Source: an uncultured Chloroflexia bacterium (GTDB lineage: Bacteria > Chloroflexota > Anaerolineae > Anaerolineales > Anaerolineaceae). Taken from it: a DNA stretch of 32,000 bases. Position numbers and translations under genes: made by a program. Positions within the stretch are counted from its first letter, which is position 1; each line of letters opens with the position of its first letter. This document shows, in pieces, positions 1-32,000 of this stretch. A model generated the notes under the pieces. That model was given only the letters and a program-made list of their open reading frames with translations, had not been told where the DNA came from and ran no database searches. The stretch lies in contig OY969938.1 of NCBI GenBank assembly GCA_963704755.1, forward strand, positions 540,001 to 572,000, written 5' to 3'.

Positions 1-225
1 AGGCGCATCGCCGGAGCACCTGGCGTTCGGTTTCAATAGCGTAGTGCCATTGCTTCTTGCATTGCCTGGAGCGCCAATTTAAACGGCTTTTTGGATAAAA
101 AAACCTATACCCACCCAAAAGCTGGCATGTAAATCGAAATTTCCCTTTTCCAGGTACGCTAAAACGGCACCTTACGAATAATTCGATTTAGTTGGAATCG
201 ATGGTTACCCCATTTGTTTATAATG

Positions 226-1116
226 TTATTTCTTTTCATCTTTATTGACAACTGCCGAGACAATGGCGATATCTGTTGGGACTGTTCGGCTGGCATTCGG
301 ACCGGTAAAATAGCGCTGTTTTAATACATCCAGCGGCATGTTGCGTACATCCTGAAAACCCCGTTGGATCAGAAACTGCTCTACCTGGTCGTGGTCAATC
401 CCAAACAAATATTCTTCTCCACTCATCTTGCCTGCCCGCTTTAGCGCCTTACCATAACTGTTGTTGGGATTTTTAAAGATGTCGTTATCCATGTAATCAA
501 AGATCACGCTGCTTCCCCGCCCAGCATGATGGGTGATAAAGTCAAGGGTGGAGTCCACCGCTTGCGCTTTCAGGAAGTAGGTCACCCCCTGCCAGATAAA
601 CATGGTTCTGGCTTGCTCGTTATAGCCGCCGCTTTGCAGGCGTTCAGCGAGTGATTGGGTATTAAAATCTATCGGGAGGAAGGTGACATTCTCAGGGAGG
701 GGATCGATCACCTTTTTCAACCCATTCAGCTTAACAGCCTGGGTCGCAGGGTAATCGAGTTCGAACACGTGGGCTTTCTCGATCCCGGGGATGCGGTAAG
801 GGCGGGTATCAAAACCTGCCCCTAAAAGGACGACCTGGTCAAGCCCTTCTGACAGGCTTGTTTTCAAGCAATCATCGATATAGCGTTCACGAACGACAAT
901 AAACCCCTGCGCACCCGGCCCCATGCGTTCATATAAACCGCTATCCACGATCAGTTTAACCAGAAAATAGGAAACGGTAGGAACAAACGCACGGGCATAC
1001 GGATCGTTACAAATCCGCCGGGTTTCCGGTTTTTGAGATTCAATGGCGCGGAATAAGGCTATCCCTAGAGCTGATTGACTGGATTGGTCCTGCTTCATGA
1101 GAAAACTCGCTTTCAT
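226..1116 (-). CDS. class I SAM-dependent O-methyltransferase, leucine carboxyl methyltransferase (LCM)/TcmP-like family
   Basis: 296-aa ORF. SAM-binding block VVLLGAGFDTRPYR, then FELDYP and IWQGVTYFL, a pattern I associate with the LCM-type family. Divergent from a TetR gene. Confidence 0.8.
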   Translation of the reverse strand: MKASFLMKQDQSSQSALGIALFRAIESQKPETRRICNDPYARAFVPTVSYFLVKLIVDSGLYERMGPGAQGFIVVRERYIDDCLKTSLSEGLDQVVLLGAGFDTRPYRIPGIEKAHVFELDYPATQAVKLNGLKKVIDPLPENVTFLPIDFNTQSLAERLQSGGYNEQARTMFIWQGVTYFLKAQAVDSTLDFITHHAGRGSSVIFDYMDNDIFKNPNNSYGKALKRAGKMSGEEYLFGIDHDQVEQFLIQRGFQDVRNMPLDVLKQRYFTGPNASRTVPTDIAIVSAVVNKDEKK

Positions 1117-1123
1117 GCCAACA

Positions 1124-1194
1124 TTATGAAATATTTATTCGTTGGATTTCATTATATTTCTTCAGATCAGGTATGTCAATGATTTTATGAAATA
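1124..1194. promoter_or_regulatory. candidate TetR operator / divergent promoter region
   Basis: AT-rich 157-nt divergent intergenic region. The 10-mer TTATGAAATA occurs at 1124-1133 and 1185-1194, with an inverted half-site ATTTCAT at 1146-1152 (ATGAAAT-13 nt-ATTTCAT). Confidence 0.3.
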
Positions 1195-1273
1195 AAGCAG
1201 TGCGGAATTTCAAAATCCATGTTATTCTTAAAACAAATAACTTGTTCAGGCATGAAGATATGGAATAAGAAAA

Positions 1274-1891
1274 ATGAACGAAACTGCAAACAGCTCAGAA
1301 GGTTCAAAGATCAACGGATATCAGCGCCGCAGTGAAAATAAGATGAAGAGCATCCTCCTGGCGGCGTTCGAGCTTTTTTCCAACCGCGGGTTTAATGACG
1401 TCACCATAGCGGAAATTGCCGGCAAGGCCGAGGTATCCCAGGTCAGCATCTATAATTATTTTCAGAGTAAAGAAAACCTTGTGCGCCAGACAATTTTTGC
1501 GTTTATGGATGAAACGATGAAGGAAACCGAGCAGGTCTTGGAGAGCGAAATTCCATTCTATGAGAAGTTGGAAAGATTGTTCTTCATAACCGAAGAGGCA
1601 ACAACCCAGGCAAGCCCGGAGTTCCTGCTCTCCGCAATAGGCAACGATCCACTGATGCGCCGGCTGATGGAAGAGTATTATCACGAACGGACAGAGCCGT
1701 TCATTATGCGCATGATCGAGCAAGGGAAAAACCAGGGCGCCATCAGCCGTGATCTGTCGAGCGATTCTATCCGCCTTTACATCCAGGCACTGCAAGGTTT
1801 ATTGGCGCAGCCCGGTTTATCCCACCAGGCAAGGCTCGATATTAACGCACTCTTTTTTTATGGTCTTCAGGGGAAAAAGGCAATGAGTTGA
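1274..1891 (+). CDS. TetR/AcrR family transcriptional regulator
   Basis: 205-aa ORF. N-terminal HTH FELFSNRGFNDVTIAEIAGKAEVSQVSIYNYFQSKENL is a typical TetR_N signature, followed by a helical C-terminal ligand domain. Confidence 0.85.
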   Translation: MNETANSSEGSKINGYQRRSENKMKSILLAAFELFSNRGFNDVTIAEIAGKAEVSQVSIYNYFQSKENLVRQTIFAFMDETMKETEQVLESEIPFYEKLERLFFITEEATTQASPEFLLSAIGNDPLMRRLMEEYYHERTEPFIMRMIEQGKNQGAISRDLSSDSIRLYIQALQGLLAQPGLSHQARLDINALFFYGLQGKKAMS

Positions 1892-1997
1892 TGAGGCAAC
1901 GAGGCAATGAGGCGATTAGGGAGGAGGATAAAAACACCGAATCACCGTAACACCGCATCACCCTGACACCCCCCCACTTGACCCCTGACGCAATATT

Positions 1998-3182
1998 TTA
2001 TACCGCACACACCAGCCCTTTCAAATACGTTCCCTCCGGGAAATTCAACGCGACCGGGTGATCGGGGCCCTGGTGGAGGGTTTCGAGGATGCGCGCATCC
2101 ACCCCGGCGTCCAGGGCGGCCCCGGCTACGATCTTCTGGAACAGGTCGGCCGAAATACCGCCTGAACAGGAAAACGTGACCAGCAATCCGCCCGGCCGCA
2201 GCAGCTTGAAGCCTAACAAGTTGATGTCCTTATACCCGCGGGCGGCCCGCTCCGCCTGGGCAGCCGTCGGCGCAAACTTGGGCGGGTCCAAAACGATCAG
2301 GTCGAAGCTGCGCCGTGAGTCACGGAACGAGCGTAGTACGTGCCCCACGTCCCCCTTGATAATCTCCTGCTCGGCCGGCAGACTATTGAGGGCCAGATTC
2401 TGCGGCACCTGCCGCAGGGCATCCTCGGACGAATCGATCGAGGTGACCCGGGTTGCGCCGCCGGCCAGGGCATACGCCGAAAAACCACCGGTATAACAGA
2501 AGCAGTTCAGCACCTCGCGGCCGGCGCACAATTCGCGCACCCGCTGGCGGTTGCGGCGCTGGTCGACGTAAAAGCCGGTTTTTTGCCCGGCCAGCACGTC
2601 CACGCCGAACTTCAAGCCGTTCTCGCAAATCTCCACTTTGCCATCGAAAGCCGGGCCATAGACCTGCCCATTCCGTTCCGGCAGGCCCTCCAGCGTGCGC
2701 ACTTCGGCATCGGATCGCTCGACGATCTGGGTTACGTTTGGCAGCCCGGCAAGGATTTGAAAGATCTGCTCCCGCCAGCGCTCCGCCCCGGCCGTCAGCA
2801 ACTGCACCGACAGCACATCCCGGTAGCGGTCCACGATCAAACCCGGCAGCCCATCCGATTCGGCATGAACCAGGCGCAGCGCATCTGTCTCGCCCGCCGG
2901 AATGACCTGCTCGCGCAGCCGGACCGCCGCCAGGATCCGTCTTTGGAAGAATTCCACATCGATGGGTTCGTCCGCAGCAAAAGTCCACATGCGTGCCCGG
3001 ATCGATGAACTGGGGCTGTAAGCCGCCTGGCCCAATACTTCCCCCCTGGCCGACAGTACCATGACCGTTTCGCCGCTGGCCGGTTCCCCTTCCACCCGGG
3101 CAATTGCCCCTGAAAAAATCCACGGGTGGCGTAATAGCAGGCTTTTTTCACGGCCCGGTTTGAGAATAATGCTCGAGTCCAC
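1998..3182 (-). CDS. rlmI: 23S rRNA (cytosine-C5)-methyltransferase RlmI
   Basis: 394 aa, colinear with E. coli RlmI as I recall it. Motifs: LKPGREKSLLLRHPWIFSGAI (PUA-like N-terminus), ESDGLPGLIVDRY, motif I VLNCFCYTGGFS, motif IV DLIVLDPPKFA, and C-terminal PEGTYLKG. Confidence 0.88.
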   Translation of the reverse strand: MDSSIILKPGREKSLLLRHPWIFSGAIARVEGEPASGETVMVLSARGEVLGQAAYSPSSSIRARMWTFAADEPIDVEFFQRRILAAVRLREQVIPAGETDALRLVHAESDGLPGLIVDRYRDVLSVQLLTAGAERWREQIFQILAGLPNVTQIVERSDAEVRTLEGLPERNGQVYGPAFDGKVEICENGLKFGVDVLAGQKTGFYVDQRRNRQRVRELCAGREVLNCFCYTGGFSAYALAGGATRVTSIDSSEDALRQVPQNLALNSLPAEQEIIKGDVGHVLRSFRDSRRSFDLIVLDPPKFAPTAAQAERAARGYKDINLLGFKLLRPGGLLVTFSCSGGISADLFQKIVAGAALDAGVDARILETLHQGPDHPVALNFPEGTYLKGLVCAV

Positions 3183-3217
3183 TCAGCAAACTCCATTCAT
3201 TGTGGAAAGTTGTTATA

Positions 3218-3250
3218 GATGGAGGCAGAAACCAAACCTCTGCCTCCATC
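3218..3250 (-). terminator. hairpin downstream of ligA (12-bp stem, 9-nt loop)
   Basis: GATGGAGGCAGA-aaccaaacc-TCTGCCTCCATC lies 60 nt past the ligA stop on the transcribed strand. Confidence 0.5.
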
Positions 3251-3281
3251 GAAGGCACCCACACCTGTAACGCATTTATTG

Positions 3282-5394
<2,113 letters not shown>

Positions 5395-5574
5395 CTATCT
5401 CTGTACACAACTAAATCGCCTTTTTCCCGTATAATTAAACAGTAGTTTTTGTGTGTGATTTTTGGGAGCAAAGCCGTAAAAACCACACACAAAAATAAAC
5501 TGTTAGCAAACTGGCCTTAATCATAAATCATCTGAGATAGGACACCTCGGACAAAACACATGATTTTTGTCAAA

Positions 5575-5603
5575 TTGTCACCATCCCGGGTTGATGCTAC
5601 ACT
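5575..5603 (+). promoter_or_regulatory. candidate sigma70-type promoter for the 5.6-11.1 kb unit
   Basis: TTGTCA (5575-5580), 17-nt spacer, TACACT (5598-5603). TTGTCA is itself duplicated (TTGTCAaaTTGTCA). Confidence 0.3.
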
Positions 5604-5624
5604 ATTTTGTAAGCGGAGGTGATT

Positions 5625-5987
5625 GTGAAAGCCGGAAAACTGATTCTGTATATCGTTGCAGGTATCCTGATCTTCTTCGGTGTCCTGTTCATCTGGGGGG
5701 CCACCGGCGATCAGGGGAATATGGCCTGGATACCGGTTGGAATCATTACGGTCGCCATCGGCCTGATTCTGATTTATTTTGCTTCGCGCAGGCCCGCCGT
5801 GCCTGACCAGACCAACGTCACTTTGAAAGTCGATTTACCTGGGAATGTCGGCATGGATGCGATAAAATGCAAGTCTTGCGGGGGTACGTTGGGGCCTGAG
5901 GACATCAAAATGGTCGCGGGGGCGCCGGTGGTGACATGTCCATATTGCCATACCACTTACCAACTTACCGAAGAACCAAAATGGTAA
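5625..5987 (+). CDS. small membrane protein with C-terminal zinc ribbon
   Basis: GTG at 5625 lies 5 nt after GGAGG (5615-5619); the track start at 5619 overlaps the SD. Two hydrophobic helices (LILYIVAGILIFFGVLFIWGA, WIPVGIITVAIGLILIYFA) precede CKSC-x19-CPYC. Confidence 0.6.
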   Translation: MKAGKLILYIVAGILIFFGVLFIWGATGDQGNMAWIPVGIITVAIGLILIYFASRRPAVPDQTNVTLKVDLPGNVGMDAIKCKSCGGTLGPEDIKMVAGAPVVTCPYCHTTYQLTEEPKW

Positions 5988-6106
5988 TTAAATCGTTTTC
6001 ATCAGAGATCTGAAAGCGGGAAGCCTTTCCCCGAACAGGATTTACTCGAAAGTTACCCATATCTACCAATAAAAAAATAATTTCGACACCCTTCAGGGAG
6101 GGATCA

Positions 6107-7801
6107 ATGCGAAAAATTTATCCGTTATGGGCCTTGCTGCTTATTCTGCTGCTGGCTCTCCAGGTTGCGCCGGCTAACGCCCAAAACCTGGATTTTCAAG
6201 TGCCTCAACAGAACATTCAGGCCATCGTCAACTCCGATGGGACCCTTTCTCTGGACTACACTATCGTTTTTGCCAATAGCGCTTCCGGCGATGTCATCGA
6301 CATTGTGGATGTTGGTATGCCGAATTACGACTACGAAATCAGCTCGATGAGCGCCGAAATCGATGGTTACGCCGCAGAGGAAATCCTCGACTCTGAATAC
6401 GTCCACCCCGGTATCGAAGTCCACCTGGGTTCGCACAGCATCCAACCTGGCCAAACGGGCACACTGCACCTGCATGTCGGTACAGTCAAGAACGTCATTG
6501 GTCAATCGACGCTGGAAGAGTCCGAGCCTTATGCCAGCCTGGTCTTCAGCCCCAATTATTTCGACAGCAGTCTCGTCTCGGGTAAAACTGATTACACTGT
6601 TTCGCTGATCCTTCCGGCCGGGATGACTGCCGAAGAGCCGCGTTATCACAACCCCAGCAGCAACTGGCCGGGGGCTGACGCCGCTACCGCTTCGTTCGAC
6701 AGCCAGGGACGGGTTGTATATACCTGGACTTCCACCGACGCGTCCAGCGGCAAGGCTTACATATTCGGCGCCAGTTTTCCGGAACGGCTGGTTCCCATAA
6801 CCTCGGTCGTCGCCACCGAAACCCCCAACAACCGTACCATCGACACCAGCGGGATCTTTGGCTGCCTGTGTGTGGTGGGAATTTTGGGCCTTTTCACCGC
6901 ATTAGGGGTGGTTTCAGCCAACGCCAATAAGAAACGCCGTTTGCAATACCTGCCTCCCAAGATTTCAGTCGAAGGACATGGCATTAAACGCGGCCTGACC
7001 GCGGTCGAAGCTGCTATTCTGATGCAGACCCCGCTCGATAAGGTCATGACCATGGTCTTGTTCTCTACCTTAAAAAAGGAAGCCGCAACGGTAGAAACGC
7101 GTGACCCGCTTAAGCTGACCATCGCCGACCCGCTGCCCGAAGGCTTACAGCCTTACGAAGTCCTGTTCTTGACCGCCTTTAAAGAAACAAACGACAAAGT
7201 CCGCAAAGAAAAACTTCAGGACATGACCATCTCCCTGGTCAAGTCGGTCCAGGAAAAGATGAAGGGCTTTAGCCGTAAGGAGACCATCGACTATTACCAG
7301 GCAATCACCGAGAAGGCCTGGACGCAGGTAACCTCTGCAGACACCCCCGAGGTCAAATCGCAAGCCTACGAGCAGGTCATGGACTGGACCATGCTGGACC
7401 ATCAATGGGAAGATCGCACACGCACCACCCTGGGATCCGGACCGGTATTTGTGCCGACCTGGTGGTGGCGTTACGATCCGGTCGTGCGTGGTACTCAATT
7501 TGGCGGTGGCGTAGCTCATACGGCCGCGCCGGCCGGGATGCCATCCGCGGGTGGGCAGATCTCTATGCCCAAGCTGCCCGGCTCTGATTTTGCCGCCTCG
7601 ATGGTCAATGGGGTGCAAACGTTCTCGGCCGGGGTTATCGGCGGTGTGACCAACTTCACCAGCAACATCACCAACCGCACCAACCCGCTCCCCAAGCCAA
7701 GCAGCAGCTCATCCGGAGGCCACTTTGGCGGCGGCGGTGGTTGTGCCTGCGCATGTGCCTGCGCCGGTTGCGCCTGTGCCTGTGCCGGTGGCGGCCGCTA
7801 A
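6107..7801 (+). CDS. DUF2207-like membrane protein with C-terminal Ser/Gly linker and Cys-Ala repeat tail
   Basis: GGAGGG SD. Signal peptide ending APANA/QN, a ~230-aa beta-rich ectodomain, a TM helix (IFGCLCVVGILGLFTALGVVSA) followed by NANKKRR, then a soluble region (GLTAVEAAILMQTPLDKVMTMVLFSTLKK). It ends SSSSSGGHFGGGGGCACACACAGCACACAGGGR. The DUF2207 assignment is from memory of that family's architecture. Confidence 0.75.
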   Translation: MRKIYPLWALLLILLLALQVAPANAQNLDFQVPQQNIQAIVNSDGTLSLDYTIVFANSASGDVIDIVDVGMPNYDYEISSMSAEIDGYAAEEILDSEYVHPGIEVHLGSHSIQPGQTGTLHLHVGTVKNVIGQSTLEESEPYASLVFSPNYFDSSLVSGKTDYTVSLILPAGMTAEEPRYHNPSSNWPGADAATASFDSQGRVVYTWTSTDASSGKAYIFGASFPERLVPITSVVATETPNNRTIDTSGIFGCLCVVGILGLFTALGVVSANANKKRRLQYLPPKISVEGHGIKRGLTAVEAAILMQTPLDKVMTMVLFSTLKKEAATVETRDPLKLTIADPLPEGLQPYEVLFLTAFKETNDKVRKEKLQDMTISLVKSVQEKMKGFSRKETIDYYQAITEKAWTQVTSADTPEVKSQAYEQVMDWTMLDHQWEDRTRTTLGSGPVFVPTWWWRYDPVVRGTQFGGGVAHTAAPAGMPSAGGQISMPKLPGSDFAASMVNGVQTFSAGVIGGVTNFTSNITNRTNPLPKPSSSSSGGHFGGGGGCACACACAGCACACAGGGR

Positions 7802-9196
7802 ATGAAAGGTCGTTTTGTGACTGTTTCACCCAGGCGATTTTTATCGAAAATCTTTCCCGCTTCACCCGAAAAAGGCGCAGGTCCGCTGCCTGCGCCTGGT
7901 TTGTTCCATTTTCTACGCCAGAACGGTCCTGAAAAAGCACGGATTCACCTGCGCCTCGACCCGGACGGTACCGGTACGCTGCTGATCAACGCCAGCCGGA
8001 TCTTTCACCTCAACCCGACGGCAGCGCACATGGCTTACCTGAATTTAAATGAAATCCCTGAAGACCAGGTGATCGATCGTTTAACCAGGACATACAAGAT
8101 CAAACGCGAACAGGCCCGGGCCGACTACCTGGCATTGTCCAGCCAGCTCGATGAGCTCGTCCGCCCGGATGGCGCCTGCCCAATCTGTGATCTCGACCTG
8201 GAAACGACTGCACCGTTTTCGGCCCGGCCCAACAGCCCCTATCGCATGGACCTGGCCCTCACTTACCGCTGTAACAACAATTGCAGCCACTGCTATAACG
8301 CCAGGTCACGCAGCTTCCCGGAGCTCGGCCTGGAACAATGGCTGGCTATCATCGACCGCTTATGGGAGATCGGTGTTCCCCATATCGTATTCACCGGCGG
8401 CGAGCCGACCCTCTCGCGCTACCTGCCCGAGCTGATCGCTCACGCTGAAAAGAACGGGCAGATCACCGGGATCAATACCAACGGCCGCCGGTTGAAAGAC
8501 CCTGATTTCGTTCAAAAGCTGGTCGATGCCGGCCTGGATCACGCTCAAATCACGCTGGAATCGCATATCCCGGCCATTCACGACCAGATGGTCGCCGCAC
8601 CCGGCGCCTGGCAGGACACCATCCAGGGGTTGAAAAACGTTTTGGCCACCCGCTTGTTCGTGATGACCAACACGACCTTGTTGCAAAATAATTCGCCTTA
8701 CCTGGCCGATACGCTCGACTTCCTGGCCGGCCATGGCGTACCCACCGTCGGACTGAATGCGCTGATCTACTCGGGCAAGGGCGCCAATGTCAACACCGGC
8801 CTGCCGGCTGCGGACCTGCCTGCCCTGTTGGAAATCGCCCGGGCCAAAACAGCCCAATCCGGGCAGCGGCTGATCTGGTACACACCTACCGAATACTGCC
8901 ACTTCGATCCTGTCCTGCTCGAGCTGGGCGTCAAGGGCTGCACCGCTGCCTTGTACAATATGTGCATCGAACCGGATGGCAGTGTTTTACCCTGCCAATC
9001 CTATTACACCCCCCTGGGGAACATGCTCGAAACACCCTGGGAGCAAATCTGGAATCATGATTTGGCCGTTTCTTTGCGCGAACGGCGTAATCTGCCTGAA
9101 AAATGTAACGCCTGTGAACTGATCAGCGAATGTGGCGGGGGTTGCCCGCTCGAACGCCAGGCCCACGCTGAAACTGTATCATCTGCTCAGGATTAA
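7802..9196 (+). CDS. radical SAM/SPASM domain enzyme with N-terminal PqqD-like (RRE) domain
   Basis: The ATG immediately follows the upstream TAA. CxxxCxxC = CNNNCSHC (Cys157/161/164), GGE motif VFTGGEPTL, SPASM motif CNACELISECGGGC (Cx2Cx5Cx3C) plus 4 further upstream Cys. The N-terminal segment GTLLINASRIFHLNPTAAHMAYLNLNEIPEDQVIDRLTRTYKIKREQARADYLALSSQLDELV is PqqD-like. Confidence 0.9.
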   Translation: MKGRFVTVSPRRFLSKIFPASPEKGAGPLPAPGLFHFLRQNGPEKARIHLRLDPDGTGTLLINASRIFHLNPTAAHMAYLNLNEIPEDQVIDRLTRTYKIKREQARADYLALSSQLDELVRPDGACPICDLDLETTAPFSARPNSPYRMDLALTYRCNNNCSHCYNARSRSFPELGLEQWLAIIDRLWEIGVPHIVFTGGEPTLSRYLPELIAHAEKNGQITGINTNGRRLKDPDFVQKLVDAGLDHAQITLESHIPAIHDQMVAAPGAWQDTIQGLKNVLATRLFVMTNTTLLQNNSPYLADTLDFLAGHGVPTVGLNALIYSGKGANVNTGLPAADLPALLEIARAKTAQSGQRLIWYTPTEYCHFDPVLLELGVKGCTAALYNMCIEPDGSVLPCQSYYTPLGNMLETPWEQIWNHDLAVSLRERRNLPEKCNACELISECGGGCPLERQAHAETVSSAQD

Positions 9197-9223
9197 TCAC
9201 CTTTCCGATTTTCGGAGGTCACC

Positions 9224-10396
9224 ATGTTGGATAATCTTCGCAAACAATACAACCGGCTATTCAAACCGGCCCAACCGCTTCCATCCGGCATATACCATTA
9301 TCAGGCTCCACCTGATGCGCCTTTGCCATATCGCCTGCACCTGCGGGTCGATCCCAACAACGAAGGCATCCTGGTCGTCAACGCATCCACCGTGCTGCAT
9401 ATGAATGCCACTGCCTGCGAATATGCATATCATCTGATCAAAGGCAGCAGCGAAAAAGAGATCATACAAGATATTTCTTCGCGCTACCAAATTGACAAGC
9501 ATCAGGTTACGAAAGACTTTAAGATTTTCGAGGAACGCATCCGTTCTTTGATCGAATCGCCTGATCTGGACCCGGTCACTTTTCTGGATTTCGACCGGGA
9601 CGAAATTTATTCGGCCAACCTGAGCGCTCCCTTACGCCTGGACTGCGCGCTGACCTACCAGACTGTCGAAGACAAACCCGGAGAAAACACGCCGGTCGAG
9701 CGGGTGGACCATGAGTTGGTCACCGCCGAATGGATCCGTATCCTGGATAAGGCCTGGGAAGTGGGCATACCCCAGGCGGTGTTTACCGGCGGTGAACCCA
9801 CCTTGCGGCCGGATCTGGTGGACCTGGTCCAGCACACCGAGGACCTGGGTATGGTCGTCGGCATCCTCAGCGATGGACTGCGTTTTACCGATAACGAATT
9901 CCGCCACAGAATCCTGGCCGCCGGTTTGGACCACTTGATGCTGGTCCTGGACCCGGATAACGACCATTCCTGGGAAGCTTTGCGAGATACCCTGGCCGAG
10001 GACCTCTTCATCACCGTCCACCTGACCATTACTCCTGAGAACCAGGCGGATATACGCGGATTGATCTACAAACTCGCGGATATGGGCGTCAAATCCATCA
10101 GCCTGAGCGAGAGTGATCCCAGCCTGACGGCCACGTTGAATCAGGCCCGCGATCTGGCCGCTTTCCTGCAGGTCAGCCTGGTTTGGGATCTGCCGGTGCC
10201 CTATTCGCAGGCCAACCCGGTCAGCCTGGAATACGAAAAGATCGAAGATATCCCCCAGGGAGCCGGCAAAGCCTGGCTATACGTCGAGCCAGACGGAGAC
10301 GTTCTGCCGACCCAGGGTGTAACCACCGTGCTCGGCAATATGCTCACTGGTTCCTGGGATGCCATCTGGCAAAAGGCGCAAGAAACGGCCGCATGA
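9224..10396 (+). CDS. cluster-less paralog of the radical SAM/SPASM enzyme (pseudo-rSAM) with PqqD-like N-terminal domain
   Basis: GGAGG SD at 9214-9218. Alignable end to end with the 7802 gene: LHLRVDPNNEGILVVNAS vs IHLRLDPDGTGTLLINAS, VFTGGEPTL in both, and YVEPDGDVLPTQGVTTVLGNML vs CIEPDGSVLPCQSYYTPLGNML. CxxxCxxC is replaced by QTVEDKPGE, no SPASM cysteines remain, and the whole protein has only 2 Cys. Confidence 0.8.
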   Translation: MLDNLRKQYNRLFKPAQPLPSGIYHYQAPPDAPLPYRLHLRVDPNNEGILVVNASTVLHMNATACEYAYHLIKGSSEKEIIQDISSRYQIDKHQVTKDFKIFEERIRSLIESPDLDPVTFLDFDRDEIYSANLSAPLRLDCALTYQTVEDKPGENTPVERVDHELVTAEWIRILDKAWEVGIPQAVFTGGEPTLRPDLVDLVQHTEDLGMVVGILSDGLRFTDNEFRHRILAAGLDHLMLVLDPDNDHSWEALRDTLAEDLFITVHLTITPENQADIRGLIYKLADMGVKSISLSESDPSLTATLNQARDLAAFLQVSLVWDLPVPYSQANPVSLEYEKIEDIPQGAGKAWLYVEPDGDVLPTQGVTTVLGNMLTGSWDAIWQKAQETAA

Positions 10397-11136
10397 ACGC
10401 CCGCGAATGGGCAGATCGCTTCGAACAGCAGGCCGGTTGGACGCGCGCCATGCGCCAATATCTGCTGCAAACCTTGCAACTGCCCGAAAGCCCGCGTATC
10501 CTCGAGGTTGGCTGCGGAACCGCGGCCGTGTTGAAAGAATTCGACCCGAAAAATACCCGGGCCTGGGGACTGGACCTGCGGCTGGATTACCTGCACCTGG
10601 CTCGCAAGATATTCCCGCAAGCATCTTATACCTGCGGTGACGTCGCCTATCTGCCCTATCGAAAGTCCGGCTTCGACCTGTGCTATTGCCATTATTTCTT
10701 GATGTGGGTCGATGCAACCCAAGCGTTGGCCGAGATGGGCCGGGTGACCCGCCCGGGCGGCGCCGTGCTGGCCCTGGCCGAGCCGGATTATGGTGGGCGT
10801 ATCGATACCCCCGCCGAACTGGCTGTGTTGGGCCAACAGCAAACCCTGGCGTTAGCCCGCCAGGGCGCCGATCCATCCAGCGGGCGCAAACTGGCTGCTC
10901 TTTTCCACCAGGCCGGCCTGGCGGACATTCAGGTGGGTGTCATTGGAGCCAACTGGTCCATGACCGGCCGGGCGGCTGAATCGGTGCTGGAATGGAGCGT
11001 CCTCCGGGCCGATCTGCAGGGCACATTTTCCCCTGCCGACCTGGATCGCCTGGAAGCCATCGACCGCCAGGCCTGGGCTGCCGGTGAGCGCATCCTCTAC
11101 GTGCCCACGTTTTACGCCGTCGGGCGCGTAAACTGA
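10393..11136 (+). CDS. class I SAM-dependent methyltransferase
   Basis: The ATG at 10393 overlaps the upstream stop (ATGA). Motif I RILEVGCGTAAV, acidic loop GLDL, and GDVAYLPYRKSGFDLCYC. The track ORF start at 10183 is a spurious extension. Confidence 0.8.
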   Translation: MNAREWADRFEQQAGWTRAMRQYLLQTLQLPESPRILEVGCGTAAVLKEFDPKNTRAWGLDLRLDYLHLARKIFPQASYTCGDVAYLPYRKSGFDLCYCHYFLMWVDATQALAEMGRVTRPGGAVLALAEPDYGGRIDTPAELAVLGQQQTLALARQGADPSSGRKLAALFHQAGLADIQVGVIGANWSMTGRAAESVLEWSVLRADLQGTFSPADLDRLEAIDRQAWAAGERILYVPTFYAVGRVN

Positions 11137-11160
11137 GCCAACGGAAATTGAGCAAAAAAC

Positions 11161-11189
11161 TTGCCAAAAGCAGGGATGTGGAATATAAT
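11161..11189 (+). promoter_or_regulatory. sigma70-type promoter for tRNA-Pro
   Basis: TTGCCA (11161-11166), 17-nt spacer, TATAAT (11184-11189), ending 13 nt before the mature tRNA 5' end. Confidence 0.55.
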
Positions 11190-11202
11190 ACCCAACGTTG
11201 TT

Positions 11203-11279
<77 letters not shown>

Positions 11280-11295
11280 AAGAAAATAACGAGAT

Positions 11296-11342
11296 TACAT
11301 AGAAGGACCTCTGCCCAAAAGGGCAGAGGTCCTTCTATGTAA
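11296..11342 (+). terminator. long perfect hairpin after tRNA-Pro (about 21-bp stem, AAAA loop)
   Basis: TTACATAGAAGGACCTCTGCCC-aaaa-GGGCAGAGGTCCTTCTATGTAA. No U-tract follows. Confidence 0.55.
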
Positions 11343-11470
11343 TCAAGACTGAAACTCGGAAATATTGCCTCGCTACACAGGTATAATCATCAGGTGGTTG
11401 ATCATACATGTTTTGCAGTTGCAGAGACACAACTTAGTTTTTTTATCTTTTTGGTGTAAAGGGGAATAAC

Positions 11471-12067
11471 ATGTTCGCATTTCTATTCGTTATCCTTGGG
11501 ATCGCTGCGCTGGTGGTTTGCCTGGCCAGTCTGATTGCCTTGCATTTCCTACCCACAGGTTACAACCCGATCCGCGACGCGGTTAGCGATTACGGTGTCG
11601 GCCGGTTTGCCTACCTGTATGGAATTCAGGCTTTCACTTCGGGGATCAGCGGAGCGTGCCTTCTGGCAATTCTTTTTATGAAGGGCACAGGATTGCCTAT
11701 CGTGGGGATGGTTGCGCTGGGCTGCTACGCGCTCTCGCGGATGGTGATCCCGGCCTTCCCGACCGATCTGCAACCTCAACGCACGACCAAAGGGATGGTA
11801 CACATGATCCTGGCAATGTTTACCTTCACCGGGATCGCTGTCGCGGCGTGGATACTAACCGGCCCCATGGTACAGGCGATGGGATGGGAAGAGATTGCGG
11901 GGATATTGTCGGCTGCTTCCATAATCACATACCTTTCAGCGATTGGCGTGATTATGGTATCTTTGCTTCGTTCCCTGCGGTCTATCTTTGGATTGGTCGA
12001 GCGTTGTATTTACGTAGGCACAATATTCTGGTTGGGGACCATTTTTATAAAGATGCTGATGGGTTAG
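11471..12067 (+). CDS. polytopic membrane protein, DUF998-like
   Basis: 198 aa, about 6 hydrophobic helices. The N-terminal motif YNPIRDAVSDYG resembles DUF998 proteins as I remember them. AGGGGA SD. Confidence 0.6.
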   Translation: MFAFLFVILGIAALVVCLASLIALHFLPTGYNPIRDAVSDYGVGRFAYLYGIQAFTSGISGACLLAILFMKGTGLPIVGMVALGCYALSRMVIPAFPTDLQPQRTTKGMVHMILAMFTFTGIAVAAWILTGPMVQAMGWEEIAGILSAASIITYLSAIGVIMVSLLRSLRSIFGLVERCIYVGTIFWLGTIFIKMLMG

Positions 12068-12157
12068 TTTTGTTTTTTTTTATAAGGTTATAAGGGTTCT
12101 GGTTCGGAATTTATTCGCTTACTTTTTATACAAGCACGCGCAGGTTAAAATCCTTCG

Positions 12158-12206
12158 CATCAATCAATAAAAGACTGCCCAGAATGCAGTCTTTTATTGA
12201 TTGATG
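12158..12206. terminator. 21-bp perfect hairpin between convergent genes (possible bidirectional terminator)
   Basis: CATCAATCAATAAAAGACTGC-ccagaat-GCAGTCTTTTATTGATTGATG. Confidence 0.5.
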
Positions 12207-12510
12207 TAGTTTTTCTTGGTCCAATCAACCAGGAAGTATTTTGAACCGAATCGGAATTTTTTCGCAATATGCACTCAAAGCCGCCCTGGTTTTGAGGTCA
12301 AGCCAAAACGGCAAAAAAACTATACCCATGGTGAAATTATGAGCGTGGCCGAGTTACGATCATTTTTACCAATATGGCGTATCGAACCGGGTAACATTCC
12401 CGTCTCCTGGATTCACCTTTGGCAATTACTATCCAGAATCGTTTCAACCAAAAATCCTATGCTTACCTTAAAAAAGGATATCCCCAAAAATGTTGCCGTC
12501 CACAAAAACC

Positions 12511-12933
12511 TTAGCTCAAGGCTTTGGCTTCCTCATTAAGTAGCTTTTCCTCATCTGTTTGCGGTACAAACTTGAGTCCGTGAGGCAGAGGCTTTCCGTC
12601 GAGAGTCACATGCACAAAGGTGATAAAACCTCGCACACAGGGTTTCTCATGAACCTTGACTTCGATATAAGATACGATCCTGGATCTACCGGTCAAGACG
12701 ATCCGGCTTGTAAATGTAACCAGGTCACCATTCTGTATCGGGTGGGTAAAAGCCATCCCATGAACTTTCAAGCAAACGATATTTTCCGGCTTGGTTTGTG
12801 AGGCGGCCGCAATAAAACCTGATTCGACAAACCATTCTGCTGTTCGCCCGGCAAATAAAGTCCCGTGGTGATTTAGGTCTTCCCCTTTTACCAATCGCAT
12901 CGTTGAATAAACCGGATACTGCGCTATTTCCAT
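12511..12933 (-). CDS. acyl-CoA thioesterase, hotdog fold (BFIT/YciA-like)
   Basis: 140 aa. LVKGEDLNHHGTLFAGRTAEWFVESGFIAA and VHGMAFTHPIQNGDLVTF match the acyl-CoA hydrolase hotdog pattern. Confidence 0.75.
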   Translation of the reverse strand: MEIAQYPVYSTMRLVKGEDLNHHGTLFAGRTAEWFVESGFIAAASQTKPENIVCLKVHGMAFTHPIQNGDLVTFTSRIVLTGRSRIVSYIEVKVHEKPCVRGFITFVHVTLDGKPLPHGLKFVPQTDEEKLLNEEAKALS

Positions 12934-12985
12934 TTCCTCTTCTCCAAATAATTCTATCTAACTGCTCAAGCTAACGAGCAAAAAT

Positions 12986-13040
12986 CCCGAATTTGAGGTG
13001 TTTGCGGGGGCGACATCCCCGCAAACACCTCAAATTCGGG
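12986..13040 (-). terminator. 24-bp perfect hairpin downstream of the transketolase-family gene
   Basis: CCCGAATTTGAGGTGTTTGCGGGG-gcgacat-CCCCGCAAACACCTCAAATTCGGG. A second 13-bp imperfect hairpin lies at 13066-13111. Confidence 0.5.
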
Positions 13041-13196
13041 AACATTTTACAGGGTAGCGAATAAATCCGAACAAGCCCTCAGCTACGTGGCTACGCACGG
13101 GCCTGTTCGGAGGGCCAGACAGAATCTTCCGTCCGACTTTACGCTCTTCTAAACCTCAAAAAAGCAGGTGGAAGAAAACCATACCCGTTCTGCAAT

Positions 13197-15551
13197 TTAA
13201 TCGAGTGCGTCTTCCACAGCAACTTTCAACTGATGCAGGCGCTTTTCGCGATCATTGACAAAACGTTTTAATCCTTCTAAAACCCATTCGGGGGATAAAT
13301 GCGCTTCATCCAAAACATCATCCAAACGGCCGCCCGTGCGCCAGCGGTCATCCCAATCAGAAGAGAGCGCATAATCCTCTCCGGTTTTTGTGTATAACCA
13401 ATCGTGCATCAACCAGCGTGCTTGAGTAGTGATCACCGTTGAATCCAATTCGTCGGCTGGTGAAATGACGTGACGACGATAGCCGGCGGATTGCAAAGCA
13501 AAAAGTTGTGGGCTGGTTGCGCAAACAATCTTGACGTTGAGCTGTAATTCATCCAACCTTGGCAACAGGGCCACGACCGAATTCATCGCACTCGTTCCCT
13601 GGACGATGACGGTGCCTCCGCGCGGTTGGCCCTCGCGATAATCACGGACGACGTATGCCCCTCGAGCAGCTTCAAAATGGGAAGGCATGCCCAACTTTAC
13701 CCGATCAGGTATCTCAATGGGTGGCCGCGTAAGGTGCAGAGCAATGATAGGCACATCCTGTTTGAGGGCTGCCCCCAGGAGCACGGGCACTTCATTGTGT
13801 TCCCAGGGATATAGATTGATGATCGAACCCCGCGGAAAGAGCTGTGTCACCCCGGGCGAAAAGACACCAAAGTGCGTGCGGCTGTCATCCGCCGTCTCGG
13901 GACCAGAATGTCCGGCAACCCAAATGACTTTGCCTAATTTCAACTGGCAATCCTGGCTCAACTGACTGAAAAGCCGGAACATACCATACTTGAGATAAGA
14001 AAAAGAGCCATAGGTGGAACAGGCTCCCCAAAAGCCATCGAATTCTTCTTCTGGATGAACCGAAAAGTTAACCGTCGCCAGGCCTGCCATGATTCCGGAA
14101 TTGGCGAATTCGGTAATTTCTTGAGGCAAAATCACGCCTTCGTGCTTGCCGAAACGTTCATACCACCCATAACCGGCAAAGTCATCAAAGCCGGCGCCGA
14201 AACCGCTAAGATTTGTCGAATTCGGCCAGGTCGGCAGAGGCCACCAAAAAGAGTGGGCGGTCATACTCTTTTGCGCCGAATGCATTTACCCAGGCTCCCC
14301 ATTTTGCCAGACCTGCCCGATTAGGTGCTTTTTCACCCGGCCTGGCGTAAAGTTGTTCAGGATAATGCTCAAAATCATATAAACGGGCATCTTGAAAGGG
14401 ATTTCCCTGCTTACCCAACTCGAACCCAGGTAACGCGGCTGGCACCTGATTGCCAATTTCAACCAGTGTATCTGCCAGAAAGTCGACGAGTGTCTGGTCT
14501 TTTCGTAATACTTCGATAACCGCGTTAAGGTTGGCCAGATATTCAGACTTCAAAGAAGTTTCATCTTTAGGGGTTTCGCCGCCAAAATTCACAAAACTGG
14601 CCCCATACTTATCGGCAAATTCTCGTTTTGTTTGCCAGAAAAGATCACTGTTCATTTTATGAGGTGCGCCGTGCGAGGCGTAATCGTACTTCAAATAACC
14701 ACGCCCTTTGCGTGTCTTCACCCAGACCGCATTGGGACGATGCTGCGGATTTTCCAAATGAACTGCCTTCAACAAAACCGTCGAGACACTGGCCCAATCA
14801 CTGCCATTTTCTGTACCGGTAACATTCCAGCCGTGAGCACCAAACCAGTCCTCCGGCGTACCATAGACCACCGAACTGACCGGATGACTGTCGATGCCAA
14901 AATCATTCCAATCGCAAACGAAATACAGGTTATCCAGCGCCAGGCCGTAAGCCGAGTTTAAGACTCGTGTACGCCCCCGGGTGTCATTCCTCCTTCGCCG
15001 TCGAAAGCGAAAACATTCACCTGGCCTGCTCCTGCCCGTTTGAGCGCCAGCGCTTCCCCCACAGCAGCCGGAGCGCCGTGGCCGGATGGACCGGTATTGA
15101 ACTTGAGGAATAACGTCTTTCCTTCCATCTCAGCGTGCCCGGAAAGGCCGCCGCGTTCGCGAAAGTTTACCAGATCCTCCCAATACAAGATGTGCTCTCG
15201 CGGCATACTGCTGGCATATTTCGGATCGCCCGTTTGCTCATATTTCAAGCGCATCGATTCATTTAATATCGCCAGGGTACAGTAAATAAGAGGCACAGTG
15301 TGCCCGCCGATCATAATGAAACGATCGCCAAAGCGCTTCTCTGGATCGCGGATATCCCACCGCATTACTCCCCCGAGCAGCGTGACCAAAAAGGCATGTA
15401 CTTTCGAACGTGATCCACCTGGGTGTCCGCTCTGCCGATAATTCAAGATGATGTCAATTAATTGGTCGATGATATCTTTTGTTTTCTCGAAATAGGTAAA
15501 ATTCGCCTCGCATGCTTCCAGGTTTTTTGGGTTAACCATCTTCGTGTCCAT
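13197..15551 (-). pseudogene. transketolase-family (ThDP-dependent) gene interrupted by two compensating frameshifts
   Basis: Three ORF fragments (15551-14958, 14871-14206, 14285-13197). Motifs are GHPGGS and the ThDP motif FDGEGGMTPGGVHES|(L)NSAYGLALDNLYFVCDWNDFGID, split at about 14958. The Pyr-domain motif ASADLAE|STNLSGFG is split at about 14215. Total span is 2355 nt = 785 codons, and the first and third fragments share a frame. AAGGAG SD lies 9 nt before the ATG at 15551. Confidence 0.75.
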
Positions 15552-15583
15552 AATGCTAATCTCCTTCAAGGTGGCCAGAGCCG

Positions 15584-16504
15584 CTAAACAAGCTGGTTCC
15601 AGGCGCTTTTCCAGGTTCGTTGAATATTGTCCAAAATCTGGTCCGTCGTTTCACCCGCTTGCGGTCGAACTTCAAATCCAACCCAAGGTAAATCTGTAAC
15701 GTCCGATTCTTCCTTCAAGTAACCAATCTCAAACAGAACTTCCAGAAAATGAGTTAATTCTCGCGTACCATTCACTCCCCCCGGATAATCAAAGGAGGGG
15801 TGCTTATCCCCATACGCTTCGAATTGGGGGTTTGTCACACAATTACCCAAATGCGCTTCTACCAGATAATCTTTAAGCAGCGGTAATGCCACATCCGGCG
15901 TTTCGCCTAAAAGCGGCATATGCCCCATATCATAAAGTAGGCCAAAATCGGGATAGCCCTTGCGCACCTGGTAAGCAAGTTGTCTGGCTTCATCAGAAGG
16001 GCCCACCAATGCGCATTTATCTACTGAACGATCGAAAATTTCGAGCACGAGGCGTATTCCCAAATTCTTAGCATAATTGCCCAGCACTTGCAAAGAATAT
16101 GCCAGCACCGTGTAGGCCTGGTCGCGCTTTTCAGCACCTGGGTCCTTGCCGGAAAGGAGTACGAAGCTTTCTGCCTGGAGCGAAGCGGCTTCATTCAATG
16201 CGGACTTGACCTTCGCCAGGCTGCGGTGAAGCGTCTCTTGCTCCAGGCTGTTCAGGTCGATCGACTGGCCTAGAATCAAAGGTTGGGCCCCCCAGCCCAA
16301 TTTGAAGCCATTCTCACCAGCAACCCGGGCAAATTCAAGCCGGGCCTTTGGATCATTGATCTGGCCAACTTCCAACGCATCAAAGAAATCGAGCTTTGCC
16401 AGCTTTTCTACAGAGCCTGTGAAGTCCCCTTCGCCAGCCTGCAATTCCGGAAATGCCATGAAGTGAACCAGGCTTAGTGTGCAGATTTCTTTCCAGTTTC
16501 TCAC
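15584..16504 (-). CDS. sugar phosphate isomerase/epimerase (xylose isomerase-like TIM barrel) family protein
   Basis: 306 aa, GTG start. The alternating beta/alpha pattern and conserved acidic/His positions (LVLEIFD, LYDMGH, EAHLGN) resemble the AP_endonuc_2/xylose isomerase-like fold. Confidence 0.6.
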   Translation of the reverse strand: MRNWKEICTLSLVHFMAFPELQAGEGDFTGSVEKLAKLDFFDALEVGQINDPKARLEFARVAGENGFKLGWGAQPLILGQSIDLNSLEQETLHRSLAKVKSALNEAASLQAESFVLLSGKDPGAEKRDQAYTVLAYSLQVLGNYAKNLGIRLVLEIFDRSVDKCALVGPSDEARQLAYQVRKGYPDFGLLYDMGHMPLLGETPDVALPLLKDYLVEAHLGNCVTNPQFEAYGDKHPSFDYPGGVNGTRELTHFLEVLFEIGYLKEESDVTDLPWVGFEVRPQAGETTDQILDNIQRTWKSAWNQLV

Positions 16505-16512
16505 ATTTACCT

Positions 16513-17229
16513 TCAGTCGTCCTTGACAGCGGCGCCCAGATAGGCCGCCTTGACTTTTTCGTCGCGGACCAGGTCGTTGCCGGCTCCTTCGATCACGATC
16601 GAGCCGTTTTCAAGTACGTAAGCGTAATCGGCCATCTTCAAGGCAATCGACGCATTTTGTTCCACCAGAATGACGGTCATATTGCGTTCGTGATTAAGGG
16701 TCTTGACCAGATCGAACACCTGGGTAAAGATGATCGGGGCCAGGCCCAAAGAAGGTTCGTCCAAAAGCAGCACTTTCGGGCCCGCCATCAAACCACGGCC
16801 CATGGCCAACATCTGCTGTTCCCCGCCAGAAAGTGTGCCGGCCTGCTGATTGCGACGCTCTTTTAGTTTGGGAAATATGCTAAACACTTCTTCACGCCGT
16901 TCATTTAATACGCTAGAAGAAGCATGATAGCCGCCCATGATCAGGTTTTCATTAATGGTAAGAGAAGGAAAGATATGGCGCCCTTCAGGAACCTGAATAA
17001 TACCCGTCGTGACCACTTTGTGTGGGGCGCTGGGTATTTTCTTCCCGTCCATCGTGATGCTGCCGGCGCGCAACTTGACCAGCCCGGAGATGGTATTCAG
17101 CAAGGTGGATTTGCCGGCGCCGTTACGGCCAATCACGACCACGATCTTGCCGTCAGGCACGGTGATATTAATATCGTGCAAAACTTCAATCTTGTTATAA
17201 CCCGAGCGGAGATCCTTGATTTCAAGCAT
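16513..17229 (-). CDS. livF: branched-chain amino acid-type ABC transporter ATP-binding protein (LivF-like)
   Basis: Start MLEIKDL at 17229 overlaps the livG stop (ATGCTTGA). Walker A GRNGAGKST, signature LSGGEQQML, Walker B LLLDEPS. The track start at 17373 is a spurious extension. Confidence 0.85.
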   Translation of the reverse strand: MLEIKDLRSGYNKIEVLHDINITVPDGKIVVVIGRNGAGKSTLLNTISGLVKLRAGSITMDGKKIPSAPHKVVTTGIIQVPEGRHIFPSLTINENLIMGGYHASSSVLNERREEVFSIFPKLKERRNQQAGTLSGGEQQMLAMGRGLMAGPKVLLLDEPSLGLAPIIFTQVFDLVKTLNHERNMTVILVEQNASIALKMADYAYVLENGSIVIEGAGNDLVRDEKVKAAYLGAAVKDD

Positions 17230-18004
17230 TGTTGATCTCCTCCCCCAAATAAGCTTTAATAACCACAGGGTCTTTTTGAATCTGTTCAGGAGTGCCCTGA
17301 GCGATGTTTTTGCCAAAGTCTTGCACGTAAATCCATTTGCACAGGCGCATAATGACATCCATCCGATGGTCAATCAGCATGATCGAAAGCGACAGTTCTT
17401 CGTGCAAGGCCTGGATCAGGTCAACGAGATCACAAACTTCCGACTGGTTGAGGCCGGCGCCCGGCTCATCCAGCAGAAGTACACAGGGCTCACTGGCCAG
17501 GGCCCGGGCAATTTCAACACGGCGCTGCATGCCATACGGCAAAGATTGCGCGATCAAATTCGCCTGCGGAGTCAGGCCCACTTTTTTAAGTAAACGCATG
17601 CTCTTCTCGCGAATTTCTTTTTCGAACCGGCTTACCCGCGGCAATGAAAGCATCGTTTCCAACACGCTATAAGGAGCGCGCCATGAATAAGCCGTCATCA
17701 CAGTTTCCAAGACGGTCATATCCTGAAACAGGCGAATGTTCTGAAAAGTTCGGGCAATGCCCATGTGATTGATCTTTTCAGGTTCGAGGCGGGAAATTTC
17801 CCGATCCTTGAAGATCACCGATCCGCTCGTAGGAGGGATAATGCCCAACACCATATTCATAATGGTTGTTTTACCTGCGCCGTTAGGGCCGATGATGCCA
17901 ATGATCTGGTTCTTGCACAGATTTCCAGAAAAATCACTGACCGCACACAGACCGCCAAACACCTTGGTGAGATTTTTGATCTCAACGACGACGGAGTTAT
18001 CCAT
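17222..18004 (-). CDS. livG: branched-chain amino acid-type ABC transporter ATP-binding protein (LivG-like)
   Basis: 260 aa. Walker A GPNGAGKTT, signature LPYGMQRRVEIARAL, Walker B VLLLDEPGAG, and a LivG-type C-terminal extension. Confidence 0.85.
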   Translation of the reverse strand: MDNSVVVEIKNLTKVFGGLCAVSDFSGNLCKNQIIGIIGPNGAGKTTIMNMVLGIIPPTSGSVIFKDREISRLEPEKINHMGIARTFQNIRLFQDMTVLETVMTAYSWRAPYSVLETMLSLPRVSRFEKEIREKSMRLLKKVGLTPQANLIAQSLPYGMQRRVEIARALASEPCVLLLDEPGAGLNQSEVCDLVDLIQALHEELSLSIMLIDHRMDVIMRLCKWIYVQDFGKNIAQGTPEQIQKDPVVIKAYLGEEINNA

Positions 18005-18873
18005 TACTCTACCTCCTCGACTGCTTTTTTCTGCTTGAAAAGACGCACGAGAGGCTTCAGTGAAAGTTCCCAGGTACCGAAGAGACCACGTGGGCGCAAA
18101 TTGATGATGAGCAGAATGATGACACAGTAGATTAATGTGCTCCAGGCCGAGGTAAATCGCAAGACTTCCGGCATGGCCAGCAATAGCAAGCTACCGATCA
18201 CGGTACCGGTCAAGCTATCCCGGCCGCCAAAGAAGACGATGATGATCCAGGTAACTGAGGTCATCCAGCCGTACATGGCGGGCTCGACATATTGCGTATG
18301 GAAGGCCATGAGGGCACCAGCGTAGGCGGCAAAGACCGCTGAAATGATGAAAATGATTATCTTGTGCCGAAACACGTTAATTCCGGCCACCTTGGCTGCC
18401 AATTCATTGCTGCGAATGGCCAGGCTATCCCGGCCAAAGTGAGAGCGGCGTAGACCCCACACAAACGTAATCGCGACTGCCAGTGAGATAAAGGCCAGTG
18501 CAGGCGTGGTGTACTCAGGAATATTCGAGAAGCCCATCGCACCGCCGGTGACATTGACCGTCTGGGTCAAAATGCCGATCACGGCCTGGCCGAACCCAAA
18601 AGTTACCAGGGCGAAGAAGTCCTGCCGAATTTTGAGCGTCGCCAGTCCAACCAGGGTCGCCATAATGATGGTAATACCAGTGCTGATCAAAATAGCCACA
18701 GGTAGAGGCATTCCATAATTAACGACACAGATCGCAGAAACATACGCCCCGAGGCCCATAAACGCAGCCTGCCCTAATGAGAACAAGCCGTTCATCCCGG
18801 TCAACATGAAGGTACCGAGAACAGCGATCGAGCTTACAGCAATTGCCAGGCTTACAGTCAGATAAAAAGTCAT
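18004..18873 (-). CDS. livM: branched-chain amino acid-type ABC transporter permease (LivM-like)
   Basis: 289 aa polytopic protein. LFSLGQAAFMGLGAY and IRSNELAAKVAGINV are typical of the family. 1-nt overlap with livG (TAATG). Confidence 0.85.
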   Translation of the reverse strand: MTFYLTVSLAIAVSSIAVLGTFMLTGMNGLFSLGQAAFMGLGAYVSAICVVNYGMPLPVAILISTGITIIMATLVGLATLKIRQDFFALVTFGFGQAVIGILTQTVNVTGGAMGFSNIPEYTTPALAFISLAVAITFVWGLRRSHFGRDSLAIRSNELAAKVAGINVFRHKIIIFIISAVFAAYAGALMAFHTQYVEPAMYGWMTSVTWIIIVFFGGRDSLTGTVIGSLLLLAMPEVLRFTSAWSTLIYCVIILLIINLRPRGLFGTWELSLKPLVRLFKQKKAVEEVE

Positions 18874-18896
18874 GTAAATATCCTTATCCTCCGTGG

Positions 18897-19785
18897 CTAT
18901 GCTTTATCAGCAAAACTCACACCGGCAAAACCTTGCGGACGGACCAGCAAGAACACGATCATGATGACAAAAATCACCACAGGGGAAAGGCCAGAACCGA
19001 TGGTAGAGACAAGAAATACCTCGATCAGCCCTAAAGCCACTGCAGCGACAGCCACACCCGTCAGGTTGCCCAAACCACCCAATACGGATGCAATGAACCC
19101 TTTTACAACGATCTCACCGATCTGTGGAGAGAGTGAAGCCGAAATACCGTAAAGGACGCCGGACAAACCACCCAACATACCAGAAATGACGAAAGCGGAA
19201 ACAATAATGAAATCAACGTTGATGCCCATCAAACTGGTGGCATTCAGGTCGTTGGATGCCGCCCGGATGGCGATGCCTACTTTTGTCTTTTTCAGAACAT
19301 AGATGAGAATGGCAAAAGCGATAATCGTAACAATCAAGGTGAGCAAATAAGTGACAGAAACGGTCAGGTTGCCCAATTTAAGAGGATTTAACCTTTAAAA
19401 GGGTATAGGGAAATGACTCGAATGAAGCGCCAAAAGTAATAATCAGGACCTGCTCAAGCAGCATGAGCATGGTCACTGAAGTAACAAAAAAGTAGATCAA
19501 CTGGCCATTTTGTTTTCGTATCCACCGAAAAGCTACAAACTCGACAAACACAGCGGTAATGGCTCCGGTAACGATACCCACAAGAATAATACCGATAAAG
19601 GGCAACTTAAATGTGGTCGCTGCAATAAACCCGGCGTATGCACTGATTCCCAACACACCCCCGTGTGCAAAGTTGGAGAATTTCAAGATATTAAAGATCA
19701 TGGCAAAGCCAACAGCGATCAGTGCATACACCGCGCCGAGCGATAACCCATTGATGATCTGTTGAAAGATCATAGTTGATTGCAT
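18897..19785 (-). pseudogene. livH: LivH-like ABC permease split by a +1 frameshift
   Basis: Two half-length ORFs (19785-19378 and 19376-18897). Together they are colinear with LivH (NGLSLGAVYALIAVGF ... IAIRAASNDLNATSLMGINV). The span is 889 nt = 3n+1. The second frame is open from 19394, and removing one A from the AAA at 19387-19389 gives ...PYTLLKVNPLKLGNLTV... Confidence 0.75.
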
Positions 19786-19857
19786 AAACGCTCCTCTTTG
19801 TTGGTTGGGGTCCAAGGGTAATGAACCCCAACCAACCAACGGTTTCAGAATGTTGCC

Positions 19858-21078
19858 TTACTGTGCCTGACCAAGGGGGGTATAGAACTCAACAAATTTT
19901 GGCTGGCCATTATCAATCGTCATGATGGCCATCGGCAAAGACTCAGGTTGGTGCATCGTCGGGGACATGGTGATCTTGCCCTGGAAGCCCTGGTAATCTT
20001 TGACCTCGGTTACCTGCTTGGTAATACAATCTGAGGTGACCGTATCGCCACAGGCCGTGATCGCCTGAACCAGGATGCCGAAGGCATCCGCACCAGAATA
20101 AGACTGGGCAATAGGATCAGCGTTGTACAGGGTTTTGTACTTTGCCGACCAATCGGCCAATTGCGGATCAGAAGGATTGATACCGTATGGATAGAAGGTA
20201 TTGGTGGTAGCGGCCGGATCAGTCTGCGGGGCAAGTCCGGTAGGAGGAACTGAGTTGCTGCCGATCATCGGAACGGTAATGCCAAGTTCGTAAGCCTGTT
20301 CGTAGATCAAGGGAATCTCAACCGGGTAGGATGGGAAGTAAATCGCATCCGGATTTGCGGCTTTGATATTGGTCAACTGAGCGCGGAAGTCCTTGTCCGC
20401 GGTCGTGTATGTTTCCTGATCGACGATGGTGCCGCCATTTGAAATCACCAGGCTTTCAAAAGCGTTCGCCAGGCCAACGGAGTATGAATTCTGCAGGTTG
20501 TACAGAATTGCAATTTTCTTGGCTTTCAACTCATTGATGGTGTAAGCAGCGATGGTTTTGCCCTGAACCGCTGCGGAGTCCTGACCCAGGAACATGTAAG
20601 TCCAGGGATTGCCATCCGGTTGGATAATGGCGTTATCATCCATGAACAGGCCTACAATGGGAACTTGCAACTGTTCGGCAACAGGGGCAAGAGCAATACC
20701 GATATTGGATACTGGAGGGCCGAAGACAGCCACAACTTTATCCTGCTCAACCAGGCGATGATAGGCGTTGATAGCTTGATTGACATCACTTTGGGTATCG
20801 TAGGTGATCATTTTGATCTGGCGGCCATTGATGCCGCCGGTAGCGTTGATCTCATCGATCTTCATTTGGGCTGCATAGGTCAAAACAATACTCAATGCCT
20901 TCATTCCACCCAATTCGTCTTGAAGGTTACCGATTACGATATCGGACTTGTCTGCTGTGGTGGTTGACGCAGTAGTGGCGACGGCAGCTGTAGTTGGGGC
21001 TGCTGTAGGCGTAGCACATGCGCTCAATGCAATGGCTATGACCAGTGTTACGACGATCATCATACTAAGCCTTTTCAT
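19858..21078 (-). CDS. ABC transporter substrate-binding lipoprotein (LivK / type I periplasmic binding fold)
   Basis: 406 aa. Lipobox LSAC, a Thr/Ala-rich linker, then a Leu/Ile/Val-binding-protein-like fold (VVAVFGPPVSN, KIAILY). Confidence 0.85.
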   Translation of the reverse strand: MKRLSMMIVVTLVIAIALSACATPTAAPTTAAVATTASTTTADKSDIVIGNLQDELGGMKALSIVLTYAAQMKIDEINATGGINGRQIKMITYDTQSDVNQAINAYHRLVEQDKVVAVFGPPVSNIGIALAPVAEQLQVPIVGLFMDDNAIIQPDGNPWTYMFLGQDSAAVQGKTIAAYTINELKAKKIAILYNLQNSYSVGLANAFESLVISNGGTIVDQETYTTADKDFRAQLTNIKAANPDAIYFPSYPVEIPLIYEQAYELGITVPMIGSNSVPPTGLAPQTDPAATTNTFYPYGINPSDPQLADWSAKYKTLYNADPIAQSYSGADAFGILVQAITACGDTVTSDCITKQVTEVKDYQGFQGKITMSPTMHQPESLPMAIMTIDNGQPKFVEFYTPLGQAQ

Positions 21079-21181
21079 TTATTAGCTCCTCTTCAAATTT
21101 GTGTTCAGGCACATACACCAATTACCGGTTTCCGTTATTTCGGTTTTCTTGCACCTCCTTCACAAAACAGATAAGAAAAAG

Positions 21182-23437
21182 TCAGGGAGTTAAGACGATA
21201 GCAATATTTTTTTCGTGTAACGCTTGCCAAACTTTTTCAGGGGTAAGGGGTAAGTCGTGGAATAGCACCCCAGTCGCTTCTTCAACAGCGAGGGCAATCG
21301 CGGGTGCAATCGGGATAATGCCGCTCTCTCCTGTACCTTTAGCTCCTTGCGGACCGGAACCATCTCCATTTTCAACCAGCATCGAAACCAACTCTCCCGG
21401 CGCATCTTGCGTGGTGGGGATGCGATAATCGAGCGCGCCAAGATTTAAAATTCGTCCGCGTTGGTCCATAATCAGTTGTTCCATTAAGGAATGGCCTAAA
21501 CCTTGAACTGCTCCCCCTTCATCTTGCGATTCCACCAATAATGGATTGATTGCCTTGCCAATATCTCCTACAGTGACCAGTTTCTTGACGCTCACAAAGC
21601 CGGTTTCAGGATCGACTTCCACCTCAGATGCGGCGAAGATTACTTCGTAGAATGAGATACCACCTCCCAGGGGATGATTGGGGTTGCGGGCCTCTTTATA
21701 AGCACCTAAACCGATAATCTCACCAGAAACCAGGCCAAAATATGCTCTGATGATATCGACATAAGAAAGTTCGCAATCTGGCAGGACTACCTTGCCGCCT
21801 GCAAATTTGACCTCATCCTCCTGGACAGCGAAACATTCGACCGCGATCTTTTTTATTTTCTCTTTGATGTCTTCGCAGGCATGGACCACCGAATTACCCA
21901 TAAATACCGTTGAACGACTCGAAGCTGTGACCGAATCAAAAGGAACGACGCCTGTATCACCGTTAATTACTTTGACCTGTTCCATGGGGATTTCGAGTGT
22001 ATCAGCCGCGAGCTGAGCAAAAACCGTCCTGGCCCCCTGGCCCATTTCAGTGGTACCCACCATCACAGTCAGGCTGCCGTCCTGGTGCAGGCGCACGATA
22101 GACTGCGATACGGTGGCGGGAGCCGGCGACTTGATGCCAATTCCCAGGCCACGGCCATGATTCTTGGGCAAAGGTTCGCCCCAGCCAACCGCTTTTGCCG
22201 CTTTGGCCAGACCTTCACGCCAGTCACCATCCACCGGTAATTCACCAGGCACCAGGGTTTCACCTTTCTTGGGCAGGTTCATCAGGCGGATTTCCAAACG
22301 ATCGATGTCGAGTTTACGAGCAGCAATGTCCATCACAGAATCGAGGGGCCACATGAATTGCGGTGCACCAAAGCCACGGAAAGCTGTACCAGGCACTGTG
22401 TGAGAGAGATATGCCCTTGCTCGGATAAGGGTATTGGGGGAATAATAAGCGCCGGTGCCCACCAATGCCGCCTTGGCCACCACGCGGGGTGAGGCATTCG
22501 CGTAAGCGCCGATCAGAAAATCGGCATAGACCTGCATGAAGCTCAGCTTGCCATTATTTTTGAAGCCAGCCTTTACCCGAATAGTGCTTGAATTCCGTCT
22601 CCCCAGGAGAAATGTTTCTTCGAGTGACAGGCGCAAACGCACCGTGCGGTTTAGCTTCATGGCTAAAAAGGCCATAAGAGGCTCGAATTTCGGATACCCT
22701 TTGCCGCCAAATCCGCCGCCTAGCTCGGGCGCAATGACGCGTACTTTCGATATCGGCATATGCAAGGCGCCTGCCACCACTCGCTGCAGCAAGAAAGGGT
22801 GCTGTACGGTGCTCCAAATGCATACACCATCATTATCGGGAGAGGCAATGAAAACATGCGGCTCGATGGCGAAATGGGTGGTCATAGGGAAATTGAAGGT
22901 GTCTTCAATCACCAGGTCAGCCGGCGTATCTTCTGGTTTTCCCCAATTGAAATTCCATTCATCCAAAATATTGGTCTTGGCGAAAGCTTGCCCCTGGCGA
23001 ATAGACGGGTCCTGTACAAGGGGGGCATTCGGATCCCTGGCCTGTTCTATAGTGTAAATTCCGGGCCGCTCTTCGAATTGGACCTTTACCAGACTGGCAG
23101 CCTTTGCCGCAATATCTTCGGTCTCGGCCACAACTGCGGCAACGGGATCACCAAAGAACTTCACTTCATCAGTAGCAATGATCGGCTGATCATTCAAGAA
23201 GGGGCCGTATCGGGCCACGGGTTGGGGCAAGTCCTTGGCGGTGAGCACAAAATGGACTCCCTCGATCTGGCTGGCTACGGTGGTATCGATAGAGAGAATG
23301 CGGGCATGCGCAACATCGAGGCGGACCAATTTGACATGAAGTGTATTTGCAAATTTCATGTCAGCGGCATATTTCAAAGTGCCGCTCACCCTTTCTTCTA
23401 TTCCTACCCGCTTAACTGATCTGCCAATCTGTTTCAT
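21182..23437 (-). CDS. xanthine dehydrogenase/aldehyde oxidase family molybdopterin-binding large subunit
   Basis: 751 aa. N-terminal a/b-hammerhead (RVGIEERVSGTLKYAADM), GGGFGGK and GTTEMGQG motifs characteristic of Mo-hydroxylase large subunits. Confidence 0.9.
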   Translation of the reverse strand: MKQIGRSVKRVGIEERVSGTLKYAADMKFANTLHVKLVRLDVAHARILSIDTTVASQIEGVHFVLTAKDLPQPVARYGPFLNDQPIIATDEVKFFGDPVAAVVAETEDIAAKAASLVKVQFEERPGIYTIEQARDPNAPLVQDPSIRQGQAFAKTNILDEWNFNWGKPEDTPADLVIEDTFNFPMTTHFAIEPHVFIASPDNDGVCIWSTVQHPFLLQRVVAGALHMPISKVRVIAPELGGGFGGKGYPKFEPLMAFLAMKLNRTVRLRLSLEETFLLGRRNSSTIRVKAGFKNNGKLSFMQVYADFLIGAYANASPRVVAKAALVGTGAYYSPNTLIRARAYLSHTVPGTAFRGFGAPQFMWPLDSVMDIAARKLDIDRLEIRLMNLPKKGETLVPGELPVDGDWREGLAKAAKAVGWGEPLPKNHGRGLGIGIKSPAPATVSQSIVRLHQDGSLTVMVGTTEMGQGARTVFAQLAADTLEIPMEQVKVINGDTGVVPFDSVTASSRSTVFMGNSVVHACEDIKEKIKKIAVECFAVQEDEVKFAGGKVVLPDCELSYVDIIRAYFGLVSGEIIGLGAYKEARNPNHPLGGGISFYEVIFAASEVEVDPETGFVSVKKLVTVGDIGKAINPLLVESQDEGGAVQGLGHSLMEQLIMDQRGRILNLGALDYRIPTTQDAPGELVSMLVENGDGSGPQGAKGTGESGIIPIAPAIALAVEEATGVLFHDLPLTPEKVWQALHEKNIAIVLTP

Positions 23438-23465
23438 TATCTTGATCTACCTCTATGCTCTGGTC

Positions 23466-23501
23466 CCTTGCAGCATGGCCCACGCGCGCCATGCTGCAAG
23501 G
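23466..23501 (-). terminator. 14-bp perfect hairpin between the DRE-TIM gene and the Mo-subunit gene (internal terminator/attenuator or RNA stabiliser)
   Basis: CCTTGCAGCATGGC-ccacgcgc-GCCATGCTGCAAGG within the 83-nt intergenic gap. Confidence 0.4.
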
Positions 23502-23520
23502 AGTTGTGCTGTTGCGTTAA

Positions 23521-24735
23521 TTACTTACCGGTAACTTCCTTTACAATGGCGACAAATTCTTCGTCATTGACCAGGCCCTTTTTCATGATGCCCAGCTCTT
23601 TGATCTTTGTCATCACGGTCTTCTTCTGGTCAGTGGGTAAATCGGCCATGTCCAGGTCTTGTAACTTCATATCTACGGAGGCCATACCGGATTTCTTGCC
23701 CAAAACGTACTGTGCCTTTTGGCCCACCCAGTCAGGCATAACGCCGAACAGGGCCAGAGGCTGCGTCTTGACCAGGTTGACGCCCATACCCGATTCGCGA
23801 GTAAAAGCACGGCCGCCGATCAAAGGTTTCGACGGGGCGATCTTGAACTTGCTGATATCGATCACCTGGTGCGAAATCTCGTACAGTTTTTCGAACTTGA
23901 TGTTGCTGTCCAGTCCATAGAGGGTCTTGGCGGACACAGCCGCCTCATCGAGCGGCGTGTTGCCCGTGCGCTCGCCCAAGCCGGCGACGGAGACATGGAT
24001 CACTTCGGCGCCAGCCGTGACCGCGGCCAGCGAGGTGGCCACGCCCATGCCGAAATCGGTGTGCGTGTGCACTTCGATGCGCTTGTGGGTGATCTCTTTC
24101 ATCTGCTTTACCAGGTAAACTGCCGCCTGTGGGGTGAGCGAACCGGAGGTATCCACCACACTCACACCATCGACTTCGGGCAAGGAGCCCACTTCGCGCA
24201 AAACACGGGTGAAGAACTCGGGACGTGAGCGCGTGCAATCCATGGGGAAGAGCACAACCTCGAGGCCTTTGCTTTTGGCAAATTTGGCCCAATGGGTTGC
24301 CTTCTCGACCACGTCATCCTCGGTCCATTCGCTGAACTGGTATTTGAGGCGCGGGGTACCTACCGGCAGCTCGAGGATAATGCCATCCACGCCACAATCC
24401 AGGGCGTTCTGCACATCGCTTTCGATGCCGCGGCAGAGCACAAATACCTGAGCCTTTGGGCGCATTTCCACGATCTCTTTGGTGGCGCGTTTATCCTCTT
24501 CGGAAACGGCCGGCAAAGAGGCTTCGATACGATCCACACCTAACTCATCCAGTAATTTGGCAATGTAGACTTTCTCTTCTGCGCGGAAAGCAACACCGGG
24601 GCTTTGTTCCCCATCGCGCAGGGTCACATCGTGAAACTTGACCTTCTCGGGCAGAGAAAACTGTGAGCGTACTTCCTCGAAATAGTTGTAAGGGCTCGTC
24701 CAATAGTTCTGATTATGAAATAAAGTTTCTTCCAT
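23521..24735 (-). CDS. DRE-TIM metallolyase (HMGL-like; homocitrate/isopropylmalate/citramalate synthase-like) protein
   Basis: ATG at 24735 preceded by AGGAG; the track start at 24852 is a spurious extension. FHDVTLRDGEQSPG and HTHTDFGMGVATSLAAVTAGA motifs. 404 aa, with no LeuA-type regulatory domain. Confidence 0.8.
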   Translation of the reverse strand: MEETLFHNQNYWTSPYNYFEEVRSQFSLPEKVKFHDVTLRDGEQSPGVAFRAEEKVYIAKLLDELGVDRIEASLPAVSEEDKRATKEIVEMRPKAQVFVLCRGIESDVQNALDCGVDGIILELPVGTPRLKYQFSEWTEDDVVEKATHWAKFAKSKGLEVVLFPMDCTRSRPEFFTRVLREVGSLPEVDGVSVVDTSGSLTPQAAVYLVKQMKEITHKRIEVHTHTDFGMGVATSLAAVTAGAEVIHVSVAGLGERTGNTPLDEAAVSAKTLYGLDSNIKFEKLYEISHQVIDISKFKIAPSKPLIGGRAFTRESGMGVNLVKTQPLALFGVMPDWVGQKAQYVLGKKSGMASVDMKLQDLDMADLPTDQKKTVMTKIKELGIMKKGLVNDEEFVAIVKEVTGK

Positions 24736-24748
24736 CACTTTCACTCCT

Positions 24749-25510
24749 CTAATCTTCAATGATTGCAACGGCGCGTGTCCAACCCGCTGAACCGCGTTCG
24801 ATTTTGATCGGGAAGCAGCAGACCTTGAAGCCAAGCGGGGCAGGCAGTTCATCTAAATGTGCCATTTTTTCGATCTGCAGATATTCGACACGTCGTCCGA
24901 AGAAATGTGAAGGCCAGAGGTGTCTTTGATCATTGGTCTCGTGATAAGCTTCTACCATCTTGGCTACCGGGCGATCCAGACCCCAGCCATCGATGCCGAT
25001 AACTTTCACACCCTGATCCAGAATGTACTTCGTTGCTTCCATACCCAAACCAGACTGAGCCGGCAGGTATTTGGTAGTGCCCCAGTATTTATCGGCGCCC
25101 GTTTGAATTAAAACGATGTCGCCGGGCTCGAGGCTGTGATTAATTTTCGCCAGGGCTTTCTTAACATCTTCTTCGGTTATTTCAGAGCCCTGTTCCAAAT
25201 GGCGGAAATCCAACAAGACGCCATTGCCATAGCACCACTCCAGGGGAACCTGGTCGATCGTTTTAGAAGGCTTGCCGTCGATTTCCGGGCCGTAATGCCA
25301 GGGGGCATCTACATGGGTGCCCGAATGTGTACTGGCATTCACCTGATCAGAAGCTAATGCCATACCGCCTTCAAAGTCGGTTGGATCAATTTTCGCAAGA
25401 GCTGCCAGCCGGCGAGCACCCTCGGCATGCGTTGTGTGGGTGATCGAGGGCGGATAGGGTTCGCTGGCAAAATTCTGATGCGGAAGGCTTAGGTCAATAA
25501 AACGAGTCAT
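24749..25510 (-). CDS. cyclase-family metal-dependent hydrolase (kynurenine formamidase / isatin hydrolase-like)
   Basis: 253 aa. Signature HSGTHVDAPWH (HxGTHxDxPxH). Confidence 0.8.
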   Translation of the reverse strand: MTRFIDLSLPHQNFASEPYPPSITHTTHAEGARRLAALAKIDPTDFEGGMALASDQVNASTHSGTHVDAPWHYGPEIDGKPSKTIDQVPLEWCYGNGVLLDFRHLEQGSEITEEDVKKALAKINHSLEPGDIVLIQTGADKYWGTTKYLPAQSGLGMEATKYILDQGVKVIGIDGWGLDRPVAKMVEAYHETNDQRHLWPSHFFGRRVEYLQIEKMAHLDELPAPLGFKVCCFPIKIERGSAGWTRAVAIIED

Positions 25511-25558
25511 TTACTTCTCCTTTTGAATAGGATCCTTCTATTAGTTTATTAAGCCTTT

Positions 25559-26431
25559 TCAGGCACTAATTGTTACTGTCAACGCTTCGAGCTGGTCGGT
25601 GTTTGCAGGCTCGCCGATCAATTGGCGGCGAATGCCCATAATAGGAACGTTCGTGATCCCTTTTTCTGCCATCAGTGCTTTCAACTCATCGATAAAAATG
25701 CCGGATTCTTTTTGTTCTGACATATCCCGGCTAGTACCTAACATCGTGCCTTTCCCTTTTGAAAAATCGACGCCGCAAGACGGGCTTGGATTCATGCCCA
25801 GAACGCCGACCACTTCAAAACCCATTGCCAGGTAATCTTCGATCTGTTTGACCACGATGCCGGCGTACTTACGAAAACCGGCCCGAATCTCGTCCTTGAT
25901 CACCACCCCATATAGCGTTTTTTCCAAACCTAAAACTTCATATTCCGGACAGGGCATCTGGATAATCCCCAGGCCGCTATCCAGTAAGGTTCGGATTAAG
26001 GGAACATTGGCCCCCTCAAAAGCGCAACCTTCGGGAAAACGTGTATTGATATTCAGCCAGCAGTGGCTGATGAAAATGACCCGGCGTTTGCGCCGGTCGC
26101 TCAGGAATATATAGCCCAGGCGATAGGCATCGGAAAACGTGCCCTCGAACTCAATCTCACCCGTGCCCCACAAGCCGATAAAGAACGGCAGCTTCCCCGA
26201 AGCGACCCGATCGAGGGTTTCTTTTGAACATTTCAGCACGAAATCGGCCTGCTGAGGTTCAGCAAGGTCCAATTGCTCGCCATCTGACTTCCAATAGAAC
26301 GTTTCGTCTTCCACCTGCCATTGGATTACTCTTTGCCACTCTTTTATCCGTAAAGGAGTCAGTTTTGCCGTTTTGGCTTTATCCAATAATTTGTTCAGGG
26401 ATTCACCGGAAGAAGACGTTTTTTTGATCAT
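25559..26431 (-). CDS. fusion protein: N-terminal SCP2-like domain + C-terminal DUF523/TudS-like putative [4Fe-4S] domain
   Basis: N-terminal half: FVLKCSKETLDRVASGKLPFFIGLWGTGEIEFEGTFSDAYRLGYIF (SCP2-like). C-terminal half: three Cys blocks ISHCWLNINTRF, MPCPEYEVLGL and NPSPSCGV, which parallel the SACLLG..VRYDG / CPE..GGLP / SPSCG blocks of DUF523 as I recall them. ATGA overlap with the 2Fe-2S gene. Confidence 0.55.
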   Translation of the reverse strand: MIKKTSSSGESLNKLLDKAKTAKLTPLRIKEWQRVIQWQVEDETFYWKSDGEQLDLAEPQQADFVLKCSKETLDRVASGKLPFFIGLWGTGEIEFEGTFSDAYRLGYIFLSDRRKRRVIFISHCWLNINTRFPEGCAFEGANVPLIRTLLDSGLGIIQMPCPEYEVLGLEKTLYGVVIKDEIRAGFRKYAGIVVKQIEDYLAMGFEVVGVLGMNPSPSCGVDFSKGKGTMLGTSRDMSEQKESGIFIDELKALMAEKGITNVPIMGIRRQLIGEPANTDQLEALTVTISA

Positions 26432-26919
26432 TGGTTAACCTTTTGTTTATCCGCCAAAGAAAGCACGGCTTTGATAATGCGGGAATATCCGGTACAGCGA
26501 CAAAGATTGCCGGCCAGCGCGACCTTCACCTCTTCTTCGCTAGGGTCTGGATTTGTGTTGAGCAAATATTGTGCAGCCATAATCATGCCTGGGGTGCAGA
26601 AACCACATTGCACCGCGCCTGCATCGACAAAGGCTTGCTGCAGCGGCGATAAGCTCTCCGGTCCGCCCAACCCTTCGATCGTAACGATTTCACAGCCATC
26701 GGCTTCGACCGCCAGCATCAAACAGGAATTGACCGCCTTGCCATTGAGCAGCACCGTGCAGGCGCCGCACTCACCCACCCCACAGCACTCTTTGGGGCCG
26801 GTTATACCCAACTGGTCACGCAGCACATCCAGCAAGGTGTGGTTAGAATGTACTTCAAGCGAATAGACCTGCGAATTGACGGTCAGGGTTATCGGGTAAA
26901 GGCTGGGAGCTTGGGTCAC
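26428..26919 (-). CDS. (2Fe-2S)-binding small subunit of the Mo-hydroxylase
   Basis: The GTG at 26919 overlaps the FAD-subunit stop (GTGA) and follows GAGAGGA. Motifs CCGVGECGACTV, CGFCTPGM and CRCTGY. 163 aa. The track start at 27195 is a spurious extension. Confidence 0.9.
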   Translation of the reverse strand: MTQAPSLYPITLTVNSQVYSLEVHSNHTLLDVLRDQLGITGPKECCGVGECGACTVLLNGKAVNSCLMLAVEADGCEIVTIEGLGGPESLSPLQQAFVDAGAVQCGFCTPGMIMAAQYLLNTNPDPSEEEVKVALAGNLCRCTGYSRIIKAVLSLADKQKVNQ

Positions 26920-27797
26920 GATAAATCCTCTCTCGACCGCGGCAATCGTTCCAAAGCGGTCACAAGTGCCCGCTGTCCAAGCACGGTGAGCATGGCCTGG
27001 CGGTATTCTTTGCTGGCGCGCACATCCGTGATGGGGGTGGCCTTGGTCATCAGCTTCGTGATTACCTCTTTCTTGGCATCGGCACTCAACTCGGTTGAGG
27101 TCAATAAACCATCGGGGTCTTCGGCCATTATTGGCACGGGACCAACAGCCCCCATGGCAAATCGGGTAAGTCCGTTGGTATTTACCTGGCAACACAAATT
27201 GAGAGTAGCCAGGTCCACACCCCGGCGGCGGGTGAGGCGCGTAAATGCTGCCGCCTGATCTTCAGACGGAACGGGCAAAATGATTTTTTCGACCAGCTCA
27301 TCCATGGCTAAAGCTGTTTTACCCGGGCCCAGGATGAATTCACTCAGGGGAAGGACTCTTTCTCCCCGGGGCGAGATGCAAACGACGTGAGTTTTGTAAA
27401 TCAGAAGCGATGGCGCACTGTCAGCCGCAGGCGAGGCGTTACAGAGGTTGCCCGCAATCGAAGCGCGATTGCGTATCTGTACCGAGCCGATTTCCTGTGC
27501 AGCTTCTACCAGCGCCGGATAATATCGATTGATCCGTTCGTTCGTAAGCAGCGCGTCTATGGTAGTCAGCGCGCCGATATGAATCTCTTCCCCCACCTGC
27601 CGAATGCCCGAATTGAGTTCCGCCAGACCTTTTATATCGATCACTGCCTTGGGAGAAATCCGGCCAAATTTCAGACGCACCAATAGATCTGTGCCTCCAG
27701 CCAAAAAGCGAGCATCCGGGCCATAGTTTGTCAGCAACGCGAAGGTTTGTTGGAGATCCTTCGGGTGGTAATACTCGAATGAATTCATCAATGCCAC
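26916..27797 (-). CDS. FAD-binding subunit of the Mo-hydroxylase (CoxM/XdhB-like)
   Basis: 293 aa. FLAGGTDLLVRLK and ASIAGNLCNASPAADS motifs of the molybdopterin dehydrogenase FAD-binding domain. The start is uncertain (GTG at 27797 or ATG at 27788), and neither has a clear SD. Confidence 0.88.
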   Translation of the reverse strand: MALMNSFEYYHPKDLQQTFALLTNYGPDARFLAGGTDLLVRLKFGRISPKAVIDIKGLAELNSGIRQVGEEIHIGALTTIDALLTNERINRYYPALVEAAQEIGSVQIRNRASIAGNLCNASPAADSAPSLLIYKTHVVCISPRGERVLPLSEFILGPGKTALAMDELVEKIILPVPSEDQAAAFTRLTRRRGVDLATLNLCCQVNTNGLTRFAMGAVGPVPIMAEDPDGLLTSTELSADAKKEVITKLMTKATPITDVRASKEYRQAMLTVLGQRALVTALERLPRSREDLS

Positions 27798-27838
27798 TAT
27801 TCTTTTTTACGATTTTCGGGATTTAGGGGATTTGGGGA

Positions 27839-28522
27839 TTAAGCGTCTTGTTTTTCCAGCGCTTCGAGGAGTTTGACTTTCGAATAGTTCTTATGACGGC
27901 GTAAGACTTCGATTGCCTCTTCCGTCTTCTTTGCAGCAATCATTTTCAACAATTCACGATGCTCCACCTGAGAATGTTCGGGCATATTCGGCACCAGTGA
28001 AAAGACTGAACGGCAGCGATTTAACTCGGCTTTATTCCAAAGGTCGCAAATCATGTCATTCAACATTGGCATGGGATTGTTAGAATAAATCTGCACGTGG
28101 AAGTTGCGGTTGAAAATGCCGAAGTTGTGAAAATCCTTCTGAGCAGCCAATACATCCATTTGGTCGAGCATGGATTCGAGGAGTACTACCTGTTCTTCAC
28201 CGATGAATGGGATGGCTTCACGCAGGGCCAGCTCTTCCATGTGGTAACGAATCGTTAAAACTTCCTGGGTGTCCTTCGCTGAAAATTCCGCCACGTAGGG
28301 GGAATGATGAGGGTCCTGCCGGATCAGGCCTTCCGAGGTTAAACGACCGATAGCGCTATTGACCGGGATGATGCTCACGCCCAGGCTTTTGGACAAATCC
28401 GTGAGACTGATCTTCTGACTTGGCAATAAGTCGCCGCTGACAATGGCTTCTTTAATCGATTCGTAGGCAAAGTCTTCGCGGGATAGTGGGATGTTTTTTA
28501 TGAGAGAAGGAATGGTTGTCAT
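27839..28522 (-). CDS. GntR family transcriptional regulator (FadR/FCD subfamily)
   Basis: 227 aa. wHTH LLPSQKISLTDLSKSLGVSIIPVNSAIGRLTSEGLI, and a helical C-terminal FCD-like domain with conserved His. Confidence 0.85.
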   Translation of the reverse strand: MTTIPSLIKNIPLSREDFAYESIKEAIVSGDLLPSQKISLTDLSKSLGVSIIPVNSAIGRLTSEGLIRQDPHHSPYVAEFSAKDTQEVLTIRYHMEELALREAIPFIGEEQVVLLESMLDQMDVLAAQKDFHNFGIFNRNFHVQIYSNNPMPMLNDMICDLWNKAELNRCRSVFSLVPNMPEHSQVEHRELLKMIAAKKTEEAIEVLRRHKNYSKVKLLEALEKQDA

Positions 28523-28595
28523 GTATTTATCTTTTATATATTATCTTTTATAAAACATATTATATACAATATATTTTATATTGCAACCCTTTTGG
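28523..28595. promoter_or_regulatory. AT-rich promoter/operator region upstream of the GntR gene
   Basis: About 70 nt of almost pure A/T. The 12-nt direct repeat TTATCTTTTATA occurs at 28527-28538 and 28541-28552. A 30-nt imperfect palindrome (13 of 15 bp) lies at 28550-28579. No SD precedes the ATG. Confidence 0.4.
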
Positions 28596-28702
28596 TCCCC
28601 AGGTTGGAAGTTTTAAGGTTTCTTAATTTACGTGAATTCGGGAGAAGAGATTTTGAGCAGGTTCTGTGCTCAGGTTGATAAAAACTTAGGGGAATAAGTC
28701 TC

Positions 28703-28728
28703 CCCCAGGCGGGATGACCTGCCTGGGG
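28703..28728 (-). terminator. hairpin downstream of the Zn-ADH gene
   Basis: CCCCAGGC-gggatgacct-GCCTGGGG, 20 nt past the ADH stop on the transcribed strand. Confidence 0.35.
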
Positions 28729-28748
28729 TAAAGACTTGCGCGTAAAAC

Positions 28749-29777
28749 TTAATTTTCGAAAAGTACCTTAATTTGGTTATTTCCAGGCTGATTTAACAAA
28801 TCAAACCCTTCTTGCAAACGAGCAAGGGGTAATCGGGAAGTGACCAGTTCAGCGACCTTGATCTTGCCGCTGGCCACCAGATTGATGGCGTCCTCGAAAT
28901 CCCAGGCATAACCTTGAGAACCGGTTAACGAGATCTCCCGCTGGACAAAAAGGTTGATCGGTATTTCGGGGGCCGGGTCCTCGAATATACCCAGGAGGGT
29001 AGCCCTCCCGCCTTTTTTGAGCAGGTCTAACGCCTGCACCAGCGACGCCTGCCGGCCTACGGCTTCGAAAGCGTTGTCGACACCCAGGTCCTGCGTCTGG
29101 TTCATGACCGCAGCGTGGATATCTTCGCCTCGATGGGCAAAGACACCGCGCAAGCCTAAATCAATCGCTTTTTGAACCCGGTAGTCATTCAGATCGGAAA
29201 TAAACGGTTGGATTCCAGAAAATTCATGGGCAAGCATCGCCACAAGCAGGCCAATGGCTCCGGCGCCGATCACCGCGCTGGAGTGCCCAATACCGATTCC
29301 GCTCAATTTCACCGCATGTAATGCCACCGATAACGGCTCGATCAAGGCCCCTTCTTCAAAAGAAACAGAAGCGGGTAGTTTATATACTCTGTTTTCGGGT
29401 GCATAGAAATATTCTGTAAACGCACCTTGACCCCTACGATATTGAAAGCTTATATCAGTACATAGATGGTATTGCCCCCGTTGGCAATAATAGCATTCTC
29501 CACAAGCAATCACCGGCTCAACGGTCACTCGGTCCCCGGTAGATAAACGCGAAACTTTTTCACCTGCTCGCACAACTTCTCCAGACAGTTCATGCCCTAC
29601 AGCAGCAGGCAATGCGACAGAAGGATGTTTCCCGCGGAAAAGGTGAAGATCGCTGCCACAAATTGCTGCCCGGTACACCTTGATCATCACTTCTTCCGGC
29701 GCCGGGTCACGTAATTCCATTTCGCGAAACTCGATTTTCCCGGGAGCAGGAATGAATGCCGTCGTATAAGATGTCAT
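28749..29777 (-). CDS. zinc-dependent alcohol dehydrogenase (MDR family; sorbitol/threonine dehydrogenase-like)
   Basis: 342 aa. Catalytic Zn motif GHELSGEV, structural Zn cysteines CGECYYCQRGQYHLC, Rossmann VIGAGAIGLL. ATGA overlap with the FAH gene. Confidence 0.9.
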   Translation of the reverse strand: MTSYTTAFIPAPGKIEFREMELRDPAPEEVMIKVYRAAICGSDLHLFRGKHPSVALPAAVGHELSGEVVRAGEKVSRLSTGDRVTVEPVIACGECYYCQRGQYHLCTDISFQYRRGQGAFTEYFYAPENRVYKLPASVSFEEGALIEPLSVALHAVKLSGIGIGHSSAVIGAGAIGLLVAMLAHEFSGIQPFISDLNDYRVQKAIDLGLRGVFAHRGEDIHAAVMNQTQDLGVDNAFEAVGRQASLVQALDLLKKGGRATLLGIFEDPAPEIPINLFVQREISLTGSQGYAWDFEDAINLVASGKIKVAELVTSRLPLARLQEGFDLLNQPGNNQIKVLFEN

Positions 29778-30719
29778 CGATCTACCTGGCTTTCTAATTT
29801 AACCGAATTGATGAGTGAACCTAATTTATCTATTTTTGCTTCAACCACATCCCCGGGCTGTAAATAGTGGACCGGATCAGGTTCTCCCTCCATTAACTTT
29901 GGGCTGCCGGTCAAGATCACATCGCCAGGATTAAGCGTGGTTAAAGTAGATAGGTAACTGACCAGATAAGGCACATCGAAGAACATCTGGGAAGTGTTGC
30001 CCATTTGCATCACCTTGCCATTAACAAGCGTGCTCATGTTGAGGTTGCCTACCCGAATGAATTCGTCGGAAGTAACCATGACCGGACCCATCGGCGTGAA
30101 AGTATCGAATAATTTGCCGATTGCCCACTGCGAAGTACGTTTCTCCAAAACACGATCGCCCAAATCGTTGGCCACAGAAAACCCGGCCAGTACCGAACGC
30201 GCTGCGTCTGGCGAGATATTGTGCGCGCGCTTGCCAATAATGACCGCCAACTCGACCTCATAGGCAACGTTCCGGGCAATTCCAGGCAGCAAAACATCCG
30301 CCTGGTCCCCCACCAACCCACCCGTTGGTTTCAAAAAGACAGTCGGATAATCTGGTCGCTGCATCTGCTTTTCCGAAGGATAGTTGTTGGCAATACAAAT
30401 GATTTTGCCTGGGTTTGGAATTGGCGGTAAAAGTGTCGCCTGATCAAATTCAAAAAGCAGGTTTTTCGACTGCCATTCACTTTCAGAATCATCATAAGAT
30501 TGAGCGATCCAATCGGTGGCATTCTTGACCAACTGCATACCGGCTGAATCTAGCCCGGCCAGATCAGTCAAAGTATCCAGCGGGCGATTCGACCAGCCTT
30601 CAGGCGGCTCATGGGCCTTTAAAATAAGACTCTGCAGCAAGGGTCAAATCGAATCCAAGCAAACCGACCAACCTGGCAGAACGAATCTGACCTTCAGATA
30701 AATAAGAAAACACCTTCAT
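29774..30719 (-). pseudogene. fumarylacetoacetate hydrolase (FAH) family gene with a +1 frameshift near the 5' end
   Basis: Main ORF 30640-29774 (FLKPTGGLVG, EVELAVIIGK, GDVILTGSP). A typical FAH N-terminus MKVFSYLSEGQIRSARLVGLLGFDLT is encoded from the ATG at 30719 in another frame. The span is 946 nt = 3n+1, and removing one C from the CCC at 30641-30643 joins ...FDLT to LLQSLILKAHEPP... Confidence 0.7.
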
Positions 30720-30736
30720 TCGAACCTCACATACTC

Positions 30737-31547
30737 CTACTGGTTGAACTTCGGCTGCCGTTTTTCTAGAAAGGCCGACCGCCCCTCGATAGCATCTTCA
30801 CCGCGACCGGTTTTCACCCGCAATTCGCTTTCCAACGCCAGACCGGCCTTTATCCCTTCGGCCAGGCCTACGTTGACACAACGTTTGGCGGCCGCCACGA
30901 CCGGCCCGGAATACGCAGCAATCGTGCTGGCAATCTTCAACGCCTCATCCATCATTTTGTCATCCGGGAAGACATATTCAACCAACCCATATTGCAAGGC
31001 TTCCTGGGCCGTGATGACCCGTCCGGTCAATAGCAAGTCCAAGGCCCTGCCCCGGCCGACCAGGCGCGGCAGCCGTTGTGTGCCGCTCCCTGAAGCAAAT
31101 GCGCCTACTTTTACTTCCGGGAAGCCAAATTTGGCGCTCTCATTGGCTATGCGAAAATCACAGGCCAGGGCGAGAACGGCGCCCCCACCCAGGGCGTGCC
31201 CGTTGCAGGCCGCGATGATGGGAAAGCGGGCGTCTTCGATCTGCTGGTTCAATGACGATTCCCAATAATCATTCTGCAGCAGCCAGCCAACTTCCTGGCT
31301 AAAATCCTTGATATCCGAACCCACAGAAAAGGCCTTGCCCACACCGGTGATTACCGCGCAGCGGACTGACAGGTCCTGATTTAGCTCGGTCAAGGTGCTC
31401 ATTAACGCTCTCTTTAACTGCATGGCGAAGCACGCCCAGCGGCTCAGATCCGATGGTAATTAATGCAACACCATCTACCGGGCGAGTGACTCGAATCGCT
31501 TCGGTTTCCTGGGTCAGTTCCGAAGGATCATTCTCGTTATTTGCCAT
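30737..31547 (-). pseudogene. enoyl-CoA hydratase/isomerase (crotonase) family gene with a +1 frameshift
   Basis: The N-terminal 40 aa (IRVTRPVDGVALITIGSEPLGVL) are in the frame from the ATG at 31547. The rest (MQLKRALMSTLTELNQDLSVRCAVITGVGKAFSVGSDIKDF ... ACNGHALGGG) is in frame +1. The span is 811 nt = 3n+1, with the junction at about 31425-31432. Confidence 0.7.
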
Positions 31548-31554
31548 TATGACC

Positions 31555-32000
31555 TCATTCCTTTAAGCGCGCCGGGACATTGCTCCTGGGCTTGGCCGCC
31601 AGGTCTGCCGCCAGACCCATTGGCTCTGCGCCAAACAGGCGCGCATCCATTATCTTTAAATCCGCCGATATTTTCGGACGAAAATCCATATGTCCCAACA
31701 CATCCCGATCCAAATCGATGCCTGGAGCAATTTCGATCAACTCGAGGCCATGATGACCCCGTTTGAACACAGCCCGTTCGGTGATGTAGAGCGCTTCTTG
31801 CCCGCGCTCTTCGGCGAACGGCCCACTATAGGAGATTTGCTCGACTTCATCGAGGAATTTGTTGAATTTGCCTTCTTTATGGATCATCGATTTTCCCTCA
31901 GGCCAATCAATGACGAGATTACCCGCGGTAAACGTACCGCTGAAGATTACCTTCTTGGCGCACTGGCTGATATTGATAAACCCGCCCACGCCAATGATGC
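31555..32000 (-). CDS. acyl-CoA:acetate/3-ketoacid CoA-transferase family protein, C-terminal part (5' end outside the window)
   Basis: The ORF is open to the window edge. FINISQCAKKVIFSGTFTAG ... ALYITERAVF ... LIEIAPGIDLDRDVL resembles the C-terminus of YdiF/propionate CoA-transferase-type enzymes. Confidence 0.7.
   Translation of the reverse strand, partial: IIGVGGFINISQCAKKVIFSGTFTAGNLVIDWPEGKSMIHKEGKFNKFLDEVEQISYSGPFAEERGQEALYITERAVFKRGHHGLELIEIAPGIDLDRDVLGHMDFRPKISADLKIMDARLFGAEPMGLAADLAAKPRSNVPARLKE

Follow-up and report, generated by a model that had tools for sequence, protein, structure and literature searches.

The 32,000-nucleotide stretch analyzed here (the window) contains a cassette of five co-oriented, tightly packed genes, A to E, which, judged from sequence, is most likely an uncurated RiPP-like system that modifies the cytoplasmic tail of the membrane protein B. 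No curated family claimed any of the cassette proteins in Pfam and NCBIfam profile searches, and a literature search found no paper describing the cassette. The first-pass annotation had proposed an undescribed system in which an RRE-containing radical SAM/SPASM enzyme targets the adjacent Cys-Ala tail. The adjacency of tail and enzyme and its conservation across phyla support this proposal, while the substrate relationship and the chemistry are what we infer. The features are as follows.

5575–5603, + strand: promoter-like site TTGTCA-17-TACACT with a TG extension, upstream of gene A (consensus scan; weak, 9/12 matches)
5625–11136, + strand: the cassette, genes A to E (open reading frames)
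5625–5987, + strand: gene A, 120-aa small membrane zinc-ribbon protein (open reading frame 5619/5625–5987, hydropathy, Cys positions)
6107–7801, + strand: gene B, 564-aa bitopic membrane protein (open reading frame, hydropathy, AF2 model)
7655–7693, + strand: leader-like conserved motif in B, residues 517–529, FTSNITNRTNPLP (conserved alignment columns)
7742–7798, + strand: C-terminal tail of B, residues 546–564, CACACACAGCACACAGGGR, the proposed modification site (sequence and homolog conservation)
7802–9196, + strand: gene C, 464-aa RRE (PqqD), radical SAM and SPASM enzyme (Pfam, AF2 model)
9224–10396, + strand: gene D, 390-aa cluster-less paralog of C (31% identity to C, E = 4e-63)
10393–11136, + strand: gene E, 247-aa class I SAM-dependent methyltransferase (Pfam PF08241/PF13649)

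The open reading frames and junctions match those first reported. The stop codon of B abuts the start codon of C (TAA/ATG, 7799–7804), the start of D at 9224 is preceded by a 27-nt gap after C that carries a GGAGG, and D and E share an ATGA overlap (10393–10396). The gaps of the cassette contain no Cys-rich small open reading frame as an alternative substrate, in agreement with the earlier statement that they hold no small precursor-like gene. This absence supports the RiPP-like reading.

B ends in ...GGGGCACACACAGCACACAGGGR, so that a Cys-Ala tail does lie directly upstream of the radical SAM gene, as had been reported. The pattern, CxCxCxCxxCxCxCxGGGR-COOH with seven Cys, is almost invariant. 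The (CA)n...GGGR tail forms the terminus of all 120 best B homologs and of 118 of 150 B representatives clustered at 50% identity; in these representatives the Cys positions never vary and the x positions sometimes do. The tail is invariant among homologs down to about 30% identity, and conservation extends beyond the Cys residues to the Ala residues, the central Gly and the terminal GGGR. A genome scan located the tail solely on B-family proteins, at their extreme C-terminus, in Chloroflexota, Planctomycetota, Acidobacteriota, Zixibacteria, Fermentibacteria, Coatesbacteria, Hydrogenedentes and Asgard archaea; Bathyarchaeia joined this list after a later look-up. Chance falls far short of explaining the tail.

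B contains a signal peptide (residues 1–25), an extracytoplasmic beta-sandwich (residues ~30–225, pLDDT >90 in the AF2 model), a transmembrane helix (residues ~247–272 by hydropathy) followed by KKRR, and a cytoplasmic helical domain (residues ~299–445), after which come a disordered linker and the Cys tail, itself disordered in the model. The computed topology is single-pass with the C-terminal ~290 residues in the cytoplasm. This places the tail where radical SAM enzymes work, which fits the tail as their target. Foldseek returned only a generic beta-sandwich match. The label "DUF2207-like" given to B at first did not hold, since Pfam and NCBIfam HMM searches gave no match even at E ≤ 10, PF09972/DUF2207 included. 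The family comprises 814 clusters at 50% identity (E ≤ 1e-3), and both the ectodomain and the cytoplasmic domain are well conserved among homologs. Upstream of the tail, the leader-like motif has the consensus FT..(I/V)T..TNPxP, with invariant columns F517, T518, T525, N526, P527 and P529, and is followed by a variable Ser/Gly/Arg linker. Type-1 B proteins keep this motif across phyla; type-2 B proteins carry LSG.D..T.(D/E).F.AL instead, and their loci have the gene order A-C-C'-B-E and a different tail register.

C has every domain expected of an RRE-containing radical SAM/SPASM peptide maturase. The three Pfam domains expected from the first reading, PF05402 (PqqD; 26.1 bits, cut-off 23.4), PF04055 and PF13186, were all found above their cut-offs. 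The RRE spans residues ~33–119, the CxxxCxxC motif consists of C157/C161/C164, and the SPASM cysteines are at 366, 380, 398, 435, 438, 444 and 448; the cluster cysteines are conserved in 79–80 of 80 homologs. No NCBIfam family reaches its cut-off, as anticipated for a protein outside the specific named radical SAM maturase families. The top matches, NirJ2, AhbC, PqqE and AhbD, score 4–6 fold below the family cut-offs (122 vs 500, and similar); mycofactocin maturase is also among the best scores, and WgkB among the weak ones. The AF2 model (pLDDT 87, pTM 0.87) is closest in structure to the solved RRE-containing RiPP maturases SkfB, SuiB (second) and CteB. SkfB is also the best PDB sequence match (E = 2.4e-20, residues 51–419, RRE included).

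D contains only two Cys residues, none at a cluster position, and lacks both CxxxCxxC and the SPASM cysteines; members of its family mostly have 1–3 Cys. It retains the RRE region and a GGE motif, and GGE and R.HLR are at least 90% conserved in the family. The claim that both radical SAM-fold proteins carry a PqqD-like domain stands for C; the D match is below the cut-off (19.1 vs 23.4), but many D homologs contain PF05402 and the RRE region of D aligns with that of C. TIGR04347 pseudo-SAM/SPASM proteins are likewise radical SAM-fold paralogs without CxxxCxxC, as is the second paralog (C') of type-2 loci, which keeps its SPASM Cys. D scores 43.8 bits against TIGR04347 (cut-off 525) and differs in having also lost the SPASM cysteines and in its RRE-like N-terminus. 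Anaerolineae cassettes include D, whereas most other phyla lack it, among them the versions in Asgard, Zixibacteria, Coatesbacteria, Fermentibacteria and Aminicenantes. D is thus an accessory specific to certain lineages, and its place as a core part of the system, as originally drawn, was not upheld. Where present, D may act as a catalytically dead, RRE-bearing partner that aids the binding or presentation of B.

E, correctly named a methyltransferase from the outset, matches PF08241 with 59 bits. It is conserved in the cassette across phyla and remains beside C at loci that lack B. Among NCBIfam families, the nearest two, BioC and DVU_1556, are far below their cut-offs, and the similarity to BioC is limited to the generic SAM-binding core. 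The best PDB match is LahSB (PDB 6uak; E = 2.6e-9, 40 bits), a lanthipeptide C-terminal carboxyl methyltransferase; this match likewise covers only the generic SAM-binding core (residues 31–129), from which the methyl acceptor is not inferable. In RiPP precursors, the group that LahSB methylates is the C-terminal carboxylate (PMC11285071). As the tail motif is always exactly C-terminal, a similar reaction would fit here, and E may add a methyl group, possibly to the free C-terminal carboxylate of B.

Among loci with enough sequence, a C homolog lies on the same strand beside the tail in 75 of 80 type-1 loci and 7/7 type-2 loci, counts inflated by conserved synteny (ligA upstream) in the Anaerolineae that make up much of the sample. 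Five tail loci (L006, L009, L027, L030, L046) show no radical SAM gene in the available sequence block. The counts do not show CA-tailed proteins to be common without a radical SAM neighbor, which had been named earlier as a finding that would count against the pairing. Viewed from the enzyme, the pairing was borne out in part: a tail open reading frame ends at most 400 nt upstream in 61 of 71 close C homologs and within about 1.7 kb in six more, whereas B is missing within 5 kb of three (L206, L208, L210) of the six distant archaeal C homologs that were sampled without regard to the tail. At L208 and L210, C is still accompanied by E. Only four families (A, B, C/D and E) recur among 120 loci; flanking genes differ between loci, and the B-C-E association recurs in archaea as well as in many bacterial phyla. 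The type of tail changes together with the leader-like motif and the radical SAM clade, and the variant tails in Bathyarchaeia and at L205 still adjoin C. Two tandem tail proteins per enzyme set occur at L082, L108, L144 and L154, and one genome contains both a full cassette and, at a separate site, an orphan tail protein (L027, L074), which resembles multi-precursor RiPP clusters. At L204, the single such case, no radical SAM gene lies next to a B homolog whose tail is acidic and free of Cys.

On the basis of gene context and homology, we think it reasonably probable that the genes form a RiPP-like protein-maturation cassette with the cytoplasmic C-terminal tail of B as substrate. The N-terminal RRE of C would bind the leader-like motif of B, and the radical SAM site would abstract a hydrogen from the tail while the SPASM auxiliary cluster binds a Cys thiolate, giving a Cys-centred modification. 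Its most plausible form, intramolecular thioether crosslinks of the sactionine or ranthionine type, is possible but less likely than not. SkfB, the sporulation killing factor sactisynthase (PDB 6efn; TIGR04403), performs chemistry of this kind, forming a Cys-S to C-alpha thioether, and shares with C an N-terminal RRE, a radical SAM core and a C-terminal auxiliary-cluster domain (TM 0.75 on target). However, C scores only 71.8 bits against the SkfB family (cut-off 300), has a full 7-Cys SPASM domain where the auxiliary domain of SkfB is twitch-type, and would act on the tail of a 564-aa membrane protein rather than on a small leader-bearing peptide. CteB/SCIFF-type ranthipeptide maturases and SuiB (streptide) also combine RRE, radical SAM and SPASM domains and align with C over the full length, and SCIFF precursors are Cys-rich. 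They differ in that no NCBIfam model of these families is at or near its cut-off for C, in their ~45-aa peptide substrates (SuiB forms a Lys-Trp C-C bond) and in that they are not known to have a cluster-less paralog or to act on a membrane protein. Modification of Cys within a protein, as opposed to a short secreted peptide, has precedents among SPASM radical SAM enzymes in QhpD/QhpC and anSME: QhpD introduces thioethers at Cys residues of the gamma subunit of amine dehydrogenase, and anSME turns Cys into formylglycine. Among the structural matches of C, anSME ranks in the middle, and unlike C it has no RRE; the sulfatase motif C-x-(P/A)-x-R does not occur in the tail, and no sulfatase or amine dehydrogenase genes lie near the cassette. 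ACGX-repeat peptides (TIGR04340) and other in-silico Cys-repeat systems of the Haft and Basu type also place a SPASM radical SAM enzyme by a short Ala/Cys/Gly repeat, from comparative genomics only, as here. C scores 56 bits against TIGR04340 (cut-off 400), and the cassette differs in that its repeat is nearly invariant and forms the C-terminus of a large membrane protein.

The most likely start of A is the GTG at 5625, the position given before, because of the GGAGG at 5613–5617 and the source gene call of 120 aa. It has two transmembrane helices predicted from hydropathy, a C4 zinc ribbon (C84/C87/C107/C110, 5619 numbering) whose zinc-ribbon Pfam matches are weak, and an invariant C-terminal EEPKW, which the first-pass annotation had passed over. 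The CxxC...CxxC and terminal ..PKW are kept in 75/75 A homologs. A belongs to the cassette across bacterial phyla; three Asgard loci with B, C and E in place (L059, L084 and L104, the last with little upstream sequence) yielded no A, and it is also absent near the orphan archaeal C and E pairs. A may be a structural partner of B or, given its invariant end, a second target.

We consider it unlikely that the tail serves B as a module for binding metal or Fe-S and that C acts elsewhere, most plausibly on the EEPKW of A (e.g. in a Lys/Trp-centred crosslink) or on a small molecule. CxC repeats are classic metal-binding motifs, and CxCxC spacing is typical of the thiolate metal clusters of metallothioneins. 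A could be the target since it has its own invariant C-terminus, kept along with the zinc ribbon, and since SuiB-type enzymes, represented by the second-best structural match of C, crosslink Lys to Trp; the weak WgkB match and the C and E pairs without B point the same way. The Asgard loci and orphan pairs in which A was not found argue against A as the target. The stop-to-start junction of B and C and the joint change of tail, leader-like motif and enzyme clade speak against a metal module, and the conservation of Ala, Gly and GGGR beside Cys, with a leader-like motif upstream, suggests enzyme recognition over simple chelation.

It is distinctly improbable that B is a membrane-tethered precursor from which the modified tail, or a small product, is cleaved and released as a cofactor-like or signaling molecule, in the manner of PQQ, mycofactocin or pearlin-type scaffolds. 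The strictly C-terminal position of the tail after a disordered linker, the PqqE and mycofactocin maturase scores of C, and two ABC exporters with a small radical SAM gene just upstream at the archaeal locus L205 would favor such a product, but no protease, peptidase or transporter recurs in the cassette among the 120 loci, and the confinement of the tail to B proteins with conserved other domains argues that the whole protein is the functional unit. That C and D are NirJ/AhbD/PqqE-like cofactor-biosynthesis enzymes, beside B by inherited synteny and with no functional link, is largely refuted and very improbable: the identity of the top NCBIfam matches and the ligA synteny in Anaerolineae are outweighed by the low scores, the RRE of C, the lack of recurrent heme d1, heme b or PQQ genes among the 120 loci, and the persistence of the association in distant phyla, in archaea and in rearranged order. 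The tail DNA in the window looks repetitive, but the reading of the tail as a low-complexity or DNA-repeat artefact without meaning, due to a (TGCGCC)n microsatellite at the gene's 3' end, is ruled out by 92 distinct DNA sequences among 93 tails encoding the same 19 residues, with every synonymous codon, six Arg codons and three stop codons in use, and by the invariance of the motif at 30–50% overall protein identity. Thus, the tail is conserved at the protein level, its DNA varying freely while the residues stay fixed.

The pairing of a Cys-tailed membrane protein with a peptide-crosslinking type of radical SAM enzyme suggests that many anaerobic bacteria and archaea share an undescribed modification of a protein.

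The five co-oriented genes of the cassette (A-E) were recovered as ORFs in the window, with the junctions described in the first-pass annotation. The TAA of B abuts the ATG of C at 7799-7804, a 27-nt gap containing GGAGG precedes D at 9224, and D and E share an ATGA overlap at 10393-10396. The gaps hold no Cys-rich small ORF, in agreement with the claim that a small precursor ORF is missing from them. An in-frame GTG at 5619 lies too near the GGAGG at 5613-5617 to be favoured as the start of gene A. The cassette and its flanks are arranged as follows:

1998-3182, minus strand: PUA and SAM-dependent RNA methyltransferase gene of the RlmI type, upstream neighbour
3310-5337, minus strand: ligA, divergent, upstream of gene A
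5625-5987, plus strand: gene A, ORF for a small membrane zinc-ribbon protein; the 120-aa product is the source's own gene call
6107-7801, plus strand: gene B, ORF for a 564-aa membrane protein with a cysteine tail
7802-9196, plus strand: gene C, ORF for an RRE, radical SAM and SPASM enzyme
9224-10396, plus strand: gene D, ORF for a paralog of C
10393-11136, plus strand: gene E, ORF for a class I methyltransferase
11203-11278: tRNA-Pro(GGG), directly after gene E, at the end of the cassette

In several Anaerolineae genomes the ligA and RlmI-type genes also neighbour the cassette, a conservation of gene order that reflects lineage and lies outside the system. The G+C content is 59-64% at 1998-5337 and 42% at 12001-13000. 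Between ligA and gene A, within 5446-5495, there is an 18-nt inverted repeat (TTTTTGTGTGTGATTTTT / AAAAACCACACACAAAAA, 14 nt apart), a possible operator or bidirectional terminator-like element. An Rfam search over 5000-12000 gave nothing beyond the tRNA and a chance-level match of this hairpin to MIR403 (28 bits vs 70). A consensus scan placed a near-consensus promoter-like site (TTGCCA-17-TATAAT, 11/12) before tRNA-Pro(GGG), and a perfect 20-bp hairpin lies 3' of the tRNA at 11295-11342.

Protein B of the window terminates in GGGGCACACACAGCACACAGGGR. A (CA)n...GGGR tail ends all of the best 120 B homologs, down to 50% identity, and nearly all of them carry exactly CACACACAGCACACAGGGR. The B family comprises 814 representatives of 50%-identity clusters (E<=1e-3). 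Among the best 150 of these, 100 have the strict motif and 18 have variants (e.g. CACACACVSCACACAGGGR, ...DS..., ...AS..., CACACACACAGGGR); the other 32 are mostly fragments, with the alignment ending short of the C-terminus. The pattern is CxCxCxCxxCxCxCxGGGR-COOH, with cysteine positions constant throughout. At 19 residues, it ranks among the strictest short motifs that could be expected across bacteria and archaea, and this strict conservation implies a precise chemical purpose. No curated Pfam or NCBIfam model for the tail alone was found. An anSME-type substrate was rejected, as the motif (C/S)-x-(P/A)-x-R is missing from CACACACAGCACACAGGGR, in which x-(P/A)-x-R follows none of the cysteines. 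Tail register and gene order distinguish two cassette forms among the loci (L numbers) that bear tail, B or C homologs in other genomes and metagenomes: type 1, with the tail (CA)3-5 G (CA)3 GGGR and the order A-B-C-[D]-E, and type 2, with (CA)2-3 G (CA)4 GGGR and A-C-C'-B-E.

Protein C scored above the Pfam cut-offs for the three domains that had been expected on 7802-9196: PF04055 (85.2 bits, cut-off 29.5), PF13186 (42.1 bits, cut-off 21.5) and PF05402 PqqD (26.1 bits, cut-off 23.4). The CxxxCxxC cysteines (C157/C161/C164) are invariant in 80/80 C-family homologs, and the seven SPASM cysteines (C366, C380, C398, C435, C438, C444 and C448) are kept in 79-80 of the 80. The AlphaFold2 (AF2) model (pLDDT 87, pTM 0.87) has an N-terminal domain of 4 strands and 3 helices (aa 33-119), a TIM-barrel-like core and then a Cys-rich C-terminal domain. 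The top three structural matches in the PDB, all aligned full-length, were SkfB, SuiB and CteB, the solved RRE-containing radical SAM RiPP maturases. SkfB and CteB form thioethers on Cys, and SuiB joins Lys to Trp. SkfB is also the best solved relative by sequence (E 2.4e-20, with the RRE covered). As the first-pass annotation had anticipated, C falls in no named radical SAM maturase family, with all NCBIfam scores far below the curated cut-offs. We thereby rejected membership of the sactipeptide/ranthipeptide maturases (SkfB TIGR04403, 71.8 vs 300 bits; StsB NF045574, 71.1 vs 625), the cofactor enzymes of the NirJ/NirJ2, AhbC/AhbD, PqqE and MftC families (NirJ2, the best NCBIfam match, 122 vs 500; AhbC, 105 vs 650; PqqE, 105 vs 381; MftC, 77 vs 265 bits) and the ACGX-repeat system TIGR04340 (56.1 bits vs 400). 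A known anti-phage defence system was likewise discarded, PADLOC having given only generic radical SAM-core matches to pVip (51 bits) and a generic methyltransferase match.

Protein B had been labelled DUF2207-like, with PF09972 expected. An HMM search gave no match to the DUF2207 models (PF09972, PF20990) or to any other Pfam family at E<=10, and no NCBIfam match of note, so the label is unsupported; DUF2207 or BatD appears only in the source-given names of two homologs, and we rejected membership. Hydropathy analysis indicated a signal peptide and a single transmembrane segment (~aa 248-272) followed by KKRR, indicating a cytoplasmic location for the C-terminal ~290 residues. The AF2 model of B, built with 53 homologs, contains a confident beta-sandwich ectodomain (aa 30-225, pLDDT >90), a long transmembrane helix and, in the cytoplasm, a helical domain (aa 299-445); the C-terminus is disordered. 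Foldseek found only a generic beta-sandwich likeness to M1 aminopeptidase N-domains and ribophorin, and we dropped it as a functional lead. A single split or rearranged relative of B occurs in L204 (5650-7431): the cytoplasmic half ends in an acidic GGHD/SGYD repeat lacking Cys, an ORF for a B-type ectodomain follows directly, and the 7.4-kb contig has no radical SAM gene.

Upstream of the cysteine block by ~15-25 residues, type-1 B proteins of all phyla share the leader-like motif FT..(I/V)T..TNPxP, with invariant columns at F517, T518, T525, N526, P527 and P529 of the window protein, and then have a Ser/Gly/Arg linker that varies in length and composition. Type-2 B proteins have LSG.D..T.(D/E).F.AL instead and then a poly-Gly linker. 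RiPP precursors have this same layout of recognition motif, spacer and core, which is here appended to a membrane protein and changes along with the enzyme clade.

D and C are clearly paralogous (31% identity over 414 columns, E 4e-63). In D the Radical_SAM match is weak, there are only two cysteines, neither aligned to the CxxxCxxC or SPASM positions, and every NCBIfam score falls far short of the curated cut-off. A PqqD-like domain had been claimed for both radical SAM-fold proteins; this stands for C, but in D the PF05402 match is sub-threshold (19.1 bits, cut-off 23.4). PF05402 is present in many D homologs, the N-terminal region of D aligns with the RRE of C, and D retains a GGE motif and the R.HLR common to C in this region. 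D is found in Anaerolineae cassettes and is missing from those of most other phyla; thus, D is accessory, and its inclusion in the core system was not borne out. Type-2 cassettes have a dead partner in a different state of decay: C' (L022, L050, L054, L060 and L089) lacks CxxxCxxC and keeps 5-6 C-terminal SPASM-type cysteines, while D lacks both sets. Another 12 loci, mostly Anaerolineales (L014, L020, L028, L040, L043, L044, L062, L068, which is labelled Syntrophothermus, L088, L113, L117 and L120), carry an ORF of ~115 aa whose PAS-fold matches stay below threshold (~20 bits); the window lacks this ORF. It mostly lies just after C, between C and D if D is present, with a further insert of 1-2 kb at that place in some loci; in L088 it lies on the far side of A, outside the cassette.

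E belongs to the class I methyltransferases (PF08241, 59.3 bits, cut-off 21.2; PF13649, 55.0 bits, cut-off 27). All its NCBIfam scores are well under the curated cut-offs, and we rejected its assignment to BioC, DVU_1556 or UbiE-MenG (BioC 55.6 vs 185, DVU_1556 52.1 vs 155 and MenG 46.9 vs 327 bits). Its best solved relative, by a match confined to the SAM-binding core, is LahSB, a methyltransferase that acts on the C-terminal carboxylate of lanthipeptides (PMC11285071).

The best-supported interpretation is that the genes form a RiPP-like maturation system, with the RRE guiding C, which would modify the cytoplasmic heptacysteine tail of B. E would add a methyl group, and D would serve in Anaerolineae as a dead helper with a putative RRE. 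By analogy, thioether crosslinking would be the most plausible tail chemistry, because C resembles SkfB and CteB and because only the cysteines of the tail are invariant. One may speculate that folding the tail back at the central Gly sets each Cys opposite an Ala, an arrangement suited to a ladder of crosslinks.

Protein A, a small membrane protein with only weak zinc-ribbon matches in Pfam, ends in ..PKW, usually TEEPKW, in 75/75 full-length copies (L001-L123) from Chloroflexota, Planctomycetota, Zixibacteria, Aminicenantes and one archaeal locus. A may therefore be a second modification target, or its C-terminus may be a docking motif. A was undetected in three Asgard loci that keep B-C-E (L059, L084 and L104, the last with little upstream sequence). 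A rival reading, in which the tail binds metal and A or a small molecule is the true substrate of C, is unlikely; another, release of a tail-derived product from B, is less likely still. When all locus ORFs were clustered, the only recurring families among the matches listed were B, C/D, E and A, with no additional conserved cassette gene such as a protease or transporter.

We scanned one genome per species for DNA able to encode CACACAGCA and obtained at least 120 loci; about 115 of the matches listed form the extreme C-terminus of a B-family protein. The carriers include Anaerolineae and other Chloroflexota, Planctomycetota (Pirellulales, Thermoguttaceae), Acidobacteriota, Aminicenantes, Zixibacteria, Fermentibacteria (Ca. 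Sabulitectum, Hyd24-12), Coatesbacteria, Hydrogenedentes, one Clostridia MAG and proteobacterial MAGs. Archaeal carriers are Asgard (Promethearchaeota, Hodarchaeota, Heimdallarchaeota) and, from later look-ups, Bathyarchaeia. A same-strand C/D homolog is present in 75/80 type-1 tail loci listed with at least 1.5 kb downstream (8-kb block), and in 7/7 type-2 loci listed with at least 1.5 kb upstream. Five tail loci, including L009, L027, L030 and L046, lack a radical SAM gene in the sequence block examined. Conversely, a metagenome profile search with C gave, as its best 80 relatives, only Anaerolineae sequences, distant C homologs being outside that sample; a tail ORF ends <=400 nt upstream in 61/71 close homologs and within ~1.7 kb in six more. 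These adjacencies are the genomic context of a putative binding and modification by C of a neighbouring, ribosomally made substrate.

Six further C homologs were chosen without reference to the tail, by a protein search seeded with a Promethearchaeota (Asgard) enzyme. An A-B-C set with the variant tails CVCACA(N/S)CACACACVSCACACAHGGAR occurs at two Bathyarchaeia loci, and at another locus B lies 2.6 kb upstream of C. The remaining three (L206, L208 and L210) have neither B nor another Cys-rich ORF within 5 kb, two of them keeping E; the genomes with such an orphan C are GCA_041305945.1, GCA_964347205.1 and that of a Sigynarchaeum contig. The expectation of a Cys-repeat protein beside C homologs thus holds for the 61/71 close homologs, but not for three of the six distant ones. 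Mere synteny of C/D with B is effectively excluded, since the B-C association persists in loci across phyla and through rearranged gene order; flanking genes differ between loci. A DNA-repeat artefact is effectively excluded as well: 93 type-1 tails from different genomes correspond to 92 distinct DNA sequences, in which each position shows all of its synonymous codons, six Arg codons are used and all three stop codons occur. Thus, selection is on the tail peptide, not on a DNA repeat.

Individual loci show further arrangements. Four loci (L082, L108, L144 and L154) combine one enzyme set with two tail-bearing B paralogs in tandem, and a Planctomycetota MAG encodes an orphan tail protein (L027) as well as a tail-C-E cassette on a different contig (L074). 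Such arrangements recall multi-precursor RiPP clusters. On an archaeal-looking contig (L205, 1022-5472), an A-B-C cassette with the tail CVCACANCACVCACVSCACACASGGGGVG is preceded by two ABC exporter genes and a gene encoding a small radical SAM protein of 268 aa and followed, on the opposite strand, by a Band_7/zinc-ribbon gene; no methyltransferase gene is adjacent.

The system belongs to a known kind, that of RRE-radical SAM/SPASM maturases with an adjacent Cys-rich substrate. Four features set it apart from that kind: the use of a large membrane protein's tail as the proposed substrate, a core sequence that hardly varies between bacteria and archaea, a dead paralog and a membrane zinc-ribbon partner. 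None of the curated families (Pfam, NCBIfam, PADLOC) or source annotations describes it, and literature searches on DUF2207 with radical SAM, on the tail, on SPASM in Anaerolineae and on Cys-rich tails with an RRE found nothing relevant. We tentatively propose, as a possibility somewhat short of probable, that C is dedicated to a hitherto unrecognised post-translational modification, of a full-length membrane protein rather than a secreted peptide, and turns the tail into a new crosslinked or cofactor-like structure, for example a thioether ladder or a metal-holding thiolate array. If true, the system, with carriers in at least 10 bacterial phyla as well as in Asgard archaea and Bathyarchaeia, would be ancient or widely transferred. 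It would then establish a new functional class among the envelope-spanning proteins of anaerobes. Cultured carriers (Ornatilinea apprima, Bellilinea caldifistulae and Thermanaerothrix) allow it to be tested directly.

To our knowledge, radical SAM/SPASM enzymes with an RRE have so far been linked almost exclusively to the production of small secreted peptides. In this cassette such machinery is associated with a large, conserved membrane protein and its cytoplasmic tail. The family of that protein contains hundreds of clusters at 50% identity, and we found neither a Pfam or NCBIfam model nor any literature for it. Solving the system would bring radical SAM enzymology a new class of substrate and probably a new modification based on Cys, and would provide a clear case of a catalytically dead radical SAM paralog as a partner. 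It would also give a function to an abundant 'hypothetical' family of Anaerolineae, Planctomycetota, Asgard archaea and others.

Follow-up and report, generated by a model that had tools for sequence, protein, structure and literature searches.

RRE-dependent radical-SAM/SPASM enzymes are known for producing small peptides that are secreted as natural products. In two other described systems, QhpD with QhpC of quinohemoprotein amine dehydrogenase and anSME with the sulfatases, a radical-SAM/SPASM enzyme acts on a Cys of a protein that keeps the modification. In the window analysed here, a stretch of 32,000 nucleotides from an uncultured Chloroflexia bacterium, RRE-radical-SAM/SPASM machinery appears to be devoted to the C-terminal end of one large membrane protein. 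An ORF at 6107-7801 (+) encodes this protein, whose 564 residues end in ...GGGGG-CACACACA-G-CACACA-GGGR, the Cys-Ala tail, with ...KPSSSSSGGHFGGGGGCACACACAGCACACAGGGR as the last residues before the stop codon. The Cys-Ala tail and its radical-SAM neighbour point to an undescribed protein-modification system. We estimate at about 0.7 the probability that the tail is a substrate of the adjacent maturase, that is, a RiPP-like core within a large membrane protein whose Cys residues would be modified by that enzyme. The cassette begins with the gene for a 2-TM zinc-ribbon protein; those for the tail protein, the PqqD(RRE)-radical SAM-SPASM maturase, a pseudo-radical-SAM paralog and a SAM methyltransferase follow in this order, and the coordinates are given in Table 1.

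Table 1. Predicted features of the Cys-Ala tail cassette, numbered from the first nucleotide of the window
Feature	Position (nt)	Strand	Basis or remark
2-TM membrane protein with cytoplasmic C4 zinc ribbon (CxxC...CxxC)	5619..5987	+	First cassette gene
Tail protein, bitopic membrane protein, 564 aa	6107..7801	+	GGAGG Shine-Dalgarno upstream
Signal peptide, aa 1-26 (...APANA/Q)	6107..6184	+	Hydropathy analysis
Extracytoplasmic beta-sandwich domain, aa 30-225	6194..6781	+	AF2 pLDDT mostly >90
Single TM helix, aa ~250-272, then KKRR (aa 275-278)	6854..6922	+	KD19 = 2.47; AF2 helix 247-281
Conserved cytoplasmic alpha/beta domain, aa 281-463	6947..7495	+	Conservation maps; AF2 pLDDT 83-92
Leader-like conserved segment, aa 488-529	7568..7693	+	LPG..FAAS.V.G.Q.F...V.G....FT..VT..TNP.P
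Gly/Ser/Arg-rich flexible spacer, variable, aa 530-545	7694..7741	+	Homolog comparison, AF2
Core (CA)4-G-(CA)3, aa 546-560	7742..7786	+	7 Cys + 7 Ala; 7 Cys in 15 positions
GGGR (7787-7798), invariant C-terminus, and TAA stop (7799-7801)	7787..7801	+	Stop abuts ATG of next gene
Maturase, 464 aa: PqqD-like RRE, radical-SAM core, SPASM	7802..9196	+	Pfam, all three above cut-offs
Maturase PqqD-like RRE, aa 56-118	7967-8155	+	PqqD 1.1e-5, 26.1 bits vs cut-off 23.4
Maturase radical-SAM motif C157x3C161x2C164	8270-8293	+	Radical_SAM 7.6e-24
Maturase SPASM: C366, C380-x12-G-x4-C398, C435x2C438x5C444x3C448	8897-9145	+	SPASM 1.1e-10
Pseudo-radical-SAM paralog, 390 aa	9224..10396	+	GGAGG ahead of ATG
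Class I SAM-dependent methyltransferase	10393..11136	+	Methyltransf_11 6.1e-16; ATG overlaps pseudo-radical-SAM TGA (ATGA)

The repeat-encoded (CA)4-G-(CA)3 block reported in a first-pass annotation of this DNA lies exactly where it had been placed (nt 7742-7786, codons 546-560), with 7 Cys in 15 positions. The alternation of Cys and Ala, described there as strict, holds except for one break by the hinge Gly, and the string quoted as the last 34 residues counts 33. At the DNA level TRF reports two repeats: one of period 6 at 7742-7790, imperfect (TGTGCC; 7.7 copies with 71% matches), and one of period 21 at 7748-7793. Such an imperfect hexanucleotide repeat, together with a first block of 2 to 5 CA units depending on the lineage, is what a strain-specific and functionless slippage product of a TGY-GCN repeat could look like. 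The peptide is however essentially invariant in homologs with only 28-66% overall identity, while its codons vary freely: every tail position uses all synonymous codons, the third-position difference is 0.59 and all 122 of 122 DNA tails are unique, which shows that selection acts on the peptide and not on the DNA. An origin by replication slippage is refuted by the invariant peptide, the scrambled codons and the presence of the tail across phyla and domains, and its probability is negligible.

The last 17-19 residues are identical in approximately 117 of 120 word-indexed homologs. An exhaustive search blind to the tail recovered it in 107 of 150 representatives, the other 43 being almost all fragments, and the terminal CACACAGGGR was identical in 105 of the 107. 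The concern that the tail might be missing from orthologs was thus not borne out, as it is present in essentially all of them. It is also confined to one protein family, since 111 of 113 tail ORFs remained homologous after tail stripping; this family comprises more than 4600 clusters at 90% identity and 771 representatives at 50% identity and is near-ubiquitous in Anaerolineae. Hundreds of anaerobic bacteria encode the protein. At least 120 species genomes carry the tail; most are Anaerolineae, and, with a cross-phylum taxonomy taken largely from MAG labels, the others include several Asgard archaea as well as Zixibacteria, Coatesbacteria, Acidobacteriota/Aminicenantes, Planctomycetota and Fermentibacterota. 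Cys is invariant, the Ala positions beside the hinge may be V, D, N or H, and single-block variants of the tail occur (CACACACACAGGGR, CACACAGGGR).

Upstream of the tail, the protein carries a conserved 'AQ.Y.F.V' motif directly after the predicted signal peptide, an N directly ahead of the KKRR that follows the TM helix, and the motifs YLPPKI..EG.GIKRGLTAVEAAILME, KMKGFSRKET, EWTMLD and P.WW..Y.P in the alpha/beta domain. Foldseek matched the beta-sandwich domain to the N-domains of M1 aminopeptidases and to ribophorin I, a generic fold, and the full-length model gave only generic beta-sandwich matches (TM-scores of about 0.25) and no functional lead. Hydropathy confirmed the earlier observation of a single TM followed by KKRR. 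Taken together, the signal peptide, the one TM and KKRR predict an N-out/C-in orientation by the positive-inside rule. By this simple analysis the tail lies in the cytoplasm, the compartment in which radical-SAM enzymes work, and this agrees with the first-pass annotation, for which a location outside the cell would have spoken against such a role.

The same annotation called the protein DUF2207-like and saw the Cys-Ala tail as standing in place of a usual poly-Gly tail. No Pfam family matched the window protein even at E<=5, nor did any NCBIfam model. Among 55 family members, the gathering threshold of PF09972 or PF20990 was never reached, and the DUF2207_C matches were marginal and limited to three of the 55 (best E=0.018). 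UniRef automatically names two homologs DUF2207 and BatD; neither of these, P0016 and P0076, had a Pfam match at E<=1. The label is therefore not sustained, and the framing of a replaced poly-Gly tail falls with it. In its layout the protein broadly resembles the DUF2207/BatD type: a signal peptide is followed by a beta-rich extracytoplasmic N-domain, a TM, a cytoplasmic portion and, towards the C-terminus, a Gly-rich stretch of low complexity. A layout of this kind is, however, no definition of a family. A single TM is present in the window protein, and additional hydrophobic segments in some archaeal copies. Both the cytoplasmic domain and the tail belong to the Cys-Ala tail family alone.

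Between the alpha/beta domain and the spacer lies the leader-like segment, in which P488, P491, G492, F495, A496, S498, F517, T518, T525, N526, P527 and P529 are invariant or near-invariant. Its motif is conserved even in the Asgard copies and is proposed as a candidate RRE recognition sequence. The spacer varies freely in both sequence and length among homologs and is disordered in the AF2 model, as is the tail with its exclusively small residues.

Linkage of the tail gene to the maturase gene was seen in both directions. Loci anchored on the tail had a gene of the radical-SAM family directly downstream in 100 of 109 cases, across phyla, and lacked an adjacent one in the remaining 9. Metagenome loci anchored on the maturase, drawn from the best 80 metagenome matches to the maturase profile (57-70% identity), had the tail gene upstream in 63 of 65. 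Rearranged loci, L053 and L077 among them, retain the linkage. In the window, the maturase starts one base after the stop of the tail gene (TAA-ATG), and this junction together with the ATGA junction further downstream indicates that the cassette is translationally coupled. Of the roles listed for the tail in the first-pass annotation, that of a radical-SAM substrate is strongly supported by these linkage counts and by the adjoining PqqD-radical SAM-SPASM gene.

A homolog of the zinc-ribbon gene was found upstream of the tail gene in 77 of 83 loci and also in Promethearchaeota cassettes. Its product has two hydrophobic segments and matches zinc-ribbon Pfam families weakly, and its start codon in the window is uncertain by about two codons. 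A promoter-like site, on weak evidence, is located ahead of this gene at 5575-5603. Beyond what had been annotated before, the locus is a cassette conserved across domains, and its members include a pseudo-radical-SAM partner, a methyltransferase and a membrane protein with a zinc ribbon. The source names of the five cassette proteins are absent or generic. PADLOC found no defence-system match, only generic radical-SAM (pVip) and methyltransferase similarity, and gave no match at all for the tail protein and the zinc-ribbon protein.

Conservation around the tail gene extends to only four gene families, and no protease, transporter, acyltransferase or small-molecule pathway gene is among them. 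Protein S-palmitoylation machinery is not known to be established in the tail-bearing lineages. These observations bear on the palmitoylation-like anchor that had also been suggested, in which the several cytoplasmic Cys of the moderately hydrophobic tail (KD19 = 1.48) would be S-acylated. The tail protein already possesses a TM anchor, the linked RRE-radical-SAM-SPASM enzyme would be left unaccounted for, and no gene or precedent in the cassette supports this role, which we consider very improbable.

The maturase and its neighbourhood show the features expected of an RRE-dependent radical-SAM/SPASM system, namely CX3CX2C, the SPASM cysteines, a PqqD-like RRE and an adjacent, co-inherited putative substrate containing Cys. 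CX3CX2C is present in 82 of 82 orthologs and the SPASM motif, whose glycine is G393 in the maturase of the window, in 81 of 82; across the range from Asgard archaea to Chloroflexi, ten Cys never vary. The best PDB relatives are SkfB, PqqE, SuiB and CteB, the sactisynthase SkfB being the nearest solved one (2.4e-30, family profile). Positions 34-101 of the family profile, at the N-terminus of the maturase, match the lasso RRE TfuB1. Among the NCBIfam equivalogs, which included SkfB (TIGR04403), StsB (NF045574), PqqE (TIGR02109), MftC (TIGR03962), SbtM (TIGR04082), ScmE, GeoRSP, HxsC and others, the maturase stayed below every curated cut-off. Its best score was for NirJ2 (122 bits, cut-off 500), and PqqE (104.7/381), SkfB (71.8/300) and SbtM (62.5/350) scored lower; the top scores, all far below cut-off, thus belong to PqqE and to radical-SAM/SPASM enzymes that modify tetrapyrroles (NirJ2, AhbC/D). 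That no thioether synthase is among them counts against the proposed role of the maturase.

With its seven Cys spaced as CxC, the tail resembles metallothionein-like sites. It could accordingly be left unmodified and serve in the cytoplasm for metal or Fe-S binding or as a thiol redox buffer, with the radical-SAM genes acting on another substrate, for example a small molecule or another part of the tail protein. The resemblance of the maturase to tetrapyrrole-modifying enzymes would fit this explanation, and so would the AF2 co-fold, run on a fusion of the tail-protein C-terminus with the maturase, in which no confident docking was obtained, although a pLDDT below 50 for tail and linker makes the co-fold uninformative on docking. 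An unmodified metal-binding tail does not account for Ala, hinge Gly and GGGR residues that are invariant in bacteria and archaea alike. It is opposed by a maturase RRE that exceeds the Pfam cut-off and matches TfuB1 as well, and by a two-way, translationally coupled linkage with no conserved small-molecule pathway genes nearby. We regard it as unlikely.

The pseudo-radical-SAM paralog retains the PqqD-like N-terminus, the TIM-barrel core and the GGE motif, and has lost CX3CX2C as well as the SPASM Cys, with two Cys in total. Neither Cys motif was found in any of 58 orthologs (median 2 Cys), and the paralog is restricted to Chloroflexi-type cassettes. As in the pseudo-SAM/SPASM family TIGR04347, a radical-SAM fold has lost its cluster-binding Cys and is encoded beside an intact paralog. 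The paralog scores only 43.8 bits against the cut-off of 525 for that family, however, and differs from it in having lost all SPASM Cys, in keeping the PqqD-like N-terminus and in occurring in Chloroflexi cassettes only. The methyltransferase is encoded downstream in 46 of 67 loci, including those of Asgard archaea, Zixibacteria and Coatesbacteria. Its best PDB match, confined to the SAM-binding core, is to LahSB, which methylates the C-terminal carboxyl group of a RiPP. As its start codon, ATG 10393, overlapping the stop of the preceding gene, was preferred to TTG 10183.

If the tail is indeed the substrate of the maturase, the last approximately 75 residues would form a built-in RiPP precursor, with a leader-like segment, a Gly/Ser spacer and the core (CA)n-G-(CA)3-GGGR-COOH in the cytoplasm. 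The co-translated maturase would bind the leader-like segment through its RRE, probably helped in Chloroflexi by the cluster-less paralog as a substrate-holding partner, and the disordered core would thread into the active site. There a Cys thiolate may engage an auxiliary [4Fe-4S] cluster and the 5'-deoxyadenosyl radical take a hydrogen, repeatedly along the repeat; a SPASM auxiliary cluster has been proposed to bind the substrate Cys in SbtM (PMC9204691). The likeliest products would be intramolecular thioether bridges from Cys sulfur to Ala carbon, of the sactionine or ranthionine type. Cys and Ala are equal in number, and each Cys stands opposite an Ala around the hinge Gly. Thioether formation takes up about half of the probability given to the tail as substrate. 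An obligatory two-strand hairpin ladder was ruled out by the single-block tails, with which it is incompatible. The SAM methyltransferase might then cap the product; possible sites are a thiol and the free carboxylate of the invariant C-terminus. As nothing in the cassette suggests cleavage or export, the modified tail would stay tethered to the inner membrane face as a permanent feature of the protein.

The same enzyme and substrate could be joined by another chemistry, in which hydrogen is abstracted from the beta position of Cys as by SbtM or anSME. Each X-Cys unit would then become a thio-oxazole-type heterocycle, or a thioaldehyde or formylglycine-type product, and the tail a soft-metal-binding or redox-active string. 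Thio-oxazoles of the SbtM type are the main chemical alternative to thioethers. SbtM is likewise a radical-SAM/SPASM enzyme, acts at a Gly-Cys motif by abstraction of a beta-hydrogen, has an auxiliary cluster proposed to bind Cys (PMC9204691) and is among the NCBIfam matches of the maturase. Each modification would use one Ala carbonyl and one Cys, so that a reaction consuming dipeptides accounts for the strict period of two and for the tolerated single-block variants, and invariant Cys beside Ala positions that vary near the hinge are in keeping with it. The SbtM match, however, lies far below its cut-off and covers the radical-SAM core only, and the fused RRE and SkfB as best structural relative are traits of thioether synthases. 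Chemistry of the anSME type is further opposed by the lack of an RRE in anSME and by its substrate motif C/S-x-P/A-x-R, as no Cys in ...CACACACAGCACACAGGGR has P/A at +2 plus R at +4. Overall, such other chemistry is less probable than thioether formation and appears a minority possibility.

No description of a Cys-Ala tail system was found in Pfam, NCBIfam, PADLOC, the PDB or the searchable literature. One Anaerolineae paper lists only the generic antiSMASH classes 'RRE-containing' and 'ranthipeptide'. Genome-mining pipelines geared to short precursor ORFs would miss a substrate of this kind, with its core of 17-19 residues frozen across bacteria and archaea and a pseudo-enzyme as partner. 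If the tail is modified as proposed, it would represent a new substrate class and probably a new Cys-Ala chemistry, and it would provide the first function-related handle on a family with hundreds of 50%-identity clusters. We tentatively suggest, as something rather doubtful at present, that the modified tail is a new protein-borne sulfur structure built by a radical-SAM enzyme and a permanent redox or metal centre or signalling module, within a system that is either ancient or has been passed widely between anaerobes, from Chloroflexi to Asgard archaea. Such a structure could be a Cys-Ala thioether ladder, that is, a radical-made lanthionine- or sactionine-type one, or a thio-oxazole-type chain. 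The Anaerolineae hosts are abundant in digesters, sediments and wetlands, and the presence of the system in Asgard archaea is of evolutionary interest. A substrate fragment of about 90 residues can be co-expressed with one to three of the enzymes, which would make the system directly testable.

Among the known systems, the cassette is alike in its logic to those of sacti- and ranthipeptides (SkfB/SkfA, AlbA/SboA, CteB/SCIFF), with which it shares an N-terminal RRE, radical-SAM core and SPASM/twitch in one polypeptide and a Cys-rich substrate core, encoded by an adjacent gene, with a leader-like motif and a spacer ahead of it. None of the NCBIfam sacti- or ranthipeptide maturase models was reached at cut-off by the maturase. 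Unlike an exported peptide of 30-60 residues, the proposed substrate is the C-terminus of a 564-residue membrane protein and not a stand-alone precursor, and the cassette is without protease or transporter. The strict Cys-Ala repeat core, the invariant GGGR end, the conserved pseudo-radical-SAM paralog and the methyltransferase also set it apart. The SbtM/SbtA thio(seleno)oxazole system is alike in its radical-SAM/SPASM enzyme, a Cys after a small residue and a dipeptide unit that is consumed, and unlike in its weak similarity (62.5 bits against 350), its domain layout and SbtA, a short Sec-containing peptide. The enzyme anSME matches the maturase family profile over the SPASM region only (6e-10), and in QhpC Cys is cross-linked to Asp or Glu, whereas the Cys-Ala core has no acidic residues. 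QhpC and the sulfatases are soluble, exported subunits or enzymes with defined catalytic roles, unlike the tail protein. As in QhpD/QhpC and anSME/sulfatases, however, the modified Cys is proposed to stay on a functional protein and not to leave with a released peptide.

The Cys-Ala repeat tail noted in the first-pass annotation was confirmed and is far stronger than was apparent from the sequence alone. The position first assigned to the Cys-Ala block, whose DNA is an imperfect hexanucleotide repeat by Tandem Repeats Finder, matches the reading of the ORF, and the tail string first counted as 34 residues has 33. A word-indexed homolog search matched more than 4,600 clusters, nearly all of about 560 aa and from Anaerolineae. 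In approximately 117 of the 120 best homologs (overall identity 50-100%) the last 19 residues are identical and the Gly/Ser/Arg spacer before them varies freely. Since such a search may be biased towards shared tail words, it was repeated blind to the tail, using only residues 1-520 against 1.84 billion cluster representatives with no word index. Among the best 150 (28-52% identity) of the 771 representatives matched, 73 carry the canonical tail, another 34 carry close variants, and the 43 tail-less ones are nearly all fragments, truncated or frameshifted. Variants seen were (CA)3-G-(CA)4, AS/DS/VS hinges, a single (CA)5 or (CA)3 block, and GGGGGR. Frameshifted or mis-called tail genes are common in metagenome gene calls, making the family look tail-less in places; the family members P0171, P0158, P0163, P0238 and others end, for example, in ...CLCLCRLRLCLRRWR, which is tail DNA in the wrong frame.

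A tail-only search with a back-translated DNA pattern found matches in at least 120 species genomes. All 122 DNA tails are mutually distinct, every synonymous choice occurs at each position and the third-position difference is 59%; therefore the target of selection is the peptide. (CA)3-GGGR-COOH forms the invariant unit, and the first block has 2-5 CA units. Slippage, the origin that absence of the tail from orthologs was to reveal, is refuted by this conservation of the peptide across distinct DNA tails, and 107 of the 150 tail-blind representatives keep a canonical or variant tail.

The majority of tail-bearing genomes are Anaerolineae, with Ornatilinea apprima, Leptolinea sp. HRD-7, Bellilinea caldifistulae and Thermanaerothrix as cultured carriers. 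Further carriers are five independent Asgard MAGs (Heimdall-, Hod- and Promethearchaeota), Ca. Sabulitectum/Hyd24-12, Zixibacteria, Acidobacteriota/Aminicenantes, Planctomycetota, Edwardsbacteria and a complete Coatesbacteria chromosome. Taxon labels were taken from the MAG records and single assignments may be wrong; the number of non-Chloroflexi cassettes and their 41-46% identity to the window argue against wholesale mis-binning. Homology to the window protein survives removal of the tail in 111/113 tail-bearing ORFs, which indicates that the tail is confined to, and a property of, one protein family.

Features of the tail cassette and its surroundings in the window
Feature	Position	Strand	Remarks
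Two-TM protein with cytoplasmic zinc ribbon	5619-5987	+	
Tail protein	6107-7801	+	564 aa; ends ...KPSSSSSGGHFGGGGG-CACACACA-G-CACACA-GGGR
Cleavable signal peptide	N-terminus of tail protein		hydropathy/AF2 model
Beta-sandwich	aa 30-225		confident; hydropathy/AF2 model
One TM helix	~aa 250-272		followed by KKRR; hydropathy/AF2 model
Alpha/beta cytoplasmic domain	aa 299-463		confident; AF2 model
Two helices	aa 492-525		lower confidence; AF2 model
Disordered C-terminal end	aa 529 onward		AF2 model
Cys-Ala block	7742-7786	+	within ORF 6107-7801
Maturase	7802-9196	+	464 aa; PqqD, Radical_SAM and SPASM domains, all above Pfam cut-offs
Paralog	9224-10396	+	390 aa; fold, GGE motif and PqqD-like N-terminus kept; 2 Cys
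Class I SAM methyltransferase	10393-11136	+	
Promoter-like site	within 11161-11278	+	TTGCCA-17-TATAAT, 11/12 matches
tRNA-Pro(GGG)	11203-11278	+	directly after cassette; end of unit
Perfect hairpin, 20 bp	11295-11342	-	
361-aa ORF	13197-14285	-	no Pfam match at E<=1e-5

The layout of the tail protein is based on hydropathy and an AF2 model (mean pLDDT 77.5), which agree. Hydropathy bears out that a single TM helix precedes KKRR, and the positive-inside rule places the C-terminus, by prediction, in the cytoplasm, as was first proposed. The cytoplasmic half is strongly conserved and contains a leader-like segment, LPG..FAAS.V.G.Q.F...V.G....FT..VT..TNP.P, separated from the tail core by 15-20 variable residues. 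The DUF2207-like identity first given was not confirmed: neither Pfam nor NCBIfam has a model for the family and DUF2207_C matches only 3/55 members, marginally, so the likeness is at most a loose resemblance of layout. A fold search returned generic beta-sandwich relatives only. Over some 460 columns the full-length model (mfeee4b4368a9) can also be aligned with a human OST-A complex chain (8b6l_O / 8pn9_E; about 560-580 aa), presumably ribophorin I, at a TM-score of only about 0.26, and this resemblance in overall layout may be coincidental. Longer members of about 765-840 aa (P0122, P0124, P0126, P0129, P0132, P0089 and that of locus L111) keep the same tail, have some 220 aa extra at the N-terminus and match in two stretches, which suggests that they possess a second extracytoplasmic domain.

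The TAA of the tail gene immediately abuts the ATG of the maturase (PqqD(RRE)-radical SAM-SPASM), a GGAGG precedes the paralog, and paralog TGA and methyltransferase ATG overlap as ATGA; these junctions indicate an operon. Among loci found through the tail, a radical SAM family gene lies directly 3' of the tail gene in 100/109 with sufficient downstream DNA, the zinc-ribbon protein upstream in 77/83, and paralog and methyltransferase downstream in 54/67 and 46/67, respectively. Clustering of all ORFs in these loci gave these four as the only conserved families, with neither a protease nor a transporter among them. Inversely, the tail gene was found upstream on the same strand in 63 of 65 maturase-anchored metagenome loci drawn from the best 80 matches. 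The paralog is missing from the cassettes of Asgard archaea and other non-Chloroflexi, whose core order is zinc-ribbon protein, tail protein, maturase, methyltransferase. A minority of genomes, from unclassified bacteria, Planctomycetota, Coatesbacteria and Edwardsbacteria, have unrelated or convergent genes after the tail gene (L005, L024, L021, L038, L105 and L107); their maturase must have another location or be missing. At L074 and L087, each with two tail matches, tandem duplicates of the tail-protein gene, slightly different in spacer and (CA)n block, precede a single maturase, and one enzyme may serve more than one substrate. The maturase-paralog gap is larger in 15 Chloroflexi loci because an ORF of a 132-aa family lies in between (in L092 at about +1326..+1724 nt past the tail stop); the PAS_4 match of this family is borderline (22.3 bits, cut-off 23.1), and the window has no such ORF. 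The promoter-like site, which precedes the tRNA, is the best of the region. The 361-aa ORF has ordinary metabolic and transport genes as neighbours (branched-chain amino-acid ABC components, a xanthine-dehydrogenase-type molybdoenzyme, an HMGL-like enzyme, ADH).

In the maturase, CX3CX2C is kept in 82/82 orthologs and the SPASM motif CX2CX5CX3C in 81/82. Ten Cys (C157/161/164, C366, C380, C398, C435, C438, C444, C448) do not vary from Asgard archaea to Chloroflexi, and they suffice for the SAM cluster plus two auxiliary ones. Non-Chloroflexi and archaeal maturases have an extra conserved Cys after the SPASM motif (...C[PR][DE]S...N; alignment A4); Chloroflexi enzymes, the window's included, lack it beyond aa 448, so that ligation of the second auxiliary cluster may differ in this lineage, which gained the paralog as well. 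The closest solved protein to the family profile is the sactisynthase SkfB (2.4e-30), followed by PqqE, BlsE and SuiB; CteB ranks below the non-peptide enzymes GDGT-MAS and MoaA, and anSME, matching in the SPASM region only, comes after CteB. TfuB1, a lasso-peptide RRE, is a further match, to the N-terminal region. None of the curated NCBIfam equivalogs came near its cut-off, and public source names for the cassette proteins are generic only. The paralog is a conserved pseudo-enzyme, with either Cys motif in 0/58 orthologs and a median of 2 Cys. For the methyltransferase the best solved relative is LahSB (2.5e-9, SAM-binding core only), a methylase of the C-terminal carboxylate in lanthipeptide precursors; this analogy is a lead, not evidence, that the invariant GGGR-COOH may be capped.

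The tail is probably the substrate of the maturase (about 0.7), the radical SAM role in the first-pass annotation being strengthened by the two-way linkage, the coupled genes and the RRE-bearing enzyme. The logic of RRE-dependent radical-SAM peptide maturation is matched by the leader-like motif, flexible spacer and small-residue Cys-rich core, by the fused-RRE enzyme with its translational coupling to the putative substrate gene, by the two-way linkage and by the predicted cytoplasmic position of the tail. When the C-terminus of the putative substrate was fused to the maturase and co-folded with AF2, no confident docking resulted. Simple binding of metal or Fe-S by an unmodified tail is possible but leaves the frozen Ala, Gly and GGGR residues and the RRE unexplained, and a palmitoylation-like role of the tail as lipid anchor found no support. 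As to the chemistry of a modified tail, enzyme architecture and the best structural relative favour Cys-to-carbon thioethers. Besides Gly, the only acceptors in the core are Ala, equal in number to the Cys, and around the hinge Gly every Cys is opposite an Ala; an obligatory hairpin there is ruled out by the single-block variants. The main alternative, in which X-Cys units are oxidised to thio-oxazoles in the manner of SbtM (PMC9204691), would directly explain the period of two.

Literature searches gave no account of a Cys-Ala tail/maturase cassette, and no PADLOC system matches it. The cassette is best described as a variant of RRE-dependent radical-SAM maturation not described before, conserved across domains and probably acting on the invariant Cys-Ala tail of a membrane protein. 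It differs from known RRE-dependent radical-SAM peptide maturation in its 'precursor', here the C-terminal end of a large membrane protein that apparently retains the modification.

Follow-up and report, generated by a model that had tools for sequence, protein, structure and literature searches.

In the window, a 32,000-nucleotide stretch of DNA, an active radical SAM/SPASM enzyme is encoded directly upstream of a protein of the same superfamily that has lost the cysteines required for iron-sulfur cluster binding. We propose, with moderate confidence, that this pseudo-radical SAM (pseudo-rSAM) protein is an old cluster-less duplicate that was kept, after a division of labour, to serve the neighbouring maturase as a subunit or partner without catalysis of its own. 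The original prediction of a non-catalytic partner is supported by the close spacing of the two genes in many loci, their operon linkage, a domain-level pattern of evolution that would fit shared labour, and the precedent of the thuricin CD maturases TrnC and TrnD.

The pair is part of an operon that comprises, in this order, the genes for a small zinc-ribbon membrane protein, a 564-residue membrane protein (hereafter the tail protein), the active enzyme, the pseudo-rSAM protein and a methyltransferase. The first gene (positions 5619-5987, on the + strand, like all features below) encodes a zinc-ribbon-like protein of 122 amino acids, as judged from its ORF, hydropathy and Pfam hints. It has two N-terminal transmembrane segments followed by RR, and a CxxC...CxxC zinc-ribbon-like segment at its C-terminus, for which the zinc-ribbon Pfam hints are weak; most loci encode a homolog of it ahead of the tail protein. 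The tail protein gene (positions 6107-7801) ends with a stop codon that abuts the start codon of the active radical SAM gene (positions 7802-9196) in a TAA-ATG junction, and a 27-nucleotide spacer with a GGAGG ribosome-binding site (positions 9197-9223), read from the sequence, precedes the start of the pseudo-rSAM gene (positions 9224-10396; 390 amino acids). The latter ends in an ATGA overlap with the methyltransferase gene (positions 10393-11136), whose product of 247 amino acids is assigned to the class I SAM-dependent enzymes by the Pfam families Methyltransf_11 and Methyltransf_25 and whose downstream position is kept in most loci. Both the operon and its ligA synteny are conserved in 31 species genomes as well as in the cultured isolate Bellilinea caldifistulae (GCA_001050215.2, locus L112).

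The active enzyme (464 amino acids) has all hallmarks of a radical SAM/SPASM maturase, i.e., a CX3CX2C motif, the SPASM cysteine motif and an N-terminal PqqD-like RRE. Its radical SAM cluster motif, CNNNCSHC (residues 157-164, with C157, C161 and C164; positions 8270-8293), is complemented by a GGE motif at residue 199 and by the complete SPASM Cx2Cx5Cx3C motif, CNACELISECGGGC (residues 435-448; positions 9104-9145), together with C380...G393xxxxC398, and the protein contains 13 cysteines in total. The Radical_SAM (85 bits), SPASM and PqqD families of Pfam all score above their cut-offs, the PqqD match (26.1 bits, residues 56-118) lying within an RRE region that we delimit, from this match and from domain distances, to about residues 30-121 (positions 7889-8164). 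Its closest solved relatives are SkfB and PqqE. None of the NCBIfam equivalogs reaches its cut-off (best score 122 bits, as compared with a required 500), so the enzyme falls into no named subfamily.

The two neighbouring proteins are full-length paralogs, with a similarity far beyond chance: as originally predicted, they align from end to end, with 31% identity over 414 columns (BLASTP, E 4e-63), from residues 11 and 6 to residues 418 and 383 of the active and the pseudo copy, respectively. The pseudo-rSAM protein retains the motifs VFTGGEPTL and EPDGDVLP..LGNML, and Pfam recognises it as a Radical_SAM protein (PF04055, 33 bits, cut-off 29.5). A search for CX3CX2C or a variant of it was negative; the corresponding loop reads QTVEDKPGENTPVERVDHE. 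The segment that replaces the cluster-binding loop in the sequence and in the structural model, LTYQTVEDKPGENTPVERVDHELV (positions 9650-9721), has an acidic character and low model confidence, with LTYQTVEDKPGENTPVERVDHE occupying the position of the cluster loop itself. Only two cysteines, C65 and C141, are left in the entire protein, whose end aligns with about residue 425 of the active enzyme, ten residues short of the Cx2Cx5Cx3C motif. The SPASM hairpin EPDGDVLPTQG is kept, although stripped of its cysteines; the protein has no match to the SPASM family of Pfam and does not contain the cysteine pattern that defines the auxiliary clusters (CX9-15GX4C ... CX2CX5CX3C ... C). The sequences therefore bear out the original prediction in its contrast between a first protein with intact cluster motifs and a second one that has lost the SAM-cluster cysteines, has two cysteines overall and stops before the SPASM motif.

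The fold of the superfamily is nevertheless preserved. The AlphaFold model of the pseudo-rSAM protein (pLDDT 83, pTM 0.83) consists of an RRE, a partial TIM barrel of six beta/alpha units with GGE at residues 189-191, as typical of the radical SAM superfamily, a SPASM beta-hairpin and a C-terminal helix. At its N-terminus, a beta-sheet (strands between residues 22 and 60) is followed by three helices (residues 62-111); model secondary structure, alignments and group consensus together place the RRE at residues 20-111 (positions 9281-9556). The PqqD family (PF05402) scores only 19.1 bits here, below its cut-off of 23.4, and a precomputed match to the same family is carried by many orthologs. 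The predicted fold of this region is that of a PqqD-like RRE, a putative peptide-binding element, and the proposal that both members of the pair have an RRE-like domain holds on these grounds. Consistent with this assignment, Foldseek places PqqE, SuiB and SkfB, all of them peptide maturases with an RRE, at the top of the structural matches of the model, with alignments to SkfB and SuiB that extend over about 400 columns.

The absence of the cluster ligands is a property of the whole family. CxxxCxxC is found in none of the 120 closest database homologs, in none of the 64 pseudo copies from the loci that we fetched and in none of about 25 full-length distant representatives, which reach down to about 31% identity. 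The loss of the motif is thus ancient, and recent local decay, which the original prediction had named as a way to refute it, does not apply. Moreover, the protein is under strong purifying selection, with dN/dS ratios of about 0.03-0.08 in genome pairs with unsaturated dS; for these pairs, the active paralog gives equal or higher values (0.07-0.13). Its best-conserved block, YRLHLR..DG.G.L..NAS.VLH.N.TA.E, lies in the RRE and is retained in distant pseudo copies in which GGE has decayed to sequences such as GSDP, GTEP or DVPEE. This pattern speaks against SAM binding as a conserved role of the family, and we have rejected that idea. A conserved catalytic function of Cys141 was likewise discarded, given that the residue is missing from the type II and some of the distant pseudo copies.

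The presumed substrate of the pair is the C-terminus of the tail protein, a type I membrane protein that ends in GGGGGCACACACAGCACACAGGGR; this is the "CA tail" mentioned in the original prediction. Its hydropathy profile reveals a signal peptide and a single transmembrane helix followed by KKRR, and its AlphaFold model, analysed with Foldseek, shows a beta-sandwich ectodomain and the transmembrane helix, then a helical domain on the cytoplasmic side and a C-terminal tail that is disordered. No family was found for it in Pfam (at E values of up to 10) or NCBIfam; its database homologs number 4601. The terminal peptide CACACACAGCACACAGGGR (codons at positions 7742-7798) comprises 19 residues, 7 of them cysteines, and is the presumed modification site. 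It is identical in 80 loci with 77 distinct DNA sequences, and the full CACACAGCACACAGGGR motif closes 117 of 120 protein homologs. Conservation as a DNA or RNA element was considered and rejected, because every synonymous position varies. There is no small precursor gene at the locus; the conserved Cys-rich candidate substrate is this tail. The label "RiPP-like" in the original prediction should be used with a qualification, since the presumed substrate is the tail of a 564-residue membrane protein rather than a short precursor peptide. Our literature search yielded no description of either the pseudo-rSAM family or the Cys/Ala tail. The models of PADLOC return only generic viperin and methyltransferase superfamily matches for the window proteins, which gives no hint of a known defence system.

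Across genomes, the pseudo copy is found inside the Cys/Ala-tail operon or adjoining parts of it. Its start lies between -17 and +60 nucleotides from the stop of the active gene in 36 of 57 loci, and the two genes are parted by 0.45-4.1 kb of other genes in another 17; in a few loci (L090, L106), the pseudo gene stands beside the methyltransferase gene at a distance from the active one, or by itself. Active enzymes with a pseudo neighbour form clades of their own, whose sister clades possess a single "solo" radical SAM enzyme, with no pseudo copy nearby in a search that covered flanks of up to 6 kb rather than whole genomes. The domains of the paired proteins evolve at asymmetric rates. In the active enzymes of 38 paired loci, the RRE is the fastest domain (distance 0.95), ahead of the barrel (0.43) and the SPASM domain (0.37), while the distances for the pseudo copies are 0.70 for the RRE and 0.75 for the barrel. 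The pseudo RRE shares 43-52% identity with the RRE of the solo enzymes, as compared with 33-34% with that of its own partner. This pattern fits a division of labour between the two copies. A mirror-tree analysis of the domains of the three proteins in the same 38 loci gives, as a mere hint, a raw r of 0.72 between the pseudo barrel and the tail protein's cytoplasmic domain; the partial correlations are only 0.2-0.3.

Based on these observations, we suggest that a radical SAM/SPASM maturase was duplicated long ago and that one of the copies then lost all three of its Fe-S sites. The cluster-less copy would have kept the ancestral recognition module, i.e., the RRE and possibly a barrel that cradles the substrate or touches the partner, and the active copy would have held on to the clusters of its SAM and SPASM sites, with its own RRE left to drift. 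Active enzyme, pseudo copy and methyltransferase would act in the cytoplasm on the tail of the membrane protein, with the pseudo copy providing substrate recognition or scaffolding and its partner the radical chemistry. Within this scheme, the two proteins would associate physically as a heterodimer, the choice of substrate-binding RRE would have fallen to the pseudo copy, and the Cys/Ala tail is likely the substrate of the pair. As to the chemistry, we would guess at Cys-to-Ala/Gly thioether cross-links followed by methylation, a guess that we would expect to fail more often than to hold. It is tempting to speculate further that the two proteins constitute an obligate heterodimeric maturase, in which the pseudo copy has carried the asymmetry known from TrnC/TrnD to its evolutionary end point, as a radical SAM fold devoted to holding the substrate, and docks the cytoplasmic domain and tail of the membrane protein, whereas its partner stitches the (Cys-Ala)n hairpin into a thioether ladder or another Cys-derived structure, producing a membrane-tethered housekeeping motif; this elaborate version is doubtful.

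Instead of serving as a passive scaffold, the pseudo copy could also have acquired an activity of its own on the tail within the same pathway, by binding SAM, 5'-deoxyadenosine or a metal or by catalysing non-radical cleavage or cyclisation. A number of invariant polar residues are compatible with such a neofunctionalised protein. In an alignment of 54 sequences, the former active-site face of the type I pseudo copies displays D140, GGEP 189-192, D236/H237, H266/T268 and S293; together with the likewise invariant T144/Y145 and R195/D197, these residues lie where the barrel strands end C-terminally, and Cys141, on strand beta-1, is near-invariant in the same group. On sequence grounds, this face could equally well bind a ligand or have become a catalytic site of a new kind, and the very strong selection acts on the whole protein, barrel included. 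However, GGE and Cys141 are not conserved in distant members or type II copies, the pseudo barrel evolves faster than its active counterpart (0.75 vs 0.43), and neither family nor structure searches suggest another catalytic family. We therefore regard a new enzymatic function as unlikely.

It is less probable still that the pseudo copy acts apart from the active enzyme, as an adaptor that recruits the methyltransferase via its RRE or as a holdase that shields the seven cysteines of the tail from oxidation before their modification. The methyltransferase has no recognition domain of its own, and its gene directly follows the pseudo gene, often with a stop/start overlap, in loci of both types (I and II) as well as in L023; in the type II loci L077, L085 and L090, the two even form a pair upstream of, and apart from, the tail protein-radical SAM pair. 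Yet the methyltransferase gene also directly follows the single radical SAM gene of solo loci that have no pseudo copy nearby (L036, L047, L052, L065). Moreover, the relaxed RRE of the active enzyme is specific to the pseudo-bearing lineages, which ties the pseudo copy to the radical SAM enzyme rather than to the methyltransferase. Finally, a degenerating duplicate, i.e., a recent pseudogene or functionless relic, as might be suspected of a protein that has lost every cluster ligand and its SPASM C-terminus, has practically no chance of being correct and is refuted by the selection and distribution data, since 120 homologs have intact reading frames of 382-417 amino acids rather than frame disruptions or patchy retention, the family reaches down to about 31% identity, the fold is modelled confidently, and the dN/dS ratio of 0.03-0.075 is far below the value near 1 by which the original prediction could have been overturned.

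The usual view of radical SAM peptide maturases is that each of them works on its own. If our preferred reading of a non-catalytic partner is right, the locus would contain an asymmetric pair with one cluster-free member, which selection constrains no less strongly than the active one, and the role of the second, non-catalytic copy is directly testable because related lineages use a single enzyme. The likely substrate, a 19-residue Cys/Ala tail that is unvarying across a bacterial class and borne by a membrane protein without a known family, may reveal new cysteine chemistry. Should the elaborate version outlined above be right, the product would be a modified motif of a new kind, carried by a protein, tethered to the membrane and serving a housekeeping function in Anaerolineae, and not a secreted natural product. 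Present annotations describe these proteins as "radical SAM protein" or "PqqD family chaperone", and the pseudo copy would wrongly be counted among the enzymes in automated genome mining.

Among known systems, the best sequence and structure matches of both window proteins are SkfB, PqqE, SuiB and CteB-type maturases, which have the same domain order of RRE, partial TIM barrel and SPASM or twitch domain. However, SkfB, SuiB and the CteB-type proteins are single, self-sufficient enzymes and PqqE works with a small separate PqqD, none of them having a cluster-less paralog as a partner. Radical SAM look-alikes without CX3CX2C have been curated before, as in TIGR04347 (pseudo-SAM/SPASM protein), which resembles the window protein in this respect but keeps a SPASM domain; with a score of 43.8 bits and a cut-off of 525, the window protein does not belong to this family. 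Another such look-alike is TIGR04150, the pseudo-rSAM protein of the GG-Bacteroidales system, which is encoded beside an active radical SAM/SPASM maturase. These NCBIfam pseudo-SAM families are bioinformatic definitions, for which our literature search found no tested role. A functional analogy is provided by the E1-like "C protein" of the YcaO cyclodehydratases, a dead superfamily member with an RRE that presents the substrate to its catalytic partner, although it belongs to a superfamily other than radical SAM and has no paralogous relationship to the catalytic subunit.

In the HXS anti-phage system, the paired radical SAM genes hxsB and hxsC likewise serve to mature a full-size protein with short repeats, HxsA (PMC13128918). 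Both HxsB and HxsC need their clusters, a complex between them was undetected, and the substrate is exported (PMC13128918). The nearest tested precedent for the window pair is TrnC/TrnD, two paralogs that were shown to work as an asymmetric pair (Chem Sci 2025, PMC12093266). They form a complex through their RREs in which only the radical SAM cluster of TrnC is needed, and the thuricin CD leader has been modelled on TrnD, which cleaves SAM and still has one auxiliary cluster besides its radical SAM cluster (PMC12093266; commentary PMC12406949). The C-terminal cluster domain of TrnD is reduced, and in the model it is chiefly TrnD that binds the recognition part of the substrate (PMC12093266). 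As in the window, the genes are adjacent and both products have RRE-type N-termini. The substrates differ, being two short, leader-bearing and secreted bacteriocin peptides for TrnC/TrnD, whereas the window locus has no short leader-bearing precursor of the sactipeptide type and the presumed target is the C-terminus of a 564-residue membrane protein found class-wide. In both pairs, the radical chemistry would come from one member only, with the difference that the second copy in the window, unlike TrnD, has no cluster ligands whatsoever.

The paralogous radical SAM (rSAM) genes lie within a group of five tightly packed genes on the forward strand (5619-11136). In the order found in the window, the first open reading frame, which consistently leads the cluster, encodes a small protein of 122 aa (5619-5987) with two transmembrane helices and a zinc-ribbon-like CxxC...CxxC end. 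It is followed by reading frames for a 564-aa membrane protein (6107-7801), hereafter the tail protein, a 464-aa active rSAM/SPASM enzyme (7802-9196), a 390-aa pseudo-rSAM (9224-10396) and a methyltransferase of 247 aa (10393-11136). No nucleotide separates the tail protein stop from the active rSAM start (TAA-ATG), the pseudo-rSAM start is preceded by a 27-nt spacer with a GGAGG sequence, and the methyltransferase gene starts inside the pseudo-rSAM stop (ATGA). A tRNA-Pro(GGG) gene (11203-11278), located directly 3' of the methyltransferase gene, delimits the operon on that side. The same five genes occur together in 31 species-level genomes, without exception from Anaerolineae or Chloroflexota, and also in the cultured species Bellilinea caldifistulae. 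Since the NAD-dependent DNA ligase gene ligA is the divergent upstream neighbor both in the window (3310-5337, reverse strand) and in B. caldifistulae (L112 292-2343), the cluster occupies a conserved chromosomal position, suggesting vertical inheritance.

The original prediction described the two rSAM-type proteins as full-length paralogs, one with complete SAM-cluster and SPASM motifs and the other devoid of both, and all of its statements on their sequences proved correct. The proteins align from end to end with 31% identity (E 4e-63). The active copy contains 13 cysteines and features CNNNCSHC at residues 157-164, the GGE motif at 199 and CNACELISECGGGC at 435-448. The pseudo copy, by contrast, lacks either type of cysteine motif, retains only C65 and C141, and ends ~10 residues short of the Cx2Cx5Cx3C position, while still carrying VFTGGEPTL and EPDGDVLP..LGNML. 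The Pfam model Radical_SAM matches both copies and SPASM only the active one; the PqqD model, representing the RiPP recognition element (RRE), scores over threshold for the active copy and just under it for the pseudo copy. No NCBIfam model reached its cut-off for either protein; the curated TIGR04347 family ('pseudo-SAM/SPASM'), which requires 525 bits, gave 43.8. An AlphaFold2 model of the pseudo copy, built on 54 homologs (pLDDT 83, pTM 0.83), shows an N-terminal sheet (strands within residues 22-60) and three helices (62-111) in a PqqD-type layout, six beta/alpha units (138-314), and a beta-hairpin (351-361) that matches the beginning of a SPASM domain, followed by a terminal helix; residues 143-166, where the cluster loop used to be, and 328-340 are poorly defined. 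Its top Foldseek matches in the PDB were PqqE, SuiB and SkfB (404 aligned columns and TM 0.61 for SkfB), and sequence searches of the PDB returned the same relatives for both copies.

Neither of the signs of decay named in the original prediction, orthologs retaining CxxxCxxC or a dN/dS ratio near 1, was seen. The motif was absent from the 120 closest database homologs of the pseudo copy (53-69% identity, 382-417 aa, 1-4 cysteines), from all 64 pseudo copies within the 112 loci fetched, and from ~25 full-length representatives with identities down to ~31%, recovered when 1.8 billion cluster representatives were searched exhaustively. These distant proteins all share the C-terminal LGNLL..W..IW block; their GGE motif decays (GSDP, GTEP, GDEP, DVPEE), whereas the RRE block persists. 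For genome pairs with unsaturated dS, the Nei-Gojobori method yielded dN/dS values of 0.03-0.075 for the pseudo copy, compared with 0.07-0.13 for the active copy, 0.05-0.14 for the tail protein and ~0.2 for the methyltransferase in the same pairs. The intact lengths, the family-wide absence of the motif and the low dN/dS rule out that the pseudo copy is a relic. In this part of the superfamily, clusters seem to have been lost more than once or in steps. Other relatives (P0295, P0311, P0364, P0336, P0357, P0371) display differing combinations of ligand loss, some having a long C-terminus without cysteine motifs and others SPASM cysteines without CX3CX2C.

A metagenome scan added 80 loci, and four arrangements were seen. 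Type I corresponds to the window. In type II (L077, L085, L090), the pseudo and methyltransferase genes lie upstream of those for the small protein, tail protein and rSAM. In type IV (L014, L016, L020), the pseudo gene comes directly after the tail protein gene. The opposite strand (L020 8833-11414, reverse strand) encodes a longer, 562-aa active rSAM/SPASM enzyme with 41% identity to that of the window, which has its own Cys/Gly/Ser-rich C-terminal extension (GGGGCSGCSGSCATGHS...), and its 298-aa partner, which is paralogous to the cytoplasmic domain of the tail protein but tail-less. Solo loci, finally, comprise the small protein, tail protein and rSAM genes, with or without the methyltransferase gene, and no pseudo gene in the fetched DNA, which in several cases included >5 kb of flank on each side. 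Among the metagenome loci, seven solo-clade rSAM-methyltransferase pairs (L034, L043, L048, L050, L051, L054, L095) have no tail protein, CACAC-containing ORF or pseudo copy in the ~5-6 kb to each side; some lineages have dispersed the genes of the system or use another substrate. In one lineage, genes of membrane-lipid type separate the active and pseudo genes: L002 has three of them (3856-5986), by eye CDP-alcohol phosphatidyltransferase-, lipid A-type acyltransferase- and PAP2 phosphatase-like, and L001 and L003-L008 contain similar insertions of 2.2-4.1 kb.

Of all results, the comparison of domains was the most informative about function. Upon clustering, all pseudo copies formed one group, and the active enzymes split into clades matching the presence or absence of a pseudo neighbor. 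The pseudo RREs are 43-52% identical to those of solo enzymes, with which they share an LHLNQTA.E consensus block, but only 33-34% identical to those of their own partners. Across 38 type I loci, the active RRE was the fastest-evolving domain of either protein (mean distance 0.95, compared with 0.43 for the active barrel and 0.37 for the active SPASM domain), whereas the pseudo RRE (0.70) evolved no faster than the pseudo barrel (0.75). This pattern of rates and similarities is expected if the pair works together on one substrate. A distance-correlation test between domains gave weak partial correlations. Of 57 loci, 36 have the pseudo start -17 to +60 nt from the active stop codon, a spacing that fits co-expression as a unit. 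We therefore envision that an ancestral single rSAM with a functional RRE was duplicated, after which one duplicate would have lost all clusters and kept the recognition module, and the RRE of the other would have been freed from constraint or repurposed. Both proteins would then act on one substrate, with the pseudo subunit providing recognition or scaffolding and its partner the radical chemistry. Alternatively, the pseudo copy may bind a ligand or have acquired an activity other than radical chemistry, given that in type I pseudo copies numerous polar residues are invariant on the face of the former active site. It may also serve as an adaptor toward the methyltransferase, whose gene is often adjacent; however, in solo loci the methyltransferase works beside a single rSAM.

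The tail protein offers an obvious candidate substrate. It belongs to no Pfam or NCBIfam family. According to hydropathy and AlphaFold predictions, a signal peptide precedes a beta-sandwich ectodomain similar to the N-domain of M1 aminopeptidases or ribophorin, and a single transmembrane helix, with KKRR after it, connects this ectodomain to a helical domain in the cytoplasm and a disordered tail. The tail should thus face the cytoplasm, where the rSAM proteins are located. Its last 19 residues, CACACACAGCACACAGGGR (codons 7742-7798), are identical across 80 loci despite 77 different DNA sequences in which all synonymous positions vary freely, and the full CACACAGCACACAGGGR motif forms the C-terminal end in 117 of 120 protein homologs, while identity outside the tail is only ~45-60%. 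Such conservation, as read from these alignments, is the result of selection on the peptide, making the tail a candidate target of a Cys-directed rSAM/SPASM enzyme. Because SkfB is the closest characterized relative by sequence and the tail consists only of Cys, Ala and Gly, our preferred guess, by analogy, is that Cys-S to Ala/Gly-C thioethers would be formed and then followed by methylation.

A literature search returned no description of the CACACACAGCACACAGGGR motif, the pseudo-rSAM family or the operon. The tail itself deserves attention, and the main value of the pair lies in the clean natural experiment provided by paired and solo lineages with the same invariant candidate substrate. 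The pair does not constitute a new category, since NCBIfam already curates radical SAM look-alikes without cluster cysteines and an asymmetric rSAM pair, TrnC/TrnD, has been demonstrated experimentally (PMC12093266). In this closest tested precedent, the thuricin CD system, TrnC and TrnD form a complex to which their RREs contribute, only the radical SAM cluster of TrnC is needed, and TrnD, which has a reduced cluster domain, was modeled as the main leader binder (PMC12093266; commentary PMC12406949). By analogy, the pair in the window looks like the TrnC/TrnD design taken to completion.
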